The notes: a model not told the origin generated them from the letters alone. DNA of 64,000 bases from Octopus bimaculoides (GCF_001194135.2 NC_069002.1:13063708-13127707); one strand, 5' to 3'; shown: positions 1 through 64,000, counted from the stretch's first letter. Program-made: numbers and translations.

Positions 1-103
1 TCACCCATTCTCTTCCTTCCAAAAAAAAAAAAAAACTGTCTCTTTATTTCACACACTCAGATATAATTTAATGTCATCCGATTAATTTCATTTGATCAGT
101 CCT

Positions 104-200
104 TTATATTAGACTGATATCAGCAGAAGCCACCAGGGATTGGACTGGGAGGTACCGCATTATATGTTGATCACCCTTCTTTAAATCTACAATTTCATCC
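104..200 (-). CDS. GINS4: GINS4/SLD5 exon 7 (terminal)
   Basis: CAG acceptor; DEIVDLKKGDQHIMRYLPVQSLVASADISLI* matches human IDLEKGSQHLIRYKTIAPLVASGAVQLI; AATAAA on minus at 43-48. Confidence 0.95.
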
Positions 201-243
201 CTGGAAAATAGAAAAAAAAGAGAGAAATAGGTAAATATATTCA

Positions 244-280
<37 letters not shown>

Positions 281-391
281 TGCGTGTGTGTGTATTTATA
301 TAGGGTAAAAGAGTAAAGAGACATTTTGCTATGTTAGAATGAGACAGTTGGGCACACAACTGAACATTGATTATTTTGGCATGGATGAATC

Positions 392-842
392 ATCATCATC
401 ATCATCATCATCATTTAACGTCCGCTTTCCAAGCTAGCATGGGTTGGACAATTTGACTGAGGACTGACGAACCAGTGGCTACACCAGGCTCCAATCTGAT
501 TTGGCAGAGTTTCTACAGCTGGATGCCCTTCCTAACGCTAACCACTCCGAGAGTGTAGTGGGTGCTTTTACGTGCCACCAGCACGAAGGCCAGTCAGGCG
601 GTACTGGCAACGACCACACTCGAAATGGTGTATTTTACGTGCTACCTGCACAGGAGCCAGTCCAGCGGCACTGGCAACAATCTCGCTCGAATGTCTTTAC
701 ACATGCCACCGGCACAAGTGCCAGGAAGGCGATGCTGGGCATAGGTGCCATCACGATTTCGCTTTCGCTTGCCCCAACAGGTCTTCGCAAGCCGAGTTTC
801 GTGTCCAATGAAGGAGACGACGTTGGTATGGGTGCCAGTCGT
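392..842 (-). mobile_element. RTE-type 3'-end repeat with (GAT)n tail (representative copy)
   Basis: (CAT)n-TTTAACGTCCGCTTTCCA..GCTAGCATGGGTTGGAC...; other copies at about 4288-4590, 13668-14100, 14115-14495, 16383-16690, 38996-39620, 44759-44926. Confidence 0.85.
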
Positions 843-1063
843 TATTTATAAAACCTAATTTGAGAAAAGGGAATGAGCTTTTTGTGTAAGTCAAAATATG
901 ATTGCTTGGAAAACAATAGATACAGGACTTGAGCCCCATGAGTGAGTCTGTTTTCCTTTTCTGTCCTGAATTGGCATTTATAAATCCTAATATCACCAAA
1001 TGGGTTACTGAATCACCCAATCCACTCGACCATTCTAGGAAAGGGAGCAAAGCTGTAACTCAC

Positions 1064-1154
1064 CCCGTTTCCAATGTCTCCTCTTCAACCAAAACTCCAT
1101 CGACATCTTTGTTGACCTTGAAGAAGACGTAGCTGTCCAAAGAAGGAGCGATTC
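1064..1154 (-). CDS. GINS4: GINS4/SLD5 exon 6
   Basis: Polypyrimidine tract + AAG acceptor, GTGAGT donor; (G)IAPSLDSYVFFKVNKDVDGVLVEEETLET contains the PDLDSYVF-like motif. Confidence 0.93.
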
Positions 1155-2149
1155 CTTTGAGAAGAGAAAAATTATTGTAATATTTAGAAATAAAAGGAAT
1201 TTTAAAAAAATAATGTAAGAACATTTATATTTCTTTTATCTTTTTCTGTTACTAGTTTCAGCTTGAGGACTGTGGCCATGCTGGGGCACCACTGTTAGAC
1301 ATATCTACTGTAGAATTACAGTTTAGTGATATACTTGGTGTAGTATAGGTCTGGTGTTTAATGTGTTGTATCAGTCCTGATTGAGAAGTTTTATGATCAA
1401 AGGCATTCCAGCCTTGACCATCCCTACTTTTTTGTTTATACAATCAGCCTTGGACTACATTATCCAATGTGTCCTTTTCTAAGACAACAATGTATAATTT
1501 GAGGGAAATTTGGTTGCTATTTCTAGAAATTGATTTTAGAGTGTTCTCTAGGCATAGGACAAGTTATGAAATATTGATAGGGTTAAGAATGGATCTGGTA
1601 CCCTGGACAAGATAAGAGTGTGCTGGTAAGGAAAAGGGCATATAAAGGGTGTACAAGGGTGTATTTAGTGTAATGATATGGGTAAGTAGTAATTTGGTAT
1701 ATTGAGAAAGTTAAGGGTAGATTTGTGGAGGAAAAGTATAAATTTCTGGCTACTGATGTCCCCAGGTATCACTAAAGCTGTTGAGGGTACAGGGTTGATG
1801 ATGGTGAGGGGCTCAATGTTGGTGGAGCTGACGATGTTGGTAATGTTGGTGGTGAGGTGATGATGATGGTAGTCGTGATGGACTTGATGTTGGTGGTGGT
1901 GGTGGTGGTGGTGATGATGATGATAGTGGTGTGGCTGCTACTAATGATGATGATAATTATGGAAGTGTGTATGTGATGAAGACCGTGGCAGAGTCACCAA
2001 ATAAATTATTATTCGATGAGTGAATTATAGACAGCACATATTGATGCTGGTAATGGTGAAAGTGATGAAGTTGATGTTAGAGATGAAGACAGAAAGTTGT
2101 GACCAGATAAATTAGTGTTTAATATACGACAGACAAAATGTGTTATTGG

Positions 2150-2420
2150 TGTTGCTGCTGCTGATGATGATGTTGATAATAATGTCGTTGATGGTGACGG
2201 TGAGTGATGATGATGACGGTGAGTGATGATGATGAGTGATGATGATGATGAGTGATGATGATGAGTGATGGTGATGATGATGAGTGATGATGATGAGTGA
2301 TGATCATGATGTTGCAGATGATGATGATGATGATGAGGGTATTATTGTTGATGGTGGTTATTGATGTTGCTGATGATAGTGATGATGACGGTATTGTCAT
2401 TGATGGTGGTGGTGGTGATG
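2150..2420. repeat. (GAT)n/(GAGTGATGATGAT)n compound microsatellite
   Basis: Seen directly; representative of many (TA)n, (CA)n, (ATT)n and (GAT)n tracts, e.g. 38176-38340 and 39625-39722. Confidence 0.9.
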
Positions 2421-2451
2421 TATGTGACGAAGCTAGATCGATGACACTTAC

Positions 2452-2540
2452 CGGATAAATTAGACTTCAATGTATGCAACATAGCTGGCATGTGTTGGAC
2501 GACAAGGCCTGTGAGATGATCTTCAACAGAAGACAAATAT
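2452..2540 (-). CDS. GINS4: GINS4/SLD5 exon 5
   Basis: CAG/GTAAGT; (E)YLSSVEDHLTGLVVQHMPAMLHTLKSNLS; phase-compatible with exons 4 and 6; aligns with human ...YLKNVALKHMPPNLQK. Confidence 0.9.
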
Positions 2541-2759
2541 CTGAAGATAAAAGAAACAAGTATATAGCGAGAGACACGTATGCATTACACACAGTGACAG
2601 ACATACAAGGTGCTCCAGTATGGCTAAAACAAAGGAAAGAAATGGACACAGCAATAGACACACATACATACATTTTATATTATCAATTTCGTGCATGCAC
2701 ATTGTTTGTTTTTGATTGTCAACTACACAGTATGGTAGGGTCAGTTGGGCACCGCCTGT

Positions 2760-3520
2760 GAGAAAAACAACCCTATGACACAATTCACTCTGAAATTTGG
2801 AAGTGACATGCTGTACTGCTTGGCATTTGCGCCAGCTGCTCCAATACAAACATTTCAGAGTGTTTGGGTGTCAATCTGAGGACAGTGCAATCTGAGGGTA
2901 TGTACTGAGAGTGATAAAAAAATCAAACATCCAGTCAACATCATGGTGTTGTTTGGAGTGATTACTAGTAATGGTGATGTTATGCCTCCCTTCATCATCC
3001 CACACAATCTCAGACTCAACACGGAGGTCTACATCAATTGCCTGGAGGAGGTAGTGCTTCCCTGGGTCAAGAGAGTGGCTGCTGAAAGACTATGTCTAGC
3101 AACAGAACTCTGCACCGTGCCACACAAGTCATGACTGTCAGACAATTTCTGCGACCTCATTACCTTTAGCATCTGGTCACCAAACTCCCCAGACTGCAAC
3201 CCCCTTGATTATTATGTGTGGAGCACAGTTGAGCAGGAGACCAACAAAACTTCTTGAAACACCAAACATGAACTAAAGGCAAGGATTATGGCAGCATTCA
3301 CTAACTTAAACAAGGAGACCATCCAGAAGAGTTGCAGGAGTTTCCGAAGACATCTGGAGGCTGCGGTTGAAGCCAATGGCAATTTTATTGAATAAATTTA
3401 CTCTTTAGTATTTCAAGATATTTTTATGTAATTTTGGTAAATATATCTGTTAAAATAAGATGTCAATGTTATTTTCATTTTTGCGTAATTTAGACAACAG
3501 TTTATTCACCACACTTCTGA
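2760..3520 (+). mobile_element. Degenerate, internally deleted Tc1/mariner transposon
   Basis: Broken frames give HTH-like EIWK*HAVLLG...ISECLGVNLRTVQ, then MVLFGVITSNGDVMPP and W-SPNSPDCNPLDYYVW (WPPxSPDLNPLD motif). Confidence 0.8.
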
Positions 3521-4587
3521 GTATTTATACATACATATGTTGGTTGAATTTATGATCATCAAACCAGTTTATACCTGTTTAAAATTTTACTTGAAAAAGC
3601 TATGATGTAATCTATGAACGCATCAATAAAATTCAATCAACACAGATGTTGTAAAATTTAAAATCCATTTGCATTCTTTTTTTTATAATTACGCTGCACC
3701 TAAAACCAACCCAGATTTGATCTCTGCTTTAAATTGGATTTGGTATTTACATATCCCCAGTAGTCTATCAACACATAATACTTTCATGGTTGTTTTACCC
3801 CTGTGAATCTTGTTATTACCTAGCCATTTCTGGCATGTTACATGTTGATGTGGCTATAGTCTAATGTCCTATAACTAATATATATATATATATATATTTG
3901 ACAGGAAGGACAACAAAAGACAGAGACCTCGATATTATGTAAATAGAGGAATTTATCTGTAAAAATATGTGACACTTATTCAGTAGCCATGATAAAACTC
4001 AGAGTTTTATCATGGCTACTGAATAAGTGTCACATACTTTTACAGATATATATATATATATATATGTATGTATATATATCATGAGGTAGTGAGTTAAATT
4101 CCTGGACAGAGCTGTGTGTTGTGTTCTTAAGCAAGACACTCTATTTCATGTTACTCATGCTGGTATGCATGAGCAACATCTGTCTTCCATAAACAATCTT
4201 GCTCAGACTTGTACCTCAGAGGGGGACTTTCTTGGTGCAATCTCATGGCCATTCATGACCAAAGGGGGTCTTTAACCTTTATATATATCATCATCATCTT
4301 CATCGTTGTTTAACATCCGCTTTCCATGCTAGCATGGGTTGGACGATTTGACTGAGGACTGGTGAACCAGATGGCTACACCAGGCTCCAATCTGATTTGG
4401 CAGAGTTTCTACAGCTGGATGCCCTTCCTAACGCCAACCACTCCGAGAGTGTAGTAGGTGCTTTTACGTGCCACCGGCACAAAGGCCAGTCAGGCGGTAC
4501 TGGCAACGGCCACGCTCAAAATGGTGTATTTTACATGCCACCTGCACAGGAGCCAGTTCGGCGGCACTGGCAACGATCTCGCTCGAA

Positions 4588-4632
<45 letters not shown>

Positions 4633-6672
4633 GCGCGCACATACCTACAGACATTCACAACTATACACACACATTTATGTCAACCTCATTACTTATATTT
4701 TGAATCTTGTACTTATTCTATGGAACTCTTTTCGCCAAATTGTTAAGTGTTTTGGAAACAAAAACAAACCAACACCGATGGTGAAACAATAAGAGACAGC
4801 TATACATACACACCACATACACCAGAGGGGGAAAGAGGAGAAGAGAGAGAAGAAAGTGGATAGGATTTAGAGAAGAGGAGAAAAAGGGAAAGCGACAGAG
4901 AGATGAAAGGAAGTGAAAAAGGCTGGGTTGTTGGATATGAAAACAGCCTAAAGGAACGTCCTTGGGTTACATATCTGAGTATGTTTCTATGTACATATGT
5001 GAGTGTACAGAAGAATAACATGCTTTTGTGTTTTCAAATTACAAACAGAAAAATACTCTTAGCAATACATAAATATCTGTAAGATAATAATAATAATAAT
5101 AATAATTATAACAATCCTTTCTACTACAGACACAAGGCCTGAAATTTTGGGGGAGAGAATAGTCGATTACATCAACACCCCAGTGTATCGCTGGTACTTA
5201 ATTTATTGTCTCCCAACAGGCGTAGGAGTGGCTGTGTGGTAAGTAGCTTCCTTACCAACCACATGGTTCTGGGTTCAGTCCCACTACGTGGCACCTTGGG
5301 TAAGTGTCTTGCGAGTGAATTTGGTAGATGGAAACTGAAAGAAGCCCGTCGTATATATGTATATATGTATGTATGTGTGTGTATATGTTTGCGTATCTGT
5401 GTTTGTCCCCCCAACATCGCTTGACAACCGATGCTGATGTGTTTACGTCCCCGTAACTTAGTGGTTCGGCAAGACAGACCAATAGAATAAGTACTAGGCT
5501 TCCAAAGAATAAGTCCTGGGGTTGATTTGCTCGACTAAAGGTGATGCTCCAGCATGGCCACAGTCAAATGACTGAAACAAGTAAAAGAGTAACAGAATGA
5601 AAGGCAAAGTTGATCTCGGTGGAATTTGAACTCCGAACATAAAGATGGATGAAATGCCGCCAAGCATTTTGCTCAACATGGTAATGATTCTGCCAGCTAG
5701 CAACCATAATAATAATCCTTTCTACCATAGGCACAAAGCCTGAAATTTTATTGGGGGGGGGGGAACCAGTCGATTACATCGACCCCAGTGTTTNNNNNNN
5801 NNNGGAACCAGTCGATTACATCGACCCCAGTGTTTCACTGGTACTTAATTTATCAACCCCAAAAGGATAAAAGGCAAAGTTGACATTGATGGCATTTGAA
5901 TAATAATAATAATAATAATAATAATGATGATGATGATGATGGTTTCAGATTTTGGCACAAGGCCAGCAATTTCAGGACAGGGACTCAGCCAATTAAACCC
6001 CAGAATGTAAAGATGGATGAAATACTGTGAAGCATTTTTCCCAGTATGCTAATGAGTCTGCAATAATGATGATGAGTCTTTCTACTCTGGGTATACAGTC
6101 TGAAATTTTGTGGTGGTGGTCTTTACCCCTATATATATATATATATATGAGAGAATATTCCTCGTTCTAAAAATGGCCCAATAATAGAATGGTAATCCTG
6201 TCCATCTGTCTGCGGTTGTCTTGCCAAGTGACTGTCAATGAAGAGTTTGGAGGAGAGGGTTAATGAATGTAGTGTAGTGGTGGGTGAAAGCTGTGATAGT
6301 GGAGGTTGGTAGGAGTGATAGAAAGTGTGTGTGTAGGGGGGAGTTAAGACATCTTTTAAGAAACTCAACAGACCTTGGTTGTTAATTTCTTTATATTAAT
6401 AATAAAATGAGATTTTCAAATGACTTTGTTTAATCATTTAATGCTTGTTATTGAGTTAGGTTTGTTGTTTGTGATATCATTTGCAATGTTTTACCTTATT
6501 TGCTGTGTGAGAATTTGGGTTAGTTTGTAGTGTGCTTAGTGGGTTGTGAGAATTGTATTATATATTTAATGCCAGGTGGTGATTATGTAGAGAATATACT
6601 GTACAGGTTGCTATTATTATTATTGAGTGGGAATTATATAAAATATGAGTTGATGGTGTAATATCTTGGTGT

Positions 6673-7055
6673 GGAGGCGCAATGGCCCAGTGGTTAGGGC
6701 AGCGGACTCGCAGTCATAGGATCGCGGTTTCGATTCCCAGACCAGGCATTATGAGTGTTTATTGAGCGAAAACACTTAAAGCTCCACGAGGCTCCGGCAG
6801 GGGATGGTGGCGAACCCTGCTGTACTCTTTTACCACAACTTTCTCTCATTCTTACTTCCTGTTTCTGTTGTGCCTGTAATTCAAAGGGTCAGCCTTGTCA
6901 CGCTGTGTCACGCTGAATATCCTCGAGAACTACGTTAAGGGCACACGTGTCTGTGGAGTGCTCAGCCACTTGCACGGTAATTTCACGAGCAGGCTGTTCC
7001 GTTGATCGGATCAACTGGAACCCTCGACATCGTAAGCAACGGAGTGCCAACAACA
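6673..7055 (+). mobile_element. tRNA-derived SINE, family B (representative full copy)
   Basis: GGAGGCGCAATGGCCCAGTGGTTAGGGCAGCGGACTCG...GGTTTCGATTCCC head, (CAA)n end. Other copies at about 7955-8248(-), 36570-36755(-), 43990-44368(-), 55539-55927(-), 59845-60041(-). Confidence 0.9.
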
Positions 7056-9819
7056 AATATCTTGGTAGTTTTGTTATCCAGTGAGGTATATATACACCAG
7101 AAAAACCAGGAGACTGGCCCTGTACTGCTTACAGAGTAATGTAGATTAACCATGATGAAAAGTGTTCCAGCCTTGACTATCCCATCTTTTTAGGTTATGT
7201 ACTTACTACTTTACTTAAGCCCTTCACTCTCTCTGGAGTAGAAACCCTCGATGAATTTTCTCCAGTTTTTGAGCCTGGGTTGCTCTTTTCTGCTCCTCGC
7301 CAGAGGACTTCCTCTCTGTGTCTTGTTGGTTTTCTATTGTCATTGATGCTTCAGTAACTTCGAAATTTTTTTTTAAGGTAGATGTCTTCTCATCATCATC
7401 ATCGTTTAACATCCACCTTCCATGCTGGCACAGGTTGGATGGTTTGACAGGAGCCAGCCAGGTAGAACACTGCAACAGACTTCTGTGTCTGTTTTGGCAC
7501 GGTTTTTACAGCTGGATGCCCTTCCCTAACACCAACCACCTAGCAGAGTGGGCCAAGTGCTTTTTACATGGAACCAGCTCAGGCAGGGTCAATTTTGACA
7601 TGCTGTTCCTAACACCAACCACTTTACAGTGTGAACTGAGTGCTTTTTACATAGCACCAGCACTGGCAGGGTCACCAAGTAACTTGCAAGACTAAGAACC
7701 TTTGAGAGGGCATTGAAGGTCTTAGTCCTATCTAAACCCATTTTTACCTCTGGGAAGCAATGGGCTTTATCCTTTGATCTGTCCAGCATGGGAGACTCTA
7801 CAAGGAGACTGTATTCCACTGGCATAGCACCCAGGGTCACTGAGGTACAGAAGCCACCAAACTGAAACAGGGACCTTCTCTAATTACTGTTTTATGGGTA
7901 ACTGCCATTTTTTAAATGACAAATAAATTACAATATATTTTGCCCTTTTCGCCCTTTCAAAGCCTAGCCAGGCTCATGGGCCCGGTTTCCCGGTTTCTAA
8001 GGTGTATGTGTTCCCCAGCTGGATGGGACGCCAGTCCATTGCAGCGTTACTCGAGAAACAGGAAGAAAGAGTGAGAGAAAGTTGGGGCGAAAGAGTACAA
8101 CAGGGGTCGCCACCACACCCTGCTGAAGCCTCGTGGAGCTTTAGGTGTTTTCGCTCAATAAACACTCACAACGCTTGGTCTGGGAATCGAAACCGCGATC
8201 CTCCGTCCGCGAGTCCGCTGCCCTAACCACTGGGCCATTGCACCTCCACACAATATATTTTACCAGTTGTTATGTCACAACAAAACTATTTCATGAGACA
8301 TCGTGTTCTAGAAACTTTTTGAGGAAAAATCTTGTGCCAAATGTTCCCACTTGGCTCTTATGCTGGCAAACCTGCACCCATCTATGATGTTCTTTATGTT
8401 TTGGCTTGGCACCACACGTGTGCGTGTGAATAACTTCGTTGACATGAGACATCTATACTAGCACTGCTGGTACTAGTGCAATCCTCAAAGGAATTGTCAT
8501 TAGTATTTTCTTCCTTTTTTAATATTATTTTGGAATGTCTGTGTCTTTTGAGACAATGCTTTTTTTTGTGTTCTCACTTGTGAATGTCCTGAATGTAATA
8601 ATTCTGATTTTGCAGTTTTCTTTTGAGTTACGTAAAATAAAAATTTTCATTAAAAGAAAAGAACAAACTTTTCTCGTTCTCTACAAACCCTGGGTTGACT
8701 AAATTATGTACTGAACATCAAGCTGTCTGTATGCAACAATCTTCAATTAAAATATTCTGTAAAATAAAAAAATATTCTGTTTTGAAGAGTAGCTTGAAAA
8801 GACACCCAACAAAGACAACAAATATTTTTATCATAGGCACAAGGCCAGAAATTTTGAGGGGAGGGGGGGAGTTAGTTGATTATATTGACCCCAGTAGTCA
8901 ACTGGTACTTATTTTATCAACCTCGAAAGAATGAAAGTCAAAGTTGACATCAGCAGTATTTAAACTCAAAACATAAAACCAGAAGAATATATAAATATCT
9001 ATATATTTATACTCGAATATTCATCATCTGAAAATTTTCAGTCTTTGCTTTTTATACCAAACCCAAGCGGTTTTATTTGTTTATTTGCATCATTATCTCC
9101 AAATCTGTTCACCTGAATTCCTCTGGGTCCCTGGCAAAGGTTTCAAAGTGTAAGTTCAAATCATTTGAGCACTATTAAGTGTTTTCTATACCAGGAATAT
9201 CAGAATCTCATCTGTTAACTCTAATTTACCAAATATGTTCTCAAACACTCTTCACACCCTGTACATATATATGTAACACACTCAGACATACACATACACT
9301 CAGACACACACCACACACATACATGTACAGAGATAAGTATACTTTTTACTCTTTTACTTGTTTCAGTCATTTGACTGCGGCCATGCTGGAGCACCGCCTT
9401 TTAGTCGAGCAATCGACCCCAGGACTTATTCTTTGCAAGCCTAGTACTTATTCTATCGGTCTCTTTTTGCCGAACCGCTAAGTTATGGGGACGTAAACAC
9501 ACCAGCATCGGTTGTCAAGCGAAGTTGGGGGGGACAAACACAGACACACAAACATATACACACACATACATATACATATATACGACGGGCTTCTTTCAGT
9601 TTTCGTCTACCAAATCCACTCACAAGGCATTGGTCGGCCCGAGGCTATAATAGAAGACACTTGCCCAAGGTGCCTCGCAGTGGGACTGAACCCAGAACCA
9701 TGTGGTTGGTAAGCAAGCTACTTACCACACAGCCACTCCTGCGCCTGTATATGTACATATCTATATTATATTATTACAAAAGAAAAGGTCGATAGTAACT
9801 TCAAAGTTTCAGCTTTGTG

Positions 9820-10140
9820 GTTTACACCAGATTGTAAATTATTTTATTCTTCCATATATTATCTTTAGTTATTAATAGGGAAAGGTTCATTTTGTGGGAG
9901 GAGCATTGGAAGCGAGAAGTAGGTGTGGTGTAATAGTGTAGTTTTGTAATATATATAGAAATATCTTTATGGATGGTTTGCATGAATGGGGATTGAAGGT
10001 GTGGAAAAATAACAAATTTTTGGTCATAGTATTTATTCAAGCATGTCTGTAAATATAGTTGCAACAGGTAAGACTTGTATAGGAGGAAATGGTGTGGAAA
10101 GGCTGTTTCATGACCTTCACCCATGTTACAATGACTCTCC
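9820..10140 (-). mobile_element. Possible very degenerate Penelope-like GIY-YIG fragment
   Basis: Translation ...CLNKYYDQ...IHKDI...PTSRFQCSSHKMNLSLLITKDNI...KIIYNL loosely resembles PLE endonuclease C-termini. Confidence 0.35.
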
Positions 10141-10329
10141 TTCTCCAACTCCCACCTCATACATTATGCTTGTCTCCCCCCTTTAGCTCCTACAGTCCAC
10201 CAAACCATGTCATCTCCTTCTCATCCCCCACCTACCAGCAACCGTATCTTCTTCCTACACCTGCTATATGCTCCCTCTTACTGCATTCCCGTACCTCCCC
10301 CCCCAACATATTGCTCTTTGTTCACCCAC

Positions 10330-10860
10330 CCTTTAACCCTCTCCTCCTGAGCAATCTCCCCCCCTGCTATCACTTCATTCTCCTTCTGAGCAATCNNNNN
10401 NNNNNNNNNNNNNNNNNNNNNNNNNNNNNNNNNNNNNNNNNNNNNNNNNNNNNNNNNNNNNNNNNNNNNNNNNNNNNNNNNNNNNNNNNNNNNNNNNNNN
10501 NNNNNNNNNNNNNNNNNNNNNNNNNNNNNNNNNNNNNNNNNNNNNNNNNNNNNNNNNNNNNNNNNNNNNNNNNNNNNNNNNNNNNNNNNNNNNNNNNNNN
10601 NNNNNNNNNNNNNNNNNNNNNNNNNNNNNNNNNNNNNNNNNNNNNNNNNNNNNNNNNNNNNNNNNNNNNNNNNNNNNNNNNNNNNNNNNNNNNNNNNNNN
10701 NNNNNNNNNNNNNNNNNNNNNNNTATCACTTCATTCTCCTTCTGAGCAATCCTCCCACCCCCGCTATCACTTCATTCTCCTTCTGAGCAATCTCCCCCCC
10801 TGCTATCACTTCATTCTCCTTCTGAGCAATCCCCCCCTATCACTTCATTCTCCTTCTCAT
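10330..10860. repeat. Minisatellite of about 35-38 bp unit spanning an assembly gap
   Basis: Unit CTATCACTTCATTCTCCTTCTGAGCAATC(T)C5-8; about five copies visible on the two sides of the N run. Confidence 0.85.
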
Positions 10861-11340
10861 AATCTTGCAAACTGCCCACCTACTTCTAGTCAGCTTTTTG
10901 CCTTCTGGGGACACCTGGGCACATCACTGCCATTATCTATCTCCTGCAGCCCCTACTGAACATTTTCCTTTTCTCTCTCCCCTTTTCCCCCATATGAGAC
11001 ATGAGTAGTCATGCAGATCCCTCTACAAGAACCTGCTCTGCACCTCTCCACCAGGGTTCACAAACTGCATGGCAACCTCAGTAGTGAGGGTAGCACAGAA
11101 AAAGCACCCAGTACACACTGTAAAGTGGCTGGCATTACGAAGGGCATCCAGCTATAGAAACCGTCCCAAACACAGACAATGGAGCATGATGCAGTCCTTG
11201 GACTCATCAGAAACTGTCAAACCTTCCAACCCATGCTAACGTGGACATGTATATATTTATTAGTATTTAACAGAAGCAACAGAGTGACTCAAGGGCCAAG
11301 ACTATATGTATATATATGAAGGGTTGGCAGAAAAGTTCAA

Positions 11341-11572
11341 AGGCGGCGAGCTGGCAGAAACGTTAGCATGCCGGGCGAAATGCTTAGTGGTATTTCGACT
11401 GCCATTACGTTCTGAGTTCAAATTCCGCCGAGGTCGACTTTGCCTTTCATCCTTTCGGGGTTGATAAATTAAGTACCAGTTACACACTGGGGTCGATGTA
11501 ATCGACTTAGTCCCTTTGTCTGTCCTTGTTTGTCCCCTCTGTGTGTAGCCCCTTGTGGGCAGTAAAGAAATA
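11341..11572 (+). mobile_element. tRNA-derived SINE, family C, flanked by a long direct repeat
   Basis: GGCGGCGAGCTGGCAGAAACGTTAGC...GAGTTCAAATTCCGCCGAGGTCGACTTTGCC; flanks 11209-11343 and 11573-11745 are duplicated. Confidence 0.85.
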
Positions 11573-11676
11573 AGAAACTGTTAAATCTTCCAACCCATGC
11601 TAACATGGACATGTATATATTTATTAGTATTTAACAGAAGCAACAGAGTGACTCAAGGGCCAAGACTATATGTATG

Positions 11677-11716
<40 letters not shown>

Positions 11717-11719
<3 letters not shown>

Positions 11720-12110
11720 GAAGGGTTGGCAGAAAAGTTCAAGGCTTGGCCAAGATACTCTCATGAACCAAATGAGATTTATTTTTCAACACACTACACC
11801 TTGTGGTCCACACATTTCTTCCATCAGTGTCGGAGAGCTTCAATCCCATTGGTGGAGAAGCTTTCGTTCTGTTGGTAAGAAAAGTCAACACTGCAATACT
11901 GGTTCCCAGCCAAGTGTTTTTCATGTTGAAGAACAGATGATAGTCAGATGGGGTCAACACAAGAGAAAAGGGAGGGTGGTCAACCAGTTCAAAGCTAGTC
12001 ACACACAACAGCCATTAAAAACAAGGACTTGTGTGTTGGAGCCTTATCCTGATAAAATAAGACCCTTTCGTCTCCATATTGCAGAAAGACTCCTTCCAAT
12101 CTTCTCCAGT
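11717..12110 (-). mobile_element. Mariner transposon remnant (C-terminal part and TIR)
   Basis: HPPFSLVLTPSDYHLFFNMK resembles mariner HPPYSPDLAPSDYHLF; TIR-like TA-CGAAGGGTTGGCAGAAAAGTTC at 11717. Confidence 0.7.
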
Positions 12111-12445
12111 AGTGAAATGATTAAAGAAGACTTTATTTATGGAAGATGGAGTTCCTTGTCACATGGCTAAAAAGACCCAAGATTGGTTGGAAGAGAATGG
12201 CATTAAAAAGCTTCCATGGTCAAGCTAGTCACCAGATATGAACCCTATTGAACACCTCTGGGGCATAATGGACAGAACAATTCACAAAAAGACCAAGAAA
12301 GCATTCTCAAAGTCAGATCTTTTTAGATTACTGCATGAAACTTGGAAAAAAAATTCCTCAAGAGAATATTCATCATCTGGTCAGTGACATGCCTAATAGA
12401 GTCCTTGCATTGAAAAATGCAAAAGGCATGTCTACTAAATATAAG
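12110..12445 (+). mobile_element. Tc1 (DD34E-type) transposase C-terminal fossil
   Basis: MEDGVPCHMAKKTQDWLEENGIKKLPWSS*SPDMNPIEHLWGIM...IHHLVSDMPNRVLALKNAKGMSTKY with a stop and a frameshift. Confidence 0.85.
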
Positions 12446-13041
12446 GGTGTCTATTTACTTTTCTCATGTCGGTGTATATGCATATATACATGCATGTATA
12501 CATATAAAAAACATCCATTATACATGCAGTGGTTGACTTAATTCATCATCTGCAACTACTCAATGCCTTTAGCAACATCTACTCTATCAGCTATGCTTGC
12601 ATTGTATATACACTCTATACACACACACACACACACATCACGTGTAACTTTATATACATCAATGCAGGTCATTCAACTCGTAAGATTCCTGACAAACTTT
12701 AAATGTGTTGTTGATAGATTTGCAAGGCAAATGCTTCACTGCTGCCTCCTCATAAGAATTGTCTCAATAGATTCTGTATGAGAAAACAGTTTTCATCTCT
12801 CACTTGTTTCAGTCATTGGAGTGTAGGCCATGCTGGAGCATCACCTTGACAGGTTTAGTTGAACAAATTGACCCCACTACTTTTTTTGTTGTTTTAAAAC
12901 CTGGTGCTTATTCTAATTGGCCTCTTTTGCTGATTCCCTAAGTTTTGGAGATGTAAACAAACCAACACCAGTTCTCAAGCAGAGGGGAAGAAACACACAC
13001 AAACACACAATTTTTTTTTTTCTCCGTGTTTTTCTCCTTAT

Positions 13042-13078
13042 TCTTTCTGTTGAAGAGCGTAGCTCGAAACGTTAAAGA
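13042..13078 (+). ncRNA. Minimal Penelope-type hammerhead-like motif (core A6->T)
   Basis: TCTTT-CTGTTGA-A-GAGC(GTA)GCTC-GAA-ACGT-T-AAAGA; palindromic ACGT in place of stem III. Confidence 0.55.
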
Positions 13079-15469
13079 CTTTCTCTATTCCCGAGCGTTA
13101 AACTAATACATCCTTTTGTTGTTTACACCACCTGTCCTCGTCTGTTGTTTTTTTCATAAATTCTCCTAGGTATATATACATACATGTACACACATACAGG
13201 TACAAGCATGGCTATGTGGTAAGAAGTTTGCTTTTCGATCACATGGTTCAGGGTTCAGTCCCACTGTATGGAACTTTGGGCAAGTGTCTTCTGCTTAGCT
13301 CTTATGGCCCAAGGCCTTGAGTAGATTTGGTCAACAGAAACTGAAAGAAGCCTGTTGTGTATGTACACACACATTTGTTTGCCTCCCACCAATTTGACAA
13401 CTGTTGTTGGTTCGTTTATGTCCTTGTAATTTAGTGGTTCAACAAAACAAAAGAGAATGACAAAATAAATACCAGGCTTTAAGAAATGTTTTGGCTGCTA
13501 TTTCTAATTTTCGGTGTGTGGTGAAGCAATTCTTGTTGAACCCTAAATTTTAAATTATGTTTATATATTTACCAATAATGGTTTTTTAACACACCGAACT
13601 ACTTGGTAAAATTACTAATTATTAATTAATTAATAATTTTTACCCTATATCTATATATATATATATGTCATCATCATCATCGTTTAACGTCCGCTTTCCA
13701 TGCTAGCATGGGTTGGATGATTTGACTGAGGACTGGTGAAACCAGAAGGCTGCACCAGGCTCCAATCTGATTTGGCAGAGTTTCTACAGTTGGATGCCCT
13801 TCCTAATGCCAACCACTCTGATAGTGTAGTGTCACCTGCACGAAGGCTAGTCAGGCGGTACTGGCAACGGCCATGCTCAAAATGGTGTATTTTATGTGCC
13901 ACCCGCACAAGAGCCAGTCCAGGGGTACTGGCAACAATCTCGCTCGAAAGTCCTTACACATGCCACGGGCACAAGTGCCAGAAAGGCGACGCTGGGTACA
14001 GGTGCCATCACGGTTTCGCCTTCGCTTGCCCCAATAAGTCTTTGCAAGCTGAGTTTCGTGTCCAATGAAGGAGACAACGTTGGCATGGGTGCCAGTCGTC
14101 GATATATATATATATATCATCATCATCATTGTTTAACGTCCGCTTTCCATGCTAGCATGGGTTGGACGATTTGACTGAGGACTGGTGAAACCGGATGGCA
14201 ACACCAGATGGCAACACCTGGGCTGGCTCTTGTGCGAGTGACACATGAGACGCACCATTTTGAGCTTGACCGTTGCCAGTGCCGCCTGGCTGGCCTTCAT
14301 GCGGGTGACACGTAAAAGCACCCACTACACTTTCTGAATGGTTGGCGTTAGGAAGGGCATCCAGCTGTAGAAACACTGCCAAATCAGATTGGAGCCTGGT
14401 GTAGCCATCTGGTTTCACCAGTTCTCAGTCAAATCGTCCAACCCATGCTAGCTTGGAAAGCGGACGTTAAACGATGATGATGATGATGATGATGATATAT
14501 ATATATACATCACATGAAGCTCGCCCCCTCCCACTTATCTCAGGGCTCATAGTCCTGTGAACTCTATGCAAACCTCAATAGTGCAGGTGACACAGAAAAA
14601 ACACCCAGTTCACACTGTAAAACGGTTTGTGTTAGAAAAGGGATCAAGCTGTAAAAACCATGCCAAAGCAGACATTGGGGTCGATGCCATCCTTGGACAC
14701 CTTTGATCCTGTCAAACTTTCCACCATGGAGTATGGACATAAAATGATGAGAATAAAAGATACATAAATGTTTCCACAAGAAGAGTTTTACACACACACA
14801 AACACATGCACAGACACACAAACATATGAACACACACGTCTGAGAGTGTTTCTGTGTGGAAGTGAATGTGGGTGTGCATAACCTAGAAAAGACTGAGAAA
14901 TGTAGAAAAGATAAGGTTGGAATTGTTGTTTAAAAGGCAGAGAAGAGAAGATCTGTGAGATTATTAGAAAAGATAAAGGTGGTGGGGTGAGTTGTGAGAG
15001 GAGAGAGAGAGAGAGATTTAGTTAACATACACAACAATTCCTTAGATAATATTCTCTCTGAAATAACAAACAAGCTGTCAAAGGTACACAAACACACATA
15101 CATATGCATAAATACATACATACATAAATATATATATATATATATATATNNNNNNNNNNNNNNNNNNNNNNNNNNNNNNNNNNNNNNNNNNNNNNNNNNN
15201 NNNNNNNNNNNNNNNNNNNNNNNNNNNNNNNNNNNNNNNNNNNNNNNNNNNNNNNNNNNNNNNNNNNNNNNNNNNNNNNNNNNNNNNNNNNNNNNNNNNN
15301 NNNNNNNNNNNNNNNNNNNNNNNNNNNNNNNNNNNNNNNNNNNNNNNNNNNNNNNNNNNNNNNNNNNNNNNNNNNNNNNNNNNNNNNNNNNNNNNNNNNN
15401 NNNNNNNNNNNNNNNNNNNNNNNNNNNNNNNNNNNNNNNNNNNNNNNNNNNNNNNNNNNNNNNNNNNNN

Positions 15470-15511
<42 letters not shown>

Positions 15512-16351
15512 TCATACACATATCTATATATAAATTCCTACATATGCTTGGAAACAGGTGAAGGTTAGCAATAGAAAGGGCATTTGGCCATAAAATAGCA
15601 AATTCCGTCTGACTCATGCAGGCACGGAAAAATGGATGTTAAAATGATGACTTTTACAGACACACAAGCAACATTGCTCATTTTCAGTGTTCTATGGATA
15701 ACATGTCTGGTCATGGGGAAATAGTACCTTTCTTGGAAACAGGTAAGGGTTGATGACAGGAAGGACATCCAGCTGTAGGAAATCTGCATCAATGAACTTC
15801 ATTTGACCCAGGCAAACATGGAAAAGTGGACGTCAAATGATGATGATGATGATGATGGTGATTGTGTATTTTTGCAGTTGAAGTAGACAAGATCATTATG
15901 GCACCAGTTTAGGTTTGATGTAAGGTGTCTAGACTGCATGTGAAAGGTGTTGAGATGTAGAGTGTTAGGAAGGAGTGAAAGGTGATATCAAGTATATAGG
16001 AATGGGTGTTGGAGAGGATGTCAAGAAGTTTATTAATGCATAAGAGAAGTGTAGAAGGGAGGGGGGATAATCAAAACCAAACCCTGAGACACACAGGAAT
16101 TAATAAGTGTGTGGGTGCTGTTTTTCTCAGATGGTGCCCAACTGACCATACTATACTGTGTAGTCGACAAAATCAAAAACAATGTGCATAATTAAGAATA
16201 TAAAATGGCAACAATTTACCCATTGCATCCTGAATATATATACAAACACACACACATACAGTACTGATCCGTGATAGAAAATTCAATAAAAGAAGTACTC
16301 TATCTGGTGAGAGACAAATATTATTTATTTATAGGTCACCTTTAAATAAAT

Positions 16352-16383
<32 letters not shown>

Positions 16384-16694
16384 TCATCATCATCATCGTT
16401 TAACGTCCGCCTTCCATGCTAGCATGGGTTGGACGATTTGACTGAGGACTGGTGAACCAGATGGCTGCACCAGGCTCCAATCTGATTTGGAAGAGTTTCT
16501 ACAGCTGGATGCCCTTCTTAACGCCTACCACTCAGAGAGTGTAGTGGGTGCTTTTACGTGCCACCGGCATGAAGGCCAGTCAGGCGGTACTGGCAATGGC
16601 CACACTCAAAATGATGTATTTTATGTGCCACCTGCACAGCAGCCAGTCCAGCAGTACTGGCAACGATCTTGCTCGAATGTCTTTACACGTGCCT

Positions 16695-16746
<52 letters not shown>

Positions 16747-18729
16747 CGGGTTTCTTTCAGTTTCCCTTTATCAAAACCACTCACGAGTCTTTGGTTGGCC
16801 TCGTGAAAGACCCTTGCCCAAGGTGCTACACAGCAAGCTTCTTACGACACAGCTACGCCTGTGCTTATGATAGGATTTTTTTAAACATCGAATGGCTATG
16901 AGGGCCTGTGCAAATGAAATAGGGATCAAAGGGGTCCATAGGTAAAAAATAAAAAAAATAGGTCCTGGTTGCTCTGATGGACAGACATGAGATCTTGTGT
17001 TAGGGAAGCTGTTCTGATGTCATTTATGAGGAAGAGAAATTCAAAGTGAAAGAGAAAGTTGTTAATGGGTGATTCCATCACATTTGTAATATTGGGTGTG
17101 TCTGTGGTAGGATGACAAATGTCAGGGTCAGAGAATGGGAAGCGTTGCAGTAGGATTCCAAAGAATATTGCATTTTGTTTCGTTTTTTTTTTTTCTGAGG
17201 TTGATAAAATAAAATACCAGATAAGAAATGCCTTGTTTGTGGATTTGGTAGATGGAAACAGAGAGAATCCTGAGAGCATTACACTGTAGAACACTGCCTC
17301 AATATATCTCAAGCAAACTGTGCCACAATGGAAAGAGCAAATGTGAAAATGATAATAGTGACGGTGCTGATGATGATAGTGATGGTGATGATACAAAATG
17401 ATAAAAGTTGGCAAATTTCTATAAGTTGCAGGGTAGATAAGAATACTGATCATTTTTAGCAAAGCCTTTTGTCAAGGAGATAGAGAAAGAGAGATATATA
17501 AAAAAAAATATCTATGATAGCACTGAGAATATAGGTTTCCTCCTTAGAATCTGCTTATTTTTGCATCTAACTTTTATTTACACGAGCTGGAATATGAAAT
17601 TGTTTTCGTCTAGGCAGGAAGCCAGGTCATACAACTGTATGAGAGAGCACTGATATTAATAAAGAATTTCTTTATCCTTTCCTCTCAGTCTTATCCTAAC
17701 AGTGGACCCCATTAATAAAATTTATTCCTTCTCTCTTTTAAGTGTATATATATATATATATAAACGATAATAAGAGTGAAAAAACTACAGAAGGCTTGTG
17801 TTACATGGTTAAAGTATATATTTAAATTATGTCAGAAAAATGTAATAAAAATGTAATAAAAATGTTATAAAATCTTTTTGGTATATAAACATTATATTTT
17901 GAGAAATAACCGGTTTCGTGTTGTCTTTTCAAATTTCTCTACTTCATTGTGTCGTAAAACAAATGATATATAAGCATATGCATGTATATCTACATCTACA
18001 TGTATATATAGATGCATATTTGGGTACAGGACGTTAGAAAAATGAACGGGAGCATAAAAAACAAAATGGACTTTGTTTACAGACAACAGAACGAACACAT
18101 AGGAAAACAAACAAGCCACTTGGAATTATTCCTTCATTAGCTGCCTCTATTCTAAAACTAGGCGTTTTGAAGATAAGGCAGGGCACTCTTAGAGTAGTTT
18201 CTTCCTGAGTAGTAGATTAACCTAATATGTACATACATACACATATATACACACACACATATATATACATACACACACACACACACACATACATACACAC
18301 ACACACACACACATTATTAATAAAGCTGGAAAGGCATCAAACAAACTGTTACTCAGAGTTTCACATTCTGATTTGTCAGACAGTTTTGGTGTGTACACAC
18401 ATACATTCTTTTACTTGTTTCAGTCATCTGGCTGCGGCCATGCTGGAGCACCACTTTTAGCTGAACAAATCAACCCCAGAACATATTCTTTGTAAGTTTA
18501 GTACTTATCCTACCAGTTCCTTTTGCTGAACTGCTAAGTTACAGGGACGTAAACACCAACTTCGGTTGTCAAGTGATGATGGGGGGGGGGGACAAACACA
18601 GACACACAAACATATACACACCAAATCCACTGACGAGGCTTTGGTTGGCCCAAGGCTATAGTAGAAGACACTTGCCCAAGGTGTCATGCAGTGGGACTGA
18701 ACCCAGAACCATGTGGTTGGTAAGCACTG

Positions 18730-19400
18730 GGTCTGGGAAGCTAGGAGGCTGAACCAGGCTCCAGTCTGATCTGACAGTGTTTCTACAGCTGGATGTCCTT
18801 CCTAATGCCAACCACTCTGAGAGTGTAGTGGGTGCTTTTTACGTGCCACCAGCACAGGGGCCAGAGGAGGCTGGCAACGACCACAATTGGTTGGTGCTTT
18901 TTACGTACCACTGGCACGGGGATCACAACTACAATTTCCATTTGATTTTGATTTTTATGTACTTGACTCAATAGGTCTCCTCAAGCACAGCATGTTGCCC
19001 TACAATCCAAGGTACTTTTGAGTGGGCTGGCTATGTGACACTAGTGTAGGTTACAACTGTGAAATCACTTTATTTGCTGGGTCTTCTCAGTCACTGCATA
19101 TCTCCAGAGGTTTCGGTCTTTTGTCATTGCCTCTGAGGCCCAACGTTCAAAGGTCATGCTTCACCACCTCATCCCATGTCTTCCTAGGTCTCCCTCTACC
19201 CTGGATTCCTTCAACTGTTTGGGAGTGGCACTTCTTCACACAGCTCTCCTCATCCATCCATAGTACATGACCATACCAACGCAAACGTCTCTCTTGCACG
19301 CCGCATCCGATGCTTCTCAGGGCACCTACACTCTGTCGTTTGTGCACACTGACACTACACATCCAGCGGATCATGCTAGCTTCATTTCTTTCGATGTTTA
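18730..19400 (-). mobile_element. 5'-truncated RTE-clade LINE (RT C-terminus and 3' UTR)
   Basis: ERNEASMIRWMC...RRLRWYGHVLWMDE...VEGIQGRGRPRKTWDEVVKHDL is the RTE/BovB-type C-terminus; the downstream part shares sequence with the abundant (GAT)n-tailed repeat. Confidence 0.85.
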
Positions 19401-19743
19401 ACACTTTCTTTACTCTCAGTGTCCTGTCAACAGGGATCTCAGTCCACACAGTATGAAGATATGATATAAAGGAGCACTCTGTCAGTAACAACGACGAGGG
19501 TCCCAGCTGATACAATCAACGGAACAGCTTGCTCATGATGTAGGCGATTTCTTTTCTGTCTTTGGACTTTTCCTTTTCTCCTTTCTGACGAAGAGTTATG
19601 CTCTAAATGTCGAAAACTCTCTCTTCTTACTGAGCATCAAACTAATACATTCCTTGTGCACATCCTCTTGTTATCTGCTCTTGTCAACTTTATTGTTCAT
19701 TTATCTGAATTGACTATGTGTATGTGTATACATATGCATATAT

Positions 19744-19790
<47 letters not shown>

Positions 19791-20788
19791 TATATATATA
19801 TACATATATACACACACACACATATATATATATATGCATATACACACACATATACACAAATGTGGAGGTGCGTAGCTTAGTGGTTAGAGTCTTGTACTCA
19901 TGATCATAAGATTGTGGTTTTGATTCCTGGACTGGGTGATGCACTGTGTTCTTGAGCAAAACTCTTCATTTCATGTTACTCCAGTCCACTCAGCTGGCAA
20001 AAATAAGTAATCCTGCTACGGACCAGCGTTCCGGTCCAGGTGGGGGATATATACGCCATGAAACCGGCCCTTGTGAATCAGCAAGACTTGAGAAGGTAAC
20101 TTTACCTTTACCATATGTATGTGTGTGCATGTGCACACACACACACGTTTTCTGAAGGCAGACAAAAGTACCTGAACTTGTAAACATTCTTATACACATG
20201 TATGCATATACTACACACATACTTCATATATTATACATAGATATTTTATGCATAAACATATTCATGTCATTTTCACTGAGTGTGTGTGAATGTGTGTGTA
20301 TACCATCACCAACAACATTGTTATCGCCATTATAACCATCATCATTATCATTGTCGTCATCATCACCACCATCATTATTATCCTCCTCATCGCGCTCATC
20401 ATAACGAGCTCGGGACTGACGTCAATTCCTCTTGGTGCTGACGTGAGTCGACAGAAGATGTAAAGATGAAATACTGACATAAACGAAAATATTTTGGTTT
20501 CAGTTGAGGAAATTGCTGGAATATTAAGTGTGGGTGCGGCGGAGACGGCAGAAAAGGTGTAAAATATATTTTGGCTGATGGTTACTATTACTACCAGCAT
20601 GGTGGCATAGTGTGTTGGGTAATCCTGCAATGTTAACGACTGCGCTGCCATCATCGCCTGCACCGCCACCCACCTACTTCAGGTAAGTAACTGCTCTGAG
20701 TATACCAGGTATGTTGACGTAGTTTCACTTTGTTGTCAATTCATGATTCACCTTCAAAACTATAAATATATGTACGTGCGTGCATGCA

Positions 20789-20830
<42 letters not shown>

Positions 20831-21083
20831 CACTATATATACTATTTTACTTGTTTCAGTCATTTGACTGCAGCCATGCTGGAGCACTGCCTTTAGTCGA
20901 GCAAATCGACCCCAGGACTTATTCTTTGTAAGCCTAGTACTTATTCTATCGGTCTCTTTTTGCCGAACCGCTAAGTTACGGGGACGTAAACACACTAGCA
21001 TCGGTTGACAAGTGATGTTGGGGGCACAAACACAGACACACAAACATACACACACACACATATATACACAGACACACAAACAT

Positions 21084-21114
<31 letters not shown>

Positions 21115-21859
21115 CATATACATACATACATACGACGGGCTCCTTTCAGTTTCCGTCTACCAAATCCACTCACAAGGCTTTGGTCGGCCCGAGGCTATAG
21201 TAGAAGACACTTGCCCAAGATGACAAGCAGTGGGACTGAACCCGGAACCATGTGGTTTGTAAGCAAGCTACTTACCACACAGTCACTCCTATGCCTATAT
21301 ATAGATATGTGTATATTTATATACACACACATATGATTTCACTTTTGTATTTGTTATTGGCATAATGACCCGCCCTGGATAGTGTGTGTGTGTGTGTGTG
21401 ATATTGGATGTTAAATGATGATGATGATATGCATGTATGTGTATGCATGTCGCTACTCTTTCTAGTGACAAGAAAACAAAAACAACAGTAATAACAACAA
21501 CAACAAAACTGCAACGAGAAGAACAAAACAAGAACAAGAGGAAGATCATGTCAAAAACAACAGAACACATTGAATAATGTAGTCCAAGATGTACAATTCT
21601 TGTCCCAAAGAAAATTTCCCTCTGATGTCGAGGTGTGGGAAATTTTAGATTCCAAGGAGGAAATTTGGGGATTCCTGTGGGGAATTGGTTTTAGATTGAA
21701 TATCTCCTTATTAGCATTGGCATCCTTTTTGGTGGTAAGTTGGCAAAACCATGACTGCATTGGACAAAATGCTTAACGGCATTTCTTTTGGTTCTTTATA
21801 TTCTGAGTTCAAAAGCTGGCAGGGTCAACTTTACCTTTCATTTTTTCAGGGTTAATGTT

Positions 21860-22253
21860 GGCGCAGGAGTGGCTGTGTGGTAAGTAGCTTGCTTACCAAC
21901 CACATGGTTCCGGGTCCAGTCCCACTGTGTGGCACCTTGGGCAAGTGTCTTCTACTATAGCCTCGGGCCGACCAAAGCCTTGTGAGTGGATTTGGTAGAC
22001 GGAAACTGAAAGAAGCCCGTCGTATATATGTATATATATGTATGTGTGTTTGTATGTCTGTGTTTGTCCCCCCAGCATTGTTTGACAACCGATGCTGGTG
22101 TGTTTAGGTCCCCTTAACTTAGCGGTTCGGCAAAAAGAGACCGATAGAATAAGTACTAGGCTTACAAAGAATAAGTCCTGGGGTCAATTTGCTCGACTAT
22201 AGGCGGTGCTCCAGCATGGCCGCAGTCAAATGACTGAAACAAGTAAAAGAGTA
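21860..22253 (+). mobile_element. tRNA-derived CORE-like SINE, family A (representative full copy)
   Basis: A box TGGCTGTGTGG, B box GGTTCAGTCCC, CORE-like GGGCAAGTGTCTT, internal (TA)/(TG) microsatellite, 3' AAGTAAAAGAGTA. Other copies at about 5219-5590(+), 9347-9747(-), 18405-18720(-), 20842-21296(-), 26213-27056(+), 40170-40566(-), 59030-59430(-), 61725-62090(+), plus many fragments. Confidence 0.9.
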
Positions 22254-22319
22254 CTACAATCAATATAGTTGACTTTACTACCTCTCTTCACAATTGCTAA
22301 CCTAATGCTAAAACTAGAA

Positions 22320-22322
22320 AGA

Positions 22323-22371
<49 letters not shown>

Positions 22372-23365
22372 GGGTGGCAAGCTGGCAGAATCACGAGCAT
22401 GCAAGGCGAAATGCTTAGCAGTATTTTGCCTTTCGCTACATTCTGAGTTCAAATTGCACCGAGGTCAACTCTGCCTTTCATCCTTTCAGGGTTGATAAAA
22501 TAAGTACCAGTCAAACACTGGGATTGATATAATCGACTAGTCCGCACCACACACATTTGAGGCCTTGTGCTTCCAGTAGAAAGGATTATTATTATTATTA
22601 TTATTATTATTAGGGTTGTGAGCTGGCAGAAATGTTAGCACGCCGGGCAAAACGCTTAGTGGCATTTAATGTCTTTACATTCTCAGTTCAAATTCTGTCG
22701 AAGTCGACTTTGCCTTTCATCCTTTAGGGGTCAATAAAATAAGGACCAGTCAAGCACTGGGGCTGGTGTGATTGACTTACTCCCTCCCACGAAACTGCTG
22801 ACCTCATGTCAAAATTCGAAATCATCATCATCATGATTATTATTATTATTATTTCCTACCCCTGCATGGAAGACGGACGTTAAATGATGATTATCATTAT
22901 TATAAAGGTGGTAACCTGGCAGAATCATTTGCAAGCCAGACAAAATGATCAGTGGCATTCCATCCATCTTTGTGTCCAGAGTTTAAATCCTGCTGAGGTC
23001 AACTTGCCTTCTCATCCTCTCATGATCAATAGAATAAGTACCAGCTGAGCACTGGAGTTGATGTAATCAACTTCCCCCACCACCACTGACACTGTAGGCC
23101 TCATGCCAAAATTTGAAACCATTATTATTATTATTAAGGTGGTAAGCTAGCAGAATCATTTGGATGCCAGACAAAATTTTAACTGGCATTCCATTCATCT
23201 TTATGCTCTGAGTTCAAATTCCACCGAGGTCAACTTTACCTTTCATTCTTTCAGGGTCAATAAAGTAAGCGCTAGTTGAGCTTAGAGGTTGATGTAAGCA
23301 ATTATCCCCCTCTCCCAAAATATCAAGCATCGAGCCCATAGCAGAAAGGATTATTATTATTATCA
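22320..23365 (+). mobile_element. Tandem pile of four family-C-related SINEs separated by (ATT)n tails
   Basis: Four repeated heads (GCTGGCAGAA-like at about 22381, 22622, 22915, 23146), each followed by GAGTT(C/T)AAAT..GAGGTCAACTTTGCC and ending in (ATT)n; a mirror-orientation pile lies at about 5090-6130. Confidence 0.8.
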
Positions 23366-24397
23366 TCATCCTCTTCTTTCAATTTTGTTCCCATTTCTTT
23401 CCAAGTGTCTTCCCGACACCTAGGCCATGGCACTTGAGTAAGACATAAATAAACCCAACATGGTTGGGAAGCTTCTTACCACACAGCTATGCATGCAGCT
23501 ACATATGTATGTAGCATTTAAAATTTATGACAGCTGCTTTGGTAGAATTTCATTTAAGACAGTTGTAAAAGATTATATCATAACATACAATCCACCATCA
23601 TCAGATATGATTTTCAAAACATTAAGATTTTCAAAATGGTAACATTTTAAACATCAATCCAAACATAGCCAATGTTAGCTGGACTAACGATGCATTTAAG
23701 CTTTACATTTGAATAAATAGAAGACTGAAGTGTGGCTTAAAACAGGCAAATGAGAAATAAAAAAGATCATATAAATACACAATCTAAGTTAGTTGATTGT
23801 TTAACAATGATACTAAATAATCTAAGAAATCAATAGACATAGCAATACCAAAGATAGAGATAGATGGATAGATAAACAAATAGATTGATTGGATGAAGAC
23901 AGACGTATAGACTATATGCAATATATAGTAGTATTTATATTGTAACTAAGCTTTTCACTGCAATTTGCCAGAGAGAAAAAATTCTAACTTAAAACAAAAA
24001 AGGTGTTACAACACTATGCTCAACTCAGAGGTATCATTATTGAACTGATGGATGCATTTCAAACTCATTAGTACTCTTCTGCACCAGATGCTGTTGATTT
24101 TAACACCTTTTTGCCTTAAGTAAAACATTTTTCTCCACAACAAACTACAGAGAAAAGCTTTTACAAGTTCAAATACATCTCAAGCATATTTGAACTGGTT
24201 TTAAGTTGATAGAATAAAGATGGTCCTTGGCACTGATAATATTGACTGTGGTCCTTACTACTCAGCAAGAAGTCTAGGTTTGTAAGGGCTGGACCCCAAT
24301 ATTAGGGGAAAGAAACAGATACTGAGAAAAGACAAAGAAAGAGAGAATAAAAGAGACATAAAAAGGAAAGGGAAAATACATTAATAAAAAAACTTAC

Positions 24398-24492
24398 TCT
24401 TTAGCAAAAGCTAACTCTGCAGGTGAAAATAACGAGTGTCCTTCATCTTCACTATTGTCCTTGTTGATATAATGGGCAGCATGAGATTGGAT
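24398..24492 (-). CDS. GINS4: GINS4/SLD5 exon 4
   Basis: CAG/GTAAGT; IQSHAAHYINKDNSEDEGHSLFSPAELAFAK(E) matches SLD5 LSPEELAFARE. Confidence 0.93.
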
Positions 24493-24914
24493 CTGAAGTG
24501 ATTGAATGAGAGAATAAGTGCGATGTTTGGAGGGAGTGAGGGAGGAAGGGAGATGGATGGATGGATGGATGGATGGAGCAGAGAAAGAAGAAAAGGATGA
24601 ATGAATGATGAGTAGCTGGATAAACTGACAGATAGACAGAGACAGACACTTGGAAGATGAATGAACAGACAGAGACAAATGGAAGGACACACAGACAAGT
24701 AGAGGAATGGCTAGAGAGATAAATAGATAGATAGATAGTGGAATGGATGAACAATGAGATGAACAAATAGACAAACAAACAGATAGGATAACGATATACA
24801 AGGTAATTCAAAATAAATGGTACAAAAAGAAAATATACCTGTGAATTATAACGAATATACTGCTAGAAAACAGGTGTAACATGAAAGGCTATCTCTTCAA
24901 GTTTCTACTGACAG

Positions 24915-25165
24915 TCACAGATATTCAACATGGGTGCCCTTTGCCACATGGCAGATGTCTACATGATAGTCTAGTTCTTGCCACACCGGTGCCAGCAGCA
25001 TATCCTTATCGACCGAGTTGACTGTATCACCTATCTGCTACGTTAACTCCTGTGAAAGTTGGGGTATGAACACTTTGTCTTTCAGATACCCTCCCCACAA
25101 AGGAAAGAGCCACAAGAGAGCTAGGTCAGGGGGACCTGAGAGGCCAGACCTTCAATGGTAAATCA
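24915..25165 (-). mobile_element. Tc1/mariner (Tc3/rosa-like) transposase C-terminal fossil
   Basis: WPLRSPDL...WGGYLKDKVF...VDKDMLLAPVWQELDYHVDICHVAKGTHVEYL*. Confidence 0.75.
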
Positions 25166-25994
25166 TTGCCCCAGCATGAAACCATGTGGTTGCAAAGCAA
25201 GCTTCTTAACCACACATTATTCATATTAAAATTTTCGATATGGATTTGCACAAATATATTTCAAACCTCCATACAGCATTTCAATTAACCTTCAGAATAG
25301 TCAGGCAGCTGACCTAATGACCTGGAACTTTTGGGCTAGAAAGATAATCTTTCCAAAGATATATGTGTGTGTGTGTGTGTCTAATTTTATCAAGTTGATG
25401 GATGGATACATACGTGTGTGTGTATGATAAATGAAAAAGACGGAAGATAAAAGATGCGAGAATGTATATTAATCATTACAATTGTTTCGACCCATCTAGC
25501 ATTGATCTCTCATGGGTAGGATACTTAACAACTGGTTTAGGAGTATCCGTCAGCATAGATGTGTCTCTTCAGGTGATTACAAGATGTATCTCAGTAAAAC
25601 AACAGCTGTTCTACAAGATACCTTCTTAGTTTGTGTATAGAAAAGCAACATGTATGTATGTACATGTATTCTTTGTTAGGTTACCAGTTTATATTGTGTG
25701 TGTGTGTGTGTGTGTATGTGAATACACTTTACCAGGTTACTGTTTACAAAGTAAGCATGTATGTATGTATATGTCTGTACTTGTTTAAATTTTTCTCTCA
25801 CTTAAGATTCAGATTCTCTTTCTTTTTATATGAATTCAAATAACAATACACTTTATGTATATTTTAAAATTGGGTCCCTCTTTCTCAGATGCAGAAACAT
25901 CAATGTCCTTTATCTTAAAAAAGAAGAGTAAAAAATAATCAAAGATACTGAGTTGTCATCTAGAAACAGATAAAAAATTAAAAGTGCGTCTTAC

Positions 25995-26048
25995 CTTTTC
26001 TAGACGTATTCGTAAATAACTGTTCAACACAAACCTCACTCGGTCCAG
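25995..26048 (-). CDS. GINS4: GINS4/SLD5 exon 3
   Basis: TAG/GTAAGA; LDRVRFVLNSYLRIRLEK matches SLD5 ERIRYVLSSYLRCRLxK. Confidence 0.95.
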
Positions 26049-26388
26049 CTAGAAATTAAAAATAAAAGATTCAGAATTTAGAAGTAAGTCTGTGTATGTG
26101 ACCATGATTTGGGAGAAGATTACGCTATTATTTCTTCATGGTCAAGTGACCATGTGGAAGTTTTAACGTATCCATTGATAGAAATCAACAAAAGAGGGGG
26201 GGAAATGGTATTGAGGAGTGGCTGTGTGGTAAGTAGCTTGCTTACCAACCACATGGTTCCGGGTTCAGTCCCACTGCGTGGCATCTTGGGCAAGTGTCTT
26301 CTACTATAGCCTCGGGCCGACCAAAGCCTTGTGAGTGGATTTGGTAGACAGAAACTAAAAGAAGGCCGTTGTATATATGTGTGTGTTT

Positions 26389-26448
<60 letters not shown>

Positions 26449-28520
26449 NNNNNNNNNNNNNNNNNNNNNNNNNNNNNNNNNNNNNNNNNNNNNNNNNNNN
26501 NNNNNNNNNNNNNNNNNNNNNNNNNNNNNNNNNNNNNNNNNNNNNNNNNNNNNNNNNNNNNNNNNNNNNNNNNNNNNNNNNNNNNNNNNNNNNNNNNNNN
26601 NNNNNNNNNNNNNNNNNNNNNNNNNNNNNNNNNNNNNNNNNNNNNNNNNNNNNNNNNNNNNNNNNNNNNNNNNNNNNNNNNNNNNNNNNNNNNNNNNNNN
26701 NNNNNNNNNNNNNNNNNNNNNNNNNNNNNNNNNNNNNNNNNNNNNNNNNNNNNNNNNNNNNNNNNNNNNNNNNNNNNNNNNNNNNNNNNNNNNNNNNNNN
26801 NNNNNNNNNNNNNNNNNNNNNNNNNNNNNNNNNNNNNNNNNNNNNNNNNNNNNNNNNNNNNNNNNNNNNNNNNNNNNNNNNNNNNNNNNNNNNNNNNNNN
26901 NNNGTGTTTACGTCCCCGTAACTTAGCGGTTCGGCAAGACAGACCGATAGAATAAGTACTAGGCTTCCAAAGAAGAAGTCCTGGGGTCGATTTGCTCGAC
27001 TAAAGGCGGTGCTCCAGCATGGCCACAGTCAAATGACTGAAACAAGTAAAAGAGTAAGGTGAAGCAGGAAGATTTGCCTCCCTTGCTACATGGGTGTTTA
27101 CTGTCAGCTTTAACTAAGGGGAAGTTATTTAGTTATGTCTTGTTGAGAATTTAATTCTATGGAAAAATACTCCCCGTGATGTAAGGTGGCTGTTGAAACC
27201 TGTGGCTGGCCATTCTCTGTGGCAAGGCCTTTGGAATCTTGTCCACAAAATGCGGCTGAACATGCCATTTAATCTGAAGTGTACAACCTGTAACTTTCTC
27301 CACCTTTTTTTCTCTTTTTTCATTGTTTCCTTGGTGAGGTAATCTTGTTTTTTTTCTCTTTTACTCGATAACTTGTATTTTTTTGAATTTTCAGGAAGTT
27401 CTAAACAGGAATTCATACAATTTTTTAAAATTCTTTTATTTCAGTCACTTGACTGCGGCCATGCTGGAGCACTGTCGTGAAGTACTTTTGTCGAACAATT
27501 TGACTCCAGGACTTTTTTTTGAGACTAGTATTTTTTCTATCGGTCTTTTTGCCGAACTGCTAAGTTAAAGGAAAATAAACACATACATAAAGATTACATA
27601 TAAAAATTTTTTTTTGTAATTTAAAGGCGATTTAGCTGGTGTTTTTAACACATCCCACGACTATCTGATATCTTCCTTGTTGCTTTATCATTGACATTGT
27701 GAGATTTAAGCAATAAATTCGGACTGTTGGTATTTTTTTTTTAAATTCAAAAAAGAGTGGAAATTTTAAGANNNNNNNNNNNNNNNNNNNNNNNNNNNNN
27801 NNNNNNNNNNNNNNNNNNNNNNNNNNNNNNNNNNNNNNNNNNNNNNNNNNNNNNNNNNNNNNNNNNNNNNNNNNNNNNNNNNNNNNNNNNNNNNNNNNNN
27901 NNNNNNNNNNNNNNNNNNNNNNNNNNNNNNNNNNNNNNNNNNNNNNNNNNNNNNNNNNNNNNNNNNNNNNNNNNNNNNNNNNNNNNNNNNNNNNNNNNNN
28001 NNNNNNNNNNNNNNNNNNNNNNNNNNNNNNNNNNNNNNNNNNNNNNNNNNNNNNNNNNNNNNNNNNNNNNNNNNNNNGGATTACATGGGCTGCTTAAACC
28101 AGAATGCCACCCTTTTACATTCGTTTTTCTTATTTCATTTATTTTTCCCCAGTAAAAATATGTTACTAAATAAAACTATCAGTATCTTAAAAAAAAAAGA
28201 ATTATGAAGATAATTCTATGATCCAACTTCATTAGACAGAAAAAAAAAATTAGCATGCAACACTTAAGAGACAAAAATCCAGCTATAAATTCTTTTCTTT
28301 TTTACTGACAGGTTTCAGTCACTGGAATTATGGCCTTCCTGGGACACTATCTTCGAGTGTTTCAATCACTCATTTCGACGTCAACACTAATTTCTTGCAC
28401 TTGATGGTATAAAAGATGCACTTTCCCCCCCACCACAAAAAACCGTCTAAAAAATATAATTAAAAAATACCCCCATCCCCTGTCCTATATGTAAAGTTAG
28501 GTCTATATTACATGATTTAA

Positions 28521-28728
28521 CCCTTTAGCATTTAAACCAGCCAAAATATTCAGCCCTGTTTTATCTTCAAACTGGTCAGATCCGGCCTCTCACAGTTCTA
28601 CAATATTAGTCTAAAAATAAACAATTACATCATTGAAATCTCAAAGCTACAACGTAATGCATGGCTAATTCAAATCAATATGAATAAATAAGCATTACAT
28701 TTGACAGAAAAATTTGAATGCTAAAGGG
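28521..28728. mobile_element. piggyBac-type MITE (TIR CCCTTTAGCATT)
   Basis: TTAA|CCCTTTAGCATT ... AATGCTAAAGGG|TTGA; a second copy at 55380-55958 is flanked by TTAA and interrupted by a family-B SINE. Confidence 0.8.
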
Positions 28729-29250
28729 TTGATGGCACCAAAATTTTTTTTTTCTTTATCTGAGTATACACTGCAGAAATTACGGTGCATCTAATATACC
28801 CCTGCATCTTTTATGCAGTCAAATATGGTATTTTTTTATCTCTGTCAAACCATAAAGTTATAGGACACATATACACATTCTGTTTTCAGATCTACATCTA
28901 CATTCTTCAGATTTAAATATAGCAGACATGGTGAACTTGACCACAAAGCAAAAGTTGTTCCTTAAGGCTTAATAAAGATATTCATGCTGTTTTTATCTAT
29001 TTTCCTTTGTATTCTTGTACCTTACATGTTAGTGAAACCTCCCAGAAATAGCTACCTAAGCTCCCTCAAGCCACTGTATAATCTTGAGCAAAGAAGAACA
29101 CACTGGACAACAGAAAGAAGATATGACTCTACTAATGATTGAAGGGTCAAAAGCTGGAGTGACTTGTGAATTGCTGAAAAAGTATAACAGGTGCATATTT
29201 CATTGTTAGTTTTAAAAAATGGTTCCCCCAACATCATCCCTGAAACTTAC

Positions 29251-29397
29251 CTCCATTCTGTGGACGTTGACCTTAAAATCTCCTTTTTTGGCCTTGCGGA
29301 TATTCTCTTCCATGACACCAATCTGCTCAAGCAAGCATTCAACAATTTCTGTTTTGGATTCAAGTAAAACAGGAGAGAACTTCTCGTTTAGCCATGC
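29251..29397 (-). CDS. GINS4: GINS4/SLD5 exon 2
   Basis: TAG acceptor, GTAAGT donor; AWLNEKFSPVLLESKTEIVECLLEQIGVMEENIRKAKKGDFKVNVHRME matches the SLD5 AWxNEKFAPELL motif. Confidence 0.96.
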
Positions 29398-30638
29398 CTA
29401 GAGGGTTGAAAAACAAAAAGAAAATTATGAAGAACAGGATGATGATGATGATGACAAACACTTTGTGGTAATGAGGTAGTGAGTTCAATTCTTGGACCAT
29501 GCTGTGTGTTGTGTTCTTGAGGAAGACACTTTATTTTCACGTTGCACCAGTTCACTCAGCTGTAGAAATGAGTTGCAACATCACTGGTGCCAAGCTGTAT
29601 CGGATTTTGCCTTTGCCTAGGATAACATCGGTGGCATGGAGTGGGGAGGCTGGAATGCATGGGTGATTGCTGGTCTTCTGTAAACGATTTTGCCCAGACT
29701 TGTGCCTCAGAGGGGAACTTTCTTGGTACAATCCTACAGTCATTTATGACCAAAGGCAGAACTGTTAGCCCAAAATGCTTAGTGGCATATTGTCTGTCTT
29801 TACATGTGGCTGCAAAGTGAACTTCTTAACCATGCAGCCATGGCTGCACCTCTATGCTTAATTATTTGTAATTTCATGATCATGATCATCATCACCCTCA
29901 TCATCTAACATCCATTTTCCATGCTGGCATGGGTTGGACAATTTGTCAGAGGACTGTGCCAAACTCTGAAGTCAGCTTTGGCATATTTTCTATGACTGGA
30001 TACCCTTCCTAATGCCAACCACTTTATAGAGTGTATTGAGTGCTTTAGAGAGAAACATTAAAATGCCTAATGCCAAATAAGCAATGACAAAACATCTCAG
30101 AGAAGGTGACTGTCCAATGACAAATTTAATGTTGTCAATTGAGTTGAGTGACAAAATAATTAAAACTTGAATTGATTTGAGATAAAAATTTCTGAGAAGG
30201 ACTGAACCATAAACACGAAGCTTTGAGTGAGTTAATTCCATGTTGAAAAAACTTCTTTGGCTGACTCTCAGTTTTTATCATTAGAGACAAGCTTTGGTGC
30301 AACCTGATTTTTATGTGAAAGTGGGTGTGCAGAAAACCCTGTTGAAACCTTTTGGATGGAATGCTTCTTGTAATACATAGTCTCAGTTAATCTATCTGAA
30401 ATATTTAGCCTCTAAGTTTGCAGTGATGTTCCAGTTGTGATTGTCTACTTATTTTGAAACATAACATACCAAGGATTATAGGCAGAGGTGTGGCTGTGTG
30501 GTAAGAAGTTTGCTTCCCAACCACATGACTCCAGATTCAGTCCCACTGCTTGGCACTTTGGGCAAGTGTCTTTTGATATAGCCTCAGGCCAACCAAAGCC
30601 TTGTGAGTAGATTCAGTAGATGGAAACCGAAACAAGTC

Positions 30639-31091
30639 GGTTCATATGGAACAGCCATGTTGAAGTGGTGACAAACATTACTTCTCAGTATAATTACTAC
30701 TTTTATCTCTTATAGAGATGTGCTAACTAGCTACTTAGCTTATTGCAAGACCAGTAACTCATTGGTACCTATTTTTCTATATATTGTGAGCTGCAGTAAA
30801 CTATTATCTCTAGCAGACAGGTGTCCAGCACTGAGGATGAACAAAAGTAGCTCAAAACCAGATGGTCAACTGGTCCTGTCAAGTTGTTAGAAGATGGTAG
30901 GGGTCCACTCCCTGCTTGCAATATATATATATATCAAGTACAGATTGCATTGATAACCAGCTAGAGGAAGCTTCCTCTTGGGGTTAAAAATGTTGGTTCA
31001 TATGGAACAGCCATGTTGAAGTAGCAACAAATATTACTTCTCTGTGTAGTTACTATTTTTATCTCTAACAGAGATTTTCTAACTAGCTACT
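30639..31091 (+). repeat. Partial tandem repeat (97-bp direct repeats, period 356 bp), Penelope/retrozyme-like
   Basis: GGTTCATATGGAACAGCCATGTTGAAGT...AACTAGCTACT at 30639-30735 and 30995-31091, with a decayed hammerhead between them. Confidence 0.7.
30816..30880 (+). ncRNA. Decayed type I hammerhead-like motif
   Basis: GACAG..CCAG-CA-CTGAGGA-T-GAAC(AAAAGTA)GCTC-AAAA-CCA(GA)TGGT-C-AA-CTGG..CTGTC; G12->A and proximal stem I mismatches. Confidence 0.5.
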
Positions 31092-31813
31092 TTACTGATA
31101 TGTGTGTGTGTGTTTGCCCCACCACTGCTTGACAACCAGAACTGGTATACTGTCTGTTTGTTGTTATCACATTTTGGCTGATGTACTCTCCAGCCTTCAT
31201 CAGGTGTTCTGGTGGAATTTCAAATCCAACCCTTTATTTGACTAATGGGGTACATTGTTCTCATTTCTAAGGTATGTCGCTGATGTTATTTTTTCTGTTG
31301 ATACTATTTATTTATTAGAATCCAAGGGTTAGTAGCCCACACTCTTATCCATTATATTATATGCCCGTGGGCATATGCATGTTTACATCGCTGTAATTCA
31401 GCTGGGACGTAAACACACCAACACCGGTTGTCAAGCGGTGATAGGGGACAAACATATACACATATATAATCGACGGGCTTCTATTAATTTCCGTCTACCA
31501 AATCCACTCAAAACGCTTTGGTCGACCCAAGGCTTATAGTAGATAGTATATAGGTGCCAGGCAGTGGGACTGAATCTGTAACCAGGTGGTTGGGAAGCAG
31601 GCTACTAAAGACTATTTCATGTTCCGCACAAATATTTTTTAATTACCTCGGCAGAATCGTCATCTAAGCATTCGTATAAAATATCTCTTCAAAATTTCCT
31701 TAAAAACCATGCATTACTAACAAAGTTATAAAAAAGCAAAATCGGTGGGAGAGTTGGGCACTAAACTGTAATCATACTAATAAATAACCAGTTATTAATT
31801 ATTAAAAACAAAC

Positions 31814-31906
31814 CTCTTCGAGTTTCGAGAGGACTTCATTAGCCGTCATAGGTTCGACATCTTCCTCATCACGACTGAAATCCAAAGATAGTCCAAGATC
31901 GGTCAT
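31814..31906 (-). CDS. GINS4: GINS complex subunit 4 (SLD5), exon 1 of 7
   Basis: ATG at 31906; MTDLGLSLDFSRDEEDVEPMTANEVLSKLEE then a GTTTGT donor; resembles the acidic SLD5 N-terminus (human ...LTPAELIERLEQ). The seven exons join in frame to 666 nt (221 aa + stop). Confidence 0.9.
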
Positions 31907-33117
31907 TACTGTGACGTTACCTCATTAACCGAAGTGACAAACCCAGATTAATTGAAGTTTGGCGCGCTTTCTCAAAGTCACATGACACACAACCACTCGA
32001 ACATACAACTGCACACGTCAGTTCCTTTCGGCTTCTTTGTTTTTCTTTCTCTCTTTTTTTTTTTCGGTCTCCTTCCTTCTTCCTTTCTCTTTGGTTTTTC
32101 CTTATTTCTTTCGTTCTCTTTCCTTCTTTCTTTTTTTTTCCTTTCTTTCTATTTTTCATTCCTTCTCTTTTCTGCTTTCCTGCCTTTCTTTTTCTCCCTT
32201 CTTTCTTCCCTTTTCTTTTCTGACTCTTCATTTCCTTTTTGTCTTTCTCTTTCTTTCATTCTTTTCTTTCTTCTCTTCTTTCACTATCTCATCTCAAAAA
32301 TCCTTGTATACTGATGACGAAAATCGCATTCAGTTTTTTTTTTTCTTTTTTCTCTTTTTAGAAATTAATAATAAAGAAGTTTCAAGTGTTTAAATTATAT
32401 TTAGCCAATCGAAAAGTCCCCTTGCCGATGTAGTCATGTTGTCATGGAGATCAGCTTACACAACGAAGTCGAAAACTTATAATCTTCTCTACTAGGCCTA
32501 AAATTTTGGGGAAGGGGTTAGTCCATTACATCGACCTAGTGCCCAATTGGTACTTAATTTATTAATTTAAAAAGCCTTAATAATAAACTGTAAGAAGGGA
32601 AACAGGAAAAATGAATGAAATATCTCTAAAATATTTTTTATAAATGTTAAAGATTTAAAAGAAAAATCAAAAGTTATGAAAGAGTGTTGGCTCGGTAAAT
32701 TTTCAGATTAACACCCGCACGATTTTCACTAGGGTGTTGGGGTTAGGGTTAGGGTTTTAGGGTTAGGTTAGGGTTTAGGGTTAGGTTAGGGGTTAGGGTT
32801 AGGGAATTCCGTCCCTAACCATAACCCTAAACCCAAACCCTGACCCTAAACCCTAAAACTAACCCTAACCCTGACCCTAACACCCTAGTGAAAATCGTGC
32901 GGGTGGGAGAGTCGTAAAAAGGAAGTACCAGCCACGCACTGGCTAAATACATAGTAGTAGTGGCAACAGCACACGTTGAGAACATTAGCAGTTGTAAACA
33001 ATACCAGACGTTGAGAACATTAGCAGCTGTATCAACAGCAGCAGTAGTCAAACGTTTGTTTTTCTTTCTTTTATAGTTTAATAATCACTCACGCGGAAAT
33101 ATAAACCTAGGTTTTGA
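31907..33117. promoter_or_regulatory. Bidirectional promoter/5'UTR region shared by GINS4 and FUCA
   Basis: Divergent start codons about 1.2 kb apart; CpG-containing segments at both ends; polypyrimidine tract 32030-32350; 19-bp direct repeat ACGTTGAGAACATTAGCAG at 32973 and 33008; acceptor-like TTTTATAG ending at 33076. Confidence 0.6.
32712..32905. mobile_element. 194-bp fold-back (MITE-like) element of head-to-head degenerate telomeric repeats
   Basis: Perfect 27-bp terminal inverted repeat CACCCGCACGATTTTCACTAGGGTGTT; (TTAGGG)n-like left arm, (CCCTAA)n-like right arm, centre GGAATTCC; no TSD evident. Confidence 0.8.
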
Positions 33118-33542
33118 ATGCAAGCCACGACAAAGATGGCTTCGGAGTTAAATGTGTCTGTTTGGAGGCCGTCATCGATATTATTCTTAGTTCTTATATT
33201 GTCTCTAACAAGTTTATCCTGGGACGTTGCAGCATTTCGGACCAGCGACTCTAGTGGTCCATACACACCCGATTGGCAATCTCTTGACACACGTCCCATA
33301 CCAAAATGGTATGACGAGGCCAAAATCGGCATCTTCCTACATTGGGGTGTGTTTTCTGTGCCCAGCTTTCGCTCTGCTTGGTTCTGGTGGTACCTTGTAG
33401 CGGAACAGAGTCCTGCCTATGTGAAATTTATGAAGGACAATTACAGGCCAGGTTTCACCTACCAGGATTTTGCTCCGATGTTCACCACAGAGTTTTACGA
33501 CCCAAACCAGTGGGCAGAAATATTTACTAAATCCGGTGCCAG
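33118..33542 (+). CDS. FUCA: alpha-L-fucosidase (GH29), exon 1 of 8, with signal peptide
   Basis: Hydrophobic signal ([13 protein letters not shown]) then [34 protein letters not shown]...YQDFAPMF...[10 protein letters not shown]; donor AG|GTTGTT. The start may be the second ATG at 33136. Eight exons join in frame to 1452 nt (483 aa + stop). Confidence 0.96.
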
Positions 33543-33832
33543 GTTGTTGTTTATTTTTGTTTCTCTTGTTAAATGATGTTGTTCCCCTGATCCAACACGA
33601 GTGTGACATTTGTCCAAGTCATGGCCTCATTTTTTCAATTACCAGGAAGGACATTGTAGCCATAGTTTTTATTATTATTATTCAAAGCCTATAAATGTTG
33701 GTTTGAGTTACATTCAATTGTTATTTCGGATCTATTCAATTTGACGTACAGACTTTTTAATTAATTTTTTTTTTAACTAAACACTTTGAAACTTCGGATA
33801 CTTGTAGAATGTGTCATGTAGAACTATTATTA

Positions 33833-33896
33833 GGTACTACTAAAGCAGCGCGGACCCGATTGCGCAGTCATGCGTCCGCGCTGCTTTAGTAGTACC
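33833..33896. repeat. Perfect 23-bp GC-rich inverted repeat with 18-nt loop
   Basis: GGTACTACTAAAGCAGCGCGGAC (33833-33855) / GTCCGCGCTGCTTTAGTAGTACC (33874-33896). Confidence 0.9.
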
Positions 33897-35508
33897 CTAT
33901 TATTATCTAATATTCTAAAGAAATACATACTTATAATCAATTTAATTTAACTTATAAACAACACTATACACAAATTAATATTATTAACTATTATCAAAAA
34001 CAATAAGATTAAACAATATATTTTATACTCAAATATAATTTAAATCTATATACCATTAAGAACTTATTATTTTTTATATTTAAATAATATTTATATATCA
34101 TACAAAACACACAAAAAGAAATTAATATATATATCCTGAGTTACAACTTGTAGAAAAATCAACAACCACAAACCCCAATACTCAATTTATAAAATTAATA
34201 CGATAATATTTCAATAATCACATGATCTCAATGTCTGAATCACATGTCATCATCCTTTATCACTCAACTATGACAAATTTAACTTACAGAACAAACATAT
34301 TGTCATATGACATTAAAGATGGGATGGGATGTATAGGAGGAGCTCACAAAAATTTATAAACCTAATCATGCAATTCTCCCCAGCCAATCAAAATATATTC
34401 AAAGTAAATACTAATTTGAGCCATGTTCTGTCTAGCAATGATCACGCTCGGCATGAGTCAGATGGAATTCATTAAGACAGATTTTCTATGACTGGATGCC
34501 CTTCCTGTCACTAATCTTCAACTGTTTCCAAGCAAGATAATATTTCCCCACAACCAGATATGTTTTTAGGGAAAACTGGAAATGAAAAAGTGTCCCTTAC
34601 ATGATAGTAACTTAACAGTTTGGCAAAAACGACTGAAAAAATAAGTACCTGACTGAAAAAAGAAAAATGGGTACTGGGGTTGAACAAACCCTTCAAGGCA
34701 ATGCTCCCAGCATGGTCATAGTTCAGTTAGTGGCTGAAACAATGAAAAAAGATAAATGAAAAACAAAAGGCATCGGAGGGTGGTGGTGGGGGCAATGCAT
34801 CCCCTGCATGTACACAAGGTTAAAATAAGATTTAATTTAATAAATATATTCTCAGATGAATTCATATTTCAAGAAAATGCCATCAAGAGGTATTTCCCCT
34901 GCTTATTGTTTATGCATATGTAATAAAGAAAAAAAACATTTTGTTTCACCTGTCTGCTAGTTTTGAAGATAATCAAACCAAAATTTGATGACTTCAAGCC
35001 ACTCACCCAGTGAGTATTTTTGCCAAATTTGGTGAAAATGCATTCAGCCGTTTTCCATTAATTTAGTAAACACACAGACAAACAGACTAAAACAACTGAC
35101 TACAATAACCCTGCTTCGTTTACACATGCAAGGTTAATTAATTGATTAACTCTTAAATAGCTGACATCATCAATTGATCTTTCATTAAAGAACAGTGGAC
35201 ATCATCAATTGATGTTTCAAAAATTTTACATGGATTCGGCCATTATCAAAGGAAAGTCAGTATTTTATGGCAGTTTTTAATAAGATTGTATTTAATAAGA
35301 TTTGTAATGAGATTGTAAATTTTATTGTGCAAAAGACTAACAATTATAGTTTTTTTTTTGTACTTATTTCAAGTGAAAATGAATATAAAAATTACTGTTA
35401 AGAAAAAAAGAGATTATTTTTGTTTTTTGCTCGTTTGGCACACACTTTCATACAACCCTTTCCTGCTGTTTAAGGGTTAATTTATTGCTTTCTAAATTCT
35501 TTTGTTAG

Positions 35509-35615
35509 GTACATTGTTCTAACAAGCAAACACCATGAAGGGTACACCAACTGGCCATCTAAATACTCTTGGAATTGGAACTCAAAAGCTGTGGGGCCAA
35601 AACGAGACCTTGTTG
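35509..35615 (+). CDS. FUCA: alpha-L-fucosidase exon 2
   Basis: TAG/GTTAGT; [35 protein letters not shown], the hallmark GH29 KHHEG motif. Confidence 0.97.
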
Positions 35616-35807
35616 GTTAGTTTATATTTTCCTGAAAATCTTCAACACTACCACCACTGTTATCCTCCTCCTCCTCCATTGGCATATTCTTCACTCTCAC
35701 ATCAGTATATTTATTCCTATCACTCCTTACACCCCACCAATACAACCACCACCAATACCTAACAAAACAATTACAGGTGACTTCTTTTTCTCTCCCTCAT
35801 CCTTCAG

Positions 35808-35935
35808 GTGAACTTGCAGCTGCCATCAAGAAGACTCCGATCCATTTTGGTCTGTACCATTCTCTCTTTGAATGGTTCCACCCCATTTATCTACAAGACA
35901 AAGCCAACAATTTTACAACCCAAAGGTTTGTTAGG
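35808..35935 (+). CDS. FUCA: alpha-L-fucosidase exon 3
   Basis: CAG/GTAAGT; [42 protein letters not shown]. Confidence 0.97.
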
Positions 35936-36123
35936 GTAAGTTCAGACCAATTCCTGCTTATCTTTGTCTGTCTATCTGTCTGTTAGTCTGCCTCTCTTTT
36001 AATCTGTGTGTCTTTTGACATGACTCCCATCACTATCGCATACAGATAGGAACAGATAAACATGAAACTCATAGATCCAACTTCTCTGTTCTTTTTTTTA
36101 AGTTCCTATCATTATTTTCTCTC

Positions 36124-36197
36124 TGCACTGATGAGTACTTTGATAATTTTCAAATTCAAATATGAATTTATATCTATGTTCGAAACAATTGTATGCA
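36124..36197 (+). ncRNA. Type I hammerhead ribozyme fold (HHR-A), sense strand of FUCA intron 3
   Basis: TGCA-CTGATGA-GTAC...GTTC-GAA-ACAATTGT-A-TGCA: full core, G10.1-C11.1 pair, palindromic stem III, GUA triplet; long stem II with an internal AAATTCA/TGAATTT hairpin. Confidence 0.68.
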
Positions 36198-36324
36198 TGA
36201 ATAAACTTCATACAACTTTTTAACATCTTATCTCCTCCATTTTTGACAAATATGATTGGATTTGTCGAACTTCATTCCATAAATTAATCATACACTTAAT
36301 ATATATAATTTAACCCTCGGCAAC

Positions 36325-36383
36325 GGAGTATTTGGTCACTGATGAAGATGGATTAAATCTGAAATCAGCGCTGATATGACTCC
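36325..36383 (+). ncRNA. Type I hammerhead ribozyme fold (HHR-B), sense strand of FUCA intron 3
   Basis: GTCA-CTGATGA-AGAT(GGATTAA)ATCT-GAA-ATCA(GCGC)TGAT-A-TGAC: full catalytic core, three stems, AUA cleavage triplet; stem I extends (GGA/TCC) across a 7-nt bulge. Confidence 0.8.
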
Positions 36384-38036
36384 ATCTCACTTGTCGTAGG
36401 GAGGGAGTCTGTCTCCCTTGTCAGCTTTTAGAAAAGTGCTCTCACGTGGCTAAGAGTTGTTTTGACTCTTATTTCTAGCAATGCTAGTTCTTATTAGCAC
36501 CCCCTGTCACTTTAGTGACCACTGTACTCATTGGCTGTGTGTATATATATATATATATATTATTTATGCACCCTTTTAAAGCCTAGCCAGGCTCATGAGC
36601 CCGGTTTCCCGGTTTCTATGGCATATGTGTTCCCCCCAGCTGGACAGGATTCCAGTCCATCACAGCGTTACTCAAGAAACAGGAAGAAAGAGTGAGAGAA
36701 AGTTGGGGCGAAAGAGTACAACAGGGGTCGCCACCCACCCCCTGCCGGAGCCTCANNNNNNNNNNNNNNNNNNNNNNNNNNNNNNNNNNNNNNNNNNNNN
36801 NNNNNNNNNNNNNNNNNNNNNNNNNNNNNNNNNNNNNNNNNNNNNNNNNNNNNNNNNNNNNNNNNNNNNNNNNNNNNNNNNNNNNNNNNNNNNNNNNNNN
36901 NNNNNNNNNNNNNNNNNNNNNNNNNNNNNNNNNNNNNNNNNNNNNNNNNNNNNNNNNNNNNNNNNNNNNNNNNNNNNNNNNNNNNNNNNNNNNNNNNNNN
37001 NNNNNNNNNNNNNNNNNNNNNNNNNNNNNNNNNNNNNNNNNNNNNNNNNNNNNNNNNNNNNNNNNNNNNNNNNNNNNNNNNNNNNNNNNNNNNNNNNNNN
37101 NNNNNNNNNNNNNNNNNNNNNNNNNNNNNNNNNNNNNNNNNTATATATATATATATGAAGAATAATAATAAATGGAGCAAAACGCGTATAATCAATAAGT
37201 TCCTTTAATTCCTACATATGTTTCAAAATTTATGTGCACTCTATGTGCTGGCCAAAAAGACACTCAGGTTTCAGTTGCACAAAATTTCTTGATTGTATTA
37301 AGAACAATGAAAACTTAAAAACTTTGCATAGACCTCTCAGCCGGTTTTGCCATGCCTTTGGCAAAATTTGATGCAGATTCTCTGCTCAACTTTCTCTCTC
37401 ACGGTCAATGTGATGATCACATGCTACACACCTTCCTTCCAAGCACTGCTGTAAACGGTGGAAGTGAGCTAGAATGTTAAAACTTAGTGCACATGCACAG
37501 CAGAGTTCAAGGTCAATCTGTGCCAAGCAGCTTCACTCTCTGTGCTTTAGCTTTGTTACTATAGCAACAGTCCAGATACTTATTAATCAGACCATGTATA
37601 GATACTTATTAATCAGACCATGTATGTACTTGGTAGAAATTTTTGATAAGAATATTCCACAAGTATTCCTTGTGTTGGTGTCTCTATTTATATTCAGTAA
37701 CTAGGAAATTCTCTATATTTATTCGCCTAGACCGCCAGTGATCCACACCAAAGTTATGGTGGTTCACAGCAAGTCGTATATCCTACCATATTGTGTAGCT
37801 TAATGCAGTTAAAAGTTAATTTATATTTGGTATTCTTTGAAGTTCTCTTCAATAATTTTGTGGAACATCTGGAAAATATTGTGCATCACTCTCGTAAAAG
37901 ACAATCTGAATAGCATTAAAAAAATAACTTTTTCATTTGATTCTTTATCTTTGTGTGTGTGTGTGTGTCCATCTATCCGTCCGTCTGTCCTCAGTGTTTC
38001 TTTCCTAAATAACTATGTATTTCAATATGTCCTTAG

Positions 38037-38170
38037 GAGAAAACTATGCCTGAGTTGTATGAACTGGTTATGAATTACAAACCTGATGTAATTTGGTCAG
38101 ATGGTGATTGGGAAGCAACAGATAAATACTGGAATTCGACAGAGTTTATTGCATGGCTCTATAATGACAG
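38037..38170 (+). CDS. FUCA: alpha-L-fucosidase exon 4 (catalytic nucleophile, WSDG)
   Basis: TAG/GTTTTT; [44 protein letters not shown](S). Confidence 0.97.
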
Positions 38171-38207
38171 GTTTTTATCATCACCATTATTATTATTATT
38201 ATCATCA

Positions 38208-38268
<61 letters not shown>

Positions 38269-38294
38269 CATTATTATTATTATCATCATCATCA

Positions 38295-38340
<46 letters not shown>

Positions 38341-39625
38341 TGTACACACAACAGATTAGACTTTTGGAAAAGAAGAATTCCTAACATCAGGCTCCAACAA
38401 GTAATCTTAGATGTCAAGATTTCGCCACACCTCTCTCCTTCTCTCTCTTTCCCTCTGACTGTTTAACCACATATCTCCTCTTCAGCAACACATCTGTTTC
38501 TGGCCTCAGTCTTGATCACTCTCTCTCTCTCTTTCTCTTTCTGAGTGGGTAATCATGTCTCTCCTCTATAGTAAGACACCTGTTTCTGTCTCTCTGTCAC
38601 GCTCTAACCTTTCGTCATCTGGCACAAGATCACCTCTTCCAATAACCCCTCCCCTCTCAAAGGATCTTCATCTTGCAAGTCACTTGGTGACCCTATCAGT
38701 GCTGGTGTCACATACAAAGCACCCAAGCCACACTGTAAAGTGGTTGATGTTTGGGAGGTCATCCAGTTGTAAGAACCATGCCAAAACTGACCTTGCTTGT
38801 GCTGATGCCATGTAAAAAGCACTCAATCCACTTTGTGGGGTGGCTGGTGTTAGGAAGGGTATTCAGCCATAAAAACCCTGCCAAAACAGACACTTAAGCC
38901 TGGTGCAGTCTTCTGCCTAGCCAGCTCCTGTCAAACCATCCAACCCATGCTAGCATGGAAGACAGACGTTAAACGATGATGATGATGATGATCATCATCA
39001 TCGTTTAATGTCTGCTTTCCATGCTAGCATGGGTTGGACGATTTGACTGAGGACTGGCGAACCAGATGGCTGCACCAGGCTCCAATCTGCTCTGGCAGAG
39101 TTTCTACAGCTGGATACCCTTCCTAGTGCCAACCACTCCGAGAGTGTAGTGGATGCTTTTACGTGCCACCGGCATGAGGGCCAGTCAGGCTGTACTGGCA
39201 ACGGCCACGCTCAAGATGGTGTATTTTATGTGCCACCCACACAGGANNNNNNNNNNTGATGATCATCATCATCGTTTAATGTCTGCTTTCCATGCTAGCA
39301 TGGGTTGGACGATTTGACTGAGGACTGGCGAACCAGATGGCTGCACCAGGCTCCAATCTGCTCTGGCAGAGTTTCTACAGCTGGATACCCTTCCTAGTGC
39401 CAACCACTCCGAGAGTGTAGTGGATGCTTTTACGTGCCACCGGCATGAGGGCCAGTCAGGCTGTACTGGCAACGGCCACGCTCAAGATGGTGTATTTTAT
39501 GTGCCACCCACACAGGAGCCAGTCCAGCGGCACTGGCAACTACCTCACTTGAATGTTTTTTCACGTGCCACCAGCACAAGTGCCAGTAAGGCGACGCTGG
39601 TAACGATCATGCTCAAATGGTAGTG

Positions 39626-39724
<99 letters not shown>

Positions 39725-40914
39725 TAAGGTAGCAGGCTTGCAGAACTGGTAGCATGCCAGGCATTTCATCTGTCCTTATGTTTTGTGTTTAGATTCTACT
39801 GAGGTCAACTTTGCCTTTCATCTTTTGGGATTGAATACTGGAATCAATTTAATCAACTTACACACTTACCTGAAATTGATGGTCTTTGAGAGTTTATAAA
39901 TGATAGGAAAGCTTGGAGAGTATTTGTGGAAGGACGAGTGAATTTTGATGTTGCTCAAAGGGGTATGAAACCAGCATGATGTGGTGGCAGTAAACCAGCA
40001 TATGTTATCGGGTCCCACTGCTGATATTGGGGGTTGCATTCTGCGCCTTGGCTAGAGCATAGAACAGGACTGGCCCCTTTGAGCTGGGAAATGAATGGAA
40101 TACCTGATATGTCTTGTTTTGGTTACCCCTCCTAAAAACAAAAAAGTGAGGAATAGGCCTGGGTATGTATATATACTCTTTTATTCTTTTACTTGTTTCA
40201 GTCATTTGACTGCGGCCATGCTGGAGCACCGCCTGAAGTCAAGCAAATCTTTTTAAGCCTAGTACTTATTCTATCGGTCTTTTTTGCCGAAGTTATGGGG
40301 ACGTTAACATACCAGCATCGGTTGTCAATCAATGTTGGGGGGACAAACACAGACACACAAACATACACATACACACACACACACACATATATATATGTAA
40401 ATACATATACGACGGGCTTCTTCCAGTTTCCGTCTACCAAATCCACTCACAAGGCTTTGGTCAGCCCGAAGCTATAGTAGAAGACACTTGCCCAAGGTGC
40501 CACACAGTGGGACTAAACCCAAGAGCATATGGTTGGTAAGTAAGCTACTTACTATACAGCCACTATATANNNNNNNNNNNNNNNNNNNNNNNNNNNNNNN
40601 NNNNNNNNNNNNNNNNNNNNNNNNNNNNNNNNNNNNNNNNNNNNNNNNNNNNNNNNNNNNNNNNNNNNNNNNNNNNNNNNNNNNNNNNNNNNNNNNNNNN
40701 NNNNNNNNNNNNNNNNNNNNNNNNNNNNNNNNNNNNNNNNNNNNNNNNNNNNNNNNNNNNNNNNNNNNNNNNNNNNNNNNNNNNNNNNNNNNNNNNNNNN
40801 NNNNNNNNNNNNNNNNNNNNNNNNNNNNNNNNNNNNNNNNNNNNNNNNNNNNNNNNNNNNNNNNNNNNNNNNNNNNNNNNNNNNNGAAAATTGGTTATTT
40901 TCCCTAAAACTATA

Positions 40915-40958
<44 letters not shown>

Positions 40959-41666
40959 ATTATTACTATTATTATTATTATTAAAAAATGTATGCAAAGG
41001 TAAAAAGACCATAGTTGTATGGGCCAACTTGGCGATTAATTATATGAAGTTGTTGAATTGTAGCAGTTAATGTTTGTTTGTTTGTGGTGAGTAGAGTGTT
41101 ATCTGTACGATTAGCTCTTGTGATGAGAGTAAATTTAAACATAGACATCTGGATCTGAAAAAAAAAATGGGTTGATTAAGTAAACTAATTGTTTTTGGTG
41201 TGATAGATAAACAATATACAGTGTGGACAATATGTGGAAAATTCTATGTTTCATAGGAATTTCAGGAAAATTTTCTCTTATTTCCATGGCAGCATTGGTA
41301 TAACATTTTTGTCCTGAAAGTGAAAATGACTTCTGCACATATTTCAAATTAAACATTTTTAACCAAATTCTTACCTCAATCATTGACTCTGAAATTCCTT
41401 TTTAATTCTCTCCTCTTTATTGTATCTTCCTTTACTCTCTAGCTCACCCCTGTTTCTCTCGAGTCACCCCACCCTCTCTAATTCACTCTCATGTTTCTTT
41501 CTTTCTTAATTTCAACACCACCCCTGCTTCCATCTTAATTCAACCATTTCACTCCCCCTCTGTCTGTCTGTCTTTCAGGTACATCTTTTACATTGTGATC
41601 GTTCAATACCTAAAATATCTTTAATGATCTTAAATTTTCCTCCATTTCTCTGTCTTTCTCTTCCAG

Positions 41667-41764
41667 TCCAGTGAAAGACACTGTTGTGGTTAATGACCGA
41701 TGGGGAGCTGGAATTTCTTGTCACCATGGAGACTTTTACACTTGCAAAGATAGATATAACCCTG
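41667..41764 (+). CDS. FUCA: alpha-L-fucosidase exon 5
   Basis: CAG/GTGAGT; [32 protein letters not shown]. Confidence 0.97.
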
Positions 41765-42603
41765 GTGAGTACAAAATGATAGTACCAGTTAAGCAACATC
41801 ACAGGTTCCTAAGGTAGATATATAACAGCATTTTGTGTGACATTTAGGCAGGTGAGACCAATTTTTTTCTATATATGATAACAGCCTGTTGGAAATTACT
41901 ACAGCTGTAGTAATTGTGACACAACTTCAGATGTTATTAACTAACAACTGATGTGTGTAATCCTGTTAAACCAGTCTCAACTCTGCTTGATTTGAATCAA
42001 GTAGATTTGAGGCCATGTATAACAGGATCACTGCATATCTGTTATCTGTTCAAAGTTGATGAAATAAACTGTTACATGCATTCAGTTTGAATTGATCTAT
42101 TTGACATGAACTTGCTTTCAGCACCAAAATTGAAGAAATAAACTAACATGAACTCTAATTAAGTCAACCTTTATTGTTGACGATAATAAGCTGACAAAAT
42201 TTGATCTTCAAAGTTGAAGAGGTAAACTGTGACATGAGCTTGGCTTAACTTAATCTTCTTCAAAATTGAAGAGAAAATACATTATTCTGTCTGTTAACTT
42301 CATCTTTTCTACTTAAAGCTTAAAATAAGATTTCTGAGTTAAATAAAAGTTTAAATAATTTTATTATCCTCCATTTATTATTTCATGCCATATATATAAA
42401 TGCTGACACCACACCTACATATACCCTACTAACACTACCCTACCAGTGGTGAGCCAATGGAAGATGCCTCAGCCCAGTTCCTTGACCAAGTCTACTTTAA
42501 ACCCCAATGTATCATCACAAAAAAGAGAAGATACATTAATTTACATAGATCTGGAGATAATCATTAGTAAACCTTCTTCTTCTTCTAAATGTCATTCATC
42601 CAG

Positions 42604-42736
42604 GTAAACTGATAACTCACAAATGGGAGAATGCCATGACTATTGATAAAGATGCCTGGGTTTTCCGACGCAATGCTCACTATGCCGACTTTTATACCAT
42701 CGAAGGGCTGATATCTCTGCTGGTTGAGACTGTCAG
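42604..42736 (+). CDS. FUCA: alpha-L-fucosidase exon 6
   Basis: CAG/GTTGGT; KLITHKWENAMTIDKDAWVFRRNAHYADFYTIEGLISLLVETV(S). Confidence 0.96.
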
Positions 42737-43371
42737 GTTGGTACTCATTTTGTTTGGTATCTTGTATTTTCATTTTTGTTATTTTTGTGGATTAAAAGAA
42801 TTGTTGGGGAATCAATCAGAATGCCTTACATTATTTAGTTATGGACCCTAATACAATTTATTTTACATCCTTTTCAGGAATTAATGGAATTAAAGTACCA
42901 GTTAAGTACTGGGGCTGATTTAATCAGCTATTCCTACCATCGTTATTAAAAGCCATGTGTTTATGTTAGAAAACAAAATTGTTGTTTGAAGTTCTATGTT
43001 CTTGTTTGAAGAGATCAAGGATAGGGGTAGATGTATTGATAGGGTAGGGTAGGTCAAATAGTTGTGGACATGAATGCTTTTATATTAAATGAGGCCATGG
43101 CTAGGTTGCTTAATTGGGGAGATTGGTCAAGCAGTTGTAGAAGTTATGTGTTTTTATGTCCAGTCACTGTGATCTTGTATTATGTTGGTGACTATGAGAC
43201 TTTGCTTTTTGATAAACAGCTGAGTCCATCTTGTATGATTCAAGAATGTCAACGTAGACTGTTCGGTCATGTTGCCTGATTTTTCAAGCTGGATCCATGT
43301 TCTCTTCTCCAACGATTTGGCTGGGGTGGTGGCTTGTGGTGATTAGCCATAATAATAATAATAATAATAAT

Positions 43372-43548
43372 AGAGCCCTGGGAACAGTGGGCAAAAATCT
43401 CGAGAAGTACATAGAACAAATAGGGGCTGCAATAAGGGTGGAGCACTTGCAGAAAACCGCTCGAAAAATAAGAGGTGTTACCTTAGTTCGCTGGTAGTGA
43501 ACAGCTGACACTGTAGTACATCTCCAGTGTTAGAAGCTGTGCAAAGGC
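43372..43548 (+). mobile_element. 5'-truncated R4/Dong-like (RLE) non-LTR retrotransposon inside a (TAA)n repeat
   Basis: RALGTVGKNLEKYIEQIGAAIRVEHLQKTAR resembles the GALG...IQK C-terminus of R4-clade elements; (AAT)n on both sides. Confidence 0.6.
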
Positions 43549-43642
43549 AATAATAATAATAATAATGATAATGATAATTACTGTGACTTTGCTTGCTAAT
43601 GCTGTTGTTGTCGATTGATTGTATCAACTAATTGATTCTTAG

Positions 43643-43813
43643 CTGTGGAGGAAATCTTCTAATGAACGTTGGACCCACCCACGATGGACGTATTGCTCCA
43701 ATTTTTGAAGAACGATTGATCCAAGTTGGTCAATGGCTCAAAGTCAATGGAGAGGCCATCTATGCCAGCAAACCTTGGACCCACCAGAACGACACATATA
43801 CAAAGAAAGTTTG
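43643..43813 (+). CDS. FUCA: alpha-L-fucosidase exon 7
   Basis: TAG/GTAAGA; [56 protein letters not shown](W). Confidence 0.97.
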
Positions 43814-45086
43814 GTAAGAATACTTCCTTTCATTATATTCATTTGTCTGAAGTTGTTGTTTTTGTTGTTTAGCCCAGGTCAGCCATCATTTAGCTGACAT
43901 AGTGTACCTTGCAAAACATGTAGCAATGTGCCATTCATACTTTATAAGACAGTAGAATAATTCAACGGTGTGGAGGGCATATACATATATGTTGTTGGCA
44001 GTCCGTCGCTTACGACATCGAGGGTTCCAGTTGATCCGATCAATGGAACAGCCTGCTCGTGAAATTAACGTGCAAGTGGCTGAGCACTCCACAGACACGT
44101 GTACCCTTAACGTAGTTCTCGGAGATATTCAGCGTGACACAGTGTGACAAGGCTGACCCTTTGAATTACAGGCACAACAGAAACAAGAAGTAAGAGTGAG
44201 AGAAAGTTGTGGTGGAAGAGTACAGCAGGGTTCGCTACCATCCCCTGCCGGAGCCTCGTGGAGCTTTATGTGTTTCTGCTCAATAAGCACTCACAACGCC
44301 CGGTCTGGGAATCGAAACCGCTATCCTATGATTGCGAGTCCGCTGCCCTAACCACTGGGCCATTGCGCNNNNNNNNNNNNNNNNNNNNNNNNNNNNNNNN
44401 NNNNNNNNNNNNNNNNNNNNNNNNNNNNNNNNNNNNNNNNNNNNNNNNNNNNNNNNNNNNNNNNNNNNNNNNNNNNNNNNNNNNNNNNNNNNNNNNNNNN
44501 NNNNNNNNNNNNNNNNNNNNNNNNNNNNNNNNNNNNNNNNNNNNNNNNNNNNNNNNNNNNNNNNNNNNNNNNNNNNNNNNNNNNNNNNNNNNNNNNNNNN
44601 NNNNNNNNNNNNNNNNNNNNNNNNNNNNNNNNNNNNNNNNNNNNNNNNNNNNNNNNNNNNNNNNNNNNNNNNNNNNNNNNNNNNNNNNNNNNNNNNNNNN
44701 NNNNNNNNNNNNNNNNNNNNNNNNNNNNNNNNNNNNNNNNNNNNNNNNNNNNNNNNNNAAGCACCCACTACACTCTCTGAGTGGTTGGCGTTAGGAAGGG
44801 CATCCAGCTGTAGAAACTCTGCCAAATCAGATTGGAGCCTGGTGTAGCCATCTGGTTTCACCAGTCCTCAGTCAAATCGTCCAACCCATGCTAGCAAGGA
44901 AAGCGGACGTTAAACGATGATGATGATACGACGGGCTTCTTTCAGTTTCCGACTACCAAATCCACTCACAAGGCTTTGGTCGGCCCGAGGCTATAGTAGA
45001 AGACACTTGCCCAAGGTGCCAAGCAGTGGGACTGAACCCGGAACCATGTAGTTGGTAAGCAAGTTACTTACTACACAGCCACTCTA

Positions 45087-45117
<31 letters not shown>

Positions 45118-45182
45118 ATGAATACATGATCACTCTATGCCATTATCTGTTTTTCTTGTTTTGCTATTTCTCTCTCCTCCAG

Positions 45183-45438
45183 GTATACCAGTAAAATGGA
45201 AAACAACACAAAAGTTGTGTATGCTACTATGTTGTTTTGGCCAACTACTAATATTATCATCCTTGGAGCTGTAAAAATAACGTCAAGAACAGATGTCTAC
45301 ATGCTTGGTTATCCAAAACCAATTGGATACATTTACTTTCCTTCAATTGGGCTTAAAATTATCCTCCCAAACATCCCTGCATCACGCTTACCCTGTGACT
45401 GGGCGTGGGTGTTTAAAATTACAAACCTTGATGAATAA
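45183..45438 (+). CDS. FUCA: alpha-L-fucosidase exon 8 (terminal, C-terminal beta domain)
   Basis: CAG acceptor; YTSKMENNTKVVYATMLFWP...PCDWAWVFKITNLDE*; AATAAA (45434-45439) overlaps the stop codon. Confidence 0.96.
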
Positions 45439-45769
45439 ACTTGCTCTCTCTTTCTATCTCTCTTTTGCATCTATCTGTTTCTCTTTTCTCTCTCTCTCTT
45501 TATCTATCTATCTATCTGTCTGTCTGTCTACGCATTTATACAAAGACAAATGGATATTTGTATGTATATATAACACACACACACACACATATATATATGT
45601 ATGTATGTATGTATATGTATTAATTGACATGTACAGTATTATATATCCATTACAGACAATCTAACTAATTTGTTTCACATTGGGGTTCGATGGGGTGTTA
45701 GATAACAGCTCAATTATTTAACCCTACACTCTTCAGAGATGGCAGTTATAGAAGAAAATATGGTGACTG

Positions 45770-46380
45770 CTCTCTGTTGTTTGAGGTGAGAAGCATTAAA
45801 ACTCACATGGGTAAGAATTTCCTTAGCTTAGCAGACAAACACTTCCCTGATACAAATAGGTTCAGTGAAATATTAAATAGGCACACCCTGAGGGCTTCTT
45901 TTGGTTGTGCACCTAATGTAAAAAAGATATTAGTTGGTAGGCCCACACCTGAGACAGAGACAGGATGCTCATGTAGGAGTACCACATGTCCACTGTAATA
46001 TAGAAACCATTATGGCAGAGGTAACAGCAATTGGACTAAATGGGGAGCCAAATGTGCTAAAGTATGTGGGTGTAACTGAAGAGCCTTTCAGAACCTGATA
46101 CAACAACCACAAGTCCTATTTCAACATCCTGGAGAGACAAAGCATCACAACCCTGGGCAAGTACATGTGCAAGTTGAAGGAGAGTGCCATAGAATACAAC
46201 ATAAAGTGGAGAGTTTACTTCAATAGGAGCAGGAAGTGCAGATTATGTCTAACTGAGAAAAGAGCTGTATTAAAGAACTCTCAGCACTCAGGCATCTATT
46301 TGAATAGCAGATATGAAATTTTTAATCCATGCCCACATGAAAGGAAGTACATTCTAGCATACCTACATGCCCCATTGTGA
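45770..46380 (+). mobile_element. Penelope-like element fossil (RT thumb and GIY-YIG endonuclease)
   Basis: GKNFLSLADKHFP...ILNRHTLRASFGCAPNVKKI...CSCRSTTCPL, then KYVGVTEEPFRT*YNNHKS...IKWRV...CRLCLTEK...LNSRYEIFNPCPHERKY; typical PLE C-terminus. Confidence 0.85.
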
Positions 46381-49300
46381 CTATAGTCACCAATTCCCCA
46401 AATTCATCTGGGAATCCACCAATGGGTTTGACCCAAACATACACGAAAGCACCCTAACATGGTGGTCATCCACCTTATTGATCCCTTTTTCCACCCAATA
46501 TAAGTCTCCACATATATAGTACTGCTGCACACACTCCATATCTACACAAATACTCCAAAGAATTTAATGAAAACATAAGCAAAACACACAGATGCTTATG
46601 CAGCCTTTGGGTACCCCAATAGTCTGATAGTCAAGGCATTTTAACTAACAGGTTTAAACTATAAAAAGGAGTTTTTAATGTAGTGTGAACATTTTACCCA
46701 AATTTCATTGCATTTACTAATGACATAACCAGACCATTTTAGGGTTTCCAATAATTCAGCGCAACAAAATCTACACGTATATCTAACGCGCACACATTTT
46801 AATAGAGATATATATAGAAATATATATTTCTCTCTTTTCTTTTTTTGCTTTTGCATATATACTTAAAGGCTTTTGCTCATTTTAAGTCACTGAAGTGTGG
46901 TCATGCTGGGGCACCACCTTTAATGATTTTAATCAATCGTACTGAATATTTTTTTTATTTTGATACTTATTTCATTCATCTGTATTTGACAAGTGGTTAT
47001 GTTACTTTTGGACACAATTTTTAATCAACAGAATTGTGTGTGGCAACTTCATGGATCTAAATTCACACATACACATATATAGCAGGTTTCTGTACTGTTT
47101 CCATTTGAATAATTTCACTCACAAGGTATTGGTCACTCTGGATTTGTGGTAGATACACTTGCTCAAGGTACCACACAGTACACATGCACTTCTGAACCCT
47201 GCAGTTATAATTGCTAAAGTATACACATAAGGATGAAAGATCCTCCCCCTGCTATATAGGCTTATATAACTAGTTTCCCAGATTCTGTGGCATATATATT
47301 CCCTTCTGGTGGTCTGGAGCAACAAGAAATGAAGTGTTTTGCTCGAGAACACACAATGCATTGCCCAGTCCTGGAATTGTAACCTTAATCTTACAATCAC
47401 GAGTGCAACACCCTAACCACTAAGCCACGTGTTTCCACACACACATATTTATTATGGTTAATGGAAGCAGTATTTGTTTAAAATAGCAATCTGTATATCA
47501 CACGTAGTTATAACATTGAAAGCCTGCTAAACTGGTGTTTGTCTCAAAAGAGCATCTCTTATAGACGTGTAGTGTTAAAAAGCACAAAAATATATCAGAA
47601 GCAGATGAAAATAGTCCAGCAGCAATGGTGGCATAGCTTAATATGTATTTCTGCTGCTTTGAGCCTTGTATCCACTACCAACCTTCTAATATGGAAAAAT
47701 TGTGACTGAAAAATCACTGATGTCACAATTAGCCGGCCAGCTAAATAAAAATTTGTTCTTAGCAATGGAAGCTTTATTCTTTAAAAATAGCAATCTGTGT
47801 GTCATACTTAAAGCAGATATATGATTTTTGTCTGCATTTTTTTAACACTATGTTTATAAGAGCTACTTTCTTGTGACAGAAACTGCAGTTGGCAGGCTTT
47901 CCACGGTGTATTTGCTTAAAGTATGATATACGGAATGATATATGTGTGTGTGTGTGTGTTTGATGACACATGGTGTAGCGGTTAGAATGTTACACTCACA
48001 ACTGTGAGATTGTGGTTTTGATTCTCAGACCAGCATGCATTGTGTTCTTGAGCAAAACACTTCATTTCACAATACTTCAGTCCACTCAGCTGTAACTGGA
48101 CAACCTTGCAATGGAATGGTGTTCCTCAGGCAGAATGTTGCCCTACCCAGTGGGGTGGAATCATTTAAAAGCTGCATCAATGCAAAGCACATTGTGACTA
48201 GCAGTGTAGAACAAAATCAAAGTCTGGTCAATACCTTGATATATGGATGGACAGCACAGGCACAAGCGTATCTGTATGGTTAAGATGTTTGCTTCCCACC
48301 CAAATAGTTTTATGTTCAATCCTACTGTGGGACACCTTGGGAAAGTGTCTTCTACTATAGCTCCAGGCTGACCAAGGCCTTGAGTAGATTTGGTACATGA
48401 GAACTTACAGAAAGCCTGTCATATATATATATGTTTGTGTGTGTGTCTCCTTGTTTTAACATCTTGTGATTGTTGTGAACGAGTGTCATTCATTTCTGAT
48501 AATTTGTGAAAACATGTCTGGCCATGAGGAAATATTACCTCCCTTGGAAACAGGTGAAGGTTCGTGACAGGAAGAGCGCCTGGCCATAAGAAAATCTGAC
48601 TCAAAAAACACTGTTCAACCCATTTAAGCAAAGAAAAGTGAATGTTAAAATAAAGATGATGTATGTAGATATAATCTGTGTATGTGTGTGTATTGTATAT
48701 ACACAGACACATGAAGATAAGGCATACCTTCTATTATACCATTCTCATCTTGGGTGTGCCTTAAGTTGACTATTCAGCTTCAGTTTGACTACTTAATTAC
48801 CAAATGTTACTCGGACGGGGTCTTACCAGTTCTGTTACTGAGCTAATAGGACCAGTTATGTTTTCTAAGGCTAATTGTTCCTATGACACATTTGGAGGTA
48901 TTAAATTTCATTTATTATAGATTGGCCCAAGTTTTAATAACTTTTATTCAGAATTGACAAGACATGTATGTGCACACATACAAAATTTTTTAAAAAAAGA
49001 ACAAAGAAACATATTTCTATTTTTGGTCAAATTCTATTCTTGAAGGAAAGAAAATTTAATTATTGAAGCTTAACTTTTGCATTAATTTTATAATTTTAAA
49101 TGGAAAAATAAATTTGTATTTTCTAATTCTGAAATCTTAGTGTTTTTATTCACATTATTTTTCTCATTTCTTCTGTTGGTATATTTGTTTAGCCCTAGGT
49201 CAGTCCTGATCAAAAGTATTCCACCCATCAGTTTTTTTAATGTACAACAAACTGCGGACCAAATTATATATACTCTTTAAGATGTAGAATGTAACTTGGA

Positions 49301-49637
49301 GACTTGGTTGTTATTTCTAGCAAGTCACGTAACCACATAGATGGCCCTTTATTGACTCAAGATGTTAGTAGTGGTGGTGTTTAACCCCAGGCTAGTACTG
49401 ATCCAACATACCTATGATCACAGGTTTCTAGTAGTGATCATTCTCCCACTTTTTCTTAAGAGACATAAATGTAGCAAGGAATACAACATCCAGTGTCCTT
49501 CCTTACTGTGATTTGTGGACAATTCAGTTGTTATTTCTAACAGGTCAGGTAACCATGTACAGGCAATGGGAACTATGTATTTCCCTACAAGAAATATCAA
49601 CCAAACCTCCCTCAAATGACTTCTACCTTCATCTTAA

Positions 49638-49850
49638 CCCTTTTATTGCTGAAATCAGATTCACTCAAAATTTCATTACTTTCAACTGCAGAAAGTAGTT
49701 TTATATACCAATCTTTTGTTGAGGAATGTCATGAACAGAATTATTTTACATAAGATATGTCAAGTTTATTGAGACATGAATAACAAAAAATACCAATTCT
49801 ATATTTTAATTACTGAAATAATGATGGAATTTAATTTCACAGTTAAAGGG
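49638..49850. mobile_element. piggyBac-type MITE (second family)
   Basis: TTAA|CCCTTT ... AAAGGG|TTAA with intact TTAA on both sides. Confidence 0.65.
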
Positions 49851-50733
49851 TTAAATAAAGTATAAGACCGTCACTTATGTATCATACTTAATGCAAATAC
49901 ATCAGAAAAAGCCAAATTAACTGTAGTATTCATCCCACACATCAAACATTCTGACTACTACCACTGCTGGACAATTTTCATGTGTTACTAATATATATGT
50001 GTTATTTAACACAGTACATTCAACAGAGGTGTTATAATCCAGATAAATACAACAGTTTATTTAGCTTTCTGTGAAGTATCTGCATTAAATATAATACACA
50101 GATGGCTATTTTAAACTAATATTGCTTCTGTTACGCATAAAAGCAGGATAGATTGGATAACAAAGTCAGTCACGGAAATACAAAAAAGGAGAGGATAGTT
50201 ACGGCCAGAATTCCTTCCATTATAAATCTATTTGATCAGGACTGATCTAGAAGTAAACAATAGCGATTTATTGGGCCACATTTTTGTATCAAGTAATTAA
50301 AAATATCAATCACCTATCTCCATTAGATGATTGGTTGTATGGGAGAAGAGATAAACCAACAGCTGCTACACTAAATCTCACATGATATCTCATAAACCAT
50401 ATCTCTATTTTCAGAGTTGAGGTTGTGAGAAATTTACTTTACAACCACATGATTTTGTGTTATTAAATAACATGTAACTCCAACTAAATGTATTTTGATC
50501 ATTCACTCAATCATATATATATAGGCGCAGGAGTGGCTGTGTGGTAAGTAGCTAGCTTACTAACCACATGGTTCTGGGTTCAGTCCCACTACGTGGCACT
50601 TTGGGCAAGTGTCTTCTACTATAGCCTCGGGCCAGTCTGTATTTATGTGTTCAAATGTACTGTGTCTGAAAGAACGGAAACCAAGAAAGTGACAATATAT
50701 TTACAAAATTTATTAAGATTTTCTCTTGAACTT

Positions 50734-50898
50734 TTAATTTTCAGTTGAAACTCTCTTTTTCTTCTTCTCAACAATCTTCCTGGCTTTGTACGCTTTGACT
50801 TTGCGTGTTTGTAATTTGCTGTAGTCTTGTCTTTCCATATGAATTCGGCCAGTTTTATTGCGGAAGGCATCATGTGCTATATTTTTCCTCTTCTGGAC
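50734..50898 (-). CDS. RPF2: RPF2 exon 10 (terminal)
   Basis: CAG acceptor; VQKRKNIAHDAFRNKTGRIHMERQDYSKLQTRKVKAYKARKIVEKKKKRVSTEN*; AATAAA on minus at 50709-50714. The ten exons total 903 nt (300 aa + stop). Confidence 0.96.
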   Translation of the reverse strand, partial: VQKRKNIAHDAFRNKTGRIHMERQDYSKLQTRKVKAYKARKIVEKKKKRVSTEN

Positions 50899-51740
50899 CT
50901 GAAAAAGGAAGAATTAAAAAGCAATATTACATAATGATTCTAATATATATTAAATTTGCAGAGCTACCCTGCTATGCCCAGATTTTTTTATTATTATTAT
51001 TACTACCAGAAGAGTGACTGATGAAGGGATATTACAGAGACAAGTTACAAAAAGTGTCCAAGTTTACAGAAAAATCAAAGACGGAAAAAGATAAGAGCAA
51101 ACTGGTAAACAGAGGATAGAAAAATGTCAGAGACCCCAGAGAGGAAGATTGTCGAAACTAAATTTCAAAGTGCCATGTAAAAAGCACTCAGCCCACTCTA
51201 GTATGGTGCAGGCTTCTGCTTGACCAGCTCCTGTCAAACCGTCCAACCCATGCTAACATGGACGGAGGATGTTAAATGGTGATGACAATGATGAACATCA
51301 CATACCAAGAGTAAGCAGCCACTACATAGCTGTTGTTCCCTAGCCTACAGACACTTACTGAGCACAGACCTGTTTATTCTTACAAACTCTCATTGATCTT
51401 TCATCAAACTAACAGGAGGACAGCACACTCCTCTCCATCCTCAATCATCCTTTCCAAGTGGAATTTGAAACAAAATCAATGTGGTCTTAGCCAAAGAAGA
51501 AAGTCTCTACTACACAACCATTTTTGCTATGACCACCACACAGAGGAATACTGTTAAACAATCCTGGCTCCATTAAAGCAGCAAGGTAACCTTCATGATG
51601 GACTTGGCCAATAGACAGATCCATTCTACTTATGATGACAACTGCTTGACAAAACTCCACAAGTCAGCGATGCCGAGACAGGCACAGATGACAGCAGGAA
51701 GATGATAACGATGATGATGATGACAAATAGTAGGACAAAC

Positions 51741-51885
51741 CTTTGCAGCCCTTGGATGCTTGCAAGCACGTTTAAATAAGGCATCTGTTGCCAGTTTTGT
51801 GCGCCGGAGAACAAACTCAAATGATGGTCCCATGTCAGAGAGTTCAATATAAGGAGTGCGGCAACCAGACTTCTTCAGTGTTATT
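51741..51885 (-). CDS. RPF2: RPF2 exon 9
   Basis: TAG/GTTTGT; ITLKKSGCRTPYIELSDMGPSFEFVLRRTKLATDALFKRACKHPRAAK (Brix ELxEMGP signature). Confidence 0.96.
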
Positions 51886-53028
51886 CTAGAAATAAAGCAG
51901 GAGAAAAAAATGTACTCAAGTTAAATATATATGTGTTTGTGTGTGAACACACACACACACACACACAAAATAATGCATATTAAACATCATATAAGATCAA
52001 TTGTTGATTTATTGAAGTGCTTTTTGTGTGACACTATCACCACTGCTTTTTTATGTGGCACCAGCACCAGTGCTTTTTACATGATACCAAGTTTCAAACA
52101 AAAATCATCCTGGGTTTTATCTGTGAAGTTGTGCTAATATTACATGCTTTAATGCAGTCCCACTGCATGGCACCTTGGGCAAGTGTCTTCTACTATATCC
52201 TCGGGCCAACCAAAACCGACAACCAATGCTAGTGTGTTAACGTCCCCATATCTTAGCAGTTCGGCAAAAGAGACCAATTACAAGGCTTCCAAACAATAAG
52301 TCCTGGGGTCAATTTGCTTGACTAAAGGCGGTGCTCCAGCATGGCCGCAGTCAAATGACTGAAACAAATAAAAGAATAAAGAAGAAAAAAAAAACACTGA
52401 CAATGTCACCAATTTGGGCTATTTACTAAACCTGGAATAATGAAAAGTGAAGGTGACTAACCAAGTAGTTAGGATGCTGCAGTCACAATTGCAAGATAGT
52501 GGTTTCAATTCCCTGACAGGAAGGTGTGTTGTGTTTATGAGCAAAACTTTTCATTTCACATTGCATCATTTCACTGAGCAGCAAATGAACAACTCTGCAA
52601 AGGGCTGGCATTTCATTCAGAGGTGCTGTTGTAATCTTGGTCATTTATGCACCACGGAAACCAGGTAACTAGCCCCATGAATTCTAGGACTTCAGACAAT
52701 AATGTCCAGGAGTTGATGACAATAATGACTGATGAAAAATGATCCCAGTAGAATTTGAACTCATAGTGAAGTGAATTGAAAAAAGTTTTGCAAAATACTC
52801 TATTTGATTCTAATAACTTTGCCATTAGAAAAAAATGGATGAGGGGGGGGGGAACATTTTTGAGCAAAGGTTTATTTGAACACAACTGACCATGGGCTAA
52901 ACAGCTACAATATGCTAGCATCAGTAGTTCAATACCTTACCAAACACACTGTAGCTAACGTAACTTTAAAAAAAAAAAAAATAGGGGAGAGAGCAGGGCT
53001 TTTGTATACATATATAAAAATGACTTAC

Positions 53029-53131
53029 TTATAATTCCGCATGTAAATCTTGCCGTCTGCTGCAACGAACATGATAACGTGTTCCAACCCTGCCAGACGT
53101 ACATTATCAACAACAGCACCACGAAAGAAGT
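53029..53131 (-). CDS. RPF2: RPF2 exon 8
   Basis: CAG/GTAAGT; FFRGAVVDNVRLAGLEHVIMFVAADGKIYMRNY(K), Brix-domain core. Confidence 0.96.
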
Positions 53132-53937
53132 CTGTAATAAAAGATAAAGAATGGAAATATTAACCATAAGCCTTGTGAGTGTATTTGGTAGACGTATATA
53201 TATATATAAAGGGGCAGAAATAGTAACGAGCCATTTAACGGTAAATTTAAATATGGACGAAATCTAGAAATACGGTATTGATCTCCAAATTTTGATTTTT
53301 TGTTTGATTTATTTATTTGTTTGTTTGTTCTAAAAGATTATTCCCCGAAGACGTGTATGGCAACTTATATGTTTGACTTAAACTTGACGGTCAAATATAG
53401 CTTTATACAGAAATGTTGACATTGGAATAAATTACATTGATATGGATATTAGCGTCAAATCTCTCTCTTAAATGTAAAAATTTAAAACTTTGGATATATA
53501 TATATATATATATATTTGTAAGTGTGTATGTCTTTGTGTCTGTCTCCCCACCATCGCTTGACAACTGATGTTGGTGAGTTCACATTCCAGTAACCTAGCA
53601 GTTCGGCAAAAGGAACCGATAGAATAAGTACTAGGCTTACAAAGAATACGTCCTAGGGTCGATTTCTTTGATTAAAACCCTTTAAAATGGTGCTCCAGCA
53701 TGGCTGCAGTCAAATGACTGAAACAAGTAAAAGAATAATGTTACTGCCTCAAACTGCACCCTTTCCTCCCCCTGCATGCATAAGGCCCAAGATGTTACAC
53801 AGCTGGATTGAACCCAGACGCCACATAGGTGCAAAACTAACTTATTAACTAAATAGCCAGGCCTGTCAAATATTTGAAATATTGAATCGATATAAAAATA
53901 AAAAGAGGCCATCACCATCATCAATACAACAACTTAC

Positions 53938-54037
53938 CAATAAATAAATTCTTTAATCGTACATAATCAGCATCTTGTTCAAATGGATCTCCAGCAAATA
54001 AAAGACATGGCTTGGTTCCCAAAGAGACTTTGGAACT
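53938..54037 (-). CDS. RPF2: RPF2 exon 7
   Basis: CAG/GTAAGT; SSKVSLGTKPCLLFAGDPFEQDADYVRLKNLFI(D). Confidence 0.95.
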
Positions 54038-55003
54038 CTGCAAAAGAAGAAATAGTTTTTTTTAAAAATCAGTTGATTTTTTTTTTTCCTTATTACATTT
54101 CAATTTTGAATTTTAGAAATATTGCATTGAAGAGTGCTACTGCTATTTAGCTCCAAGAAACACCCTTTCTAGTTGGTTACGTGACACAAGCATTCTGTGT
54201 CCTCAAGTTTTCAAACAGGGATGATAAGCACCTCCACCCAACAAAATCAGCATCCAGATGGTGTTTCTTGGAGCTAAATAGCAGAAGCACTCTTCCCTTT
54301 CCTGGGACTGCCACATTAAGTTGGCATCAAATCATCATTTTTGAATTTGTTTTGCAAGAATTTTGCAGTATAAGCAAGTGTTGATATTACTGTACTTCAG
54401 AGAGTGCCATCATTTTACCAATAAAACACACGTATTAGTTTAGGCTTGGTTCAGTTTTATTAATTAATCAATAAACCAATAGGCTGTGTGGTAAAAAGTT
54501 TGCATCCCAACATAGTTTTGGGTTCAGTCCTAAATTGTGGCTGGGGCTGTCTACTATAGCTCTGCATCAACCAAAGCCTTGTGAGTGAATATGGTTGAAG
54601 GAAACTGTGTCAAAGTCCATCAAGTATCATATTCATCATTTAATGTCATTTTCCATGTTGGCATGAATTGGACGGTTTGATCAGAGCTGGTGAGCGGAAC
54701 TGCACCAGGTTCCAGTCTGATTTCGCTTGTTTTCTATAGTTGGATGCCCTTCCTAATGGCAACTACTTTACAGAGTGTAGCAGGTGCTTTTTCAGGTGGG
54801 TTGCCATTAAAAGGGTCAAGGGTTTCAATCTCAATGCACAGTATGCCTTCAGCCAAAATGCCTTCTATGATAGTCGAATGAAATTTGGTAGACAGAAATT
54901 GCAAAAACACATGTCTTGCATGTATATCTTTTACCAAAGGGGCTTCAGAACTACCACAAACTTAACTTCCTCAAAGATAAATAAAACAAATTCATATATT
55001 TAC

Positions 55004-55080
55004 CTTCTCATCCATCATTGATTTGAACTCTTCAATTCCTAATTCTATCATGTCCATCACATGATGATCAAAAAATCGAC
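55004..55080 (-). CDS. RPF2: RPF2 exon 6
   Basis: AAG/GTAAAT; RFFDHHVMDMIELGIEEFKSMMDEK. Confidence 0.95.
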
Positions 55081-55204
55081 CTTAAGGATGCAAATATAAA
55101 AAGAAAGGATCAAATATGGCGAACGGTATTTTTCTGAAGAATCAATAAACACACATACACAGGTTATCTTGGAAGTAATAAATAACAATAGATTAATTCT
55201 TTAC

Positions 55205-55286
55205 CAATGACTAAATTTGCAGGTTTTTTCTTGGAATGTGAACCAAACATAAACAAGGAAGCATCAGATCTGGCAGAAAAAAAATC
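55205..55286 (-). CDS. RPF2: RPF2 exon 5
   Basis: CAG/GTAAAG; DFFSARSDASLFMFGSHSKKKPANLVI(G). Confidence 0.95.
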
Positions 55287-56863
55287 CTGAAATTAAAAAT
55301 AATAAAAATAGATTAAAAAATAATTGAAGTTAAATAAAGACATAATAAAATGAATTATTAGCATTGGAAGTAGTGTTAATCCTTTAGCATTTAAACTGGC
55401 CAAAATATTCTAGCTGTTTTTGTCCAAGCCAGCCAGATCTGGCCTCTTATACCTTACCCTACAATGTCATTCTAAAACTAAACAATCACATCATTGAAAT
55501 CTCAAAGCCACGAGATACTGCATGATCAATCCAAAACGTGTTGGCACTCCATCGCTTACGACGTTGAGGGTTCCAGTTGATCCGATCAACGGAACAGCCT
55601 GCTCGTGAAATTAACGTGAATTAACGTGCAAGTGGCTGAGCACTCCACAGACACGTGTACCCTTAACGTAGTTCTCAGGGATATTCAGCGTGACAGTGTG
55701 ACAAGGCTGACCCTTTGAATTACAGGCACAACAGAAACAGGAAGTAAGAGTGAGAGAAAGTTGTGGTGGAAGAGTACAGTAGGGTTCGCCACCATCCCCT
55801 GCCGGAGCCTCGTGGAGCTTTAGGTGTTTTCGCTCAATAAACACTCACAATGCCCGGTCTGGGAATCGAAACCGAGATCCTATGACCACGAGTCCGCTGC
55901 CCTAAACACTGGGCCATTGCGCCTTCACTTGCAACAGAATAATCTGAATGCTAAAGAGTTAATACAAAAAGCTGATCTTTATAACCAATGGGTGTCTTGT
56001 TAAAACATTGCATGCTTGTTATTAACATCGAGAAATCTTTTCATTCAGGCACTTGGTGTCTAAAAGGACACACATAGACCATAGCAGACGAGAATTGCCT
56101 GTCATGGGCACTGGAACTCCAACTTCACATGATTTCATTCAATTGGAAATCATCAGTGGGAGAGGTGTCATGACAAATAACTAATTTTTAATAAACTTGC
56201 TGGCTATTTGCGACTTCAGAGTCTAAAAAGATGCTGATGCTTTATATATCATAGTAGCAAGATTTGACTGGTATGTGGTAACCAGATACCTCACACTGAT
56301 TTCCAATAGACTGAAATCATGCGATATGGGAGTTCTGGTGCCCATGACAGACTATTCTTGTCTGCTATGATCTATGTGTGTGCAAAATTACTAAGTAATG
56401 GGGACGTAATCAAACGAGGACCAGTTGTCAAACAACAATGGTGGGGCCAATCACAAAGAAACACACACATCTTTATCTACATATATATCATAATCACTTA
56501 GACACATCAGATTCTGTCAAACCGTCCAATCCATACCAGCATTAAATGACGACGATGATGATATATCTGTCTACTTATCAATATATGTGTGTATAAATAT
56601 ATATACACACACACACACACAATGGGCTTCTAGACAATTTTCATCATCAACGAAATTCACTCACATGGCATTGGTTAGCCCAGGGCTATAATAGAAGAAA
56701 CATGCCCAAGGTGAAGTGGGACTGAACTCAAAACCACATAGTTACAAACCAAGCTTCCTATCTGCACAGCCATTTCCTGCACCAATTATACTTGGATAAT
56801 TTCCATAAATCAAACAAAATATTACGAAACTCTAAAAGAATCTCTAAAATTTCCGGTACTTAC

Positions 56864-56903
56864 CAAAGAATTTTCACTCTCAAATGGCCGAATAATATTT
56901 TTC
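56864..56903 (-). CDS. RPF2: RPF2 exon 4
   Basis: TAG/GTAAGT; KNIIRPFESENSL (human KNITRPFEDQTSL). Confidence 0.92.
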
Positions 56904-58070
56904 CTAAGAAAACAAAAATAATTAAACATTATTACTATTATTATTACATGTATAATCTAATACCAAAAATATATAAATACTTCAAATACAGGAATTTCCT
57001 CCAGAAAAACATTTGTTTATTCCAATTTTTCTCTATTTTTCTTCCTTCATGTAATTTGCAATTTACGGAAACAAATATTAAGGAGGCAAGTTAATAGAAT
57101 CATTAGCTGGCAGAAACGTTAGCACGCTGGGCGAAATGCTTAGCGGTTATTTCTTCTGTCTTTACATTAAAAGGTGGTGCTCCAGCATGGCCGCAGTCAA
57201 ATAACTGAAACAAGTAAAAGAATACCACACAAAATCTTGTCTTATTATTATCATTAATGACGAGCAGGATCAAAAGTTTAGCAGTATTTTTGCCCGTTGC
57301 TACGTTCTGAGTTCAAATTCCGCTGAGGTCAACTTTGCCCTCCATCCACCTGAAACTGCTCTTAGTTCAATGATACAAGACTCTAGAATTCAGATCACAT
57401 TGTTTTGAATTAAACATGCATTATCTCATGGCTTTGAAATTGTTTATGTAATTGTATATTTACTGAATGATATTGTATGGTAGGTTTGAAGCCTGATGTG
57501 GCCAGCTTAAATGCTAAAATGTTGAAACAATCTGATCAACAGAACAGCCTTCTTGTGAAATTAGCATGCAAGTAGCTAAGCACTCTACAGAAGTACAGGT
57601 GCACCTCATTTTTGTCAGCTGAGTGGACTGGAGCAACATGAAATCAAGTGTCTTGCTCAAGTATACAAATGCTCTGCCAGGAATCAAATTCATGCCCTTA
57701 CAACTGTGAGCTGAATACTCTAACCACTAAGCCATGTGCCCAAGATTAATAATAACAGTTATTTAACTAAATTCTTCATTATTTTCTTGGTTGACTCAAC
57801 TTTCCTGAGTCAAGGAACTGAGCAGTGGAATCAATCATGGAGCTACAATATGTTTGGAAAGCAGACTTCTTAAACCACGCAGCCATATCTATAATCAATT
57901 ATATCATAGAAGGGGTGTCTCAGTATGGCTACAGTCCAATGAGACTAATTGGAGAATAAAAGTTAATTAGAAGAAAAAAAAAAAAAACCCATTCCCTAAT
58001 CACTCGAAGAAATTAAAAATGGATGTAAAAACCAGCAAAGACTAAAAAAGACTTTTTAAAAATCACATAC

Positions 58071-58108
58071 CTTTTGTACATGACTGCATTGGGTTTCTTC
58101 AAGACATA
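58071..58108 (-). CDS. RPF2: RPF2 exon 3
   Basis: CAG/GTATGT; YVLKKPNAVMYK(R). Confidence 0.92.
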
Positions 58109-59229
58109 CTGCATAAAAAAAAAATTAATTAAAGAACAATATTATGAATCTTGGTTCTTGGGAGGGTCATTACAACAATAATAACACAAGCACTGGTTCA
58201 ATATCACTTCATTGCTAATACTAATGATTTGTAGGTACATAATATTTCGTTATGCAACTATAATATACTATGAAGTATATTAAATGTTTTTTATGAGACA
58301 ATACCAAGATCAGTGCTGGCTATAATTTCTATAGAATATATGTAGAAATAATCGTAACAAAATAATCTTCATTGTTAGTTAATTGGTTAAATAGCTAACC
58401 ATTTGTTTAATGTACTGGTTAAACCAAGGCAGACCTTGGAGAAAGAGGGAAATCACTGGGAAGGTTGCAAATAGTAACAAAAGCTACTTTGACTAACAAA
58501 CAACCAATTGATCATTTAACTAGTACATTAAACAAACAATTGATTAGTTAGTTGGTTAGACATTTAACCAATTGACTAACAATAAAGAGGTGATACCGAA
58601 CCAATGCATTTGTGTAATGACCCACTCAAGACACAAGGTTTGTTTCAATACACAAATTCACATAAAAAATCTTGCAAACCAACTACAAAAACAAAAGAAG
58701 AATAACACAACAGATTCATCAGCATTAACAGAACTTGAAAATGCTCTGGCATGGTTTCTACAGCTGGAGGTCCTTTCTAATGCCAACCACTTTACAGAGT
58801 GTACTGGATGCTTTTTACATGGTACCAGCACAGCTACTTTTATACATACGAGTATCATCATCCGACAAACAAGGTTGTTCATTTCCAGTCCTCCCTGGAA
58901 TCATGTCCAGCCATGGGAAAATATTACCTTACTTGGAAACAAGTGAGGATTGGTGACAGGAAGGGCATCCTACTACAATAAAAAAATCTCTTGCAACAAA
59001 TTCTGCCCAACCAATATCCATTCATGGGATACTCTCTCTTTTACTTGTTTCAGTCATTTGACTGTGGCCATGCTGGAGCACCGCCTTTAGTCGAGCAAAT
59101 TGACCCCCAGGACTTATTCATTAGAAGCCTAGTACTTATTCTATCGGTCTCTTTTGCCGAACCACTAAGTTACGGGGATGTAAACACACACACCAGCATC
59201 GGTTGTCAAGCGAAGTTGGGGGGACAAAT

Positions 59230-59280
<51 letters not shown>

Positions 59281-59544
59281 TACGACGGGCTTCTTTCAGT
59301 TTCTGTCTACCAAATCCACTCACAAGGCTTTGGTCGGCCCGAGGCTATAGTAGAAGACACTTGCCCAAGGTGCCACGCAGTGGGACTGAACCCGGAACCA
59401 TGTGGTTGTAAGCAAGCTACTTACCACACAACCAGGGGTCTAGCAAAATTGAGGTGTATCTTATAAATTAGTGTATCGCATATGCCAAGAGATTTGCATG
59501 GTCTGAGGAGACCTGAAAGACTACACAAGAACAACAACACTTAC

Positions 59545-59677
59545 GATATCTCTCAAAGCTTTAGTGACAGTTTCACTCGTGTTCCCTCCTTTGATAATCA
59601 TGGCCACTTTGGTATTTTCAAAGATTTTTGGTTCTCTTCGTTCCAAGGTTCGTTTCCCTTTCTGGGTCTTGGTAGGT
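59545..59677 (-). CDS. RPF2: RPF2 exon 2
   Basis: TAG/GTAAGT; PTKTQKGKRTLERREPKIFENTKVAMIIKGGNTSETVTKALRDI matches human KPKTKRAKRFLEKREPKLNENIKNAMLIKGGN. Confidence 0.95.
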
Positions 59678-60714
59678 CTACAAAAGAGGGGAGGGACGAA
59701 AATCAATTTACAATATTCATTTTACAACTACTATTAATAAGGCCCGTGAGCTTGTAAGGATCGTTAGCATGTTGGACAGAATGCTTAGCGACGTTTTCTT
59801 TCGTGTTCGGAGTTCAAATTCTGCGGATATCGACTTTCAACCTTTGAAATACAGGTACAACAGAAACAGGAAGAAAGAGTGAGAGAAAGTTGTGGTGGAA
59901 GAGTACAGCAGGGTTCGCCACCATCCCCTGCCGGAGCCTCGTGGAGCTTTAGGTGTTTTCGCTCAATAAACACTCACAGCGCCCGGTCTGGGAATCGAAA
60001 CCGCGAGTCCGCTGCCCTAACCACTGGGCCATTGCGCCTCTACTCTTTCGGATATTCTTGTGACAAACATCGCCATAATTTTGCCTTGTTTCCTTCAACT
60101 TGTAGCCACTTTCATCATAAATTCTATCGTATGGTTCATAGTTTCTAAACGAATTCTTTGAAAATGATGGCAAAGGTAAAGAATACGTACACCCGGTGGT
60201 TAGGGTTAGGTCGAAAACGAGTGGTGTGCGTATTCTTTACCTCATCCAAAATCATATATTAAAACGACTGTCAGCATTTATCTTATACTCGTTTCGATCA
60301 TTCGATACGGCCATGCTGGGGTACTGCTTTGAAGGATTTCAGTCGAACAAATCGATCCGAGTACTTTTTTTAAAGCCCTGTACTTATTCTATCAGTCTCT
60401 TTTGCCGAACCGACAAGGTACGGGGACGTAAACAAACCAAAAATCGGTTGTCTTAAGATTAATGCTTCAACGTCTTCATTCCAAATGGTCACTAGGTCCA
60501 TAAATATAACCACGTATGAATGTTTTGATGGCATTTAAAGTGTGTATATAAATTTACTTTACTTTTATAATTGCATTTTCACTCTTTAAAAATCTAAACA
60601 ATTAATAAATCAAATTTTTAGAAAGAAAATAACATAATTTTCGTTCTTAAAGACATTATTTTTGCTCGGGTACTCTGCAATAAAACATGAGATAAATGAT
60701 AATTTAGTACGTAC

Positions 60715-60734
60715 ACAATCAACGGCAATACCAT
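60715..60734 (-). CDS. RPF2: Ribosome production factor 2 homolog, probable exon 1 of 10
   Basis: ATG GTA TTG CCG TTG ATT GT then GTACGT donor; phase-compatible with exon 2 (MVLPLIV-PTKTQKGKR). Chosen by phase and position only. Confidence 0.55.
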
Positions 60735-60849
60735 TCTGACAGATCGATGGAATCCGTTATCAATAAATAAGCAGGAGTATATTGATGCCTGTACAGATGT
60801 GAAGTAGTGGCGTTAATTCCTAATTATCAATTATCGCCAGACTGAAATA

Positions 60850-60900
60850 AAATAACACGTGCGTGGCTCGCAAGGACCACATCCAGGAAGTGATGTCATA
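60850..60900 (-). promoter_or_regulatory. Probable RPF2 proximal promoter (E-box and ETS-like site)
   Basis: CACGTG at 60856-60861 and CAGGAAGTG at 60884-60892, about 120-160 bp upstream of the proposed ATG; Myc E-boxes are typical of ribosome-biogenesis genes. Confidence 0.4.
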
Positions 60901-62995
60901 GATGTTACTATAGTACAGCACTTGACAAGCAGTAAATTTACGAAATTAGGATCGTTATGTGAATCACATTTATCTTTTTTTTCTCTTACTTGTTTCAGGC
61001 ATTAGATCGCGACCATGCAGGGGCACCGCTTTGAAGAATTTTTAGTAAAATGAATCGATCCTAGTACTTATCATATTTTTAAAGCCTGGTACTTATTCTA
61101 TCAGGGATTTTTATTTTTGCCAAGCCACTAAGTTACGGTGACATAAACAAACCGGCACCGATTGTCAATCAGCGGTAGGAGACAAACACACACACACACA
61201 TACGCACACATACACGCACACTTAGTGCTTTTCTTGAATTGTCTGCTCCTTCCTCCCCTCTGGACTTTTCTCCCTTTCTGATGAAGAGCCATACTCAAAA
61301 CGTCATTTCCACTCCTCTTTTCCCATCTATGTGAGAGAGATAGAAGCAGTGGTGGACAGGATCTAAAAATATTGGTTGCCAGGAGACTAAGGGGCCCCAC
61401 CCACAACTACAAGGCTAATGATTGTGCAAAGAAAGGTGCTGATTCTGCTCACAGGGGATTACAGCTGCTGAGTACTGACATAGATAGAGGAGTGAAGGAG
61501 AAATGGGAATTAAGGGAATGAGATGTGGAGAATGTTTGATGAGACAGGATGGATTGCAAGCATAAATAGAATACTTTTAGGATATTAGGATATAATTTTT
61601 TGCAATGATTGATGGGTTCTTAAGCACAGAGAATCACCAATCAGTCTTTTGTTATCTCCTTTCCAAGGATCAGCATCTTGAGATCAGCCTTCAGTACTTA
61701 TTCCCATATCTTCATACCTCTCTAGTCCCGGGTTCAGTCCCACTGCGTGGCACCTTGGGCAAGTGTCTTCTACTATAGCCTTGAGCTGACCAAAGCCTTG
61801 TGAGTGGATTTGGTAGACAGAAACTGAAAGAAGCCCGTCGTATATATATGTATATGTATATATGTATGTGTGTGTGCATATGTTTGTGTGTCTGTGTTTG
61901 TCCCCCCCCCCAACATCGCTTGACAACTGATGCTGGTGTGTTTACGTCCCCGTAACTTAGCAGTTCGGCAAAAGAGACCGATAGAATAAGTACTAGGCTC
62001 ACAAAGACTAAGTCCTGGGGTTAATTTGCTCGACTAAAGGCGGTGCTCCAGCATGGCCGCAGTCAAATGACTGAAAAAAGTAAAAGAGTAATTGGAATAT
62101 TAACAGATAACATCTTCACTATGATTTTCACCATTTATGATGCAAAGGTCAATGTGCTTTGCAAGATCTACATGAACCCAAAGTAATAACTCCACAAATG
62201 TCATCAATTTGAGCACATTCACTCTTTATGTGTTCCATCAAGCATGTTGCATCTGTGATTTTCAATGAGAAAATATATATAGGTAAAATGTAATATATAA
62301 GATATATATGTAAAATATATATAACATATATAGGTAAAAAAAAATATATTAGTTAATGAGATTGTCTATGTATCCAGACTTTAAAGACACACTGTACAAT
62401 AACTGTGCACTGATCGTAGTCTTGTGAGTGAATTTGGTTAATGGAAACTGTGTGGAAGCCTGTCATATATATGTGTGTGTATGTGTGTGAGTGTGTCCTT
62501 GTGTTTGTTCTTCAACTGCTTGACAACCACTGCCGATTTGCTTATGTTCCCATGACTTAGCAGTCAGGCAAAAGAAACTAATAGAATAAGTACCAGACCT
62601 TAAAAAAAATTGAGGTCGATTTATTCAACTAACACCCTTCAAGGTAGTGCCCCAGCTTGGCTGCAGTCCAATGACTGAAACAAGTAAAAAGATAAAAAAA
62701 GAATAAACGATATAATAAAAGAGATTATTTATTTATATTTATTTATATAATATTTTCTGAAAAAAAAATAAAAGCGGAACATTTTATTTATTAATACATT
62801 TTTTCTGAAGAAATAAAAGAAACATGAGTGAGAAATAATTTTCTATTTAATTTATTTTAAATTTGAATCGGCAGAAGTCCCCGCCGTGCAGAAATCCTCT
62901 TCAGAGTAAGACGAAAGATGTTAGAGTGAAATAATTCTGCAGTTGAATACGATCAATCAACGACACATGGCGATTTTCGAAAATATTACTGAATT

Positions 62996-63065
62996 ATGTC
63001 GAGCGAGCTGGCATCGTTTGTCAGCTTATTAACAGACTTGGAGCAGATGTCATCAAGTCAGATCG
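62996..63065 (+). CDS. Possible first coding exon of an unidentified gene divergent from RPF2
   Basis: ATG...MSSELASFVSLLTDLEQMSSSQI-G followed by a GTAGGA donor in a CpG-containing stretch; no family recognised. Confidence 0.3.
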
Positions 63066-63261
63066 GTAGGAATTTACTTCCAGCTTTCCTCTTTCTAATC
63101 TGACCAATTTCAAATATGTTTTCGTTTGTATTTCTGCTTGTTTTTCCCCCTATCACACCTCTTGTATGAAACCTCTCTCTCTCTCTCTCTTTTTTTTCCT
63201 CGTTAGTTTTACAGACTTGGAGCTGATGGATTTTAGGTAGAAAATCGCTTCGAACTATGAA

Positions 63262-63755
63262 CGATTTATAACCTGATCAATATTGGATATATTCTCCTTT
63301 CTATTTACGATCACCTTCGTTTCTTTATCTTCTCTCCTGTCATCTATCAAAACCCCTTTTAATTAAGGTTGCCAAACACAGCAAGCAAGGTACTTCATTT
63401 AACCCTTAATAACCAACGAGACTATTTTATGATAGTGAATCCTAGATTTATGTTTGCTCCTCTTCTTTCATAAAAATACCAATTATTAGGACACTCCTCT
63501 TACTATAAGCGATTTATAACCTGATCAATATTGGATATATTCTCCTTTCTATATATGATCACCTTCGTTTCTTTATCTCCTCTCCTGTCATCTATCAAAA
63601 CCCCTTTTAATTAATTAAGGTTGGTCATTCACAGCAAGCAAGGTACTTGAATTAACCCTATAACCATCTAGACAATTTTAATGATACTGAATCCTAGATT
63701 TATGTTTGTTCCTCTTCTTTCCTAAAAATACCAATTATTAGGACACTCCTCTTAC
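63262..63755. repeat. Tandem duplication, period 248 bp
   Basis: CGATTTATAACCTGATCAATATTGG...GGACACTCCTCTTAC at 63262-63503 and 63510-63755 with scattered differences. Confidence 0.9.
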
Positions 63756-64000
63756 CGTATCATAAAATTGCAAAAGAAATAGAAATATTATTTCAATCTT
63801 TGAACTATAAATATATTAAAAAAAAAAGAAATACTATGTGAGAAATAAGTTGATATTAACGGTACACGAAGAATTCGTACAAATTCGATATTACATTGAG
63901 AAATATATATTTCAAATGAATAATTACACTACAGACAGTGTTAATCGAAAGATTATTTCAAAATAAAATATTTATTACTTTTATGTCCAGCTTACAATAA

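Follow-up and report, generated by a model that had tools for sequence, protein, structure and literature searches.

What is the hammerhead-like motif that lies in the third intron of an octopus fucosidase gene: a working ribozyme, the remains of a mobile element, or an accident of AT-rich sequence? The window, by which we mean the whole 64,000-nucleotide stretch of Octopus bimaculoides DNA analysed here, is 100% identical to O. bimaculoides chromosome CM046622.1 and carries on its + strand a GH29 alpha-L-fucosidase (FUCA) gene, recognised by its fucosidase motifs. Seven exons of this gene were recovered in the window, with GT-AG introns throughout, and the 398 residues of the spliced product are residues 1-398 of the O. 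bimaculoides RefSeq protein XP_014782036.1. The motif, HHR-B, lies on the sense strand 390 nt downstream of exon 3 (Table 1). A preliminary description had read here an apparently intact hammerhead ribozyme in sense orientation. Every element that it named is present in its place when the sequence is read, and the type I architecture, the intact catalytic centre, the strand and the location in fucosidase intron 3 are supported by the sequence and the gene model. We propose, with a probability of roughly 0.6, that HHR-B and a second motif upstream of it, HHR-A, are dispersed and probably retroelement-derived type I hammerheads that ride in the intron as neutral passengers and for which self-cleavage is plausible.

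The host locus has several features of its own. Nine runs of N lie across positions 5794-44758 of the window (2521 bases in total); the 386-N gap in intron 3 begins 373 nt downstream of HHR-B and may hide a further element. A SINE-like dispersed repeat (36571-36754) is inserted in intron 3 beside a (TA)n microsatellite, and copies of it occur at 7952-8132, 59862-59940, 6788-6866 (-), 55733-55811 and 44179-44257, with 87-91% identity among copies; ARAGORN found no tRNA-like head in the repeat. The annotation of the O. bimaculoides locus includes an SLD5 gene that runs on the other strand and overlaps the upstream part of the fucosidase range. Octopus has at least two alpha-L-fucosidase paralogues, which in O. 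bimaculoides and O. vulgaris lie on one chromosome several hundred kb apart, and the Argonauta hians locus contains three exon 1-like segments.

Table 1. Positions in the window of intron 3, of the two hammerhead motifs and of the segment between their predicted cleavage sites
Feature	Position	Strand	Remarks
Intron 3, alpha-L-fucosidase gene, GT...AG	35936-38036	+	contains assembly gap 36756-37141
HHR-A, second type I hammerhead motif, intact core	36122-36200	+	R1 23.4 bits, E ~2e-4
Segment between predicted cleavage sites, 183 nt	36194-36376	+	includes spacer 36201-36332
HHR-B upstream of core	GGAG, UAUUUG, then GGUCA 36334-36338	+	sequence read
HHR-B stem I 5' strand, GGUCA	36334-36338	+	pairs with 36377-36381; aligned to R1 stem I
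HHR-B core C3-A9, CUGAUGA	36339-36345	+	invariant in O. sinensis and O. vulgaris
HHR-B helix II, AGAU/AUCU, 4 bp, A10.1-U11.1, 7-nt loop GGAUUAA	36346-36360	+	
HHR-B G12 A13 A14 (GAA)	36361-36363	+	
HHR-B helix III, AUCAGCGCUGAU, in the monomer AUCA/UGAU 4 bp with GCGC loop	36364-36375	+	
HHR-B predicted scissile bond, 3' of A36376 (H17, triplet AUA)	36376-36377	+	R1 alignment
HHR-B stem I 3' strand, UGACU, then CC	36377-36381	+	

What does the motif itself contain? The 59 bases 36325-36383 (+) read GGAGUAUUUGGUCA-CUGAUGA-AGAU(GGAUUAA)AUCU-GAA-AUCAGCGCUGAU-A-UGACUCC. The topology is that of type I, in which loops close helices II and III and helix I is open, and the catalytic centre is complete: it comprises CUGAUGA, GAA, the A15.1-U16.1 pair (A36364-U36375) and an H17 other than G (A36376). 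This centre, identical in O. vulgaris and O. sinensis, conforms to the CUGANGA / GAAAY / RUH pattern that the field takes as its criterion (PMC7229834 supplement). Helices I, II and III comprise 5, 4 and 4 bp in O. bimaculoides, where helix I contains the wobble pair G36334-U36381 and the strands of helix II are AGAU 36346-36349 and AUCU 36357-36360; in O. vulgaris and O. sinensis they comprise 7, 5 and 4-5 bp. The one departure from the expected pairs is the first of helix II, which is A-U, as had been remarked, rather than G-C (A36346-U36360 in all three species). G-C at 10.1-11.1 is described as second in conservation only to the pair 15.1-16.1 (PMC3088659; PMC4209133); it is nonetheless not invariant, and natural U-U variants are active.

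We compared this intron with orthologous loci in O. sinensis (L001) and O. vulgaris (L004), and with paralogues in O. vulgaris (L002) and O. bimaculoides (L006) and an Argonauta gene (L003), all located by protein search and cluster look-up. The 5' 630 nt of intron 3 are ~92% identical across the three orthologues, and the core and all three helices of HHR-B are unchanged among O. bimaculoides, O. vulgaris and O. sinensis; the differences lie elsewhere. T36333 is G in both sister species, which turns the bulge of stem I into a continuous 7-bp helix I, and in loop II both have T where O. bimaculoides has G (36350). At its centre, helix III has GCGC in O. bimaculoides; O. vulgaris has GCAC there and O. 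sinensis CCAC. The proposed bulge contact and the palindrome are therefore specific to O. bimaculoides. The contact between the stem I bulge and loop II that the preliminary description had invoked is not supported by this comparison: with the three species aligned, the bulge occurs in O. bimaculoides alone, loop II is altered in the others and no conserved partner was identified. Two further claims hold in part. The GGA/UCC extension of stem I is present, but it overlaps the G36334-U36381 wobble and is not conserved. The 12-nt palindrome is perfect in O. bimaculoides but not in its sister species, and a monomer can make only 4 bp of it, with a GCGC loop. Cleavage through a palindrome-paired dimer would need a second copy of HHR-B; none is present in the orthologous introns, which are gap-free, and the O. 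bimaculoides intron has its 386-nt gap.

Do models of the hammerhead family recognise the motif? We built an Infernal covariance model, R1, solely from four animal hammerheads, coral Amil224, mussel Mg353 and axolotl Ax353 and Ax330, all of which self-cleave experimentally and whose constructs and cleavage sites are printed in the supplement of PMC7229834, and a decoy model, R2, with R1's helices and composition and a scrambled core. R1 scores HHR-B at 15.9 bits in O. bimaculoides (E ~0.04) and at 23.3 and 22.4 bits in the O. vulgaris and O. sinensis orthologues (E ~3e-4), whereas the decoy reaches a maximum of 14.6 bits over the same 125 kb; the O. bimaculoides copy is thus only 1.3 bits above the best decoy match. 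Rfam 15 was run on the window, on stretches of 201, 121 and 65 nt and on 118 kb of related loci; it reported no hammerhead family, and neither HHR-B nor HHR-A was matched to one even when short stretches were scanned at E <= 10. The Infernal search that had been suggested for this motif has a mixed outcome, with a match to R1 and none to an Rfam hammerhead model. We considered Rfam's silence as evidence against HHR-B and dropped it: since the purpose-built R1 recovers the motif, the Rfam hammerhead models are insensitive here. Pair counts over the eight octopus matches of R1 (94.9% paired; covariation 0.81 versus 0.27) are circular, because the covariance model itself chose and aligned them. 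The hammerhead label for HHR-B is supported, as far as sequence comparison goes, at the level of the motif and of the family model, with three exceptions, namely the A-U pair at 10.1-11.1, the lack of a Rfam hammerhead match and the lack of a conserved tertiary contact.

The sole Rfam matches in the HHR-B region are weak C/D snoRNA families (8-17 bits), and with its intronic, sense-strand position the motif could be cast as an intronic C/D box snoRNA in which CUGAUGA is the C box, the CUGA at 36359 and 36371 are the D' and D boxes and GGUCA/UGAC is the terminal stem. These scores fall far under the gathering thresholds of 37-60 bits, however, and the candidate is only ~48 nt long, compared with 68-82 positions in the matched eukaryotic C/D models. 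C/D snoRNAs are usually at least 70 nt long. Moreover, a C' box is absent, the terminal stem and the D box are out of register by 2 nt, and with only 8 nt between D' and D a second guide would not fit. Box spacing and length led us to reject the snoRNA reading of HHR-B, which we regard as scarcely credible.

Could the match instead be a chance resemblance, produced by an AT-rich, hairpin-prone intron that happens to meet a minimal hammerhead descriptor? Minimal-motif hammerhead searches are known to give many false positives (PMC6155905), a warning that applies here, and the Rfam result, the A-U pair at 10.1-11.1 and the small excess of the O. bimaculoides score over the best decoy would all be in keeping with chance. 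A strict type I descriptor (stems of at least 4, 4 and 4 bp, A15.1-U16.1, H17 not G) finds HHR-B as its sole match in the 64 kb, both strands included, and has no match in 2 x 40 Mb of simulated sequence (Markov-1 and Markov-3, window composition); relaxed to stems of 3, 3 and 3 bp, it has 4 and 6 matches in the Markov simulations. The analytic chance estimate is 6.6e-9 per position and strand, and 539 decoy cores, composition-matched and made by permuting the letters of the core, yield 0.0019 hits per 152 kb when scanned over that length of real octopod DNA. Simulation, analytic estimate and decoys agree on ~1e-3 matches per window with a lenient descriptor. The same descriptor would be expected to yield ~35 matches in a 2.7-Gb genome, which leaves room for chance, but a motif as compact as HHR-B is expected at only ~3e-11 per position and strand, or ~0.15 per genome. 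The descriptor count alone is improbable in one window and not decisive for a genome-wide scan.

Other evidence argues more directly against coincidence. A relaxed animal-type descriptor with the true core has 6 matches in the 152 kb, with 3 loci in the window, as against a mean of 0.009 hits and a maximum of 1 for the 539 decoy cores (~0.01 expected in the window), while the core word itself is merely 1.8 times commoner than the decoy words. Hammerhead-shaped motifs are strongly enriched, more than 100-fold over the 539 decoy cores, in the octopus DNA studied. In addition, the orthologues of HHR-B score far above the decoy maximum, and HHR-A is an independent match on the same strand 183 nt away. 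We consider chance resemblance distinctly unlikely.

We also asked what the predicted folds say about HHR-B. The hammerhead fold is at -5.0 kcal/mol and the predicted minimum at -16.9 kcal/mol; in the latter, AUCAG from helix III pairs with the core CUGAU. On their own, helices II and III have little stability (each hairpin -0.6 or 0 kcal/mol), and the isolated helix III hairpin is unstable at 37 C. When the four active hammerheads were folded alike, however, their hammerhead folds lay 2.3-7.4 kcal/mol above the predicted minimum; in matched folding HHR-B lies 5.6 kcal/mol above it in O. bimaculoides and 8.1 kcal/mol in O. vulgaris. The coral hammerhead is predicted to have the same kind of competing pairing as HHR-B, and a Schistosoma construct is predicted to fold as a hammerhead. 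Because active hammerheads have a like deficit, the energy deficit does not discriminate, and the energy argument against HHR-B was dropped after this control. A pre-miRNA-like hairpin was likewise rejected for the region, as its stem is weak and interrupted and its outer stem needs a 33-nt segment that is absent from the other species. That segment (36381-36413), 33 nt that were inserted here or deleted in O. sinensis and O. vulgaris, directly follows the stem I strand UGAC(U) of HHR-B and is flanked by CTC(A/C)CTTGT direct repeats; in O. bimaculoides it supplies the partner for an outer stem with 36314-36324.

HHR-B is not alone in the intron. HHR-A is predicted to be cut 3' of A36193 (H17), 183 nt upstream of the predicted HHR-B cut and on the same strand. 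Its stem I is UCUGCA/UGCA(u)GA, its core CUGAUGA occupies 36128-36134 and its GAA 36182-36184. Helix II (GUAC...GUUC) keeps G10.1-C11.1 and contains a U-U mismatch and a 39-nt insert, and helix III, ACAAUUGU at 36185-36192, is a palindrome that forms 2 bp with an AAUU loop. In both sister species the essential G12 of HHR-A (36182) is replaced by A, and O. sinensis additionally has C in place of A2.1 (36127). HHR-A is intact in O. bimaculoides only, because G12 is mutated in both sister species, and judging from these substitutions it appears to be already disabled in the O. vulgaris/O. sinensis lineage. The alignments place both motifs in the common ancestor of the three species. The paralogues L002 and L006 and the Argonauta gene L003 contain no homologue of the motif-bearing segment; the paralogous intron 3 of O. 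bimaculoides spans only ~370 nt, and its similarity to the intron studied here is confined to the two ends of the latter, so that the motif-bearing middle was either gained here or lost there. An exon 3-sized ORF search for other octopod contigs gave distant matches only (73-79% identity).

How do the two motifs evolve relative to the intron around them? Variable sites among the three species number 4 of 47 in HHR-B and 7 of 79 in HHR-A, close to the intron background of ~8-10% (42/515). In the strict 48-nt motif, none of the 34 paired or core sites varies, compared with 3 of the 12 free sites (Fisher p = 0.014), and two of these three changes fall in the CpG-bearing tetranucleotide; set against the intron background of 42/515, the absence of paired or core change is not significant (p = 0.06-0.10). 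By contrast, of the 132 sites in the spacer between the motifs (36201-36332) only 2 vary among the three Octopus species, where the rest of the intron has ~10%, and the interval between the cut sites has 6 in 184, where the rest of the aligned intron has 39 in 377 (p = 0.003). The low variation of the spacer may reflect low CpG content or a constrained element, and it is unexplained by pure neutrality. In the preliminary description, conservation of the core beyond the flanking intron was to separate a functional motif from a neutral retroelement relic. Among three close Octopus species such conservation is not seen (4/47 in HHR-B versus 2/132 in the spacer), which points to a neutral relic and not to a domesticated regulator. 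Variation at the background rate in both motifs, together with the decay of HHR-A in one lineage, fits passengers.

Is HHR-B an active ribozyme all the same? If it folds, helices I-III would assemble around CUGAUGA/GAA, G12 (36361) would activate the 2'-OH of A36376, and the chain would break between A36376 and U36377, leaving a 2',3'-cyclic phosphate and a 5'-OH; activation by G12 and these two products are established hammerhead chemistry. HHR-B would then cut nascent FUCA pre-mRNA within intron 3, lowering or timing the mRNA, or, together with HHR-A, would free a possibly circularised 183-nt RNA (36194-36376 in O. bimaculoides). Activity would be in keeping with a centre and helices preserved in all three species, where only loops have changed, with the placement of two same-strand motifs within the monomer range of retrozymes (~170-400 nt), and with the fact that no part of the intron varies less than the segment that would be released. 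Thermodynamics permits it as well, the fold gap of 5.6 kcal/mol lying within the range of validated hammerheads, and helix III with its 4 bp exceeds the 1-2 bp typical of animal motifs that need a dimer (PMC4209133). However, HHR-B is not conserved above background, it has no conserved tertiary loop contact, and it combines A10.1-U11.1 with AU-rich helices II and III whose hairpins are marginal. Double cleavage cannot be conserved as a function, since G12 of HHR-A is gone from O. vulgaris and O. sinensis. Furthermore, the 183-nt unit folds like shuffled sequence (minimum free energy -24.8 kcal/mol, z = 0.12) and is not unusually structured, and intron 3 is spliced normally in both annotated isoforms. 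A functional ribozyme of this kind is, in our estimate, possible but unlikely; on the passenger reading that we prefer, any cleavage of FUCA pre-mRNA would likely be slow, with no role that we would assign to it. A narrower proposal is that HHR-A and HHR-B form a domesticated module freeing the 183-nt RNA, with the central 132 nt under purifying selection, and we think it very unlikely. Were it true, it would represent an intron-derived, ribozyme-processed and possibly circular noncoding RNA in a cephalopod, with HHR-B as an A10.1-U11.1 variant kept across Octopus.

We return to the reading that we prefer, that of neutral, probably retroelement-derived passengers, and ask to which class of element the pair might belong. 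Type I hammerheads of this kind are dispersed across animal genomes by ribozyme-bearing retroelements, namely Penelope-like elements and non-LTR retrozymes. In most animals, type I motifs occur in tandem repeats or in the pseudo-LTRs of Penelope-like elements (published work), and the giant squid genome is reported to have 235 Rfam Hammerhead_1 hits and to contain Penelope elements (PMC6962438). Local alignment of the 183-nt unit to either flank gives a similarity no better than that of shuffled sequence, and there is thus no recognisable tandem repeat; a search for long-period tandem repeats found none, and there are no direct repeats flanking the hammerhead motifs. Further copies of the motif-bearing sequence were found neither in ~180 kb of octopod DNA nor in JGI metagenomes (0 matches), and neither intron 3 nor its neighbourhood contains an RT or GIY-YIG remnant. 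The features of a non-LTR retrozyme are consequently lacking, as there are no homologous tandem repeats and the unit is not strongly self-complementary; so are those of a Penelope-like element, in the form of an RT plus GIY-YIG ORF and pseudo-LTRs, and conservation well above the flanks, the mark of a domesticated intronic hammerhead, is not found among the three close Octopus species. With no tandem homology, other copy or RT/GIY-YIG remnant found, a retroelement origin of the pair is our inference.

Several other hammerhead-like motifs were noted in the window and at the related loci. An 85-nt inverted repeat (56068-56152/56297-56381; 86% complementary, 144-nt spacer) has one hammerhead-like motif per arm: that at 56116-56163 (-) scores 18.2 bits with R1 and has a U-U pair at 10.1-11.1, and that at 56288-56333 (+) scores 10.2 bits and has a core without 'GA', its GAAAUCAUGCGAUAUGGGAG resembling GAAAUCAGCGCUGAUAUGAC of HHR-B. 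On the antisense strand, a weak motif at ~45655-45745 (-) lies a short way downstream of the final exon of the fucosidase gene; its core is CUGAAGA, its helix II consists of wobble pairs throughout and its loop spans 46 nt. An O. vulgaris counterpart occupies the orthologous place (L004, core at 14230 (-)). A Pfam scan of ORFs beside these other window motifs (45.7-46.4 kb and 56.0-56.5 kb) was negative. The best R1 match (31.5 bits, E ~1e-6) is antisense in intron 3 of the O. vulgaris paralogue, at L002 11747-11792 (-); its core has decayed, with UUGACAA in place of CUGAUGA and one A missing after GAA, and it is clearly the relic of a canonical type I hammerhead. Finally, a compact motif with a 9-bp stem I at L002 18111-18158 (+) lies within a ~236-nt self-complementary, MITE-like repeat present at several loci, and related copies occur at 18322-18387 of the window and at L001 9043-9146.

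What would these observations mean? One more copy is in itself unsurprising, because type I hammerheads are widespread in animal genomes and often intronic. Nonetheless, hammerhead motifs are hereby documented in Octopus, where the cephalopod literature that we found gave a Rfam count for the giant squid only. HHR-B is an A10.1-U11.1 variant that has been kept in nature and whose palindromic helix III is unusually long, and a small model built from validated sequences recovers motifs that the Rfam hammerhead models miss. Should the pair process fucosidase pre-mRNA or free the conserved 183-nt spacer, we know of no earlier description of a functional intronic hammerhead outside the amniotes.

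Finally, the octopus motifs can be set beside three known systems. The first comprises the retrozyme hammerheads of animals such as Mytilus (Mg353) and Acropora (Amil224) (PMC7229834), with which HHR-B shares the type I topology, CUGANGA/GAAAY/RUH, a core preceded by ...UCA, a cleavage site followed by UG, a helix II of 4 bp, a helix III that is palindromic and a low GC content; the central GCGC of helix III is common to HHR-B and the mussel ribozyme. Likewise, the monomers of animal non-LTR retrozymes measure ~170-400 nt, and the octopus cut sites are 183 nt apart on the same strand. HHR-B differs from the retrozyme hammerheads in having A10.1-U11.1 instead of G-C and a longer helix III of 4 bp. 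Unlike retrozymes, the octopus motifs and their flanks are not homologous repeats, and the sequence looks single-copy in the ~180 kb searched; retrozyme RNAs, which accumulate in linear and circular form, are rod-like, whereas the octopus 183-nt segment is not highly structured.

The minimal hammerheads in the pseudo-LTRs of Penelope-like elements (PMC4209133) are, like the octopus motif, dispersed type I motifs of animal genomes whose palindromic helix III suggests dimeric action; in both cases single copies are expected to be weakly active, and Rfam-type models often miss such motifs. The octopus locus differs from these elements in having no RT/GIY-YIG ORF and no pseudo-LTR nearby. The third system comprises the amniote intronic hammerheads of RECK, CTCL and DTNB (Rfam HH9/HH10; PMC6155905). 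In amniotes, conservation of the motifs far exceeds that of the sequence around them and the canonical loop-loop contacts are retained, neither of which is true of HHR-B, which evolves at the background rate and has so far been seen within the genus Octopus only. What the two share is their setting and probable origin: the amniote hammerheads are sense-strand type I motifs within the intron of a protein-coding gene and, like the octopus motif, are probably derived from retroelements.
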